The translations under genes were made by a program, and so were the position numbers. Below are positions 1-64,000 of a stretch of 64,000 nucleotides of DNA, in pieces. This DNA is from Mustelus asterias (taxonomy: Eukaryota). The notes beneath the pieces were generated by a model. That model made no database searches, had not been told where the DNA came from, and was given only the letters and a program-made list of their open reading frames with translations. The stretch is from positions 14,384,001-14,448,000 of the forward strand of contig NC_135830.1 of NCBI RefSeq assembly GCF_964213995.1, written 5' to 3'. How positions within the stretch are numbered: the first letter of the stretch is position 1; every line of letters starts with the position of its first letter.

Positions 1-626
1 CCCTCTGTGTGAAAAAACTGCCCCTCTGGACACTTTTGTATCTCTCCCCTCTCACCTTAAACCTATGCCCTCTAGTTTTAGACTCCCCTACCTTTGGGAA
101 AAGATATTGACTATCTAGTTGATCTGTGCCCCCTCATTTTATAGACCTCTAGAAGATCATACCTCAGCCTCCTACGCTCCAGAGAAAAACGTCCCAGTCT
201 ATCCAGCCTCTCCTTATAACTCAATCCATCAAGTCCCGGTAGCATCCTGGTAAATCTTTTCTGCACTCTTTCTAGTTTAATAATATCCTTTCTATAATAG
301 GAACTGCACACAGTATTGCAAGTGCGGCCTTACCAATGTCTTGTAAAACTTCAACAAGACATTCCAACTCCTGTATTCAATATTCTGACCAATGAAACCA
401 AGCATGCTGAATGCCTTCTTCACCACTCTGTCCACCTGTGACTCCACTTTCAAGGAGCTATGAACATGTGCCCCTAGATCTCTTTGTTCTGTAACTCTCC
501 CCAACGCCCTACCATTAACTGAGTAAGTCCTGCCTTGGTTCAATCTACCAAAATGCATCACCTCGCATTTGTCTAAATTAAACTTCATCTGCTATTCGTC
601 AGCCCACTGGCCCAATTGATCAAGAT
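1..626 (-). mobile_element. CR1-type LINE ORF2 (RT C-terminal part) fragment
   Basis: ORFs 292..588 and 111..311 encode KCEVMHFG...LVRPHLQYCVQF and LERVQKRFTRMLPG...FSLERRRLR, typical of CR1 ORF2; frameshifted. Confidence 0.9.
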
Positions 627-1290
627 CTGGGTGTCTGAGTGCATAAATCACAAAAGGCTAATATGCAGGTACAGCAAGTAATTAGGAAAACTAATAGAAT
701 GTTATCATTCATTGTGATGGAAATTAAATACAGAACTAGGGAGGTTATGCTTCAGTTGTACAGGTCACTAGTGAGACCACATCTGGAGTACTGTGTGCAG
801 TATTGGTCAGCTTATTTAATCATAGAAATCATAGAAACCCTACAGTGCAGAAGGAGGCCATTCGGCCTATCGAGTCTGCACCAACCATAATCCCACCCAG
901 GCCCTACCCCCACATATTTACCCGCTAATCCCTCTAACCTACACATCTCAGGACTCTAAGGGGCAATTTTCTTTTTAACCTGGCCAATCAACCTAACCCG
1001 CACATCTTTGGACTGTGGGAGGAAACCGGAGCACCCGGAGGAAACCCACGCAGACACGAGGAGAATGTGCAAACTCCACACAGACAGTGACCCAAGCCAG
1101 GAATTGAACCCAGGTCCCTGGAGCTGTGAAGCAGCAGTGCTAACCACTGTGCTACCGTGCCGCCCCTTGTGTTAAGGAAGTGTTCAAGTATGCTGGATAT
1201 CAAGTATGTTCAAGTATGCTGGAGACAGTTCAGAGACGGTTTACCAGACTAATACCTAAAATGGATGGGCTGTGTTATGAGGGAAGGCTC
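627..1290 (+). mobile_element. CR1 ORF2 fragment split by a SINE
   Basis: QVQQVIRK...LVRPHLEYCVQYW (639-815) resumes as [13 protein letters not shown] after ~1170. Confidence 0.8.
818..1167 (-). mobile_element. tRNA-derived HE1/V-SINE-like SINE, full length
   Basis: Reverse strand: GGGCGGCACGGTAGCACAGTGG (A box), GGTTCAATTCC (B box), core TGTGTGGAGTTTGCACATTCTCC...CCTCCCACAGTCCAAAG, CR1-like tail ending GATTTCTATG repeats. Confidence 0.9.
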
Positions 1291-1333
1291 TCACATGTTC
1301 CTGAACTTCCTGCTTTTCCATTCTCGCTCTCAG

Positions 1334-1494
1334 TCTTTAGGGTCCTGGGGAATTCGAATCAGCACTGGCTGCAGCGTCTCATCTACTTCATCGGCAACCT
1401 GCTGGGGTTGGCCCTGGCCATCTACAAGTGCCAGGCAATGGGGCTGCTGCCCACACATGCCTCTGACTGGCTGGCATTCATCCAGCCACCCCAG
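1334..1494 (+). CDS. EMC4: ER membrane protein complex subunit 4, penultimate coding exon
   Basis: Pyrimidine tract and cag| acceptor at 1333, |gtgag donor at 1495; encodes [53 protein letters not shown], recognisable as the EMC4/TMEM85 C-terminal motif [19 protein letters not shown]. Confidence 0.93.
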
Positions 1495-1599
1495 GTGAGA
1501 TCCGCACTCTGTATGTGAGGGGGAGCCAGGAAAATAGGAAGAGGAAACCATTCAGGGCTGTGGAGCCTGAGAGGTTGAGTAGATTGGGCCCAATTCTTT

Positions 1600-1842
1600 T
1601 TATTCATTCGTGGGACATGGGCATCACTGGCTGGTCAGCATTTATTGTCCATCCCTGGTTGCTCTTGAAGGGCAGTTGAGAGTCAACCACAGGAAATCTG
1701 CCGCCCTTACCTGGTCTGGCCTGCATGTGACTCCAGAGCCACAGCAACGTGGTTGACTCTCAACAGCCCTTGGGCAACTAGGGATGGACAATAAATGCTG
1801 GCCAGTCAGAGACGCCCATATCCCACGAATGAACAAAAACAA
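1600..1842. repeat. Fold-back of a retroposon 3' tail (~90-bp inverted arms) in an EMC4 intron
   Basis: ttcattcgtggga...cagcatttattgtccatccct...gttgagagtcaaccac is mirrored by gtggttgactctcaac...agggatggacaataaatgctg...tcccacgaatgaa. Confidence 0.75.
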
Positions 1843-1844
1843 AT

Positions 1845-2210
1845 GAGGGATGGGGGAAGAGTGCAGGGAAAGTGGGGATGTCTTTGGGAATTGAGAGATA
1901 GGAGGAAGAGTGTGGGGAAAGTGGTGATATCTTTGGGAATTGAGGGATGGGGGAAGACTGGGTAAAGTGGAGATATCTTTGGGAATTGAAGAATGAGGAG
2001 GAGTGCGGGGAAAGTGGAGATATCTTTAGGAATTGAGGGATGGGGAGGAGTGCAGGGAAAGCGGGGATATCTTTGGGAATTGAGGGATGGGAAGGAGTGC
2101 GAGGAAAGTGGGATATCTTTAGGAATTATGGGATGAGGGAAGACTCCGGGGAAAGTGGAGATATCTTTGGGAATTGAGGGATGGGGAGGAATGCGGGGAA
2201 AGTGGAGATG
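1845..2210. repeat. ~47-bp purine-rich minisatellite, about 7-8 copies
   Basis: Recurring ggaaagtggagatatctttgggaattgagggatgggg. Confidence 0.9.
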
Positions 2211-2289
2211 AGGTTGATGATGAATAGTGGAGCAGGCTCGACAGAAGCTATTCCCACTCCGATTCTTACCACCTTCTCCTTTCACACAG

Positions 2290-2325
2290 AGAGTGGAGAA
2301 CACGGGCGGGGGCCTGGTCCTGTGA
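2290..2325 (+). CDS. EMC4: EMC4 last coding exon (RVENTGGGLVL*)
   Basis: ttctcctttcacacag| acceptor, phase 0 matches the previous exon; resembles the vertebrate EMC4 ending RMEFSGGGLLL. Confidence 0.88.
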   Translation, partial: RVENTGGGLVL

Positions 2326-3039
2326 TGGTCCCACTCTCCTCCTATCGCTCACTGAGACACGGCCCGAGGACGATCGACACCGGACATAACCTGCTGCCGT
2401 CTGGCTAACCTGAGACCAGGCTTTCTGTAGGTAACATGCCCTCCCATCACTGCCCCCCCACGCACACACAAACATTGGCCCGTGTACCTGTGACCGATGT
2501 GGAATGGCCGGAGATATTGACAGCAGGGACTGTGTATTTTTTCACTGGGGATTCAGTTGTTTATCATGTTGACCCCCTTTGCTGAGCCTCGGATGAGGGG
2601 CCTGTTCGGGTTGACGATGGGACTGGAGGTTCCTGGATCAGTCATTCCCAGCTTATCCTGGTGCCTCTCATTCTCTCTCACCCAGGTCAGAAGGTCACAG
2701 ATTTGTGTAACCTGTTCCTGAGATTCAAGCTGCTGTAACAGGTTCTCCCAGGGGTCCCTCAAACCATCTCTGAAATTAAGTTCCCTGGCTGTGTGTTGCA
2801 TCATGCCTTGTGGGATCTTGCTGTGCAGTCACCATCTCTTCCTACAGAACGACAGGCGGGAACATCGAAAGGAGGGAATGATTTAGCTCCTGTGCTTGTT
2901 CTGGGCTGTTCCAGTCCGCTCTGAATCAACACAGCAGCTTCCTGTTTCCCAAACACAGTCACTGCTGTTCACCTGGGAAACCCGGCAGGCACTGCACACA
3001 GCAGATCCTACAAACTGTTGGATAACCACCAAATGTTAG

Positions 3040-3190
3040 GCTGTTTGAAGGATAAAGATCGGCCCTCGGAAACCAGCGGGAGCTCTCCTTCGCTCCATCC
3101 AGTAATGGTCGTGGGATTTTACTATCCACCTGACACAGCAGTGAGTGAGGAGGGGGGGAGCTTGGTTTCACTTCCTCAGCACTGACAGCT
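3040..3190 (-). mobile_element. Degenerate DeuSINE-like relic
   Basis: Resembles, from memory, the reverse complement of the Deu-domain SINE core (gataaa...gtgggattttac.tccacctga...ggtttca); highly diverged. Confidence 0.4.
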
Positions 3191-3241
3191 GGAGGCAGGT
3201 GATTGACAGTGTAGTGTGTGCAGCTGACTGTGTGCCCACCT

Positions 3242-3912
3242 GGGCAGCATGGTGGCATGGTGGTTAGCACTGCTGCCTCACAGCGCCAGGGACCTGGGTT
3301 CGATTCCAGCCTTGGATAAATCATAGAATCCCTACAGTGCAGAAAGAGACCAATCGGCCCACCGAGCCTGCACCAACAACAACCCCACCTAGGCCCTATC
3401 CCCATAACCCCACGTATTTACACTGATCATATCCCCGACACTAAGGGGCAATTTAGCACGGCCAATCCACCTCAATCGCACGTCTTTGGAGTGTGGGTGG
3501 AAACCGGAGCAACCGGAGGAAACTCTCACAGACACTGGGAGAATGCACAAACTTCACACACACTTCACACAACCTGAGGCTTGATTTGAACCCAGGTCCC
3601 TGGTGCTGTGAGGCAGCAGTGCTCCCCATTGTGTCGCCCGTGTCTGTGTGGAGTTGGCACGTTCTCCCCGTGTCTGCATGGGTTTCCTCCGGGGGCTCTG
3701 GTTTCCTCCCAAACTTCAATATGTGCTGGTTAGGTGGATTGACCATGCTAATGCTAAATTGCTGCTTTATGTAACAAAATATGTGGATCAGGGTGATTAG
3801 TGGGGTAAATATATGGGGTAACGGGAATAGGGCCTGGGTAAGATGCTCTGTCAGAGAGTCAGTGCAGACTCAAAGGGCTGAATGGTCTCTTCTGCACTGT
3901 AGCAATCCTACG
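3242..3912. mobile_element. Nested HE1-like SINEs (+ copy split by a - copy at ~3320-3640)
   Basis: + head at 3242, reverse copy, then + core and tail resume at ~3640. Confidence 0.8.
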
Positions 3913-4319
3913 ATTTTGTCTGTGAGCATGCACGCTTGTGTCTGAGTGTGTGTCTGTGTGGGTGTACACGCATTTCAGTTCATGTGTGTGTGTGTACCTG
4001 TGTGCAAGCACATACACACACACACACACAAAACATGTATGTCTGCTTTCGCTTTATTTAATGATTGTGTTTGAGTCGTTCCTCTGTGTGTGTTTGTGGG
4101 GGGAGGGGGGTGCGGGGAGGTGGTCACTAATCCTCCCCCTCCCCATTCTGAGACTACACCCGAAGCAGGAGTGAACGGAAGAGGCCGGAGGCGAATCGAT
4201 AACCTCGAGGTGAGTGAGGAAACAGTCAGTGTGAGTTTGATGCTGCTGTGAAGAATGTGTCATGTCTTTTCACTGATTCTGTAACTGTGGAAATAAAGAG
4301 TTTGAGCAAAATGGGATAA

Positions 4320-4470
4320 AAGCAAATTACTGCGGATGCTGAATCTGAAACCAAAAGAGAAAAAACTTTGTCAAAGGGTCATCCAGACTCGAAACATCAG
4401 CTCTTTTCTCTCTTGACAGATGCTGCTAAACCTGCTGAGATTTTCCAGCGTTTTCTCTATTGCTTTCAGC
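4320..4470. mobile_element. Penelope-like element terminal fragment
   Basis: aaagggtcatccagactcgaaac...cagatgctg motif shared with copies at 30.3, 41.0, 42.3 and 63.2-63.7 kb. Confidence 0.55.
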
Positions 4471-5427
4471 AAAGCGGGGCCTCTGTAAAATGACAGCAGA
4501 CAAAGACGAGACTCAGATTTCACTGACTTCACCAGCTTAAGACTCTCTTGTTCCACTTTAAACTCTGCAACACTCTCGCCTTTTCTCTCCCACAATATTC
4601 AGGCTTCAGTAACCCGAGCTGGTGGTTAAATAACCATTCCCTATTTGCTGACTCATTTCACCATCACTCCTGTTCTTCCAGCACAATCCTGATCCCCACT
4701 TCCACTGCTGAAGAACACTAACAGACATCCCTCCCCCCGTGTTCGAGTCTTCAATGTTCACCTTTTCAGTTGGGTAGGGTTTCAATTGAGAATCAGAACA
4801 CATCCCATTTCCATCTCCTCGTGGTGTCTGGGCCAGATCAGGTAAATTTTCCATTAAAAGGTCTGTTTAATCTTTCTCCCCAAAGTCCAGCATCTACAAG
4901 GCACAACTCTTCTGTCTAATTGAATAAGCTCCAATTTTCTGAATTAGTGCAGCTCCAACAACTCAGGAAGCTCAACACCATCCAAGACAAAGCAGCTTGA
5001 TTGGCAATCCTTCTACAAACATCTACTCCCTCCAACACTGACTCACGTGGCAGCTGTGTGTACCACCTACAAGATTCACTGCAAGCACTCACCAAGGCTT
5101 CTTTGACAGCATCTTGCAAACCCGCAACCTCCAGCACCTTGGAGAAGGGCAGCAAATGCATGGGAACATCATCACCTGCACGTTCCTCTCCAAGTCACTC
5201 ACCATCTATACTCAGAGATTGATTACAATGTGAAATTCACTGCCACAGGAACTAGCTGGACAACTCATCGTTTAAAAAGGAAATGTGATGAGTACATGAG
5301 GGAAAGGAGATTAGAAAGATGAGCTGAAAGGCTGAAATGAGGGAGATGGAATGGGAGGTGTCTTGTATGAAATATAAACCCCAGCACAGACTAGTTAAAC
5401 CGAACAATGTCTTTCTGGTCTGGATAT

Positions 5428-5720
5428 TCATAGAATCCCTACAGTGTAGAAGGAGGCCATTCGGCCCATTGAGTCTGCACCCACCACAATCCCACCCAGG
5501 CCCTCTCCCCATAACCTCGTGCATTTATCCTAGCTAGCCCCCCTGACACTCAGGGCAATTTAGCATGGCCAATCCACTTAACCCACACATCTTTGGACTG
5601 TGGAAGGAAACCGGAGCAAACCCATGCAGACACGGGGAGAATGTGCAAACTCCACACAGACAGTGACCCAAGCCGGGATTCGAACCCGTGAGTCAGCAGT
5701 GCTAATCACTGTGTCGCCCA
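5428..5720 (-). mobile_element. HE1-like SINE
   Basis: Same head, core and CR1-like tail as 818-1167. Confidence 0.85.
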
Positions 5721-7267
5721 AGAATGAGAGAATTGTCTGTGATTCAATGTAATCTCTGACCGGTTCTTGATCAGTAAGTTCCACCATTTGCACTGCACCG
5801 GTTCAGAGTATAACCTGATGCTGAGTAATCACGCTGAGATTCTGCCATGTGTAACGTCATGAATTGTAACATGGTCATTGAAATTGGTGCGCAGAAATTT
5901 TCATCAACCAGATCCACTTTCGAAAATGTTCTCCCAAAAAATGCGCTCTCTCAGATCTTTTCAGCAAGGATCCACTTCCAGGATTTCAATCTCTCCTTTC
6001 ACTATTCTTCTGCCTTAGATTATCACATGCATTCAAGCTTCCACGCAATCTCTCAGGTACCCAGCCATGTCAACAGAACACTACTGTTTCACAGGTGGTA
6101 CCAAAGTCCCCAAGCTTAGGATTACTTCAGAGTCTGGCTTTTCACCAGCCAACATCACCATGTGTGTTGCCTTTAACTGGAAACCACTCTTTGCCCCTTT
6201 AACTTCAGGGAACAGAATCTTGTTCAGATTCCCTTTGACTTCAGTTTTCCTCAGACTTTTTTCATGCCCTGATTTCTAGAACTATCTGTTCTTAAACTTC
6301 TGGGACTTTCTTTCTTGCCCTTACTCCATTGTTGTGCCTCATGTTTCTGGCAGTTTCCTCTTCAGCTAACTCAGAAATTCTTTCTAACCCAAAATGGCCA
6401 CTGGTTGCCAAGTAACAACCTAATCTTTCTTTACACTTGTGTGTTTTCACATTGTAAATTCTCTAAACAGAATACGGGCAGTTTGAAATGAAACCAAAAC
6501 CTCATACATGCAAACACCTTTATTTAACATTAATCTATGAAAGTTTTAACCCTTCTGTACACAGAAACACCGAATTAAACTAACTTAAATCTATACCTTA
6601 TTTCTAATATCCAATAATACAAATATAGATTACTAAATCTGCTGCTTGACAGAGAGAAACTAAAGAAAGATGAGTTTAAGCTTGGGAAAATTGTTAGACA
6701 CAGTTTGAGCCAGTGGAAGGGAGGGAAACAGCAGAGGCAGCTGATCAGGTTGTCTCCATTTTAGTGACAAAGGAGCTCCATGAGCTCCTCAGACTTGTTA
6801 TCGGTGAGGATGGAGGAGAGAGGGAGAACCCTTCAAAAGGAACGAAAACAGAAAATGCTGGGACGGTAGGTTTTGTCTGTATGGTGCGCAAGAAACAATA
6901 CTGTTCACTGTATCCCAATACATGCAACAATAATAAATCAAACAAAAAATCAGATCAAAATAAGGTACTGTAGATACTGGAAATCGAACCTCAAAACTGA
7001 GTGAATCTCTTCCCAAACTCAGAGCAGGTGAATAGCCTCTCCCCAGTGTGAACTCGCTGGTGGACAGTGAGTTGAAATGATTCCCTGAACCCCATCTCAC
7101 AGTAAAAGCAGCTGAATGGTCTCTCATCAGTGTGAACACATTGATGACACATCAGTTTTCCATAGCTTTTATCGCAGTTCTCACAGTCTGGGCATTTAAA
7201 AGGTCTCTCCCCAGTGTGAAGCGGGGATGGTTGGAGGGGAGATTATAGAGTGAATCCCTTCCAAAAG

Positions 7268-7690
7268 TGTCCTGGACCAGAACCCATAAATTATGTTCGG
7301 AAGCCAGATTAGATCCAAACAAAGTTTTCTATTTTGGCATAAATGTGAGGATCGGAGGCTTCACTCCAGGAGTAATTCCACTGACAAATTAGGAATCTTT
7401 CATGGTCAAACAAACTTTATTTAATAACAGCTTAAATATAATTCCAAAAAATGAAGCAGCTTAACTATTAACAGTTGAACAATATTTAACAGTGAAAGGA
7501 AACAACTTTAATTTTTAATTTAGCACAATTTCAGTTCCAAATATGCAACATTCCTCAGAGATGTAGATCCCACTTCAGTTACAGTTAGAGACCATAAATA
7601 TACTTGCTATAATGAGTATAGACTGTCCTGAAGCTTTCAGAGAGAAGACAAGTCTTAGAGCAGCCTGTAGAAACCCTCCATCTTCAAACA
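7268..7690. mobile_element. Truncated paralog of the solo LTR at 57822
   Basis: cctggacc...ttcggaagccag...ggcataaatgtgaggat...ccactgacaaattag shared; follows the same tgaatcccttc finger-relic site. Confidence 0.65.
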
Positions 7691-7780
7691 GTCCCCGGTG
7701 TGCTTCCAGCTCTGACAGGTATCTGAAACTCTCCTCACAGTCTGTACATTTTCATGGTTTCTCCCTAATTTTAAATCCAA

Positions 7781-8749
7781 TCACAATAGTTCGTTGTGAA
7801 TTCGCTGGTGCGTCAGAAGATTCGATGAGGTAACGTATCCCTTCCCACACTGCAAGCAGGTGAATGGCCTCTCCCCAGTGTGAACCCGCTGATGTATTGC
7901 TAGTTTAGACGACTGATTGAATCCCTTCTCACACACAGAGCAGATGAATGGCCTCTCCTCTGTGTGGATTCGCTCATGTGTTGCTAGGTTGGATGAGTGA
8001 TTGAAGCCTTTCCCACACACAGAGCAGATGAATGGTTTCTCCCCAGTGTGAACTCGCTGGTGTGTCAGCAGAGTTGATGACCGACTGAATCCTTTCCCAC
8101 ACACAGAGCAGGTGAATGGCCTCTCCCCAGTGTGAATTCGCTGGTGTGTGAACAAGGTGGCTGACTGAGCAAATCCCTTTCCACACTGGGAACAGGTGAA
8201 TGGCCTCTCCCCAGTGTGAACTCGCTGGTGTTTCAACAAAGTAGATGAGTCAGCAAATCCCTTCCCACACTGGGAGCAAGTGAATGGCCTCTCCTGAGTG
8301 TGAGTTCGCTGGTGTATCAGCAGAGTGGATGAGTGAGAAAATCCCTTCCCACATTCAGAGCAGCTGAACGGTTTCTCCCCAGTGTGAACACGCTGGTGTA
8401 TTGCTAGGTTGGATGACTGATTGAATCCCTTCCCACATTGGGAGCAGGTGAACGGCCTCTCCTCAGCATGAGTCCTCTGGTGTATATGTAAGCTGGATAA
8501 CTGAGTGAATCCCTTCCCACACTGGGAGCAGGTGAATGGCTTCTCCCCAGTGTGACTGCGTCGATGAGTTTCCAGCAGGGATGGGTAATTGAATTCCTTC
8601 CCACAATCCTCACACTTCCATGCCATCTCCCTGTTGTGACTGCAATTATGTTCCCAAAGGCCAGATGATTGGTTGAAGTCTTGTCCACAAACAGAACACA
8701 TGTACAGTTTCTCCCCACTGTGAGTGGTGCTTTTTTCTTCCAATTTCAA
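7781..8749 (-). CDS. C2H2 zinc-finger protein, 11 tandem fingers, no effector domain seen
   Basis: 322-aa ORF of CxxC...HxxxH-TGERPF repeats; ORF start is TTG, first ATG ~8702; splice acceptor tttcacag| at 8852. Confidence 0.9.
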
Positions 8750-10199
8750 AATACAATGATATTCAGGTTACAATAAATTGACTGACTCCATCAGGTTCTG
8801 ATATCATGTTTTGTTTCAGTTTCTCAACTGCAAATCTTCCTCTTGTAAACCCCTGTGAAATTGATTTAAAACAGAAAAAAGTGAGTGAGAAAGAACCCAC
8901 AAAAACACAACGGTGGGTTGTGAAATTGAGCTGAATGCATCTGGTAATTTGTGGAGCTGCCGTGAGGAAAGCTGCTGGATTGTCACACAAACCCAACTGG
9001 TTCGCTGATGTCCCTCAGGGAATGAAACCTGCCACACAGCCTGGGTCTACACAGGACTTTGGGAGGAGATAGAGAGAAGTAGGAGTGGCTGAGGTGAAGG
9101 CAAGGGATTTTATACATCTACAACTTGACAAGAACTTTGACAGAATCTCACAAACCCTCAACTCCACCAAGATAGCAGATGGATATAAACACCATCACCT
9201 CTGAGTTCCTCCAACCCACACACCATCCTGACTTATCTGACTTCCAGTACTAAACGAACAGAAATTTCTTTCATATAAATACTGGGAAGACTGAACCCAC
9301 TGTCTTCAGTCCCCTCTCCAAGCTCCACTTGCTCGCCAACAACTCTATCCCTCTTCCTGGCAACATGTCTGACCTGAACCAGGCTGTTCACAACCCTGGT
9401 GAAATATTTCACCCCAAGATGAGCTTCCAGCCACATGTCCACATCATCATCACTATTTCCATCTCAGTGACATCGCCCGACTCCACCCCAGTCTCAGCTC
9501 ATCTGGAATTCTCATCCATTCCATTCTGATGTGAAACTCAGGGGAATGGGAATATAGAGAGGGAATGGGACTGGCTGAATTGCTCCAAAGAGGGTTGGCA
9601 TGGATTTGAGTTGCCAAATGGATTCCTTTTGTGTTGTAATGTCTCCATCAGTGGAAATAGGTAACGTTGACACAGTGCCTTTTATATATCAAGACGTGAA
9701 ATAGGGATTCATAAATAACATAGCACGTATCATATAACTACATTAAACATATCTCTGTCCCAGGCGAATTTACTGTTCATTCAAACAGCCTTCTCCTGGG
9801 AAAACTCCCCCTTTAATTGTGAACATTAGGTAAGAGGCTATCCTATTCTCCAGATAAATAAATGCGACAACCTGAGGGAGCCAAAAGATGTCAATATCTT
9901 TGAGAGAGAAAGAAAAAGATACCTGGGCCTAATCCTGCTAATTCCGATGTTCGTCTGTAATCGTTCCAGAGTCTGCAGCCTCCCTGGATTCACTTCCTTT
10001 CCCTTCAGTTGCTGCAAGTCCCCAATTTCCCCCAGAATGAGAAAAGAAATGGAAAGGGGGAAACATTGATTTCCTCCCAGATGTTACACAGGCGGAAGTT
10101 TCACTCTGAAAATCATCAACAAACTTCCGCATTCTGACGTCAATGGAGGCCTGCCTATATCAGCCAATATGAACCAGTCTGCACCGCAGTGACATCTTC

Positions 10200-10700
10200 G
10201 GGTTCCAGTGCCTTGCGGAGACGGGAGCCCCGCCCCCACCCATTGTTCCCCTCCCCCTACACCTCCTCCAGCCAAGGTTTCCAGGCAACCGGCTGGCGGC
10301 TCCGGCCAGAGTGAGAAGCCGCTCGGTGATCTCCCCCTCCCCCCTCTCTCTCCGGCGGCTGCGGCTCCAAAAAGAGATCGAGAGCGACCGCTGGCGGCAG
10401 CCGCACTGCGCCTGCTCCGGACAGCTCGGCTCAGCAGCACTCTCTGCGCCTGCTCCGGACAGCTCGGCTCAGCAGCGCTCTCTGCGCCTGCTCCGGACAG
10501 CTCGGCTCAGCAGCGCTCTCTGCGCCTGCTCCGGACAGCTCGGCTCAGCAGCGCTCTCTGCGCCTGCTCCGGACAGCTCGGCTCAGCAGCGCTCTCTGCG
10601 CCTGCGCGCTGGTCTGCCAGCTGAGGGAGTGGGGGAGGGGACTTTGCAAAATCTCTTCCCATCATTTTCTTCCAAGTCCCGCAGTTTGATTTGAAACAGA
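10200..10700. promoter_or_regulatory. CpG-island bidirectional promoter between divergent ZNF genes
   Basis: CpG-rich; NRF1-like TGCGCCTGC repeats; donor-like sites on both strands (- at ~10240, + at ~11014). Confidence 0.7.
10406..10610. repeat. 38-bp tandem repeat, 5 copies plus a partial
   Basis: ctgcgcctgctccggacagctcggctcagcagcgctct starting at 10406, 10444, 10482, 10520, 10558, 10596. Confidence 0.95.
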
Positions 10701-10717
10701 ACAGCTTCTGTTTGTAG

Positions 10718-10993
10718 CTTCACCACAGACTCAAACTTCACCACAGACTCAAACTTCACACACAGACTCAAACTTCACACACAGACTCAAACTTCACCAC
10801 AGACTCAAACTTCACCACAGACTCAAACTTCACCTCAGACTCAAACTTCACCTCAGACTCAAACTTCACCACAGACTCAAACTTCACCACAGACTCAAAC
10901 TTCACCACAGACTCAAACTTCACCACAGACTCAAACTTCACACACAGACTCAAACTTCACACACAGACTCAAACTTCACACACAGACTCAAAC
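10718..10993. repeat. 18/19-bp minisatellite, about 14 copies
   Basis: cagactcaaacttcacca / cagactcaaacttcacaca units. Confidence 0.95.
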
Positions 10994-11854
10994 CTCCTCC
11001 TCTGGACAACATCTGTGAGGAAAACACTTTCTTTCTCCCCCTGGGAAATGCAGAGACAGAGAAATTCTCTGGAACTGGAATTAGAGCCAAATATACTGAG
11101 GGGGAAATGTTTGTGATTTTGTGGAACCTGTTTTTATTGTCTGAGCTTTTTAAAGTGTAATTTATCTTGTCTATTCAAATACTGTTTATCTCTTTGCATG
11201 ATTTAGTGATGCTGGTTTTAGATTGATTTGTAAAGTATTTTTTTCAATGTGTAATCTTGTCCTTCAGTATTCCATTAGAACTTTCTGGAAATTTGTTTAC
11301 CTTTTAGATTAGTAACAACAGAGATATATCTTGTGTTCAAATATTTGGTATATTTATGTTTCGGTAATAAGATTCATTGTTTTATTCTTGTAATATAGCA
11401 TGTAGTTACGTTATATAGTTCCAGTCAAAGAGACATTACAATTCAGAAAGATTGCTTTTAAAATCTGGAGTAAATATAGTTTTCTCAAATCCCTTTCCCA
11501 TCATCTCTCTAATTAAGAAATGCGGCACTGTATACCACATGTTTTTAGTCCAGTTATATTCAGAATTATCTGTTCTGAATTTCTGTCCAGCACTGACGGT
11601 GATGATTTTTGTCAACTTCTTTTACAGGATAATGGAGGGAAGGATTTACAGATTGGAATCTCAAAGGAAACGTCAAGTGAAGAATTAACAGAATTGTCCG
11701 ATTATTGGGACCAGAATATTATCGGCATTTGAGTCCAGGAGAAATGTTTCTCTCTTCTATCTGCTTCAAAAGATTTTAAACATTGGTGTAACACATACAC
11801 ACACACCAACCGCAACTAGTCAGCAAACCTGAGAGATACAAGGACACTGGCACC

Positions 11855-12680
11855 ATGGAGAAACTGTGGAAATGTGGACATTGTGGGAAGGGATTCAGAT
11901 TCCCATCGTAGCTGGAAATTCATCGGCGCAGTCACACTGGGGAGAGACCATTCACCTGCATCAAGTGTGCAAAGGGATTTACTAATTCATCCGACTTAAT
12001 GACACACCAGCGGGTTCACACAGGGGAGAGGCCGTTCATCTGTTCGCAGTGTGGAAAGGGATTCTCTCGCTCCTCCAACCTCTGGATACACCAGCGAATT
12101 CACAGTGGGGAGAGGCCATTTACCTGCTCCAAGTGTGTGATGAGTTTCAGTCGGTTATCTCAGTTGCAGACACACAAGCGAGTTCACACTGGGGAGAGGC
12201 CATTCACCTGCTCTGAATGTGGAAAGGGATTCTCTCTCTCTTACAACCTACAGATACACCAGCGAGTTCACACTGGGGAGAGGCCATTCACCTGCTCTGA
12301 GTGAGGAAAGGGATTCTCTCTCTCGTGCAACCTAGCGAGTTCAAACCAGGGAGAGACCGTTCACCTGCTCTGAGTGTGGGAAAGCTTTCGCTACTTCATC
12401 TGACCTGCTGAGACACGAGCGAGTTCACACAGGGGAGAGGCCATTCAGCTGTCTAGAGTGTGAGATGAGATTTAATCGATTATCTCACTTGCAGACACAC
12501 CAGCGAGTTCACAATAGGGAGAGGCTGTTCAGCTGAGTGAGAAAGCATTCATTGATTCATCCAACCTTCTGACACACCAGTGTCTTCATGCTGGGGAGAG
12601 ACCATTCACTGGGTCTGTGCAGGATGGCATTCACTCAGTTATCCAATCTGTCCAGATACCAGTGAGTCTACAAGTGATGA
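11855..12680 (+). pseudogene. C2H2 ZNF pseudogene
   Basis: ATG (MEKLWKC) at 11855, in-frame TAG 11909-11911, TGA 12302-12304, later frameshifts; acceptor ttttacag| at 11627. Confidence 0.85.
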
Positions 12681-12789
12681 CAGGGACTGGATTCTGCTGT
12701 TATTGCTGCTGTTATTCACATCCAGAACTGAACCATGTTCACTCTGACAGTTTTATTTTTATTCAGTGTGGGACATGGATGTCTTTCCG

Positions 12790-12920
12790 ACTGGGAGGAG
12801 ACCGGAGCACCGGAGGAAACCCATGCAGACACGGGGAGAACATGCAAACTCCACACAGACAGTGACCCAAGCCAAGAATCAAACCCGAGTCCCTGGCGCT
12901 GTGAGGCAGCAGTGCTCACC
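12790..12920 (-). mobile_element. HE1-like SINE fragment
   Basis: Core and B box on the reverse strand. Confidence 0.8.
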
Positions 12921-13802
12921 ATAATATGATCGTAAACTAATAATAATAGAAATGTGCTGAATTAGAAAACCATAAAAAATGGTCCGCCAATCACTTCAGT
13001 CTCCACAGTTGCACGGTTTTTCCCTAATGTGATTGAGAACGGAGTTGTTTCCTTCCATGTACAAAATTCTCTGCTGTTCAGATAATCTGATGCTTTGTGC
13101 AAGTTTCCTGACCCCAAATCCTCCTCTTCTCAAACCAACTATATTCACACCTAAACAGAGCTGAAGTTATTTTTCAATTCAGCAGAAACAGACCCAAAGG
13201 AACATGGTTTAGTCTGAATATGCTCAACAGGAAAATACAATCACAATAGTTCCTTGTGAATTCGCTGGTGTCTCAAAAGAGTGGATGAGGTAACATATCC
13301 CTTCCCACACCGGGAGCAAGTGAATGGCCTCTCCCCTTTGTGAATTCGCCGGTATATTGCTAGGCTGGATGAGTCAATGAATCTCTTGCCACACACACAG
13401 TAGGTAAAAGGCCTCTCTCCAGTGTGAACTCGCTGGTGTACTGCTCGTTTGGACTATTAAATCCCTTCCCACGCTGGGAGCAGGTGAATGGCCTCCTCTT
13501 TGTGAGTTCGCCAGTGTATTGCTAGGTTGGATGAATCAGCGAATCTCTTCTCACACTGGGTGCAGGTGAATGGCTTCTCCGCGGTGTGAACCCGCTGGTG
13601 TGTCAGCAGACTGGATGACCAACTGAATCCCTTCCTACACAAGAGCAGTTGAATGGCCTCGTCCCAGTGTGAATTTGCTGGTGTCTCAGCAGAGTAGATG
13701 AGTGAGCAAATCCCTTCCCACACTGGGGACAGATGAATGGCCTCTCCCCAGTGTGACTGCGTCAATGAGTTTCCAGCAGGGATGGGTAATTGAATTCCTT
13801 CC

Positions 13803-16003
13803 TTGGTTGAATTTAAAATACAGATGGAGCGTGAGAAGGTAAAATCCAAAACCAGTGTCTTGTACTTAAACTAAGGAGACTATAAAGGGATGAAGGAGGA
13901 GTTGGCTCAGGTAGACTGGGACAAAAACTTTATGGTGGGACAATTGAGGAACAGAGGAGGATTTTCAAAGCAATCTTTCACAGTGCTCAGCAAAAGTATA
14001 TACCAGTGATAAAGAAGAAAAAGAGATAATCAGCCACTGATATCTGAGGAAATAAAGGAGGTATCAAATTGAAAGAAAATGCAGACAAAGTGGCAAAGAT
14101 AAGTGGGAACTGAGAGGATCGGGAAATCTTTAAAGGTCAGCAGAAAGCCACGAAAAATGCTACAAAGAAAGGCAAGATGGATTATGAGAGTAAACTAGCT
14201 CAGAACATAAAAACAGAAAGCAAAAGTTTCGACAAATATATAAAACGAAAAAGAGTGGCGAAAGTAAACATTGGTCCTTTAGAGGACGAGAAGGGGGATG
14301 TAATAACTGGAAATGAGAAAATGGCTGGGGCATCGAACAGGTATTTTGTGTCAGTCTTCACAGTGGAAGACACAAATAACATGCCAAAAATTGATGACAG
14401 GAAGGCTATGGCAGGTGAGAACCTAGAAACTCTCATTATCACGAAAGAGGTAGTGTTGAGCAAGTTAATGGGGCGAAAGGTAGACAAGTCTCCTGGCCCT
14501 GATGAAATGCATCCCAGGGGACTAAAAGTGATGGCGGAAGAAATAGCAAATGCACTAGTGGTAATTTACCAAAATTCGCTGGACTCTGGGGTGGTTCCCG
14601 CAGATTGGAATACAGCAAATATGACACCACTGTTTAAAAAAGCAGGTAGACAAAAGGCAGGTATCTATAGGCTGGTTAGCTTAACTTCTGTAGTAGGGAA
14701 AATGCTTGAATCTATCATCAAGGAAGAAATAGCGAGACATCTGGATATAAATTGTCCCATTGGTAAGACGTAGCCTGGGTTCATGAACGGCAGGTCATGT
14801 TTGACTAATTTGGTGGAATTCTTTGAGAACATTACGTGCACAGTGGACAATGGGGAACCTGTGGATGTGGTGTATCTGGATTTCCAGAAGGCATTTGACA
14901 AGGTGCCGCACCAAAGACTGCTGCATAAGATAAAGGTGCACAGTGTTACGGGTAATGTATTAGCATGGATAGAGGATTGGTTAACTAACAGAAAGCAAAG
15001 AGTGGGGGTAAATGGGTGTTTTTCTGGTTGGCGATCAGTGACTAGTGATGTGCCTCAGGGATCAGTGTTGGGACCGCAATTGTTTACGATTTACATCGAT
15101 GATTTGGAGTTGGGGACCAAGTGTCGGGTGTCAAAATTCGCAGGTGACACTAAGAGCAAAGTGTGCAGAGGACGCTGAAAGTCTGCAAAGGGATATAGAT
15201 AATCTAAGTAAGTGGGCGAGGGTCTGGCAGATGGAGTACAATATTGGTAAATGTGAGGTCATCCATTTTGGTAGGAATAACAGCAAAATGGACTATTATT
15301 TAAATGGTAAAAATTTGCAGCATGCTGCTGTGCAGAGGGACAGGGGTGTCCTTGTGCAGGAATCTCAAGGAGTTGGTTTGCAGGTGCAGCAGGTAATTAA
15401 GAAGGCAAATGGAATTTTGTTCTTCATTGCGAGAGGGATGGAGTTTAAAAACAGCGAGGTTATGTTGCAGCTGTCTAAGGTGCTGGTGAGGCCACACCTG
15501 GAGTACTGTGTACTGTTTTGGTCACCTTACTTGAGAAAGGATATACTGGCTCTGGAGGGGGTGCAGAGGAGATTCACTGAGTTGAGTTGAGTTGAGAGGG
15601 TTGGCTTATGAGGAGAAACTGAGTAGACCGGGGCTATACTCATTGGAATTCAGAAGAATGAGGGGAGATCTTATAGAAACATATAAGATTATGAAGGGAA
15701 TAGATAAGACAGAAGCAGGGAAGTTGTTTCCACTGGCGGGTGAAACTAGAACTAGGGGGCATAGCCTCAAAATAAGGGGAAGCAGATTTAGGACTGAGTT
15801 GAGGAGGAACTTCTTCACACAAAGGGTTGTGAATCTGTGGAATTCCCTGCCCAGTGAAGCAGTTGAGGCTACCTCATTGAATGTTTTGAAGGCAAGGATA
15901 GATAAATTATTGAACAGTAAAGGAATTAAGGGCTATGGTGAGCGGGCGGGTAAGTGGAGCTGAGTCCACAAAAAGATCAGCCATGAGGGCTCGAGGGGCC
16001 AGA
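13803..16003 (+). mobile_element. 5'-truncated CR1 LINE ORF2 with stops and frameshifts
   Basis: ORFs 14177-15963: [39 protein letters not shown]1 C-terminus. Confidence 0.92.
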
Positions 16004-16004
16004 T

Positions 16005-16200
16005 AGAATCATAGAAACCCTACAGTGCAGAAAGAGGCCATCTGGCCCATCGAGTCTGCACCAACCACAATCCCACCCAGGCTCTACCCCCATATCCCTA
16101 CACATTTACCCGCTAATCCCTCTGACCTACGCATCTCAGGACACTAAGGGGCAATTTTAACATGGCCAATCAACCTAACCCGCACATTTTTGGACTGTGT
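16005..16200 (-). mobile_element. HE1-like SINE 3' half
   Basis: Tail and partial core. Confidence 0.8.
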
Positions 16201-16201
16201 G

Positions 16202-17020
16202 ACATAAGAACATAAGAAATAGGAGCAGGAGTAGGCCATCTAGCCCCTCGAGCCTGCCCCGCCATTCAATAAGATCATGGATGATCTGAAGTGGATCAGT
16301 TCCACTTACCCGCCTGATCCCCATAACCCCTAATTCCCTTACCGATCAGGAATCCATCTATCCGTGATTTAAACCTATTCAACGAGGTAGCCTCCACCAC
16401 TTCAGTGGGCAGAGAATTCCAGAGATTCACCACCCTCTGAGAGAAGAAGTTCCTCCTCAACTCTGTCCTAAACTGACCCCCCGTTATTTTGAGGCTGTGC
16501 CCTCTAGTTCTAGCTTCCTTTCTAAGTGGAAAGTATCTCTCCACCTCTACCCTATCCAGCCCCTTCATTATCTTATAGGTCTCTATAAGATCCCCCCTCA
16601 GCCTTCTAAATTCCAACGAGTACAAACCCAATCTGCTCAGTCTCTCCTCATAATCAACACCCCTCATCTCTGCTATCAACCTGGTGAACCTTCTCTGCAC
16701 TCCCTCCAAGGCCAATATATCCTTCCGCAAATAAGGGGACCAATACTGCACACAGTATTCCAGCTGCGGCCTCACCAATGCCTTGTACAGATGCAGCAAG
16801 ACATCTCTGCTTTTATATTCTATCCCCCTAGAGATATAGGCCAACATCCCATTTGCCTTCTTGATCACCTGTTGCACCTGCAGGCTGGGTTTTTGCATCT
16901 CATGCACAAGGACCCCCAGGTCTCTCTGCACAGCAGCATGTTGTAATTTCTTTCCATTTAGATAATAATCCAATTTGCTATTATTTCTTCCAAAGTGAAT
17001 AACCTCACATTTATCAACAT
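16202..17020 (-). mobile_element. CR1 3' fragment with (CTTATGTT)n-type tail
   Basis: ORF 16296..17081 KCEVIHFG...GYGDQAGKWN; cataagaacataagaa at 16203. Confidence 0.9.
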
Positions 17021-17282
17021 CCCGAAACTGGAGTATCTGGAGGAAACCCACGCAGACATGAGGAGAATGTGCAAACTCCACACAGATAGTGACCCAAGCC
17101 GGGAATTGAACCCAGGTCCCTGGAGCAGTGAAGCAGCAGTGCTAACCACTGTGCTACCGTGCTGCCCCTACTCCTGCTCCTAGTTCTTATGTTCTTCCCA
17201 CAATCCCCACATTTCCATGGCATCTCCCTCTGACTGCAAATTATGTTCCAAAAGGCCAGATGATTGGTTGAAGACTAAGACC

Positions 17283-17420
17283 TAAGACTTACCTGGATAG
17301 TAACATGAGCAGCCTGGGAATGGAGGGATACAAACGATTGGTCTAGTTGGACCAAGGAGCGGCACAGGCTTGGAGGGCCGAAGGGCCTGTTTCCTGTGCT
17401 GTACTGTTCTTTGTTCTTTG
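17283..17420 (+). mobile_element. CR1 extreme 3' end (same subfamily as 51-55 kb element, short 3' UTR)
   Basis: gggaatggagggatacaaa...ggagcggc.caggcttggagggccgaagggcc...ttctttgttctttg. Confidence 0.8.
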
Positions 17421-19307
17421 AAGCTTTCACCACACCTGGCGAAACCTCTGACGAACCTGACTAAAACTGAGGATAAAGTATTGGTGTCTGTAAGGGCTAA
17501 AACAATACCCTTGGCTTCCTTGTAGATCTGTGGCACCAAGTTCAAGACTCCTTCATGAATCATCCTCTTGGCCTCCAGCCTGTCAACTGTCCATGAGAAT
17601 CTTATATGTTTCAGAATGTTCACTGCTCATTCTTCCAAACCTAATGAGTATAGGTGCAACCCTTCCCCAAAAGACGAGTTGGATTCTGCAGCATCACTTC
17701 CCCAAAACTGGAGAATCCCCCCCCCGAGGTCAAAGGACCTTTGTGTGGTCCACCCCCCGGCCTGCTACGATTCCTGTGGTGGGTGAAGACAACACCTTCA
17801 TCTTAGGAATGGGCGTGGTGAACTTTCTCTGAACTCATTCCAATGAAAGAATATCATTCCATAAGTAGGGAGACCAGAACCGTACACAGTATTCCAGCTG
17901 CTATCTCAGCAATGTCCTGTGTAGGTGCAGCAAGTTCCCTTTTTCAAACTCCACCCCCTTGCAGTAAAGTCCAACACTCCATTTGCCTTCTTCTTTACTT
18001 GCTGTACCTTCATCCTATTTTTTCACGATTCATGTACAAGGACACCCAGATTCCTCTCTACGGCAGTATCCTTCAGTTTCTGTACATTTATACATTTTTT
18101 TGCTTCTCTATTCTTCCTGCCAAAGAGGAAAAGCTCCCACTTTCCCGCACTATACTCCATCTGCCATTTTTCTGTCCATTCAGGTAACTTATCTGTGTCC
18201 CTTACAGATTTTTTGTAATAACCTCACAACTTGCTTTTCTACCTATCTTTGTATCATCAATTCTGGCTTCATCCAAGTCATTGATCAAGGTGGCTGTTTT
18301 TCTCTCTCTCAGTTGTGGGTGATATTTGTCCCTATTCTCCTGGAAATTGAATGAATCTTGTTCCAAACTGGGTTCAATATCAGACATTTCAGGGAGTCAG
18401 GAATCATTCACCCCTGAACCTACACTGGTAAAACCCCAGGCAGTTCCTCAGTAAGGGTGTTTCTGGTTCCTCACCATATATTAGTCAGGATACTGAAACC
18501 CAGCATTTTTACAGTCCACTCCTGGAGGCCCCACTCCCTGAGCCGACAACATTCAGCAGTGTCAGTGCTGAAGTTTCACCGTGGGAGTGATTCCCAGAGT
18601 AACTGTCAATCAGATCACCATTGATGTCCAGGTTTGTGTATTTTTAGTTATCCTGATGTCTAACACACACACATCAATAAAACAGGGAATTCCTGCAAAC
18701 AAACTGCAGCTTCTTCTCTATCTGGAGATCCAATATTTGTTGAATAATTGTCCCAGCGGTTAACAGGCTCCTGTGAACTCATCCAACTCGTATTTTAATA
18801 CTGACTTTAACAAATATATTTTAAATAGGTTTATTTTAAATGAGTTAAAACCAGCCTTAAAATGGTAGATATAGTATAATAACCATAGTAATTTTCAGAC
18901 TGGAAACTTTAACCTGCTGTTTCACTTTGATTTCGGAGCAGATCCCAGTTTTACACCAATCTCTGATTCATGTATCCAGCATTCACCGTCATTCTAAAAA
19001 CAGAAGTTGCTGCAAAATCTCAGTAAGTCTGACAGTATCTGTAAAGACAGGAACAGTTAATGTTTCCAGTTGAATGTGACTCTTCTTCAGTGTCAAAACA
19101 TTAGCTCTGTTTCTCTCTCCAGAGAGTCAGACCTGCTGAGTTTTTACAGCACTTCTTGTTTTTATTTACGAGTTCAGGACTCAGACAAGACAATCCACAA
19201 TACAAATCTTACAACTGGGCCAGGGTTTATTAACATCAGCAGAAACAGACACCAATGAAAATGGTTGGGACCTCGATGTGATTAACAGCAAAATTCAGTC
19301 CTTGCAG

Positions 19308-20066
19308 TCACTCGTGAACATGATGGTGTTTCAGCAGGTGAGGTGACTGAGTGAATCCCTTCCCACACACGGAGCAGGTGAATGGCCTGTCCCCAGTGTG
19401 AATTCGCTGGTGCTTTACCAGGTTGGATGATTGACTGAATCCCTTGCCACAATCAGAGCAGGTGAATGGTCTCTCCCCAGTGTGAACTCGCTGGTGCCTC
19501 CGCAGGCTGGATGAACAAGTGAATCCCTCCCCACACTGAGAGCAGCTGAATGGTCTCTCCCCAGTGTGAACTCGCTGGTGTTTCCGCAGGCTGGATAACT
19601 GAGTGAATCCCTTCCCACAATGAGAGCAGCTGAATGGCCTCTCCCCCGTGTGAACTCGCTGGTGTGTCTGCAGGTGGGATGACCGAGTGAATCCCTTCCC
19701 ACACTGAGGACATGTAAATGGCCTCTCCACCGTGTGAACTCGCTGGTGCCTCCGCAGGTGGGATGAACAAGTGAATCCCTTCCCACACTGAGAGCAGGTG
19801 AACGGCCTCTCCCCAGTGTGAACTCGCTGGTGTGTCTGCAGGCTGGATAAATGACTGAATCCCTTCCCACACTGAGAGCAGGTGAACGGTCTCTCCCCAG
19901 TGTGAACACGCTGGTGTGACTGCAGGCTGAATGACTGAGTGAATCCCTCCCCACACTGAGAGCAGGTGAATGGTCTCTCCCCAGTGTGGCTGTGCCGATG
20001 AGCATCCAGCAGAGAGGGGGCTCTGTATCTCTTCCCACAGTCCACACATTTCCATGGTTTCTCCAT
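19308..20066 (-). CDS. C2H2 zinc-finger protein, 9 fingers
   Basis: Open frame from ATG 20066 (MEKPWKC) to TGA 19308; acceptor ttttacag| at 20405; candidate first-exon donor |gtgagt at ~25427. Confidence 0.9.
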
Positions 20067-21989
20067 GGTGCAGGTGTCCTTGGGTGGACAATCAGTTGAC
20101 GCCTTGTCCACACACAGAACACGAGTACAGGCTCTCCCCGCTGTGAATGGTGTGATATTTATTCAGGCTGTGTAACTGGTTAAAGCTCTTTAGTCCGTGC
20201 ACTGGAAGACTCTCACTCGAGTGTGGCAGTGTGTTGGTGCTTTTCCAGTCACACTGATGGTCGAACTCTTTTCAAATCGACAAACTGGACAATCATTTCT
20301 CCTTCTGGATTCAATGGCCGATGATATTCAGCTCCCAAGGAATATAACTCTGTCAGATCTGACGTGATGTATGAGATTTCGGTCTGTGATTCCTCTTTCA
20401 ATATCCTGTAAAATGAGTTTACAAAAGTCATCACTGTCAGTACAGGATAGAAATTCAGAACAGACAATTCTAGTTTCTATGGAACATTCTTTCCTCTCTC
20501 ATTGCCCAAAGCTGTAAATCTCCATCCCACACACTCTCCCTCCATTCTCACTCTGCTGTATCTAATATTCACCCTCCCAATTCTCCTGAAGGTGCTGATT
20601 GAGGCCGATTGACAGATCCATGCTCACTGCTTCCTGTCCTGGACCCAGGGACCATAACAAATAGGAGCTGCAGTCGGCCATTTGGCTCATCGAGTCTTTT
20701 AAACTATTCAATGAGATAATTCGTTCATCGACCACAGCATTATTCTCCCCACACTAAACCCATATCCCTGGATATCTTCAATATCTAGAAACCAATCAAT
20801 CTAACTCTTGAAAATAGTTGATGTCTGAGGCTTCACTGTCCTCAGGGGTTGAGAATTCCAAAGCTTTACCACATTCTTGAGTGAAGAAATCCCCCACATA
20901 TTAGCTTTTGCTCCATCTTCTTGTCTGTTCCCCATAACCCTTGACACCCTTGTCAGTCAAAGATCTGTCTAACTGGAATATATTCAATGATCCTCAGCCT
21001 CCACTGGTCCCTGTGGAAGAGAAATCCAAAAGACTCATAACCCTCTGAGGGAAGAGACGTCTGGAAATATATAACGTAGCTACAGTTCCATATTACAAGA
21101 TATTCAGAATGGTTGAGATATTTGCCTGTGATTCCTCATTCAAAATCCTGTGAAATGAGTTTGCAAAAGTCAGCACAGTCAGTATAGGATAGAAATTCAG
21201 AACAGACAATTCTAGTTTCTATGGAACATTCTTTCCTACTTCATTCCCAAAAAGTTATAAATCTCCATCCATATCTATGGATTCCATTTAAAAATGAAAG
21301 TGGATGGGCATTTGAAGGAAATAAACTTTCAGGAGAATGGGGATATAGAGTGGGAATGGGACTGGAATGTTATACAGAGAGTCAGCATGGACTCGAGTTA
21401 CCAAATGGATTCCTTCTGTGCTGTAATGACTTTATGACTGGAAATGTATAACATCGCTACAGCATTATATTACAATGCAAGAAATAATAATAAATATATT
21501 TTATTACAGAAACATAAATAATATATTTAATCTGGGTACCATATAATAACACGAGACATATCTCTGTCCTATATTAATTTACCGTCCCCTTAAATGTCAG
21601 CCATCTCCTGCCCTTTAATTGTGAACATTTGGAAAGAGACCATCCTTTTAGACAGAAAGAAGATTAACGTTTCAGGGTGGGCAGAATGAATTACAGGGAA
21701 TAAAAATGTCTCAGATTTTGTTGGTCAATATAAGCTCAGAAGTGGAAGGGAAATGATCTCCAGTGGAAGAGAAACAATTCCTGAACATTGTAAGACTAAG
21801 CTGGTAAATCAGCAGTGAATAGAGTTGTGAAGTGGTAAAAACCTCATCAAGACATAGCTTGCTGAAATAATAGTTAAAATACACCCATTATAAGAGGCAG
21901 AGGAAGGTAGACAATGGCAGAGAGCTGATCAGGAAGGGCAGAGGTGAAACAGAGAAATGGATGGCCATTTAAAAATTCATAAAAAGCAT

Positions 21990-23235
21990 GGTTAGCGAGT
22001 TTGCAGACGATACTGAATTCGGAGGTATCGCCGATAGTGAAGAAGGTTATCAAATATTACAGGGGGATGTTGATCAGTTGATCAGTTAGAGAAGTGGGCT
22101 GATGATTGGCAAATGGATTTCAGTACAGATAATACAGAGTACAGAGGCACAACCTCAGGCTAAAGGGACGATCCTTTAAAACAGAGACAAGGAGGAATTT
22201 CTTCAGCCAGAGAGTGGTGAATTTGTGGAACTCTTTGCCACAGAAGGCTGTGGAGGCCAGGTCATTGACTGTCTTTAAGACAGAGATAGATCGGTTCTTG
22301 ATTAATAAGGGGATCAGGGGTTATGGGAAAAAGGCAGGAGAATGAGGATGAGAAAAATATCAGCCATGATTGAATGGCGGAGCAGACTCAATGGGCCAAG
22401 TGGCCTAATTCTGCTCCTATGTCTTATGGTCTTGAGTGTGAGTGTTGCATTTTGCAAAGTCAAACCAGGGTAGGACTTACACTGTGAATGGTAAGGCCCT
22501 GGGGAGTGTTGAGGAACAGAGGAACCCAGGGGTACAAGTACATAGTTCGTTGAAAGTGGCGTCACAGGTAGACAGAATGGTGAAGAAGGCATTTCGCACA
22601 CTGGCCTTCATCAGTCAGGGCACTGAGTATAGGAGTTGGGACATTCTGTTATAGTTGTATGAGTCGTTGGTGAGGCTGCACTTGGAGTATTGTGTACAGT
22701 TTTTGTAACCCTGTCATAGGAAAGACATTGATAAACTGGAAAGAGTGCAAAGAAGATTTATGAGGATGTTGCCGGGACTAATGGGTCTGAGTGGTCATGA
22801 GAGGTTGGACAGGCGATGGTTGTATTCCTTCAAACATAGGAGAATATGGGGGTGACCATATTGAGGTGTATTAAATAATGAGGGGCATAGATAGGATGAA
22901 CCCACATTGTCTTTTTGCCAGGGTAGGGGAATTGAAAACTAGAGGGCATAGGTTTAAGATGAGAGGGGAAAGATTAAAAGGGGCCTCAGAGGCAACTTTT
23001 TCATGCAGAGGGTGGTGTGTACATGGAATGAGCTGCCAGAGAAAGTGGTTGAGGCAGGTTCAAACAGCAGGTTTAAACATTTAAAAAGCATTTGGATAAG
23101 TACATGAATTGGAAAAGATTAGAGGGATATGAGCCAAACATGGGCAATTGGGACTAGCTGGGAGGGCACCATGGTTGGCATGGATCAGTTGGGCCCAAGG
23201 GCCTGTTTCCGTGCTGTATTGCTCTATGACTCTAT
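21990..23235 (+). mobile_element. Degenerate nested CR1 fragments (mirrored at ~35790-37010)
   Basis: FADD at ~22001, LHFAKSNQGRTY, TRGHRFK motifs. Confidence 0.8.
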
Positions 23236-24061
23236 GTGTTGGCTGCGTCAGCATCTATTGCCCATAACTCATTGTCCTTGAACTGAGTGGCTTGCATTGC
23301 TGGGAGATGTAGTAATTCCCTTCTTCAAAGGACATTATTAAATTGGATGGATTTTTACAACAATTGTCATCAATGGACTTCTAATTCTAGATTTTTACTG
23401 AATTCAAATTTCAACATTTGCCACTGTGAGATTCGAACCCAGGGTTCACAGTGCATTGCCCTGGATCCCTGTATTACTAATCCAATAACACTATCACTGC
23501 ACCATTGCCTCCTCATCCATGGTAAAGGAGTCATAATAGTCCGAGATCCATGGAATCAGAGCATGCTCTGAATTTAAATTAATGCTCACTAACACTCACC
23601 CCAAAACCATTTCACTGTTTTCACATTTTAAAATCTGCTGCAGCTGAAAAGATCTCGGAGAGATTGGTGTCCGGGAAAAATGTTGCAATCTTCAAATCTT
23701 GTCCCTGTAAATGAGGAAAGTTATCGGTGTAATTCAAGGTTAGAAATTCAAGACAGACAAACATTTCTTTTGGTCTGAGTTTGCTGTGAGTACATCTTTC
23801 CCTTCTAACCCCCTGTAAAAGAAGTTTCCAAAATCCATCAGCATCTGTCCAGAACAGAAATTCAAAACATTCACTCCTCCTTTAACCTGGCACAGAATTA
23901 CTTTAGCTGGGACAAAATTGCAGTGGAGCCGTTCAGAGAAGATCCAGTTGGTTGATTCCTGAAATGAGGAGCTTTATATTTCAGGTTGAGCAGCTTGGGC
24001 CTGTACTCTTTGGAGTTTAGAAGACTGAGAAGTAATCTTAATGAAACATCTGGGAATTTAA

Positions 24062-24800
24062 GGGCGGCATGGTGACTAGCACTGCTGCCTCACAGCGCCA
24101 GGGTCCCAGGTTCAATTCCGGCCTTGGGTCACTGTCTGGATGGAGATTGCACATTCTCCCCATGTCTGCGTGGGTTTCCTCCGGGTGCTCTGGTTTCCTC
24201 CCACAGTCCAAAGATGTGTGGTTTAGGTGGATTGGCCATGCTAAATTGACCCTAGTGTCAGGGGGATTAGCAGGATAAATGCATGGGGTTGTGGGGATGG
24301 GGCCTGGGTGGGATTGTGGTCAATACAGACTCGATGGGCACGGTAGCACAGTGGTTCGGGGCGGCACGGTAGCACAGTGGTTAGGGGCGGCACGGTAGCA
24401 CAGTGGTTAGGGCAGCACGGTAGCACAGTGGTTAGCACTGCTGTTTCACAGCTCCAGGGTCCTGGGTTCGATTCCCGGCTCAGGTCACTGTCTGTGTGGA
24501 GTTTGCACATTGTCTGCGTGGGTTTCCTCCGGGTGCTCCGGTTTCCTCCCACAGTCCAAAGATGTGCAGGTTAGGTTGATTGGCCAGGTTAAAAATTGCC
24601 CCTTAGAGTCCTGGGATGCGTAGGTTAGAGGGATTAGCGGGTAAATTAGCGGGTAAAAAAAAAAAGGGATTAGCGGGTAGGGCCTGGGTGGGATTGTGGT
24701 CGGTGCAGACTCGATGGGCCGAATGGCCTCCTTCTGCACTGTAGGGTTTCTATGATTTCTATGATTCTATGAATGGCCTCCTTCTGCACTGTAGGGATTC
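24062..24800 (+). mobile_element. HE1-like SINE with a younger SINE nested in its tail (~24338-24770)
   Basis: Inner copy starts with four tandem gcacggtagcacagtggtt heads; outer tail resumes at gaatggcctccttc 24771. Confidence 0.85.
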
Positions 24801-25119
24801 ATATGATATAAGGTGCTTGACAAGGTAGATGCTGAGAGGATGTTTCCTCTGGTGTGGGAATCAAGTAAAAATAAAGGATCTCAAATTTAAGATGAAGAGA
24901 GATCTTTTCTCTCAGCGGGTTGTTGATCTTTGGAACTCTGTCTTCACCAGTGAGGATTGGAGGCAGGTCATTGAATATATTCAAAGCTGAAGTTTTGATC
25001 CACAAGAAAGTCAAGGGTATGGACGGGGTGGGGGAGCAAAGTAGACATGATCTTATTGAATGATGCAGCAGGCTCGATGGGCCGAATGACGGGCTCCTGT
25101 TCCGAATTCTTATTCCGAT

Positions 25120-25600
25120 GTGCTTGGATAGCTGCGCATGCGCCCTGCTACCTATTGTCCCTCTGAAGATAGAGGTTCTGAACCAGCCCCTGAAACCACG
25201 CCCATTGTGACCCGTCACAGACAGCAGCGCATGCGCTCCGTCTCCGCTAAAATAAGATGGTGGCCGATAACCGGGGCCTGTTCCCGAGATAAAAGCCTGG
25301 GAGCTGTAAACCAGGGGCCTGCAGTGTCTTATTCGGGCCGTGCGGCCTACAGCGGATGTTTGTGAAGCCATAACTCTCCCCCTACCCCGACTCCCGGCTC
25401 CATTTCTCCCGCAGCCCCACCGACTCACCCACTGAAAAAAGCGTCTCCCGCACTCACAGGGCTACGAGCAAAGTGACACTGCGCACGCTCCAGATATAGC
25501 ACTGCGCACGCTCCAGATATAGCACTGCGCCTGCGCAATGGGCTCCTGTGGAATGAATAGGACACTTTCCCACCCGCAGGGGCACCTGGGAATTAATGGC
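25120..25600 (-). promoter_or_regulatory. CpG-island promoter of ZNF 19308 (duplicated at ~33540-34000)
   Basis: NRF1 motifs TGCGCATGCGC (25133), GCGCATGCGC (25227), TGCGCCTGCGCA (~25525); YY1-like AAGATGG(T/C)GGCCG. Confidence 0.7.
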
Positions 25601-26477
25601 GTCATTATCAAAGACAATAATAGAAAATTATCTTGTGCAATTAAGATCAATTAATTTTTAAAAATGTATTTCTCGGAATTTGCGCGCTGCCATTCTCTAT
25701 TTCTAAAATTGATTTCAACCAGTGGTCTCCTGTGAGAATACCCCTACTTTTTAAAACTTTTCTCTCTGCTCTCCTGAAGATGCTCATACTGGTTGGGTAA
25801 ATCCCACAGAGACTGATTTCTTTCACTTTCTTTCTCCTGATGCTGAATATTCTGTTTTATGGAATGATACATCACAGATGGGAACAATTTGGCCCATCCT
25901 GCCCAACCTCTTTAAGATCTATCCAATTAATTCCACAGCCCTGCTGGCAGAGTCAGAACAATATATATTTTCTGCAGCACTGCAGCAGGTGAATGGAAAA
26001 GGTTTTCCAGTTGTATATTTCTCAGACACACTCACCTCTGGAAAGATCAATTGGCCTGTGTACTAGGCATATATTAACGTTCCACTTAAAATTAAAACAG
26101 AAAATTTAAAAAGCAGTTACCAGGGCCGGATTTATTGTCAAACTGATGATGCCGTTAGAAATGAGCCAGCTATCCAAGAAGTCACTCAAAGTATTGAATC
26201 AAACAAAATTGATCAAAGATTCAGATAAAACATTCTGTTTTCTAACATGGTGCTGTGATTTTATGTGATGGTTTCAATGTTCTCACAATTACCTGGTGTG
26301 GTCTGGGTTTATTTTATACTCATTCCCATCACTGTCCATGAAACACATTACATGCACTCTGATTCTCCATCCCATCAGAGACAATTCAATCACTGACCGG
26401 AAATTAGGGTTTTTAACAACAGCTCTGACAACCGAGAATGCACCGTGAGGCAAAATTAACCCTAGCTGACAAATTCC

Positions 26478-26722
26478 AGACAGTGAACATTATCTCCCAG
26501 ACCCAAGTATAAACCAGTAAACATTATCCCCCCAAGATCCGAATATAAAACAGTGAACATTATTCCCCCAGACCCGAATATAAAAGAGTGAACATTATCC
26601 CCCCCAGACCCGAATATAAAACAGTGAACATTATCCCCAGACCCGAATATAAAATAGTGAACATTATCCCCCAGATCCGAATATAAAATAGTGAGCATTA
26701 TCCCCCCCACACTTGAATACAA
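26478..26722. repeat. ~36-bp minisatellite, about 7 copies
   Basis: aaacagtgaacattatcccccagacccgaatata units. Confidence 0.9.
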
Positions 26723-27284
26723 AATTGTCCTGATGGATTCAGACAGCATTATCACAATATTCCAAATGTGTTTTTTCCAGGAATAGATTCAGCGGCTGCA
26801 TCACTGAAGACCAGAGATACTCTCCTCAAACTCGGCTCATGTGAGGAATCCCTCCAATGAGGCTCAGGAATGCTACAACCAGAGTCACGTGACCACCAAG
26901 TGTGTAACTGAACAAACTACCGCAACGTTGAAGATGTGTTTCAGTGTGAAATGATTTGCTTCACCTGTTGCTTCAGATTTGAGACGAAATGTCCCTTTCT
27001 GGGGTAATTTGACCTTGACCCAGGCACTTTTCAGATCTGAAAGTGATGGCCTTTAGCACAATCACAAGGCTGCACAATACAGAATGAACACTAATCTGTT
27101 TCATTCTGCGACTATGCAGTGGTTACATGAGTGATACCTTCCACTAATTAGCTGCTAGCATCAGTCCAAAAAGGCATTCAGCCTCCCACACTAGTAAGCA
27201 AGGCTGGGTATGAATATCTTTCACAACACCAGGTTAAAGTCCAACAGGTTTATTTGATAGCAAAAGCCACTCGCTTTTGACGAA

Positions 27285-27985
27285 AGCTCGGACCAATAGG
27301 AAGAGGGGGCGGGGCTGCAGGACCGAGCATAAGCAGCTGGTCCTCCGACCAATCAGACTAAATGACGGGCACCCCTCAGCCTGGAGCTCCCTCTGTCTGC
27401 GCGTGCGCTCGGCCGCACACTGTCAAGATGGCGATCGTTCACCCCGGCCTGAATCGGGGAAAATGCCCGAGCAGCTGTCAACGGTTCAAATACCGAATCC
27501 GAGCTTCCTATTGGGGACTTGCGGCCAAACGGGACTTTTATGAAGCCTCCAAGTCCGCCCACCCACCGGCTCCATCACTCATTCCTGGTTTACCCGGTGT
27601 TATCGCCCGGACTGAATATTTCCTCAACCGCGCATGCTCCAGATCACCACAGTGCAACTCGCCCTCAGCCCCGCCCCTCATTCACTCCGATTGGTTGGAG
27701 GACCAGCTGCTCTCGCTCGGTCCTCCAGCCCCGCCCCTCATTCACTCTGATTGGTTGGAGGACCAGCCACTCTCGCTCGGTCCTCCAGCCCTGCCCCTCA
27801 TTCACTCTAGTTGGAGGACGAGCCGCTCTCCCTGGTCCTCCAGCCCCGCCCCCTCATTCACTCCGGTTGGAGGACGAGCTGCTCTCGCTTGGTCCTCCAG
27901 CCCCGCCCCTTATTCACTCCGATTGGTTGGAGGACTCGCCGCTCTCCCTGGTCCTCCGGCCCCTCCCCCTCATTCACTCTGAATG
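27285..27985. promoter_or_regulatory. CpG island with tandem GC-box + CCAAT units
   Basis: About six ~55-60-bp repeats ccccgcccctcattcactccgattggttggagga (27660-27980); YY1 AAGATGGCG at 27425; CCAAT and GGGGCGGGG at 27293-27315. Confidence 0.7.
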
Positions 27986-28049
27986 TTTTGTCATCTCCCA
28001 AAACACAAAACCATCTTTCCCAGAACTCCATCTTTGAATTCTCCAATCA

Positions 28050-28690
28050 GGTTTCTGCCTTGCCACATTACTGAAACAGCCCTTGTCAAATCTCCACTGA
28101 CATCCTATGAGACTGCGACCTATCTCATCCTCGACCTATTGGCAGCCTTTGACATGGTCGCCCACATCATCCTGCTCCATCCCTCTCCACTGTCGTCCAG
28201 CTGGATGGGGCTGCTCTCTCCTGGTTCTATATGGGTGGCACGGTGGCGAGCACTGCTGCCACAAGCGCCAGGGTACGATTCTCAGCTTGGGCCACTGTCT
28301 GTGCAGAGTCTGCACATTCTCCCCTTGTCTGCATGGGTTTCCTCCAGATGTTCTGGTTTCCTCCACAGTCCAAAAGATGTGCTGGTTAGCATTGAGAATG
28401 CTAAATTCCTCCACAGCGTACCCGAACAGGCGCAGGAATGTGTCGACGAGGGGATTTTCATAGTAACTTCATTGCAGGGCCGCAAGTCACTAATAAATAA
28501 ACATTAAACTTTAAAACTATTCTTCTGTTTTTAATTAGAGTCAGAGAATCACTTGTAATATCTTCCCTTCAGATTCCCACACTTACCTCTGGTGTCTCCA
28601 GAGGCTCCAGCCTTGGCCTCTTATTTCTCATCAACATATTCCCATCAATGACATCATCTGAAAACAGTGTCAGTTCTCACATTTACTGTG
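28050..28690 (+). mobile_element. L2-like LINE RT fragment interrupted by a SINE (28233-28517)
   Basis: TETALVK...LILDLLAAFDMVAH..LL resembles L2 RT. Confidence 0.65.
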
Positions 28691-29036
28691 TTAAAGAGAC
28701 AATATAAATGTAGGGTGTTGTTATTGTCTGATAATGATAGATCAGGAATATCACAAACATTTTAAATGTTCATTCCACATTTCCATTTATTCTCAAAGTC
28801 TCAGTCAGGAACAGATCCCAATTTAACACCAATCTCTGACTTCACATCACATTTCCAATATTCACCATTGTTCTTCCTGACTCTAAACCCAGTTGTAAAG
28901 GAGTTTCTGTTCTCCCTCCAGGACCACTGAATCATGGAAGAGCATGGCTGGGACATATTTCTTACACACCTCAGGTTACACAGCCACATGTTCAGTCCTG
29001 GATGTCTCTAAAAGCAGCAATGACAAACTCCAAATT

Positions 29037-29714
29037 CTACAATAATTTGTGAACTCGCTGGTGTCTCAGAAGGTCGGATAACTGAATGAATCCCTTCTCA
29101 CACTCAGAGCAAGTGAATGGCCTCTCTCCAGTATGAACTCGTTGGTGTCTCTGAAGAGTAGATGACTGAGCAAAGCTGTTCCGACACACAGAACAGGTGA
29201 ATGGCCTCTCCCCAGTGTGAACTCGTTGGTGTACCAGAAGGTCGGACAACTGACTGAATCCCTTCCCACACTCAGAGCAGGTAAATGGCCTCTCCCCAGT
29301 GTGAACTCGCTGATGTCTCAGAAGTTGGGATGACTGAATGAATCCTTTACCACACACAGAGCAGAGGAATGGTCTCTCCCCAGTGTGAACTTGCTGATGT
29401 GTCAGAAGGTGGGATGACCGATTGAATCTCTTCCCACACACAGAGCAGAAGAACGGCCTCTTCCCAGTGTGAACAAGCTGATGTGCTACCAGATGCTTCT
29501 TGCTTTTAAACGTCTTCTCACAATCAGAGCATTTAAAAGGTCTCTGATCACTGTGTACAAGTTGATGGTCAGTGAGGTGGGATGACTGAGTGAATCGCTT
29601 CCCACAGACAGAGCAGGTGAATGGTGGCTCATCAGTGTGACAATGATAACGTTTTCTCAGCTTTGGGTAATTGAAGCCCTTCCCACAGTCCCCACATTTC
29701 CACAGTTTCTCCAT
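29037..29714 (-). CDS. C2H2 zinc-finger protein, 7 intact fingers and 1 degenerate finger
   Basis: ATG 29714 (MEKLWKC) to stop 29037; acceptor ttttacag| at 30054; donor |gtaag at ~30731 beside a CpG-rich, YY1-containing region. Confidence 0.88.
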   Translation of the reverse strand: MEKLWKCGDCGKGFNYPKLRKRYHCHTDEPPFTCSVCGKRFTQSSHLTDHQLVHSDQRPFKCSDCEKTFKSKKHLVAHQLVHTGKRPFFCSVCGKRFNRSSHLLTHQQVHTGERPFLCSVCGKGFIQSSQLLRHQRVHTGERPFTCSECGKGFSQLSDLLVHQRVHTGERPFTCSVCRNSFAQSSTLQRHQRVHTGERPFTCSECEKGFIQLSDLLRHQRVHKLL

Positions 29715-30261
29715 GATGCCAGTGTCCTTGTGACTCTCCAGGTTGGACAATCAGTTGAAACCTTGTCCAAACTGTATGGTTTCTCCTTGCTGTGAATGCT
29801 GTGATGTTTTATCAGGCTGTATAACTGGTTAAAGCTCTTTCCACAGTCAGTTCACTGGAACACTCTCACTCGGTGCTTTTCCAGTCAATTGTTTCAAAAC
29901 TTCCAGTTTGAAATCCTCAGACAGAACAAAGAAACATTTCTCATTCCACATTCAAAGGTCCACAATATTCAAGCGCTGATGAATCAAGTGAGTAGATGTT
30001 GGATGTCATATTTGGTTTGATGTTCTTGTTTGGAATTCCTCCCTTTCTCATAGCCTGTAAAAGGAGTTTATAAAATTAATCCTCGGAAGTACAGGACAGA
30101 AATTCTGAATAGACAATTCTGATTCTGTGGAACATCTTTTCCTCACTTGTTCACTTATGGGCTGAAGGATCTCTTTCTGTGCTGTGTGACTCTATGACAG
30201 CAAGTCCAGTTAGCCCCAAGACCTCAGTGCCTGCTCACCCACATTGATTCCCAGTCACAAC

Positions 30262-30380
30262 AAAAGCAGAAAATGCTGGAAACTCTCAGCAGGTCTAACA
30301 GCATCTGTGGACAGAGAATAGAGCCAACTTTTCGAGTCAGGATGACCCTTCATCAGATTTCAGCATCTGCAGTACTTTGC
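30262..30380 (-). mobile_element. Penelope-like terminal fragment with hammerhead-like core
   Basis: Reverse strand CTGATGA-A-GGGTCA-TCC-TGACTC-GAAA. Confidence 0.55.
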
Positions 30381-31139
30381 CATGATTTCCAGTCAAGCGG
30401 AATCTTGATTTTGAAATTATCATTCTTATTTTCAAATACCAGACGCATTGATAGCTGAAATCTTTTCCCACACACAGAACAGCTTCTTTACACATTCAAA
30501 GGTCAATGATCTTGATGAATCGACTGAATCTAGATGCAATGTTTTGAATTGTGAATTCTCTCTTTTGCGTATCCTGTAAATGCATTACTGTCAGCCTAGG
30601 ATAGCAATCCACCATTTTCGGTTTTTATTTCAGATTTCTAGCACCCTCAGTATTTTGCTTTTAACATAGAAATGCATAAAGTTCTCTCCTGCTACTGGTA
30701 TTGCCCCCTATAAAGCTGGCAGCGTCCTTACCGGAACATTGCCCCTTATAAAGATGGCGATCGGCGAGCCAGGCCCCACACCGAGAGAACTACCGAACAA
30801 TCCTCTCGGTCCAAATGGGGGACCGTTAGATTTTTACTCGAACTTTGCGACCCGAGTCCGGTGTTAATGAAATCTCTCCACCCACCGGCTCTGTTCCCCA
30901 CCCACACTGGGTGTTTTATTTCACCCGTTGCGAAAGCCACACCTCCTCTCCCCTCCAGTCACCCGTTGCGAAAGCCACCCCCCCCCCTCTCCCCTCCAGT
31001 CACTCCTTGTCCTCCCTCCCTCCGGGGAGAGCACACCCTCCACAGGCCGGACGGCAGGCAGGCAGGCCAGACGGCAGGCAGGCAGGTCAGACGGCAGGCA
31101 GGCAGGTCAGATTTTGCCTGCGTTCAACTCATAGCCTTT

Positions 31140-32120
31140 TATGTCTTGCAGACCATGCCATAGTCGGCTGGAGTCCATGTGGATAGCCTGGGACTCTAGC
31201 TTGGTCCGGTACTGTCTTTTGGCATCTTTGATGGATCACATCTGGCTATCTTATATCGATGATGTGGAGATGCTGGCGTTGGACTGGAGTAGGCACGGTA
31301 AGGAGTCTCACAACATCAAGTTAAAGTGCAACAGGTTGATTTGGTAGCACAAGCTTTCGGAGTGTCACTCTTTCTTCACCTGAAGGAGTGACACTCCAAA
31401 AGCTTGTGCAACCAAATAAACCTGTTGCACTTTAACCTGCTGTTGTGAGACTTCTTACTGTCTTGTATAGGTCAGAGTCACCTGACATGAACGCCTCAGA
31501 TCTGGACTTCAGCAGACAGTGGCTCTCCCTGTTCATCCATGGTTTCCAGTTGGGAAACACGTGGATTTGCTTCTTTGGCACACAGTCTTCTACACGCTTA
31601 CTAATGAGTCAGTTATTGTAGTGGTGTACTCATTCAGGCTGGTCGCAGTTTTTAAATACTATTCAGTCTATTGGCGCTAAGCAGTCCAGTAGGAGATCAT
31701 CCGATTCCTCAGACCAGCATTGCACGACGTTCTTTGACAGATTCTTCTATTTCAGATTTTGCTTTTAAGCAGGAGAGCACAGCCGTGATTTGCCAAGGTG
31801 TGGGCTGGCGATAGAGTGGTAGGCATGTTTGATATTTGTATAGCAGTGGTCTAGGATGTTTGGGCCTCTGATGGAACAGGAGATGTGTTGCTGGTATCTT
31901 AGTAGAACGCCCTTGAGCTTGGTCTGATTGAAGTTTCAGCTAAGATGAACAAGGCCTCAGGAGGTTTCGTCTCAAGACTATTTGTGATAGTGTATATTTC
32001 GTCCAGCGTGGTCTTCACGTCTGCGTGGGGTGGGAAGTAAACTGCTGTCAGGCTAAGAGGTGAACTCCCATGGAAGGTAATAGGGGTGGCATTTTAGCAT
32101 CAGGTATTCTAGGTCCCGGG
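31140..32120 (-). mobile_element. Rex1/Babar-like LINE fragment with a palindromic Penelope-derived insert (~31260-31460)
   Basis: Reverse frames give CHPYYLPWEFT, AVYFPPHADV and VEDCVPKKQIHVFPNWKPWMNRE; the insert has ~75-bp inverted arms. Confidence 0.6.
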
Positions 32121-33044
32121 GTCCAATGTAATGATAATACACTCAGTATCTAGTGCACCATAACCAAAGTTTGGGTCTCATTTGATAGCGAGTGAGTCAT
32201 GGTCTATTGATATAATAGATTCCAATTCTGTTATGTGTCACTCTGCCACTAACGATTTGACAATAACCTGCCTGTTATTCCAATTTTGCTGTATTTTACA
32301 ACTGCAGCTCCTGGGGCTGATTGGAATCTGGTGTAATAATCACAAAGGTCGGTTCCAGTGTCTCTGAGGTCATTTTGCCTGCAAGTAATCTGACGTTAAG
32401 GGAGACAAGAGGCCCAACAAACATTTGTTTGTAATAGGAGGACAAGGTGTAAGTGGGCAATGATATTTTGAGGTTTCTGTGTTATGCCGAGTGTCACTGG
32501 GAGGTGAGTGGTAAAATAGGGATGCAGACATCATGGCAGAGGCATGTGTTACTGACTCTGCTTGACTGAGAGCTGTTAGACTCAAGGGGAGAATAATGAG
32601 GACATGGGGAACTCCAGGGATTTCTGATATCTGAGGTGTATCTGTTCGAGGAACTGAAAATAATCAGTTCCTTCTCATGGTTATCTGCAATTCTTAAGTT
32701 ACACAGTCACATGGGAAACAGACCTGACAGCTCATCAAACCCAATGTTTTGCTCTTCTGTTTGAGACACATTGTGATTGAAAAGATCAAATGTTAACACC
32801 TCAGGAGAGAAACATTCAGAATGTCACAAAGATGAATGAATTGTCCAATTAATCCCATTCACCATAACTCTTGTCAATTTACCCTCTGCAGGTATTTATC
32901 CAATTCCCTTTGAAATTTACTATCAAACCTGATTCTAGCACCTGTCAGTTTGCATTCCAGATTAAATCAAATTGTGTAAAAACTTATCCTCATCACCCCC
33001 TCCAGTAATGTTGTCAATTATGTTAAATCTCTGTGTCCTCTGCT

Positions 33045-33210
33045 TAGAGACCCTCCTGCACCTGGGAAACAGTTTCTTCCTATTGACAGACCCTCCAATA
33101 TCTGGGAAATAGATTCTCCCCATCGACAGACCTTCCTGCACCTGAGAAATAGATTCTCTCCATCGAAAGACCCTCCTGCTTCTGGGAAACAGTTCCTCTC
33201 CATTGACACT
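33045..33210. repeat. ~41-bp tandem repeat, 4 copies
   Basis: agaccctcctgcacctgggaaacagtt...attgac. Confidence 0.8.
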
Positions 33211-33226
33211 ATCATAAATCGTTTGA

Positions 33227-36200
33227 GCCAAATGGTTTCCATCTGTGATGTATCATTCCATAAAACAGAATATTCAGCATCAGGAGAAAGAAAGTGAAAG
33301 AAACCAGTCTCTGTGGGATTTACCCAACCAGTGTGAGCACCTTCAGGGGAGCAGAGAGAGAGGGAAACCAGTGGGAAAAGTTTTTAAAACTCGGAGTATT
33401 CCCACAGGAGAGCACTGGTTTAAATCAATTTTGAAATAAAGAATGGCAGCGCACAAATTCCGAGGAATGCATTTTTAAAAATTAATTTATCTTAATTGCA
33501 CAAGATAATTTTCTATTATCGTCTTTGACAATGACGCCGTTAATTCCCAGGTGCCCCTGCGGGTGTGAAAATGTCCTATTCATTCCACAGGAGCCTATTG
33601 CGCAGGCGCAATGCTATATCTGGAGCGTGCGCACTGTCGCTTTGCTCGGAGTCTTCCGAGTGCGGGAGTTGGCACATTTTTCTGCGGGTGAGTCGGTTGG
33701 GCTGTGGGAGAAATGGAGCCGGGAGTCGGGTAGGGAGGGAGCTATGGCTTCCAAACACCCGTTGTAGGCCGCACGGCCTGAATAAGTCCCTGCAGATCCC
33801 GGGTTTAGAGCTGCCAGGCTTTTATCCCGGGAACAGGCCCCGGTTATCGGCCGCCATCTTGTTTCAGCGGGGACGGAGGGCGCATGCGCTGCTGTCGGTG
33901 GCGGGTCACAATGGGCGTGGTTTCAGGGGCTGGTTCAGAACCTCGATCTTCAGAGGGACAATAGGGAGCAGGGCGCATGCGCAGCTATCCAAGACCATCA
34001 GAATAAGAATTCGGAACAGGAGCCCGTCATTCGGCCCATCGAGCCTGCTGCATCATTCAATAAGATCATGTCTACTTTGCTCCCCCACCCCGTCCATACC
34101 CTTAACTCTCTTGTGGATCAAAACCTCAGCTTTGAATATATTCAATGACCTGCCTCCAATCCTCACTGGTGAAGACAGAGTTCCAAAGATCAACAACCCG
34201 CTGAGAGAAAAGATCTCTCTTCATCTTAAATTTGAGATCCTTTATCCTTTACGGTAGCACGGTGGTGAGCACTGCTGCTTCACAGCTCCAGGGTCCCGGG
34301 TTCGATTCCCGGCTCGGGTCACTGTCTGTGTGGAGTTTGCACATTCTCCTCGTGTCTGCGTGGGTTTCCTCTGGGTGCTCCGGTTTCCTCCCACAGTCCA
34401 AAGCTGTGCGGGTTAGGTTGATTGGCCAGGTTAAAAAATTGCCCCTTAGAGTCCTGGGATGTGTAGGTTAGAGGGATTAGCGGGTAAAATATGTGGGGGT
34501 AGGGCCTGGGTGGGATTGTGGTTGGTGCAGACTCGATGGGCCGAATGGCCTCCTTCTGCACTGTAGGGTTTCTATGATTTCTATGATTTATTTTTACTTG
34601 ATTTCCACACCAGAGGAAACATCCTCTCAGCATCTACCTTGTCAAGCACCTTATATCATATGAATCATAGAATCCTGACAGTGCAGAAGGAGGCCATTCG
34701 GCCCATCGAGTCTGTACAGACCACAATCCCACCCAGGCCACATCCCCACAACCCCATGCATTTGACACTAGGGTCTAAATTGATTGGCATGGCCAATCCA
34801 CCTAACCCGCACATCTTTGGACTGTGGGAGGAAACCAGAGCACCTGGATGAAACCCACACAGACATGGAGAGTAAACGTGCAAACTCCACACAGGCTGGA
34901 ATTGAACCTGGGACCCTGGCGCTGTGAGGCAGCAGTGCTAGCCACCGTGCCGCCCTTAAATTCCCAGATGTTTCATTAAGATTACTTCTCAGTCTTCTAA
35001 ACTCCAAAGAGTACAGGCCCCAGCTGCTCAACCTGAAAGATAAAACTCGGCATTTCAGGAATCAACCAACTGGATCTTCTCTGAACTGCCTCCACTGCAA
35101 TTTTGACCCAGCTAAAGTAATTCTGTGCCAGGTTAAAGGAGGAGTGAATGTTTTGAATCTCTGCCCTGGACAGATGCTGATGGATTTTGGAAACTCCTTT
35201 TACAGGAGGTTAGAAGGGGAGGATTTACACACAGCAAACTCAGACCAAAAGAAATGTTTGTCTGTCTTGAATTTCTAACCTTGAATTACACCTATAACTT
35301 TCCTCATTCACAGGGACAAGATCTGAAGATTGCAACATTTTTCCCGGACACCAATCTCTCTGAGATCTTTTCAGCTGCAGCAGATTTTAAAATGTGAAAA
35401 CAGTGAAATGGTTTTGGGGTGAGCGTTAGTGAACATTAATTTAAATTTAGAGCATGCTCTGATTCCATGGATCTCGGGCTATTCTGGCTTCTTTACCATG
35501 GATGGGGAGGCAATGGTGCAGTGATAGTGTTATTGGATTAGTAATACAGGGATCCAGGGCAATGCACTGTGAACACTGGGTTTGAATCTCACAATGGCAA
35601 ATGTTGAAATTTGAATTCAGTAAAAATCTAGAATTAGAAGTCCATTGATGACAATTGTTGTAAAAATCCATCTGATTGAATAATGTCCTTTAAAGAAGGA
35701 AATTACCACATCCCCCAGCAATGCAAACCACTCAGTTCAAGGACAGTGAGTTATGGGCAATAGATGCTGATGCAGCCAACACATAGAGTCATAGAGCAAT
35801 ACAGCACGGAAACAGGCCCTTGGGCCCAACTGATCCATGCCAACCATGGTGCCCTCCCAGCTAGTCCCAATTGCCCATGTTTGGCTCATATCCCTCTAAT
35901 CTTTTCCAATTCATGTACTTATCCAAATGCTTTTTAAATGTTTAAACCTCCTGTTTGAACCTGCCTCAACCACTTTCTCTGGCAGCTCATTCCATGTACA
36001 CACCACCCTCTGCATGAAGAAGTTGCCCCTCAGGTCCCTTTTAATCTTTCCCCTCTCACCTTAAACCTTTGCCCTCTCGTTTTCAATTCCCATACCCTGG
36101 CAAAAAGACAATGTGGGTTCATCCTATCTATGCCCCTCATTATTTAATACACCTCAATATAGTCACCCTATGTTCGAAGGAATAAAGCCCTCACCTGTCC

Positions 36201-39110
36201 AACCTCACGCGATCACTCAGGCCCATTAGTCCCGGCAACATCCTCATAAATCTTCTTTGCACGCTTTCCAGTTTATCAATGTCTTTCCTATAACAGGGTT
36301 ACAAAAACTGTCCACAATACTCCAAGTGCAGCCTCGCCAACGACTCATACAACTATAACATAATGTCCCAACTCCTATACTCAGTGCCCTGACTGATGAA
36401 GGCCAGTGTGCTAAATGCCTTCTTCACCACTCTGTCTACCTGTGACATTACGTTCAACAAACTATGTACTTCTCCGAGGTTCCTCTGTTCCTCAACACTC
36501 CCCAGAGCCTTACCATTCATTGTATAAGTCCTACCCTGGTTTGACTTTCCAAAATGCAACACTCACACTTAAGACCATAAGACATAGGAGCAGAATTAGG
36601 CCACTTGTCCCGTCAAGTCTGCTCCGCCATTCAATTATGGCTGATATTTTTCTCATCCTCATTCTCCTGCCTTTTTCCCATGACCCCTGATCCCCTTATT
36701 AATCAAGAACCTATCTATCTCTGTCTTAAAGACAGTCAATGACCTGGCCTCCACAGCCTTCTGCGGCAAAGAGTTCCACAAATTCACCACTCTTTGGCTG
36801 AAGAAATTCCTCCTTATCTCTGTTTTAAAGGATCGTCCCTTTAGCCTGAGGTTGTGCCTCTGTACTCTGTATTATCTGTACTGAAATCCATTTTCCAATC
36901 AGCGGCCACTTCTCTAACCGATCAACTGATCAAGATCCCCCTGTAATTTTTGATAATCTTCTTCACTATCAGCGATACCTCCTAATTTAGTATCGTTTGC
37001 AAACTTGCTAACCATGCTTTTTATGAATTTTTAAACGGCCATCCATTTCTCTGTTTCACCTCTGCCCTCCCTGATCAGCTCTCTGCCATTGTCTACCTTC
37101 CTCTCCTCTTATAATGGGTGTATTTTAACTATTATTTCTGCAAGCTATGTCTTGATGAGGTTTTTACCACTTCACAACTCTATTCACTGCTGATTTACCA
37201 GCTTAGTCTCACAATGTTCAGGAATTGTTTCTCTTCCACTGGAGATCATTTCCCTTCCACTTCTGAGCTTATATTGACCAATAAAATCTGATACATTTTT
37301 ATTCCCTGTAATTCATTCTGCCCACCCTGAAACGTTAATCTTCTTTCTGTCTAAAAGGATGGTCTCTTTTCAAATGTTCACAATTAAAGGGCAGGAGATG
37401 GCTGACATTTAAGGGGACAGTACGTTAATATAGGACAGAGATATGTCTGGTGTTATTATATGGTACCCAGATGAGATATATTATTGATGTTTCTGCAATA
37501 AAATATATTTATTATTATTTCTTGCATTGTAATATAATGCTGTCGCGATGTTATACACTTCCAGTCATAAAGTCATTACAGCACAGAAGGAATCCATTTG
37601 GTAACTCGAGTCCATGCTGACTCTCTGTATAACATTCCAGTCCCATTCCCACTCTATATCCCCCTTCTCCTGAAAGTTTATTTCCTTCAAGCGCCCATTC
37701 ACTTTCATTTTTAAAATGAATCCATAGATATGGTTGGAGATTTATAACATTTTGGGAATGAAATAGAAAAGAATGTTCCATAGAAACTAGAATTGTCTGC
37801 TCTGAATTTCTATCCGATACTGACTGTGATGACTTTTGCAAACTCATTTCACAGGATTTTGAATGAGGAATCACAGGCAAAAATCTCAACCGTCACATCT
37901 CGAAAGAGTCATATTCCTTGGGATCTGAATATCTTGTAATATGGAACTGTAGCTACGTTATATATTTCCAGACATCTCTTCCCTCAGAGGGTTGTTAGTC
38001 TTTTGGATTTCTCTTTCACAGGGATCAGTGGAGGCTGAGGATCATTGAATATATTCCAGTTAGACAGATCTTTGACTGACAAGGGTGTCAAGGGTTATGG
38101 GGAACAGACAAGAAGATGGAGCAAAAGCTAATATGTGGGGGGATTTCTTCACTCAAGGATGTGGTAAAGCTTTGGAATTCTCAACCCCTGAGGACAGTGA
38201 AACCTCAGTCATCAACTATTTTCAAGAGAGAGATTGATTGGTTTCTAGTTTTGAAGATATCCAGGGATATGGGTTTAGTGTGGGGAGAATGATGCTGAGG
38301 TAGATGAACAAATTATCTCATTGAATAGTTTAAAAGAATCGATGAGCCAAATGGCCGACTGCAGCTCCTATTTGTTATGGTCTCTGTGTCCAGGACAGGA
38401 AGCAGTGAGCATGGATCTGTCAATCAGCCTCAATCTGCACCTTCAGGAGAATTGGGAGGGTGAATATTAGATACAGCAGAGTGAGAATGGAGGGAGAATG
38501 TGTGGGATGGAGATTTACAGCTTTTTGGGACTGAAATAGGAAAGAATGTTCCATAGAAACTAGAATTGTCTGCTCTGAATTTCTATCCTGTCCTGACACT
38601 GATGACTTTTGTAAACTTGTTTTACAAGATATTGAAAGAGGAATCACAGGCCGAAATCTCAAACGTCACGTCTAGACGTGACAGAGTCATATTCCATGGG
38701 AGCTGAATGTCATCTAACTTTGAATCTAGAAGGAGAAATGATTGTCCGGTCTGTTGATTTGAAAAGATTTCGAACATCAGTGTGACTGGAAAAGCACCAA
38801 CACACTGCCACACTCGAGTGAGAGTCTTCCAGTGCACTGACTAAAGAGCTTTAACCAGTTACACAGCCTGAATAAATATCACACCATTCACAGCAGGGAG
38901 AGACTGTACCCGTGTTCTGTGTGTGGACGAGGCTTCAACTGATTGTCCACCCAAGACAGAGGCAAGGACACCTGCACCATGGAGAAACCATGGAAATGTG
39001 GGGACTGTGGCAAGATATACAGAGCTCCATCTCTGCTGGAAGCTCATCGGCGCAGCCACACTGGGGAGAGACCATTCACCTGCTCTCAGTGTGGGGAGGG
39101 ATTCACTCAC
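33227..39110. repeat. Right arm of inverted segmental duplication
   Basis: Reverse complement of 19930-25893 with scattered substitutions and an arm-specific SINE at 34251-34590. Confidence 0.92.
34251..34955. mobile_element. Two HE1-like SINEs: + 34251-34590 (arm-specific) and - 34660-34955
   Basis: Heads, cores and tails as above. Confidence 0.85.
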
Positions 39111-39485
39111 TCATCCAACATGAAGAGACACCAGCGAGTTCACACTGGGGAGAGACCGTTCACCTGCTCTCAGTGTGGGAAGGGATTCGCTTGTTCATCC
39201 ACCCTGCGGAAACACCAACGAGTTCACACTGGAGAGAGGCCATTCACCTGCTCTCGATGTGGAGAGGGATTCACTCAGTCATCCCACCTGCAGAGACACC
39301 AGCGATTTCACACTGGGGAGAGGCCATTCACCTGCTCTCAGTGTGGGAAGGGATTCTGTGATTCATCCAGCCTGCTGACACACCAGCGAATTCACATTGG
39401 GGAGAGGCCGTTCACGTGCTCTGTGTGTGAGAAGAGATTCAGTCTTTTATCCCAGCTGCTGAGACACCAACGAGTTCACGAGTGA
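38979..39485 (+). CDS. C2H2 zinc-finger protein, 6 fingers
   Basis: ATG 38979 [12 protein letters not shown]...HQRVHE*; donor |gtgagt at ~33688. Confidence 0.88.
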
Positions 39486-40296
39486 TTCCAGGGGTTGGAT
39501 TCTGCTGTTATTGTTTCTGCTCTCAATTACATCCAGGACTGCATTTTGTTCATTCTCACAGTTGGTCAATGGGGAGGGTCGGAGGGTTTCTTTGTGCTGG
39601 ACTGGCTGGTCTCAGCCTCCAGTGGGCTGATGCTCTTTGAGTCTTGTTGCGAATACCTGGTTTCAAATTTCACAAAGATCACAGACTGACAGGGTGTGAG
39701 GAAGTTAAGAGTCACTATTTTTGTTTGAAACCCCCCAATGCCCATCCAATTTCCTTTGTAATTGTTTATTATTTCCACTTCCTCCACCCTCGTAGGCAGC
39801 GAGTTCCAGGTCATTACCATTCGCTGCATCAAAATGTTCTTCCTCACATCCCCCCCTGCATCTCTGACCCAAAACCATAAATCTGTGTCCCCCTCGTCCT
39901 TGTCCCGTCAGCTAATGGGAACAGCTTTTCTTTGTCCACCTTATCTAAACCTGTCAGAATCTTGTCCACCTCTATCAAATCTCCCCTCAACCTCCTTTTA
40001 TCCAAGAGGAACAACCCCAGCCTGACATCGACAATAAAGAACAAACTAACAGAATATGTTAATACCTGAAATCAAATGGGAATGTTGAATTTCTGTTTTA
40101 AAAGATATTGTGAATATATTGTCCTGGACAATAAAGGAATTGGAATAACTCACCTTGGGTGTGGTTGAATGGAATATATCAATCTGGTATCCACCTACAG
40201 TCCAGTGAAAGTCTGGAATGTGTAGCTGGAAATCCCTCCCTGTGGGTGTACTTACACTTGGTGAGAATATTTACTCAGGATGAGTTAGAATTAAAT

Positions 40297-40620
40297 TGGG
40301 GCGGCGCGTGGCACAGTGGTTAACACTGCTGCCTCACAGTGCAAGGGACCCGGGTTCGATTCCCAGCTTGGGCCACTGTCTGTGTGGAGTTTGCACATTC
40401 TCCCCGTGTCTGTGTCGGTTTCCTCCGGGTGCTCCGGTTTCCTCCCACAGTCCAAAGATGTGCGGGTTAGGTGGATTGGCTATGCTAAATTGCCCTTTAG
40501 TGTCAGCGGGACTAGCTGGGGTAAATGCATGGGGTTATGGGGATAGGGTCGGTGGGATTGTGGTTGGTGCAGACTTGATGGGCTGAATGGCCTCCTTCTG
40601 CACTGTAGAGATTCTATGAG
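40297..40620 (+). mobile_element. HE1-like SINE
   Basis: Full head, core and CR1-like tail. Confidence 0.88.
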
Positions 40621-40989
40621 ATTATTGCAGGACCGGCTGGTGTTCAGCGGCTGAGATACCTGGAATCTGTAAAAAAGGGGTCTGACTAATCAACAAACGG
40701 GGGGAGGAAGCTGACTCAGAAGCTAAGAAGTGTTCTCAGGCATGTTTAAATTATTTTATCATGAATTTTTGATAAGGACTGTGAGGGACTTGTGACTTGA
40801 TAGTCGGTGAAGTGACGGTATACTCCAAGTAGCACTGGACTGAAAAGCAGATCTCTGAGAGTAGATTCTAATGGTTATAATCCTACCCAAGCATGGCCAG
40901 TGACAAATCAGAGCTCAAGTGGGGACTGGACAAGTCTCTTACCTGCCATTTGGAAACTAAGAACAAGAAACTTATCGATTAAAATTATG

Positions 40990-41170
40990 AGAGAATAGAG
41001 CCAACCTTTCGAGTCTGGATGACACTTCGTAAGAGCTCTTATAAAGGGTCATCCAGACTCGAAACATTGGCTCTATTCTGTCCCCACAGATGCTGTCAGA
41101 CCTGCTGAGATTTTCCAGCATTTTCTGGGGTTTTTTCAGATTCCAGTATCCGCAGTATTTTACTTTTATG
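40990..41170. mobile_element. Penelope-derived palindrome
   Basis: agaatagagccaa...tttcgagtctggatgac mirrored by gtcatccagactcgaaa...ttggctctattct around taagagctctta (41030-41041). Confidence 0.65.
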
Positions 41171-43863
41171 ATAAAATGATTAGTTCTGATTGGAATCCCC
41201 ACGACCCTCCCGCAAAACAGAGGGAGTGGTGGCAGAAGGAGAAAAAGGATAAGGATGATAAAGTCTGGGTTCTGATTCTCTGAGCCCATGTAGAATGAAC
41301 AAAATGAGTGAATCAGTTTATAAAGAACAGAAGTTACCCATCCCTAACAAAAACTGATCAAATAAAATAGGTTGAGGAACATAACAAAAAAAATTAATAG
41401 ATGAAGTTTAAAATCATTTGTTTTGTTTTAAACTTGTGTAAAGTGATGTAATTGTGTGCCAAGTTTTTGCTGCTCACTCCCCACCCCTTTAGGTTCTGTA
41501 GAAAAGTTAACCCTTTCAGCAGACAGTTCATTTGTTTTTAAATCGCCCGAAAACTTGTGTGTCTATTTTAGTTCACAATTGAAGATTTATGGGAATTGGC
41601 TAAGATGGGCTTTTGACATTTTTAAAGTATAAAAAAGTGATCTTGAGAAGGCAATTTGGTAGAGAGAGGTGGAGGGAGAGATGTTTACAGAGAAGTGTGG
41701 AGAGATGTTGGTTTTACAAGTTATCCACGTTTTTGGAGCGGTCACTTCATGTCCTGGTCTGAGAGGGATGGAGAGAAGTCTGTTCAATTGTTAATGTTAA
41801 ACTTTCTCCATTAACTGTTAATCGACACTCTGTTTTTTATCTTTCTGACTTGTTACATTTTTAATGATTAACAAACTTTCTGAATTCACCATTTAAAGTA
41901 TTCTTTCTTGCCATATGGTTAAGACACTGGAACCTGGTGTGATTTACGATTGGGGAGGTTTTTGTAAACAAGAGAACCCCCATAAATCTTAGTTCAAATA
42001 AATCAAAGTTCTTACAAATGGAATGTGATCCTTTATTACGAGAGAAATTGAACATAGAAGTAAAGATGTTCTGCTTCAGTTATACCGGGCGTTGCTGAGA
42101 CTGCATCTTGAATACTGGGTGCAGCTTAGTCTCCTATTTAAGAAATGATACAAATGCATTGAAAGTGGTTCAGAGGAGGTTTAATAGTTTGCTTCCCAAT
42201 TCTTGACTCTTACAGTATGAATTTTGTCCGATTTTCCTTGTCTTCACCTCTGACAAAGGGTTATCCTGACTCAAAATTTTGTCTCTATTCTCTCTCTACA
42301 GATGCTGTCAGACTTGCTGAGATTCTCCAGCATTTTCTGTTTCTGTTTCAGATTCCCGTAACAGCAGAATTTTGCCTTTATACCAATTCTTGTTGGATAA
42401 GGGCGTCAAAAGTATCAGGTGTAGAACGGGAATATGGAACTCAACACAAACAGACCAGCCATGATCTAAATAAATGGTGGAGCAGACTCAAAGGGCCAAA
42501 TGGCCGACTTCTGCTCCGATGTCGAATGTTGGTCACAGATTCCTGAGAATTGTGAAACAAGGCTGGAAGATTCGCCTTGCTTGTGTTAGTGGGAAAATGT
42601 CCAGGAGAACCATCACTGTGAAGGACAGTTCTGGGATTAAAGGTTGCCCGACTGGAAAAGGAAAACAATGGAAATAAACTCTTGAGGAGTGAAGAATCAC
42701 TTTGGGCTGGTTTTTGGAGAATTTTGGAGACAGAGTAAAATATAATTGTTCAGTGGGATATTTGATTGTGTTGAGAATAAAAGGACAAAGTTCAATTTTA
42801 CAGAGTAAGGGCAATGTTCCCAACAAAGAACAGTGTTTAATCATTGTTGCTTCCAGTTTGTTGGAGTAAATGTCAAAAAACTTGAAGTTTTGTCATGTGA
42901 TTCTTTAATTTATTCACTGGGTTTAGAATTCATTTTTTAAATTATTGATTGTCACAGAAATTCTAACAGTTCATTTAAAGCCACAAGTTTTGATTTCCCA
43001 TTTGAGCCTGGGGCACCTTTCTGTCTCTCTATTGCTCGTGTCAATGACAGCCAGGCGATGGAGTTGAGGGCTGAATTTAGCTGAGAATAACGAGGCCTGC
43101 GCCCCAGTTGGGAAACTGCCCTGGGCGTCACACTAATAGAGAGACAGGAAGGTGCTGGAGGACTGAGTGGGAAATGGGCCTCCAACCAATTGTTATATCA
43201 GTCACTCAGAGCTAAAGAGAAACCTGTCTCTTTAATTACATATACAGGGAAGAGGCTGCACTGAAATCTGCCCTTCAAACCTGCACAAAAGCAGGAGGCT
43301 GAGATTGACAGGATGCAGGAGTCCATTCAGCCCATCGTGCCCCTGCTATCTCTTTGAAAGGACTCTCTGATTCATCCTACCACACTGATCTGTCCCCACA
43401 GTCCTGCAAATTCTTCCCTTTCAAGTTTTTACCTTTTGGAAAGATTCTATTGAATCTGCTTTCAGGCAGATCAGAACAATTCGCTGTGTCAAAAAATAAA
43501 ATCTTATCTCCCCCTCTGGCTCCTTTGCCAATTACCTTCGAGGGACTCACTTTCTGTTAAAGAGCCTGCCAACCCCTCTCACCCACTTTCCCTAAAGTGC
43601 ATCAATCTCATCAGCAAAAGTCCAGCAAAATCAAATATTTTTACTGATAAAAGTTTATTAATGAAACAGAACATGGTTAAAACAAACAGAAAATGACTTG
43701 AGGATCAAAGACAACCAGAGTAAAAGGATGTTCACAATGTTCTGGACCCAAATGGTTTCTCTCTATCTGTTCCCTGACCTCTTTGTGGTAAAGGCAGAAT
43801 TCTCTGGACAGTAAATTTAAAAAGAAGTTTATTGAATGAAAAAGGTTTACTGAACAACTGAAT

Positions 43864-44920
43864 ACGGTGGCACAGTGGTTACTGCTGCCTTACAGTGCCA
43901 GGGACCTGGGTTCAATTCCTGGCTTAGGTCATTGTCTGTGTGGAGTCTGCACATTCTCCCCATGTCTGCATGGGTTTCCTCCGCGTCCTCCGGTTTCCTC
44001 CCACAGCCCAATGATGTGCAGGTTAGGTGGATTGGCTATGCTAAACTCTCATTCAGTGTACCTGAACAGGCGCCAGAGTGTGGCAACTAGGGGAATTTCA
44101 CAGTAACTTCATTGCAGCGTGAATGTAAGCCTACTTGTGACTAATAAATAAACTTTAAGACATTGACTTTCACAACTTCATGCGGGTGATCAGTCCGTAG
44201 AAGAGTAACCCTCTCTGGCTCCTTCTTTGACAGTAATTCTTGTGGAATTCAGCCTCGGGAGTCTGGCTCCTTCTTTGACAGTAATTTCCTTGGAACTCGG
44301 CCTTGGGAGGCTTCAGAATTTGGTTCACAAGGAAAACCTTCAGAACCTCTACTTTTATCCCCAAAGTGACCGTTACCACATGTCAGAGTTGGGCCTGTTG
44401 GAACATGACAATTGGTCAATTTGGTCTCCAGATTAATTGAATTGGATCCTCAATTACTGACACCACTTTCTCTCATTATCTTAGACAGGAATACAAGAGA
44501 ACTGGTTCATGCTATCCCTTTATCTGATTCTATACAATCCCCTTATTCACACAGTTTCAAATGTTGAGGCTAATCAGAGTTTGAAGATCTCTCTCGCCGG
44601 TACACTACGCCAGCTGCGGCACGGTGGCACAGTGGTTGGCATTGCTGCCTCACAGCGCCAGGGATCTGGTTTCGATTCTCGTTTTGGGTCACTGTCCATG
44701 TGGTGTCTGCACGTTCTCCCCGTGTCTGCGTGGGTTTCCTCCAGCCGCTCCTGTTTCCTTCCCCAGTCTGAAAGACGTGCTGGTTTGGTGCATTGGTCAT
44801 GCTAAATTCTCCCTCAGTGTAACCCGAACAGGCGCCGGATGTGGTGACTAGGGGATTTTCACAGTCACTTCATTGCAGTGTTAATGTGAGCCTACTTGTG
44901 ACACAAATAAATAAACTTTA
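43864..44920 (+). mobile_element. Two V-SINE-like SINEs with alternative tail (43864-44157 and 44615-44920)
   Basis: Same head and core, but tail gaacaggcgcc...cttcattgcag...gcctacttgtgac.aataaataaacttt. Confidence 0.8.
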
Positions 44921-46110
44921 AAAATTTATCTTCATTGCACATTCGTTACATACACAGCAATTAAGATTTTACATTTTAACAGCAAATAAAAACTCAGTCT
45001 TTTACTATAACGACTGATTCATTAATTGTAACTCAATTGAGGATCACTGCTTATTCAATCACCATGATGCCCCTCCGTGGCCACAGGTATCCTTAATGGT
45101 AGGCATGAACCCAGAATGTTTGAGTGATTCAGGTAGATGACTGAAAATTCAGTAAAGAAACTCTCATGTCTGTTTGAGCTACATTGCTGGAAGTAAGCTT
45201 ACCAGCGCTGCTCCAATTACGTTTGCATAATGAATATGGAGTTTAGGGAATGCAGTTGATGAAAAGATCAATAATTGTCTTCGAATCCATACAGTGCAAA
45301 AGGAGGCCATCAGGCTCTTCGAGTCTGCAGTGACTCTCCGACAGGGTATATTTTCCTGGTCCTCTTCCCTGCTCCATCACCGTAACCCCACAGATTTTTC
45401 GTGGCGATTTATTCTAACCCACAAATTTCTGACAAGTTGGCATGCTGAACGCATCTAACCTGCACATCATTGAACTGTCGGAGGAAAAGGGGCACCCCAC
45501 ACAGACACTGGGAGCATCTGCAAACTCCACGTAGCCTGGAACTGAACCCGGATTCCTGGAATTATGAGGCAGCAGTGCTAACCACTGTGACACCACTGTA
45601 CCAATTAATGACAGCCAAGCACGCACGATGGGGTGAATGGTCCATCGCAAGATCTGCAAATGTTCTGAATTTACAGAATTTCTTTGGTGGTTTACACACT
45701 TCGCTGTGCGGAAGTGAGCAGTGAGGATAAGGTGGTGCTGCTCCATTGGATGACTGTCAATGAAACGCAAAATACAGCCATGGTCTGCTCCGCTACTTTT
45801 GCCTTCACTGACTTTGCCCGGGTGCAGACAGCAACGGAATGAATCGTTTCAGTAATTGCTGATGGCGAGTTGTGGGGCTGATCAACAAGGAAGGATCACT
45901 GCTTAAATCTGGTGAACATTATCCATTTCCAAACAATCCAAGAGCGGAGAACACATGTGATCTTAAGTTTGTGTCGTTAACTTTAGCTGTCTCTTATTTA
46001 CACTGCCATTCACATGGTCTCTGGTAATGACGGTTTCATTAAATGAGACAAATAGAAAGGGCACATTGATTGTCAGGTAGCAATGTGAAAACTCCGCAAT
46101 GACGGTAAAT

Positions 46111-46128
46111 CACGCCACCTGCTGGTGG
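46111..46128 (-). promoter_or_regulatory. CTCF-like motif CCACCAGCAGGTGGCGTG
   Basis: Matches the CTCF core CCASYAGRKGGCR; ~400 bp upstream of the pseudo-V ATG. Confidence 0.6.
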
Positions 46129-46522
46129 TTCCGGGTAGCTTTGTTTGTCGAGTTTGTCAAAATCAGTTGTCACCCCTTGAATTATTTGAATTAATTTCCA
46201 GTCATTTGATAGCGATAAGGAGGTTTACAAAAAATGAGAGGTTGGTATAACAAAGAGACGGAAGCAATGAGACAGAGTTATGATGAAAGTCACATGAGAC
46301 ACAGAAGGAACCAGAAAATGCGATTCTTTACAGCTCTCATTTATTGGCGGGGAATATCCATCAGTTCCGGCAGAGTAGCCAATCCTGTCTCTTGGAAATG
46401 CCCCTCAGTTTCTCAAAAAATAAACCCAGATTATAACAGGGGCTACCCTTTACACTGGATTGGAATTATCGGCAGAATTAGAGCATTTTGTTACTTTGCA
46501 TCGAGATGTATACAGGGAAACC

Positions 46523-46951
46523 ATGTGTTCTCCATGCTCCTTACTGATTATAATGATCTTGCTGCCCGGCGGGTCCATTATTAAATGGTAACCATGTCAT
46601 CCAGTGGTTATTTTTAAACCCTGACTTTTGAGCTAATCTGTATTTACGTGACATGAATGAGTGGCAAAACTTCAGTGTTCCAGGCTCATTTCGAATTAAC
46701 AATTCGGGAAGGACAGTGTGGACTGGACTGCAGTTACTTGATAACCTGCACTACCCCAACTCTACTCTGGTACATGCAGTATTCCGGGGAAGCTCCAAGA
46801 TATTTCCTGAAGAAATATAGCTTAGGGGGTTACGAAAGGTCCCCAAACGGAGGTTTTCTGCAGATTTGCAGAAGGGAAATGAAACAGTTCCTTTATATCT
46901 CGCGGGGGCTCTTCTGTCGGATACTGCCGTGTATTTCCGTGCGATGGAGCA
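46523..46951 (+). pseudogene. T-cell receptor alpha/delta-type V pseudogene
   Basis: 46-nt leader MCSPCSLLIIMILLP-G (46523-46568) with GC donor; acceptor mutated (cat| at 46654); V exon SVFQ...LDCSY...LLWYMQYSGEAPRY, frameshift, RFSADLQKGNETVPLYLAGALLSDTAVYFRAM (second conserved Cys changed to Arg). Confidence 0.85.
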
Positions 46952-46990
46952 CACACTGATACAGAGATAGAGCGGATCCAGTCCGAAACC
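46952..46990 (+). other. Degenerate 23-RSS
   Basis: CACACTG (46952-46958), 23-bp spacer, TCCGAAACC (6/9 match to ACAAAAACC). Confidence 0.75.
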
Positions 46991-47014
46991 CCCCAGAATG
47001 GGGGTTCCAGTTGG

Positions 47015-47033
47015 TGGCCAGAAGATGGCGCTG
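47015..47033 (+). promoter_or_regulatory. CTCF-like motif TGGCCAGAAGATGGCGCTG
   Basis: Consensus-like; 24 bp downstream of the RSS nonamer. Confidence 0.6.
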
Positions 47034-48145
47034 TCACACCGATCAATCGGGACAAGAATTAAACCCAGTGAGAGTCACAGAAAAGAACAAAACATAACCC
47101 CCCATGAGAAGAGGTGAGGGACACTTGCGGAATTGTATCAGTTGATTTTAACGCGCGTTCATAATAAAACTCGCCTTTGGAAATCTATTTGATCTATTTC
47201 GTTCACTTAGTGTTTTGAAGCTGTTTCCATGCCTCTCTGTAACATTAAACAACTCTTGTTCATCTCCCCTTTTAGATTTCTGGAGCCTTTGGCCCGAGAC
47301 CAGTTCTCTGGTTTTATTTGATCAGAGTGTGTTGTTGGGTCAGAAACAGTTTATGAAAAATGAACAGATTTCAGAACTCATTGGCTTTGATCATTCAATT
47401 GAATTTCACAATCTTTCCCGAACAGTATTCGAATACTCATCTGATTTACAGAAACGAGGAGCAGCGAGAAACAGATGAACAATGCGGATATGATAAGAAG
47501 TTTAATGCTACCCTGGTATTCGGTGGAGACAGTCAGGGAGATGTGGAAACTGGCTGCTCTGAACTTCGGATTTATTTGAGAAATCAAAGTCGCAACTTTA
47601 TGAAATGTGTTCAGGGTGTGCAAGCTTTCTGGAATGTAGCAATAGTGATCAAATAAACGCTATGAACAGCTCACCCTCAAAGGCCCCCAGAAACTGAAAA
47701 GGGAGACGGAGCGAGTGGTGTTCAATATGGTAAGCAGGCATGGAAAAGGAAGGAAAGGACAAATAGGGACTTCGGGATCAGAGGACGTCACACAAACATG
47801 GAGAACTGTCCGTCTGCTGTGTGTGTGGCGCTTCACGGCCAGGTTTGACGGATGTTTGGGATTTTATCACCCAGGTCTGATTTTAGAGGAATACAGAGTT
47901 GATTAGTAGCAGAAGGGACGATTTAATTGACACATTCATTATGTGATGGACTTGTCGGCCTAAAACGGTTCTGCAGTTTGTTTCCTCGGCCTCTCCTGGA
48001 AACAGTTGGGTGACAGTTGATCCGAGGTGAATATGGTTTCCTGTCGGTTTGTGTTTGAGCGGCTGACAGCGCCGCTGCTCATTGTGGCTGCATCTGCCAG
48101 AGGTTCTATACAGCAGCGAGGAGCTCTGACTTATCTTGCTGAGAC

Positions 48146-48184
48146 AGTTTTTGTACAGGAGTCAGACTGCTTTCCATCACTGTG
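48146..48184 (-). other. Intact 23-RSS
   Basis: Reverse strand CACAGTG (48184-48178), exactly 23-bp spacer, ACAAAAACT (48154-48146). Confidence 0.95.
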
Positions 48185-48643
48185 AGGCTGAAAGCGCAGT
48201 AATACACGGCCGCGTCAGACAACTGCAGACCCGAGATAGTCAAACTGATGGATTTCTTCGAGGTTTGGAGGTCAGTCGAGAAACGGATTTTAGCAAAATC
48301 TGCTTTATCTTCATTACCCCCCGAGTACTTCCACAGTATGTACTCGGGCTGGGAGTCTGGATGCTGTCGGTACCAGTATAAACTATAGTAGGTTTCTGCA
48401 GTATCATAGTTGCAGTTTAATGTCACCGCGTCTCCTTCTGTCTTAACATCTGAGGACAGCGACTGAGTGACAGAATCGCCATGGATCAGACCTGGAAAAT
48501 ATGTTCAGATAGATAAAGAATAGAGTGACGAGTACTCAACAGTAAGATTCAACCCAAGTTTTGGAAATGAGAAAACAAACGTGATGTCCAGATATACCTG
48601 TTAGAAATGCCCCCCACACAATCCAGATGCCGAGTACCCGCAT
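48185..48643 (-). CDS. T-cell receptor alpha/delta V gene segment, apparently functional (leader 48643-48598, intron 48597-48492, V exon 48491-48185)
   Basis: Leader MRVLGIWIVWGAFLT-G|gtatat, tttccag|GLIHGDSVTQSLSSDVKTEGDAVTLNCNY...LYWYRQ...RFSTDLQTSKKSISLTISGLQLSDAAVYYCAFS; both Cys and Trp conserved; 23-RSS follows. Confidence 0.93.
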
Positions 48644-50217
48644 TGTCTCTGTCCGCTCTGTAAAGGAGGAATCGGATATTTGAAGACACCCATTCTAATC
48701 CCCACCCTTAATAATCTGATGACGAGTCTCAGAATGCTCACGCGTCAGTTCCGTGTCTCGCCAGTGGCTCCGTGAGATTGGTAATTGCTCAGATGACTGT
48801 TAGTGAATGGAAGTTCTCCAACTTGTCCTTCATTCGGTGTCCCTGTTGGGCGAATTGTTCCGCTTTGGAAACGGGATGTCAAGAAAAAAAAACTTCATTT
48901 TGTTATTGGAACGGAGGAGCAAGGAGTGTTGATTGATTTGGTGGATTTCCAATCAATGTTCTGTGCACATTTTCTTAGCTTTCGCATCCGAGCATTAGTG
49001 CCTGAGACTCCAGTGAGAGTCCAGAGAACGGTGGAGGCTGAGGGCCATAGAATAATTTTAAAGCTGAGTGAAACCAACATTTTAACTAAAATTTATGCCA
49101 CGGTTCAAGAAGATCAAGGCAGCAAAGTGGATTTAAACAGAAGATCAGATGAACTGTAATCTGACTGAATGGTAGAGCAGATTTGCAGGCAGCCTAATTT
49201 TTGTGTTCGAATGTTCAGATATCAGCGGATGGGCTGTGAGATACTTTGCAATCTTCGTTGTTTTACTAAAGGAACAGGGAAGTCGATCAGTGAGCTCTCG
49301 TTGCCTGTTTATTGTTCCTGAGATAATGTAAAAAGTGTACTGTGGATGTTGTACTGAAACTTGACCGTGCCTGAAATCAGCAGGATTCGGATATCAAATG
49401 GTTATAGTGCAGCTAATTATGACATTGCCTTTTCTTCAAAGGTCCACTCAGGGACAACAAGATGCACTTGGTAGTTGTGGCCCCATCTCATATAATATAC
49501 TGGGAAGTGTCAACTTCAAGAACTTCCGCTTTTTTAACTTAATCATTGTCAACATGGGGTCACTGGAAAAGTAATTCACGGACCCAGAATGATGCTCTGG
49601 GAAAAGTAGATCAATCCCATCATATCAACTGGTTACATTTAAATTCGATTTACGAGAAAAGTAGTCAAAATTCTACCCCAGCAGCTGGTTAAATTTAAAT
49701 GTGATTAATTGATATTGAAAGCTACTCGCAATGATCGTTCCGAACGCGATCACTGCAAATCCACCTGGTTCACGAATGCACTTTGTGGAAGGAAATCTGC
49801 CTTCCTAGCCTGGCCTGGTCTGTGTGTGACTACAGAACAACTGTAGTCACATAACTAACTCTCAAATAGCCCAGCCCGTTTCGAGGACAATTAGTGATGG
49901 ACAAAATCTTGGACTTGTGACCGACACCCAATCAATATTTTTCTTTAAAAAGAGTAGTCATCATTTGATTAATAGTTATACCTAAATTACAGCAGTCAGG
50001 AGAACAGCATATTCTTTACTTTTAATTGGGAAGGAAACGCTAAGTGAAAAAGTGATATATTGACGAGCAGAGGTCCTTCTCCCGAATCAGTAACGTTGCA
50101 GCTCAGGAAATATTCTCCTGGAGTGGAAACACAGATTCACGCCCCCACAACGCTCATAGATCCACCCGCATTTCTGATACAACCAGTGCCAAACAAGTAA
50201 ATCAACAGAAATCTCTT

Positions 50218-50505
50218 CATAGAATCCCTACAGTGCCGAAGGAGGAGCCCATTAAGCTTGCACCGACAACATTCACACCAAGGCCCTATCCCCGTAACCC
50301 CACGTGTTAATCTCCTAATCCCCCTAACACTAAGGGACATGACTATTCCACCTAACCTGCACATTTTTGGACTGTGGGAGGAAACGCACGCAGAGACGGG
50401 GAGAAGGTGAAAACCCCACACAGACAGCTACCCAAGGCCGGAATTGAACCTGGGCCCCCTTTGCTATGAGGCAGGAGTGCCAGCCATTGTGCCACCGTGT
50501 CGCCC
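50218..50505 (-). mobile_element. HE1-like SINE
   Basis: Degenerate full copy. Confidence 0.8.
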
Positions 50506-50637
50506 ATTGACTAATAAAGGATACATGAGGTGAGAGCAGAAAAATGGGACTGCGTGGTTACTGCCAATAGCAGCGATATGCGAATGGTGCCAGAGGTTTT
50601 GTCGCCATCATTTCAAGTTGGGAGAAATATGTGACGA

Positions 50638-50760
50638 CTGCGCCCTCTGGCGGTGACTCAGGTTACGTGACGCTGTCCGCAAGTGCAAGGTTGACGATGG
50701 GCCGTCTCCAGCGGGCTTTTACTGAGAGACGTGTTTTCAAACAATGCAACTATATAAATA
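50638..50760. promoter_or_regulatory. CTCF-like motif (- strand TCACCGCCAGAGGGCGCAG) with adjacent AP-1/CRE-like and TATA-like motifs
   Basis: CTCF-like 50638-50656, TGACTCA 50654-50660, TTACGTGACG ~50663, TATATAAA 50751. Confidence 0.55.
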
Positions 50761-50987
50761 GACGTGAGTGAAATATGAGTAACTTGAAAGAACAATGCAT
50801 TCAGGGTCATTTCTGAATCTCTTCCTTTCTCTCTTTCTCACAGCTTTTGACTTTGTATTTCGCACTCGTAATGTCTCACTTTCCTTCAATTCTCCTTTCA
50901 TACTTTTCTGATTTGTTGTCCTCTGCCCGTAATCTTAAACCGAAAACCAATTCCAGGATTTTGACGCAAGGGAGCGGCGTTACGTAG

Positions 50988-51207
50988 AGCACAGTGGTTA
51001 GCACCGCTGCTTCACAGCTCCAGGGACCTGGGTTCGATTCCCAGCTCGGGTCACTGTCTGTGTGGAGTTTGCACATTCTCCTCGTGTCTGCGTGGGTTTC
51101 CTCCGGGTGCTCCGGTTTCCTCCCACAGTCCAAAGATCTGCGGGTTAGGTTGATTGGCCATGCTAAAAATTGCCCCTTAGTGTCCTGAGATACGTAGGTT
51201 AGAGGGA
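50988..51207 (+). mobile_element. 3'-truncated HE1-like SINE abutting CR1 ORF1
   Basis: Head and core end at gttagagggatt and run directly into CR1 sequence. Confidence 0.85.
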
Positions 51208-54200
51208 TTGGTGACAAGTGTGAGAGGGGAGGGGAGTGAAAAGTTAGAAGAGGGGTCACCTGTGGTTGTCCCACTCCAAAACAGGTATATTGTTTTAGAT
51301 AGTGTGGAGGAGTGTGCCTCTCCAGGGGTAAGACACAGTGACCAGGTCACTGGCACACAGTCAGGCTCTGTGGCCCGGAAAGGGAAGAGAGGGGTTAGGA
51401 GAGCGATAGTGGTGGGGGATGCATCAGTTAGAGGCACAGACAGGCGATTCTGTGGGGGCGAACGGGACTCCAGGATGGTAGTCTGCCTACCTGGTGCTGG
51501 GGTCACGGATGTCTCCGAGCGGATAGGAGGCATATTAAAAGGGGAAGATAAAGAAACGGATGTCATTATACACATTGGTGGAAATGACGTAGATAGGAAG
51601 AGTAGGGGGGTCCTAAGAGAGCAATTCAGGGAGTTGGGAAATAGGTTAAAAAGTAGGGTCACTAGGGTGGCCATCTCTGGGCTGCTCCCAATGCCTCGTG
51701 CCAGTGAGGCTAAGAATAGGGAGTTGATACAAACGAATGCCTGGCTAAAGGACTGGTCCAGGAGGGAGGGCTTCATTTTCATAGATCAATGGGAGGTTTT
51801 CAGGAGAGGATGGCACCTGTACAAGAGGGAGGGTTCACAACTAAGTTGGAAGGGCACAAATATCCTGGCTGGGAGCTTTGCTAGTGCAGTTCGGGGGGGG
51901 TTTAAACTAGTATGGCAGGGGGGTGGGGATCAAACTATTAGGTCTATAAGTGTGGTGGCTGGGGACGAGCTTGGGGCTGGGACAAGGATGGCAAAGAAGA
52001 AGAGCACTCTGGGGGAGGACGACCTCACTGAGCCTGGAGATCTGGAGTGCTTATACTTCAATGCAAGGAGCGTAGCAGGTAAGACAGACGAACTTGGGGC
52101 CTTAATGCGCACGAGGAATTTGGATGTGGCTGCGGTGACAGAGACTTGGTTGAAAGAGGGACAGGACTGGCAGCTGAATATTCCAGGGTACAAGTGTTTT
52201 TTGGCGAGACAGAGGAGGGGCCAAAAGAGGTGGGGGAGTAGCAGTATTAGTTGGAGAGCATATTACAGCGGTGCAGAGGGAGGACAATTCAGAGGAGTCA
52301 TGTAACGAGTCACTCTGGGTGGAGCTTAGAAACAGGAAAGGCGCAGTCACTATGTTGGGGGTGTACTACAGGCCCCCCAACAGCCCAAGGGAAGTGGAAG
52401 AATGGATATGTCAGGAGATACTGGATAGGTGCAGGAAATATAGGGTTGTTGTAGTGGGAGACTTCAATTTCCCTGGTATAGACTGGAAATCGCTGAGGGC
52501 AGGGACTCTGGATGGGGAGGAATTTGTAAAATGTGTACAGGAGGGTTCGTTGGAACAATATGTAGACAGCCCGACTAGAGAGGGGGCTATACTGGACCTG
52601 GTACTGGGGAATGAGCCCGGTCAGGTCTTCAAAGTTTTGGTTGGGGAACATGTGGCAAATAGTGACCACAATTCTGTTAGCTTTAGGATAGTGATGGAAA
52701 AGGATGAGTGGTGTCCCAAGGGTAAGGTGTTGGATTGGGGAAAGGCTAACTTTATTGGGATCAGGCAGAAATTGGCAGCTCTTGATTGGGAGAGGCTGTT
52801 TGAGGGTAAATCCACATCTGGTATGTGGCAGTCTTTTAAGGAACGGTTGTTAGGGCTACAGGACAAGCATGTGCCTGTAAAAAAGAAGGATAGGAAGGGT
52901 AGGATTAGAGAACCGTGGATAACCAGGGAAATTGAGGGACTGGTCAAAAGGAAAAGAGAGGCGTATGTTAGGTCCAAGCAGCTAAAAACGGAGGGAGCTC
53001 TGGAGGAGTATAATGAAAGTAGGAAAATACTCAAACGGGGAATTAGAAGAGCAAAAAGGGGTCACGAAATGTTCTTGGCAGACAGGATTAAGGAGAATCC
53101 CAAGGCATTTTATTCATACGTTAGGAACAAAAGGGTTGTTAGGGAAAAAATCGGACCTCTCAGGGACAAAAGTGGGGACTTATGTTTGGAGCCCAAAGAG
53201 GTAGGGGAGATCCTAAATGAATACTTTGCGTCGGTATTCACTAAGGAGAGGGATGTGTTGACTGGGAGTGTCTCGGAGGGGAGTGTTGAACCGTTGGAGA
53301 AAATCTCCATTACAAAGGAGGAAGTGTTAGGTTTGTTAGAGAATATAAAGACTGACAAATCCCCAGGGCCTGATGGAATCTATCCAAGGCTGCTCAGGGA
53401 GACGAGAGGTGAAATCGTTGGGCCTCTGACGCAAATCTTTGTCTCGTCACTGGACGCAGGTGAGGTCCCAGAGGATTGGAGGATAGCCAATGTGGTCCCG
53501 TTATTTAAGAAGGGTAGGAAGGATAACCCGGGTAATTATAGGCCGGTGAGCTTGACGTCCGTGGTGGGGAAGTTGTTGGAGAAGATTCTTAGAGATAGGA
53601 TGTATGCGCATTTAGAAAGGAATAAACTCATTAACGATAGTCAGCATGGTTTTGTGAGAGGGAGGTCATGCCTCACTAACCTGGTGGTGTTTTTTGAAGA
53701 AGTGACCAAAATGGTTGACGAAGGAAGGGCCGTGGATGTTGTCTATATGGACTTTAGTAAAGCGTTTGACAAAGTCCCTCATGGTAGGCTATTAAAAAAG
53801 GTTGGATCCCATGGGATAAAGGGGGAGGTGGCTAGATGGGTGGAGAACTGGCTTGGTCATAGAAGACAGAGGGTGGTAGTGGAAGGGTCTTTTTCCGGCT
53901 GGAGGCCTGTGACTAGTGGTGTACCGCAGGGCTCTGTATTGGGACCTCTGCTGTTTGTGATTTATATAAATGATCTGGAAGAAGGAGTAACTGGGGTGAT
54001 CAGTAAGTTTGCGGGCGACACAAAACTGGCAGGACTTGCAGATAGTGAGGAACATTGTCAGAGGCTACAGAAGGATATAGATAGGCTGGAAATTTGGGCA
54101 AGGAAATGGCAGATGGAGTTCAATCCTGATAAATGCGAAGTGATGCATTTTGGTGGGAATAATGTAGGGAGGAGCTACACGATAAATGGAAGAACCATAA

Positions 54201-55373
54201 AGGGTGTAGAGACGCAGAGGGACCTGGGTGTGCAAGTCCACAGATCTTTGAAGGTGACGTCACAGGTGGAGAAGGTGGTGAAGAAGGCATATGGCATGCT
54301 TGCCTTTATAGGACGGGGCATAGAGTATAAAAGTTGGGGTCTGATGTTGCAGATGTATAGAACGTTGGTTCGGCCGCATTTGGAATACTGCGTCCAGTTC
54401 TGGTCGCCACACTACCAGAAGGACGTGGAGGCTTTGGAGAGAGTACAGAGGAGGTTTACCAGGATGTTGCCTGGTATGGAGGGGCTTGGTTATGAGGAGA
54501 GATTGGGGAAACTGGGGTTGTTCTCCTTGGAAAGACGGAGGATGAGGGGAGACTTAATAGAGGTGTATAAAATTATGAAAGGCATAGATAGGGTGAACGG
54601 TGGGAAGCTTTTCCCCGGGTCGGTGGTGACGTTCACGAGGGGTCATAGGTTCAAGGTGAAGGGGGGGAGGTTTAACACAGATATCAGAAGGACATATTTC
54701 ACACAGAGGGTCGTGGGGGCCTGGAATGTGTTGCCGGGCAAGGTGGTGGAGGCGGACACACTGGGAACGTTTAAGACTTATCTAGACAGCCATATGAACG
54801 GAGTGGGAATGGAGGGATACAAAAGAGTGGTCTAGTTTGGACCAGGGAGCGGCGCGGGCTAATTGTTCCTGGTTTCTCGTTTCAAGGCTTCATTCTATGA
54901 TCATCTTGCTGGTGCCAGTACAGAGTGAGACTGCGGATAGTTGGGAACCTGTCTCGGGGGCAGGGAATTCATATGGTGTTCGTGGAAGTGGAAATGACTA
55001 GGGTTGGGAAGCATTTTCCGATCGGGGCCAATGTGATCTCCTGGACTCGTTTCGATCGCCTCGGGGGGTCGGAGAGGAATTTCCCAGATTTTTTTTCCCC
55101 ATATTGGCCCTGGGGTTTTTCACTCTGGGTTTTCGCCTCTCCCTGGAGATCACATGGTCTGGAATGGGGGGGTGGGGGTAAGTTAATAGGTTGTAATGAA
55201 CAAAGCATCGGAGCTGTGAGGGACAGCTCGGTGGATAGGATATTGGTATGTAGATAGGCTGGAAAATTGGGCGGGGATCCTGGATTCAGGATTCAATCCT
55301 GGACCGGGGAGCGGCGCGGGCTTGGAGGGCCGAAGGGCCTGTTCCTGTGCTGTATTGTTCTTTGTTCTTTGTT
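51208..55373 (+). mobile_element. Near-full-length CR1 LINE: ORF1 (SGNH/esterase-like) and ORF2 (APE endonuclease + RT)
   Basis: ORF1 IVVGDASVRG...CLPGA...HIGGNDV; ORF2 [40 protein letters not shown]; 854-aa open frame 52271-54835; one-base frameshift in T-run at 52197-52202; (GTTCTTT)n tail. Confidence 0.95.
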
Positions 55374-55374
55374 T

Positions 55375-55840
55375 GTAAGTGCATCCCAGGACATTGTGGG
55401 AAGCGAGGGAAACAATTGTGGTGCCCCCTAGCGTATATATTTGTATCATCAACAACCACGGGTGAGGTGCCAGAAGACTGGAGAGAGGCAAATGTTACAC
55501 TGTTATTTGAGAAAGGCAGCAGGGAAAAGCCAGGGAACTACAGACTGGTGATCCTAATGTCAGGGTGGGTAAGTTGTTGGACGGTAGTCTGAGAGACAGG
55601 ATCTACATGTATTTGGAAAGGCAAAGGCTGATTACGGATTGTCAGCATCGCTTTGTGCGTGGGAAATTGTGTCTTAAAAATTTAACAGAGCTTTTTGAAA
55701 GGGTGACCAAAAAAAAATAGATGAGGACGGTGCAGTAGATGTTGTCTACATGGACTTCAGCAAGGCCTTCGACAAGGTACCTATGGTAGACTGGCCAGTT
55801 AAGGTTAGACCACATGGGATCCATGGAGAACTAGCCAGAC
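55375..55840 (+). mobile_element. Older CR1 RT fragment
   Basis: EVPEDWREANV...PGNYR, YMDFSKAFDKV. Confidence 0.8.
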
Positions 55841-56009
55841 TTGTGAATGGGCCTACCTTGCACTAAATTGATCTTTCTCTACACCCAAGCTATGACTGTA
55901 ACACTACATCCTGCACTCTCTCATTTCCTTCTCTATGAACAGTATGCTTTGTCTGTACAGTGTGCAAGAAACAATACTTTTCACTGTATACTAATTCATA
56001 TGACAATAA

Positions 56010-56891
56010 TGTAAGGGACTGAGGACAATTTGTGGGGAAGACATTTACCAGTGTTCTTTGTCCCTTGTGGGTTTCAGTGTCCTGTTTGCCGGGCGGGTGC
56101 TGTGAACAGGATGCTGTTGGTTGAGTGATGTGGGCTGGGCCAATGGGATTGCTCTGGGGGCGGGAGGAAAAAAAGGCGCCAGGAAGTGAAGCAGCTGCAG
56201 AGCTGAGGAGGGAGTGTGCAGAAGAGGGACAGCCACGTTTTTGGAGAGAAGCTTTTCGGAGGCAGTAAAAACTCAGTTCGAAGTGAACCTTTCTCAGGTA
56301 GAACTGCTTGGTTTTTCATGACTGCCGAGGAGGACAGCCTTCAGCGCACGGGATCTGTGTTACTACACAGATGGCTCGCGGCACCTCTGCCTCGTGTGCT
56401 TGCTCCATCATCTTCCCTCTCATAGACCCGTCTGGACTATGTGTGTCTCGGGGTTAAGTGAGTACTATCAGACAGGAACGGTAACAGAATGTGGTTTCCT
56501 TCCGATGTGCACCAACGGATGGGCCCCAACGTTTAAAATTCAAAGTGCTTGGTGATATTCTAATCATTTCTCAGCTTGAAACTGTTATTTGGAAAATCTT
56601 CAGTTGGGATTCTTTACTTGTTTATATCTGCTAATTATATTTGTTATTAAATTTTTTTGTTATTCCGTTTACCTTGTTGTTCCGAACCTTTTCTCATTAT
56701 AAGGTTTATCTCAATAACATTTTTGGAGGCACCGCGCTAAACATACTCAAATCCTTTTCATGCAAGCCTGTACTGGCCTTTATGGGTAAACAGGAAATTT
56801 AGCCAGCTCACCATCAACTGCTAGGAATTCAGGATCCTGTCAATCGAACAGTTAAATAGTAGCCCCATATCGTGATCAGCAGGGGGTTACA
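56010..56891. mobile_element. Solo LTR (882 bp) with 4-bp target-site duplication
   Basis: Ends TGTAA...TTACA, flanked by ATAA (56006-56009 and 56892-56895); interrupts a tgacaataataaatcaaatc repeat tail. Confidence 0.8.
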
Positions 56892-57435
56892 ATAATAAAT
56901 CAAATCAAAAATTGAATACAAAATTGGCTTGCTGGTCGGAGACAGAGGGTGGTGGTCGAGGGTTGCTTTTCAAACTGGAATTAGAGCTGGAGATGGATGG
57001 TCAGTTCCCCTGTGTCTGGGGCTGGGGAATTCACACTCATTTCCCCAGGGCACTCATTATCACTGCAATTTTACAGGAGAAAGTCCCCACTTCAATCCTG
57101 CCTGCAAACTTTGTGTTTCAAATTGTTACTGAGGAGGAATTAACAGTGAGTTTAGTTTCATGTTGAACAGGATGAGAGTTACTGTTGTCTCCTTCTTAAA
57201 ACTCCTTCTTCATCTTTAAACAGGTAACGGTAAGTCAGAGAAAACTATCCACAGTGACCCCAAAACTAGACACTGCAAATCTGACCTCAAAACAGTGAAT
57301 ATCTTCCCAAACTCAAAGCAGGTGAACAGCCCCTCCCCAATGTGAACTTGGTATACAGTGAGTTGAAATGATCCCCTGAACCCAGTCTCTCATCAGTGTG
57401 AAAACATTGATGAGACATTAGTAATCCACAATTTT

Positions 57436-57740
57436 GGGTGACACGGTGACACAATGGTTAGCACTGCTGCCACATAGCGCCAGGGATCTGGGTTCAATTC
57501 TGCCCTCGTGTCACTGTCTGTGTGGAGTTTGCACATTCTCCCCATCTGCATGGGTTTCCTCTGGGTGCTCCAGTTTCCTCCCACAGTCCAAAGATTTGCA
57601 GGTTTGTTTGATTGGCCATGCTAAATTGACCCGAGTGTCAGGGCTAAATATGTGGGGTTACGGGAATAGGGCCTGGGAGGGATTGTGATTGGTGCAGACT
57701 CAATGGGCCGAATGGCCTCCTTCTGCAATGTAGGGATTCT
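57436..57740 (+). mobile_element. HE1-like SINE
   Basis: Head, core and tail. Confidence 0.85.
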
Positions 57741-57821
57741 ATAAAACTTTTATAGCAGCTCCCACAGTCTGGGCATTTTTAAGATCTCTCCTGTTTGCCA
57801 GGTGCGTGAGTGAATCCCTTC

Positions 57822-58495
57822 TGTTAGGGTCCTGGACCCGGAGCCCCTAAATTACATTCGGAAGCCAGGCGAGACCCCAGCAATTTTTTTATTTCGGCAT
57901 AAATGTGAGGATAGGATGCTTCTGACGAGGAGAAATTCCACTGACAAATTAGGGATATTTCATAGTAAAGCTAACTTTATTTAATATTACAGTTTAAATA
58001 TAACTCTAACAAATGAATCAGCTTAATCATTAACAGTTGAACAACATTTAAAAATGCAAAGAAACAATCTTAATTTCTAACTTATCACTATTTCAGTTCC
58101 AAATGAGCAACATTACTCTTATAGTTGTAAGTGCCACCTTAAATATAGTTAGTAACCATAAATATAGTTGAGTGTAGATAGTCTTAACGCTTTCAGAAAG
58201 ACAACAAGTCTCAGAGCAGCTTGTAGAAACCCTCTATCTTCAAACGATCAGAACTGCAAAAGCTTCTTTCTCCCTGCAAACACCCACTATCACATGACCT
58301 GTCAATCAAATCTAGAAATCCCAGAGGAATGTCTTGTTTAAACAAAAGCCCATCAGCTCTATCAAAGTAACTGATTCCCAGCTTTCACAACCCTTGAGAG
58401 ACACAGACACACCAGATACCTGCAGAATAAAGCTGGATTTTTAAACATTCCCCCTCAGCAGAAAAACATACACCCACTGCAATACTATCATCACG
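57822..58495. mobile_element. Solo LTR (674 bp) inserted in a zinc-finger relic
   Basis: TGT...ACG ends (CA changed to CG) flanked by CTTC (57818-57821 and 58496-58499); removing it restores tgaatcccttctcacac. Confidence 0.65.
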
Positions 58496-58869
58496 CTTCT
58501 CACACTTGAAGCAGATAAATGACCTCTCCCCAGTTTAAACCCACTGGTGTCTAACAAGCTGAGAAGACTGAATGATCCCTTGCCTTACTCAGAGCAGGTA
58601 AAGGGCATTTCCCCAGTGTGGTTTCCAGCTCTGACGGTTAATTGAATATCTCTTTATACTCTCCACATTTCCATGGTTTCTGCCTAATGTGACTGGTTAT
58701 CAATGATGCTGATTTCTTCCATGTTCAAAACTTTCTACTTTTCAGGTTATGATAAATTCTGTGGCTACATCCAATCCTGATCTGATGTTTTGTGAGAGTT
58801 TCCTGGCCACAAATCCTCTAAGACCGACTATATTAACATTATCTCAGGATTACTACCAGTGCCATGTAC

Positions 58870-60730
58870 TATTCAGAGTCGAAACAGCAGGATATATTGG
58901 GTGAATACCTGGCTGAAAAGATGATGTGAGAGGCAGGGTTTCAGATTCCTGGGACATTGCGACTGGTTCTGGGGAAGGTGGGACCAGTACAAACTGGACA
59001 GGGCCAGGACTGATGTCCCTGGGGGGGTTGGGGGTGTACTTGTTGAGTCATTGGGAAGGTTTAAACTAAAATGGCAGGGAGATGGAAACCTATGTAAGGA
59101 TTCAGAGCAGAGGGTATCAAGAACAAGAGAAAAAGACAGCAAGAAGAATAAGAAAAGTGATAGGCAGAGAATTGAGAGCCAGAATCAGATACGGACACAG
59201 TAAAAAATGGTAGGAACTGGACAACAAATGTTAAAAGGACTAGCCTGAAGGTTTTGTACATGAACGCTTGGAGCATTCAAAATAAAATGGATGAATTTGT
59301 TGCACAGTTAGATGTAAAGGGGTATAATACAGTTGGGACTACAGAGACATAGCTCCAAGGTGACCAAGGATGGGAACTAAACATTGAGGGCTATTCAGTG
59401 TTTAGGAAGGACAGACATAAACAAAAACATGGTGGAGTTGCATTGTTAATTAAGGATGATATGTGGAATATGTATGGGTCAAGTTAAGCCACACCAAGGG
59501 GCAAAAAACATTTGTGGGTGTGGTATACAGACTACCAAATTAATGGTAATGTTAGGAAAAGCATTAGACAGGAAATCAGAGATGCATGTGTTAAATAAAT
59601 ATCTGTGATTATAGGTGACTTTAATCTGCATACAGATTGGGTGATCAAATTAATCACATTACAATAGAGGAGGAATTTTTGGAGTGGTCTTCTGGCCCAA
59701 TACTTTTGAGGAGCTAAGGGAGCATGCCATCTTGAACTGGGTATTGTGCAATGAGAAAGGATTGACAATCTAGTTGTGAGAGAACCCTTGGGGATGAGCG
59801 ACCATAATATGATAGAATTCTTTGTCAAAGTGGATAATGATGTAGTTGATTCTGACACCAGAGTCCTGAATTTCAGTAAAGGTAACTATAATGGATTGAG
59901 GCATGAATTGGCTATGATGGACTGGGAAACATGACTGAAAGGAAGGACAGTGGACAGACAATGTTAAAGTTTATTAGTCACAAGTAAGGCTGACATTAAC
60001 ACTGCAATGAAGTTACTGTGAAATTCCCCTCGTCGCCACAGTCCGGCGCCTGTTCGGGTCAATGCATCTAACAACACGTCTTTCAGAATTTGGGAGGAAA
60101 CCGGAGCACCCGGAGGAAACCCACGCGGACACGGGGAGAACATGCAAACTCCACAGAGACAGTGACCCAAGCCAGGAATCGAACCCGGCAGCATTGCGAA
60201 CCACTATGCCACTGTGCCACCCACGGTAGGCATTTAAGGAACAAGTAGGTGAACATAAAGTTGTTTACTCCTATTTGGCACAAGAGTGGAAAAGGAACTG
60301 TAGCCAAACCATTGCTTCCAAGGGAAATTAGAGAGAGCATTAGATTCCAAGAAGAAGCATAAAAATTGGCAAGAAAAAGCAAAAGACCTGAGGATTGGGA
60401 GCAGTTTACAATACAGCAAAGGAGGACCAAGGAATTGATTCAGAAGGAGAAATTAGAATATGAAAGTAAGCTAGTGGGGAACATAAAAACTGAGTGTAAA
60501 AGGTTCTATAGGTATGTAAAGAGAAAAAGGTTGACAAAACGAATGTAGGCCCTTTACAGTCAGAAACAGGAGAATTCATAACGGGGAATAAAGAAGTGGC
60601 TGAGGAACTAAATTCGTACTTTGCTTCTGAATTCACAAAAGAATATCCCATGATTCAAAAAGGGAGGAAGCGAGAAAATGGGGAACTATAGACTACTGAG
60701 CCTAATGTAGGTAGTAGGGAAGTTGCTAGG
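58870..60730 (+). mobile_element. Degenerate CR1 (ORF1 end, endonuclease, linker) with SINE at 59965-60222 (-)
   Basis: ORF1/ORF2 junction ggtttaaactaaaatggcaggg, YMNAW, GDFN, SDHN relics. Confidence 0.8.
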
Positions 60731-61378
60731 GTCAGCATAACCAAAGTCTTATACAGCTGCAACATGTTTTCCCAATTCTTATACCTCAGCGTCTCGACCG
60801 ATTTAAGACCAGCATGCGATTCGCCCTCTTGACCACTTTGTCCACCTGAGTTGCCACGTTCAGGGTACTGTGGATCTGCACACTTAAATCCCTCTGTGCG
60901 CCAACATTTCTAAGGACTCTAGCATTTACTGTATACTTTCCTTCAGCAGTAGACCTTCCAAATTACATCACCTCACGTTTGTCTGTGTTAAATTCCATCT
61001 AGTAAGAAGTCTCACAACACCAGGTTAAAGTCCAACAGGTTTATTTGGTAGCAAAAGCCATAAGCTTTCGGAGCACTGCTCCTCGAAGGATTTCAGGAAG
61101 GAAGTAGATTTGGCTCTTGGGGCTAAAGGTATCAAGGGATATGGATGAGGAGGGGTGGGGGAGAAGAGGCAGGATCAGGATATTGATTTTGATGATCAGC
61201 CATGATAATAATGAATGGTGGAGCAGGCTTGAAGGGCCGAATGGCCTATTCCTGATTCTATTTTCTATGCATGTTTCTATGTAACAGAGTTGGGGTTATT
61301 TTTCAATTCAGCAGAAATAGACTGAAATGAATGTGGTTCAGTCTGAATATGAAAAACAGCAAAATCCAATCACAATAA

Positions 61379-62086
61379 TTACTTATGAATTCGCTGGTGT
61401 GTCAGCAGAGTGGACGACTGACTGAATCCCTTCCCACACACACAGCAGATGAATGGCTTCTCTCCAGTGTGAATTCGTTGGTGTCTCAGCAGATTGGCTG
61501 AGTGAGTAAATCCCTTCCCACACTGGGAACAGACGAATGGCCTCTCCCCAGTGTGAACTCGCTGGTGTTTTGCTAGGTTGGATGACTCCTTGAATTTCTT
61601 CCCACACACAGAGCAGGTGAATGGTCTGGCCTCAGTGTGAATTCGCCGGTGTTTTGCTAGGTTGGCTGACTGACTGAATCTCTTCCCACACTGGGAGCAA
61701 GTGAACGGCCTCTCCCCAGTGTGAACTCGCTTGTGTAATGCTAGGTTGAATGACTGATTGAATCCCTTCCCGCACACACAGCAGCTGAATGGTCTCTCCT
61801 TAGTGTGAATCCTTTGGTGTATACGCAAGCTGGATGACTGAATGAATCCCCTCCCGCATCGGGAGCAGGTGAATGGCCTCTCCCCAGTGTGACGGCGTCG
61901 ATGAGTTTCCAGCTGCGATGGGTATTTGAATCCCTTCCCACAGTCCTCACATTGCCATGCCATCTCCTTGTTGTGACTGTAATTATGTTCCGAAAGGCTG
62001 GATGATTGGTTGAAGTCTTGTCCACACACACAACACGTGTACAGTTTCTCTCCACTGTGGATGGCGCTGTTTTCTTCTAGATTCAA
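61379..62086 (-). CDS. C2H2 zinc-finger protein, 8 fingers (paralog of the 7781 gene)
   Basis: 235-aa open frame, first ATG 61963; upstream 62100-64000 collinear with 8760-9860. Confidence 0.88.
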
Positions 62087-63200
62087 AACACAATGATATT
62101 CAGGTTACAATAACTTGGCCGACTCCATCAGGTTCTGATACCACGTTTGGTTTGCGTTTCCCCACTGCAAATCCTCCTCTTCTAAATCAAACTGATTTAA
62201 AACAGCAAAAAGGGAGTGAGAGAGAACCCACAAAAACACAAAGGCAAGTTGTGAAATTGAGCTGAATGAATCTGGTATTTTGTGGGACCGGAGTGAGGAA
62301 AAGGTAAACATAAAAGCTGCTGAATTGTCATAAAAACCCAACTGAGTCACTAAGGTCCTTCAGGGAAGGGTATGTGCCACCTGGTCTGGGTCTACACAAG
62401 AATCTGGGCACTGTGTGAGGTGACAGAGAGAAGTGAGAGAGGCAGTGGCGAAGAAGAGGGATTTCAAACATCTATAACTCGACGGGAACTTTGACAGAAT
62501 CTCCCAAACTCTCAATCTCCATCACCTATAAGGACCAAGGTAGCAGGTAGATGTGAACACCATCACCTCCAAGTTCGCTTTTAACTCACACACCACCCTG
62601 ACTTGTCTGACATCCAGTACTAAAAGAACAGAAAATTCTTCCATATAAATACTGGGAAGACTGAACCCATTGAGTTCAGTTCCCACTACAAATTCCACTC
62701 TCTCACCACCAAATCTACCCCTCTTCCTAGCAACTGTCTTGGGGTGAAATATTTCACCCCAAGATGAGCTTCCAGCCACATATCATCATCATCAAGACTG
62801 CCTATTTGTGACATGAAACTCAGGAGAATGAGGATATAGAGGGAGAATGGAACTGACTGAATTGCTCTGCAGAGAGTTGCCATGGATTTGAGTTGCCAAA
62901 TGGATTCCTTCTATGCTGTAATTTTGCATGACTGTAACACTACATACTCTACCTCTCCTTTCCTTTTCTATGTACAGTATGCTTTGCCTGTATAGCACGC
63001 AAAAAACAATACTTTTCATTATACACTAATCCAAGAATAGAATCCCTACAGTGCAGAAGGAGGCCATTCGGCCACCGAGTCTGTACCAACCACAATCCCA
63101 CCCAGGCCCTATTCCCACAACCCCACACATTTACCCTGCTAATCCCCCGACACTATGGTCAATTTATTATGGTCAATCAACCTAACCCACACATCTTTGG

Positions 63201-63750
63201 AACCAAAAGAGAAAATGCTGGAAAATCTCGGCAGGTCTGGCAGCATCTGTAAGGAGAGAAAAGAGCTGACATTTCGAGCCCAGATGACACTTTGTCAAAG
63301 CTAAAAAGCATAGAAAGTGGGAGATATTTATACGCAGGGTGAGGGAATGAAAGATGAGTCATAGCCACAGAAACTCCTTTGCTTCCCCTTTCCCTAAATA
63401 TTACCTCTCTCCCACCCATTCTTCCCCCCCGTCCCCCCACATCTTCATCTGTCACAGCTTACCCTCTGATTTCAGCTTCTCTGCCATTAGGCCAGTCACA
63501 CCCTTTATTCTCTCTATGGACTGCCATTAGCAGCCTTTTCCCCTGGTTTCTGTGGCTACGACTCATCTTTCAGTCCCTCACCCTGCAGCATAAATATCTC
63601 CCACTTTCTATGCCTTTTAGCTTTGACAAAGGGTCATCTGGACTCGAACCGTCAGCTCTTTTCTCTCCTTACAGATGCTGCCAGACCTTTTGAGATGTTC
63701 CAGCATTTTCTCTTTTGGTTTCAGATTCCAGCATCTGCAGTTTAGCTTTT
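63201..63750. mobile_element. Penelope-like inverted terminal repeat structure
   Basis: 63201-63374 is the reverse complement of ~63546-63722. Confidence 0.7.
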
Positions 63751-64000
63751 ATCCGCACATTTTTGGACAAGGGATAATAATAAATCGAATCAAATAGGTA
63801 ACATTGACAAAGTGCTATATATTCCAAGACAAGAAATAGGGAATCATAAATAACATAGTATATAACATACAACTACGTTAAACATATCTCTGTCCCATAC
63901 TAATTTACTGTTCATTTAAATATTAGCCCTCTCCTGGGAAACTCCCCCTTTAATTGTGAACATTGGGTAAGAGGCTATCCTATTATCCAGATAAATAAAT

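Follow-up and report, generated by a model that had tools for sequence, protein, structure and literature searches.

A T-cell receptor alpha/delta V gene among duplicated zinc-finger genes, on a shark scaffold that also carries J-Calpha and D-J-Cdelta segments

How does an intact alpha/delta V gene of the T-cell receptor (TCR) come to lie between zinc-finger (ZNF) genes, and are there segments to which it could be joined? The question is raised by a 64-kb window of shark DNA (the whole stretch of 64,000 nucleotides that was analysed). No D, J or C segment was found in this window or in its flanks on C71, the scaffold that carries it (14.374–14.488 Mb, 114 kb scanned around the V gene). The preliminary description, which had likewise recognized none in the window, proposed either a V field interleaved with ZNF genes and expanding with them, or dispersed orphon V genes.

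The intact gene is on the minus strand and has a leader split by a phase-1 intron: a 46-nt leader exon (48643–48598), of a length also found in all 30 of the nearest loci, is followed by a 106-nt GT-AG intron (48597–48492) and by an open V exon that keeps both cysteines and the tryptophan (48491–48185; Pfam V-set, E 1.7e-16). Behind the exon stands a 23-spacer RSS (CACAGTG-23-ACAAAAACT, 48184–48146, minus strand), the sole one returned by an RSS scan of the 64-kb window. Leader, 106-bp intron, V exon and 23-RSS had all been described before, with the RSS called perfect; it is near-perfect, since its nonamer has one mismatch to what we take to be the consensus.

The V exon shares 65–70% identity with the V parts of rearranged shark alpha/delta chains, and alpha or delta chains are its nearest relatives among rearranged sequences, as befits a TRA/TRD V gene. 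These relatives stand in separate records, one joined to J-Calpha with an alpha-type C (P0003, 65%) and two joined to J-Cdelta with a delta-type C (P0002, an annotation model, 70%; P0017, 68%). A genome query with full-length P0002 returned V exons alone, and the C parts were therefore queried separately. Matches in the PDB were dominated by multi-domain antibody constructs, from which no class is distinguishable. The occurrence of V relatives with both Calpha and Cdelta resembles that in the nurse shark, where five of seven delta V families also serve alpha, according to the accessible text of Ott et al. (2018, PMC5931798); the locus treated there was unassembled, unlike the present scaffold.

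At least 150 paralogues of the intact V gene were found, 17 of which, among the matches listed, are on C71, on both strands. The nearest 30 loci (89–98% DNA identity) all have a canonical leader and RSS and an open frame, in a set chosen by likeness to the intact gene, which favours intact copies. For 25 unique exons, pN/pS was 0.134/0.109 in 17 CDR codons, delimited by eye, compared with 0.025/0.045 in 82 codons of the framework, the pairwise counts being non-independent. The CDR codons carried 32 nonsynonymous (N) and 5 synonymous (S) substitutions, compared with 21 N and 11 S in the framework codons. From a family kept open and amino-acid change concentrated in the CDRs, we infer that the gene is functional; it is ordinary in itself, and what is unusual is the multi-cassette locus around it.

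A second V gene, on the plus strand, is dead both in the window and in 10 of 10 paralogous regions. Its leader exon (46523–46568, ATG at 46523) ends in a GC donor in place of GT, its acceptor is AT, its V exon (46655–46951) contains a frameshift and has lost the second cysteine, and its degenerate 23-RSS (46952–46990) faces the RSS of the intact gene. The 46-nt leader previously assigned to this pseudogene is borne out by a 69%-identical relative (L072), which has a GT donor at the same position.

The window also holds features absent from the preliminary description: a third, decayed V relic (49214–49426, minus strand; tblastn 35% over 71 aa, E 5.8e-12), a young LINE and three CTCF-like motifs. 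The LINE (51210–55376, plus strand), with a GDSL-esterase ORF1 and an endonuclease-RT ORF2, bridges the V block and an unrelated ZNF block; a target-site duplication was sought for it and none was found. The predicted CTCF-like motifs are situated upstream of the pseudogene (46112–46125, minus strand), 28 bp behind its RSS (47018–47031, plus strand) and 2 kb upstream of the intact V gene (50640–50653, minus strand), and were scored against a sequence that we assume to be the consensus. The 6.1-kb V block thus contains 3 motifs versus 0.03 in shuffles, and 0 were found in 348 kb of V-free DNA versus 45, largely paralogous copies, in 466 kb of V-bearing DNA. None was found near the Jalpha-Calpha block of C71.

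The position of the intact V gene among ZNF genes is explained by block-wise copying and shuffling of the entire region. The window is a mosaic of a ZNF block, a V block, the LINE and a further ZNF block, in which the core duplicated V block (45083–51209) is 95–97% identical to paralogous blocks. The flanking ZNF genes reported at 39 kb and 61 kb were recovered as C2H2 ORFs with 6 fingers (38943–39485, plus strand) and 8 fingers (61379–62104, minus strand); the former has a twin of about 100% identity on C87 and the latter has 99% twins on C119 and at 6.43 Mb of C71, with no V gene adjoining. A ZNF is present within about 15 kb in all 10 sampled paralogous regions, and seven of them share a V+ZNF unit of 16–29 kb (94–99% identity). 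Moreover, one 249-kb contig has the order V, ZNF array, J, Calpha. The flanks of other V genes accordingly share duplication units with ZNF genes, and the proposal of a TRA/TRD V field interleaved with ZNF genes and expanding with them is upheld in these samples. Single 10-kb samples taken at nine points of C71 contained one ZNF match and three V matches, too few for a ZNF density. The window does contain an exon of a diverged EMC4 paralogue (1345–1488, plus strand), near which the V island had been placed; however, this family is an amplified passenger with about 105 exon copies in the genome, and EMC4 is therefore not usable as a synteny marker. Most likely, the ZNF and EMC4 genes are carried along as passengers and play no part in rearrangement.

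Segments to which the V gene could be joined are found on its own scaffold. C71 carries 35 Jalpha segments and a complete Calpha at 18.37–18.43 Mb, 3.9 Mb from the intact V gene across an interval whose continuity was followed in samples, and three D-J-Cdelta cassettes at 7.12–7.14, 11.02–11.05 and 12.25–12.27 Mb, the nearest 2.2 Mb from the V gene. About 60 small V-carrying contigs may belong between V and Jalpha, which would change the distances. A truncated Calpha on C71 was ruled out, since the TM exon is present at 18.432 Mb, past an 11.6-kb satellite. V genes on both strands and IgH-type C exons extend across 11 Mb of the scaffold, and two translated C1-set exons look like what we presume to be IgM.

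In the genome as a whole, we found two diverged Jalpha-Calpha loci. The Cdelta exons number 19, of which 3 are on C71, and with linkage at 99.3% or more they form 8 sequence classes. D/J1 homology was detected upstream of 18 of these exons, and none was found on C3311. V-D-J-C cassettes with V genes of their own were read on C71 (three), C850, C96 and C123, and V-D joins occur in six cassettes, on C850, C401, C96/C119/C436 and C71 at 11.02 Mb. In a classical nested translocon D-J-Cdelta stands immediately upstream of the Jalpha array; on C71 the 120 gap-free kb upstream of that array contain none, and on C546 the J array is preceded by two D relics and a 200-N gap. A homologue search with this exon retrieved 8 proteins, every one labelled as a single species, and gives no Cdelta count for other sharks.

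We assign a probability of about 0.7 to the following reading, which draws on sequence comparison: the gene is a TCR alpha/delta V gene on a scaffold with J-Calpha and three D-J-Cdelta cassettes, block duplication spread such V genes among ZNF and EMC4 copies, and joining would likely occur through an inversion by RAG that spans 2 to 4 Mb. The pairing partner of the 23-RSS of the intact V gene would be a Jalpha or Ddelta 12-RSS, and inversion would be needed because the V gene is on the minus strand and all partners on C71 are on the plus strand. The V-linked CTCF-like motifs may help to bridge the ZNF spacers, and the mosaic itself could have been made by unequal crossover between near-identical blocks together with LINE-associated joins. 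Since only ZNFs occupy the 120 kb upstream of it, the Jalpha-Calpha block of C71 must draw on distant V genes.

That dependence on distant V genes speaks against an alternative that we consider unlikely, in which a recent block duplication carried the V gene out of range, rearrangement is confined within cassettes as in shark IgH miniclusters, and the free V copies, intact but idle, are never used. The copies are young enough for an open frame not to imply use, the dead neighbour was copied along with the intact gene in every region compared, the partners are megabases away and require inversion, and the cassettes have V genes of their own. However, the concentration of amino-acid changes in the CDRs argues against idleness, as does the newt TRB locus, which uses inverted, distant V genes according to the accessible part of its description (PMC12698447).

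It is less probable still that assembly produced the V block, together with much of the copy number, through path switching and unpurged haplotypes among near-identical repeats. The closest match of the window switches from C87 (99.7%) to C447 (near 100%) at about 44.5–44.6 kb, and after the LINE becomes C119 or C71 at 6.43 Mb (99%), which would fit such an origin, as would several Cdelta copies more than 99.3% alike, with C850 and C71 at 12.27 Mb agreeing at 99.95%. On the left, homology to C87 extends to about 45073, and its near-identical stretch lacks the V block; at the right edge, the LINE junction was absent from the 8 V-side and 2 ZNF-side paralogues examined. For these two reasons the V copy may be haplotype-specific or misjoined. 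However, the junction of ZNF flank and V block near 45080 recurs on 4 other contigs, and neither the window nor the adjoining flanks contain N. Contigs assembled from 4 public DNA runs (one study, possibly the source) cover 29–30 of 30 bins of 45.5–51.0 kb, and those contigs, of a kind not given, show only repeat-driven joints. In addition, the three Cdelta copies on C71 are about 2% apart and have different V, D and J segments, and 19 copies cannot be two alleles at one locus. A true orphon outside the TRA/TRD locus, one of the readings first put forward, is highly improbable: it would accord with the lack of D, J and C in the scanned 114 kb and with the absence from C71 of DAD1, the tetrapod 3' flank, but it is refuted, unless C71 is misscaffolded, because J-Calpha and the three D-J-Cdelta cassettes are on the same scaffold, as are 19 of the best 150 C1-set exon matches.

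Scattered shark V genes are already published (PMC12227049 Table S1), so that the contrast initially drawn with a compact mammalian array overlooks dispersed genes already tabulated. In the accessible text of Flajnik et al. (2025, PMC12227049), the elasmobranch AgRC has TCR alpha/delta V exons of either orientation that are spread across megabases between IgH clusters (white shark chromosome 27, 8.2–17.1 Mb), and the same field includes NAR-TCR and IgH-like V genes. Here too, V genes on both strands range over megabases, with IgH C exons linked to TCR alpha/delta. However, that text terms TCR alpha/delta a translocon, and its Table S1 gives one TRDC adjoining one TRAC in stingray and catshark, whereas the present genome has many Cdelta exons and a pair of J-Calpha loci, and the 120 kb upstream of the C71 Jalpha array are free of Cdelta. 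The word 'zinc' is absent from the text of that paper, and 'zinc finger' and 'EMC4' are absent from its supplements.

A classical nested TRA/TRD translocon, in contrast to the 19 exons and 8 classes here, has a single Cdelta, and is flanked 3' by DAD1 in tetrapods (accessible text of PMC2275272), whereas none of the 8 DAD matches in this genome is on C71. Repeated V-D-J-C units, as in the minicluster-type loci of shark IgH and TRM, are present here as well. In the portions of PMC2275272 and PMC7615758 available, the marsupial/monotreme TRM is a TRD-derived double-V receptor in repeated clusters with C2H2 ZNF flanks, and the marsupial V is germline-joined; it constitutes, however, a distinct mammalian locus that has a C of its own, and its ZNFs flank rather than interleave. 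The newt, as partly presented in PMC12698447, has two TRA loci, a TRD separate from TRA, a duplicated TRDC-J-V cluster and inverted V genes in use, but there TRA and TRD occupy different chromosomes and TRDC numbers no more than two, whereas here several TRD cassettes and TRA share one scaffold and a ZNF field. On zebrafish chromosome 4, the accessible text of 10.1101/022061 describes NLR immune genes interspersed with C2H2-only ZNF genes and proposes local co-duplication; unlike the V genes here, NLR genes do not rearrange, so that spacing costs them nothing.

A literature search found no ZNF interleaving, multiple Cdelta or EMC4 amplification for sharks (three nurse shark locus papers, possibly relevant to Cdelta number and flanking genes, were outside its scope), and no description of Cdelta multiplied to 19 exons in 8 classes, of Jalpha-Calpha at two diverged loci, of six cassettes with V-D joins or of CTCF-like motifs confined to V-bearing DNA.

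EMC4 and ZNF genes are unfit as synteny anchors in this region. The V genes offer a natural test of RAG reach: they lie 2–4 Mb away from J, occur in either orientation and have active-looking ZNF genes in between, and CTCF-like motifs were found only next to them. Reviews, in their accessible parts, treat shark TCR genes as translocons and only Ig genes as clustered (PMC6795676, PMC12227049). We tentatively suggest, as a possibility somewhat short of probable, that the TCR alpha/delta translocon was broken up in this shark lineage into an Ig-like multi-cassette system, with about ten V-D-J-Cdelta units, some of them germline-joined by RAG, and two Jalpha-Calpha loci independent of each other, in a ZNF/EMC4 duplication field of more than 11 Mb, which free, CTCF-tagged V genes would reach by multi-megabase inversion. 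If TCR delta is multiplied and in part pre-joined, and TCR alpha has two loci, the line between translocon and cluster would become blurred, and about ten cassettes would raise the question of allelic exclusion. If this is true, T-cell receptors move from a translocon to a cluster layout within living sharks.

The intact TCR α/δ V lies on the minus strand and consists of a 46-nt leader exon (48643–48598), a 106-nt GT-AG leader intron and an open V exon (48491–48185; Pfam V-set, E 1.7e-16), with a recombination signal (RSS) 3΄ of the V exon, CACAGTG-23-ACAAAAACT. On the plus strand, a pseudo-V starts at 46523 and is dead: its splice donor is GC and its acceptor AT, it has a frameshift and lacks the second Cys, and its RSS is decayed. 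The 46-nt boundary of its leader is backed by a relative carrying GT as donor at the equivalent position. The two RSSs are convergent and 1.2 kb apart, and a third V relic occupies 49214–49426. Besides V, the window contains seven ZNF ORFs and one EMC4 exon. The window occupies positions 14384001–14448000 of scaffold C71, and no D, J or C segments were found in scanning it and its flanks (C71 14.374–14.488 Mb). The preliminary description of both V genes, and of a window lacking D, J and C, is thus confirmed. Also observed, 7 kb ahead of the window (L080:2710–2850; C71 14.3767 Mb), was a Dδ-type 12-RSS that has its 5΄ flank and leads into non-D sequence and a nonamer-like motif; this could be either a relic or a signal joint that has been retained.

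The closest longer relatives of the intact V were a whale shark model (70%) and a second record (65%). The C part of the former is delta-type, with human TCR δ chains as its best PDB match, and that of the latter is alpha-type; of the C exons in this genome, each best matches the one of its own type. A third relative (68%) likewise carries a delta-type C. In nurse shark, five of seven δ V families also serve α (PMC5931798). Judging from these relatives, joined to both types of C, and from the family sharing in nurse shark, the intact V is a shared α/δ V.

All 30 of the nearest V loci, which were chosen by likeness to an intact V, were open and carried a leader of 46 nt plus an RSS that was canonical or off by one. 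Among 25 unique V exons, pN/pS was 0.134/0.109 for CDR codons (n = 17) and 0.025/0.045 for framework codons (n = 82). Using what we take to be the CTCF consensus and allowing one mismatch, we found three CTCF-like motifs in the whole window, all inside the V block (45083–51209; shuffle mean 0.03), 45 in 466 kb of V-bearing DNA, mostly in paralogous copies, and none in 348 kb of V-free DNA. In mouse Tcra/d, many CTCF sites, oriented either way, precede V promoters (PMC5859386). We infer from these signs that the intact V would be used in rearrangement. Because it is on the minus strand and the D, J and C segments identified on C71 are all on the plus strand, any such join would have to be an inversion.

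The partners of such a join lie on the same scaffold. A Jα array of 35 J segments with 12-RSSs (18.371–18.418 Mb) and a complete Cα with Ig, hinge and TM exons are located 3.9 Mb from the intact V, and D-J-Cδ cassettes were found at 7.12–7.14, 11.02–11.05 and 12.25–12.27 Mb, the closest D being 2.2 Mb away. This mapping, which the preliminary description had called for, shows that its alternative of dispersed orphon V genes is wrong. The Cα hinge-TM intron (18.420–18.432 Mb; L060, L221) consists of an 11.6-kb satellite in which a unit including the splice-donor motif recurs ~720 times. Searching for C1-set exons placed 19 of the best 150 matches on C71. A protein search for V relatives returned at least 150 matches (the best 150 of 1990 candidates), 17 of which were on C71 at 6.5–17.4 Mb (7 minus, 10 plus), with the remainder of these 150 spread over ~60 small contigs. 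White shark TCR α/δ V models likewise span 8.2–17.1 Mb on both strands (PMC12227049, Table S1), and that paper places V exons between IgH clusters; V dispersal of this kind is therefore already published for sharks (PMC12227049). Within a dispersed V field, the intact V is an ordinary member.

The suggestion that this field is interleaved with ZNF genes was right. A ZNF was present within ~15 kb in all 10 paralogous regions (20–30 kb read in each), and a duplication unit, V pair, further V and the same ZNF, is common to seven of them (16–29 kb, 94–99%). The convergent V pair is common to 24 of the 29 nearest paralogues. The left ZNF of the window is in register in two of the 10 regions (88–90%), and all of its best 40 matches are on C71 or small contigs. 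EMC4 was carried along in the same duplications: 137 exon matches were found, 106 of them to the first half of the profile (~105 exon copies), with 13 of these on C71 and a single one on C25, the others being on small contigs. Copies lie at window 1345–1488 and C71 14381489, and many of those on C71 and V-bearing contigs have open frames. The top-scoring copy (C71 20.31–20.34 Mb) has a 25-kb intron, and the window copy differs from it, at 94% and 81% amino-acid identity in two exons. Our literature search found no published account of EMC4 duplication in sharks.

By its alignments, the window copy of the V region is a mosaic. From 7.2 kb ahead of the window to ~44.5 kb, it is 99.3–99.7% identical to contig C87, which past window position 45073 contains ZNFs and no V. 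This 52-kb twin of the left part (C87 1.177–1.230 Mb; L182–L187), in which ZNFs replace the V block, differs in the length of two short tandem repeat tracts (window 10300–11100). The junction near 45080 is also found on C106, C124, C88 and C447 and is therefore genuine and old. At 51209, inside a short repeat, the V block gives way to a young LINE (51210–55376; open esterase ORF1 and endonuclease-RT ORF2) that bridges two unrelated blocks. C119 and C71 6.43 Mb, both V-free ZNF arrays lacking this LINE, match the window at ~99% identity from 55377 onwards. The LINE was absent from all eight paralogues compared at that end, and a search for its target-site duplication found none. A C87 pseudo-V is interrupted by a 3΄ piece of the same LINE family. 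Unequal crossover and a LINE-associated join would account for this mosaic; alternatively, the assembly may be misjoined at the LINE. The V block, present here and replaced by ZNFs in the C87 twin, possibly reflects a presence/absence polymorphism of the intact V.

The Cδ cassettes are themselves multiplied. The assembly contains 19 Cδ Ig exons, all open, on C71 (7.14, 11.04 and 12.27 Mb) and 16 small contigs (L031–L038, L081–L089), forming eight classes when copies are linked at identities of at least 99.3%; the three on C71 differ mutually by ~2%, and D/J1 homology lies upstream of 18 of the 19. At two alleles per locus there are about 10 Cδ loci, or fewer if the contigs include false duplicates. 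The cassettes draw varying sets from NAR-type, supporting and IgH-like V, plus D, J and C, and NCBI models of such cassettes exist, labelled Mustelus asterias. In six cassettes (L212 on C850; L109 on C401; L214, L116 and L121 on C96, C119 and C436; and L073 at C71 11.023 Mb), a V is fused to Dδ ahead of the 23-RSS of the D, through four different junctions. The joined ends are trimmed, and in one junction two bases likely represent P nucleotides. One junction is common to C96, C119 and C436, which differ by 1.3–8%; it is therefore germline and older than their duplication.

There are two J-Cα loci, on C71 (35 J) and on C546 (138–242 kb; L154–L160, L090–L094; 135 J), with 84% identical C exons. 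Upstream of the C71 J array are only ZNFs over 120 gap-free kb, and no DAD1 was found in searching C71. C546 carries, in order, V genes, a ZNF array, two D relics whose 3΄ spacer is shortened, a 200-N gap, the J array and Cα; the gap could contain a nested Cδ.

The setting of the intact V is the elasmobranch antigen receptor complex. PMC6795676 and PMC12227049 describe TCR α/δ as a translocon, whereas the assembly here shows a multi-cassette locus. Partial precedents are TRA/TRD separation in newt (PMC12698447), TRM clusters flanked by ZNFs (PMC2275272, PMC7615758) and the zebrafish NLR-ZNF field (10.1101/022061). A literature search, with three nurse shark locus papers outside its coverage, found neither ZNF interleaving nor multiple Cδ in sharks. 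The interest lies in the multi-cassette locus around the intact V, as read from the DNA sequence of one assembly.
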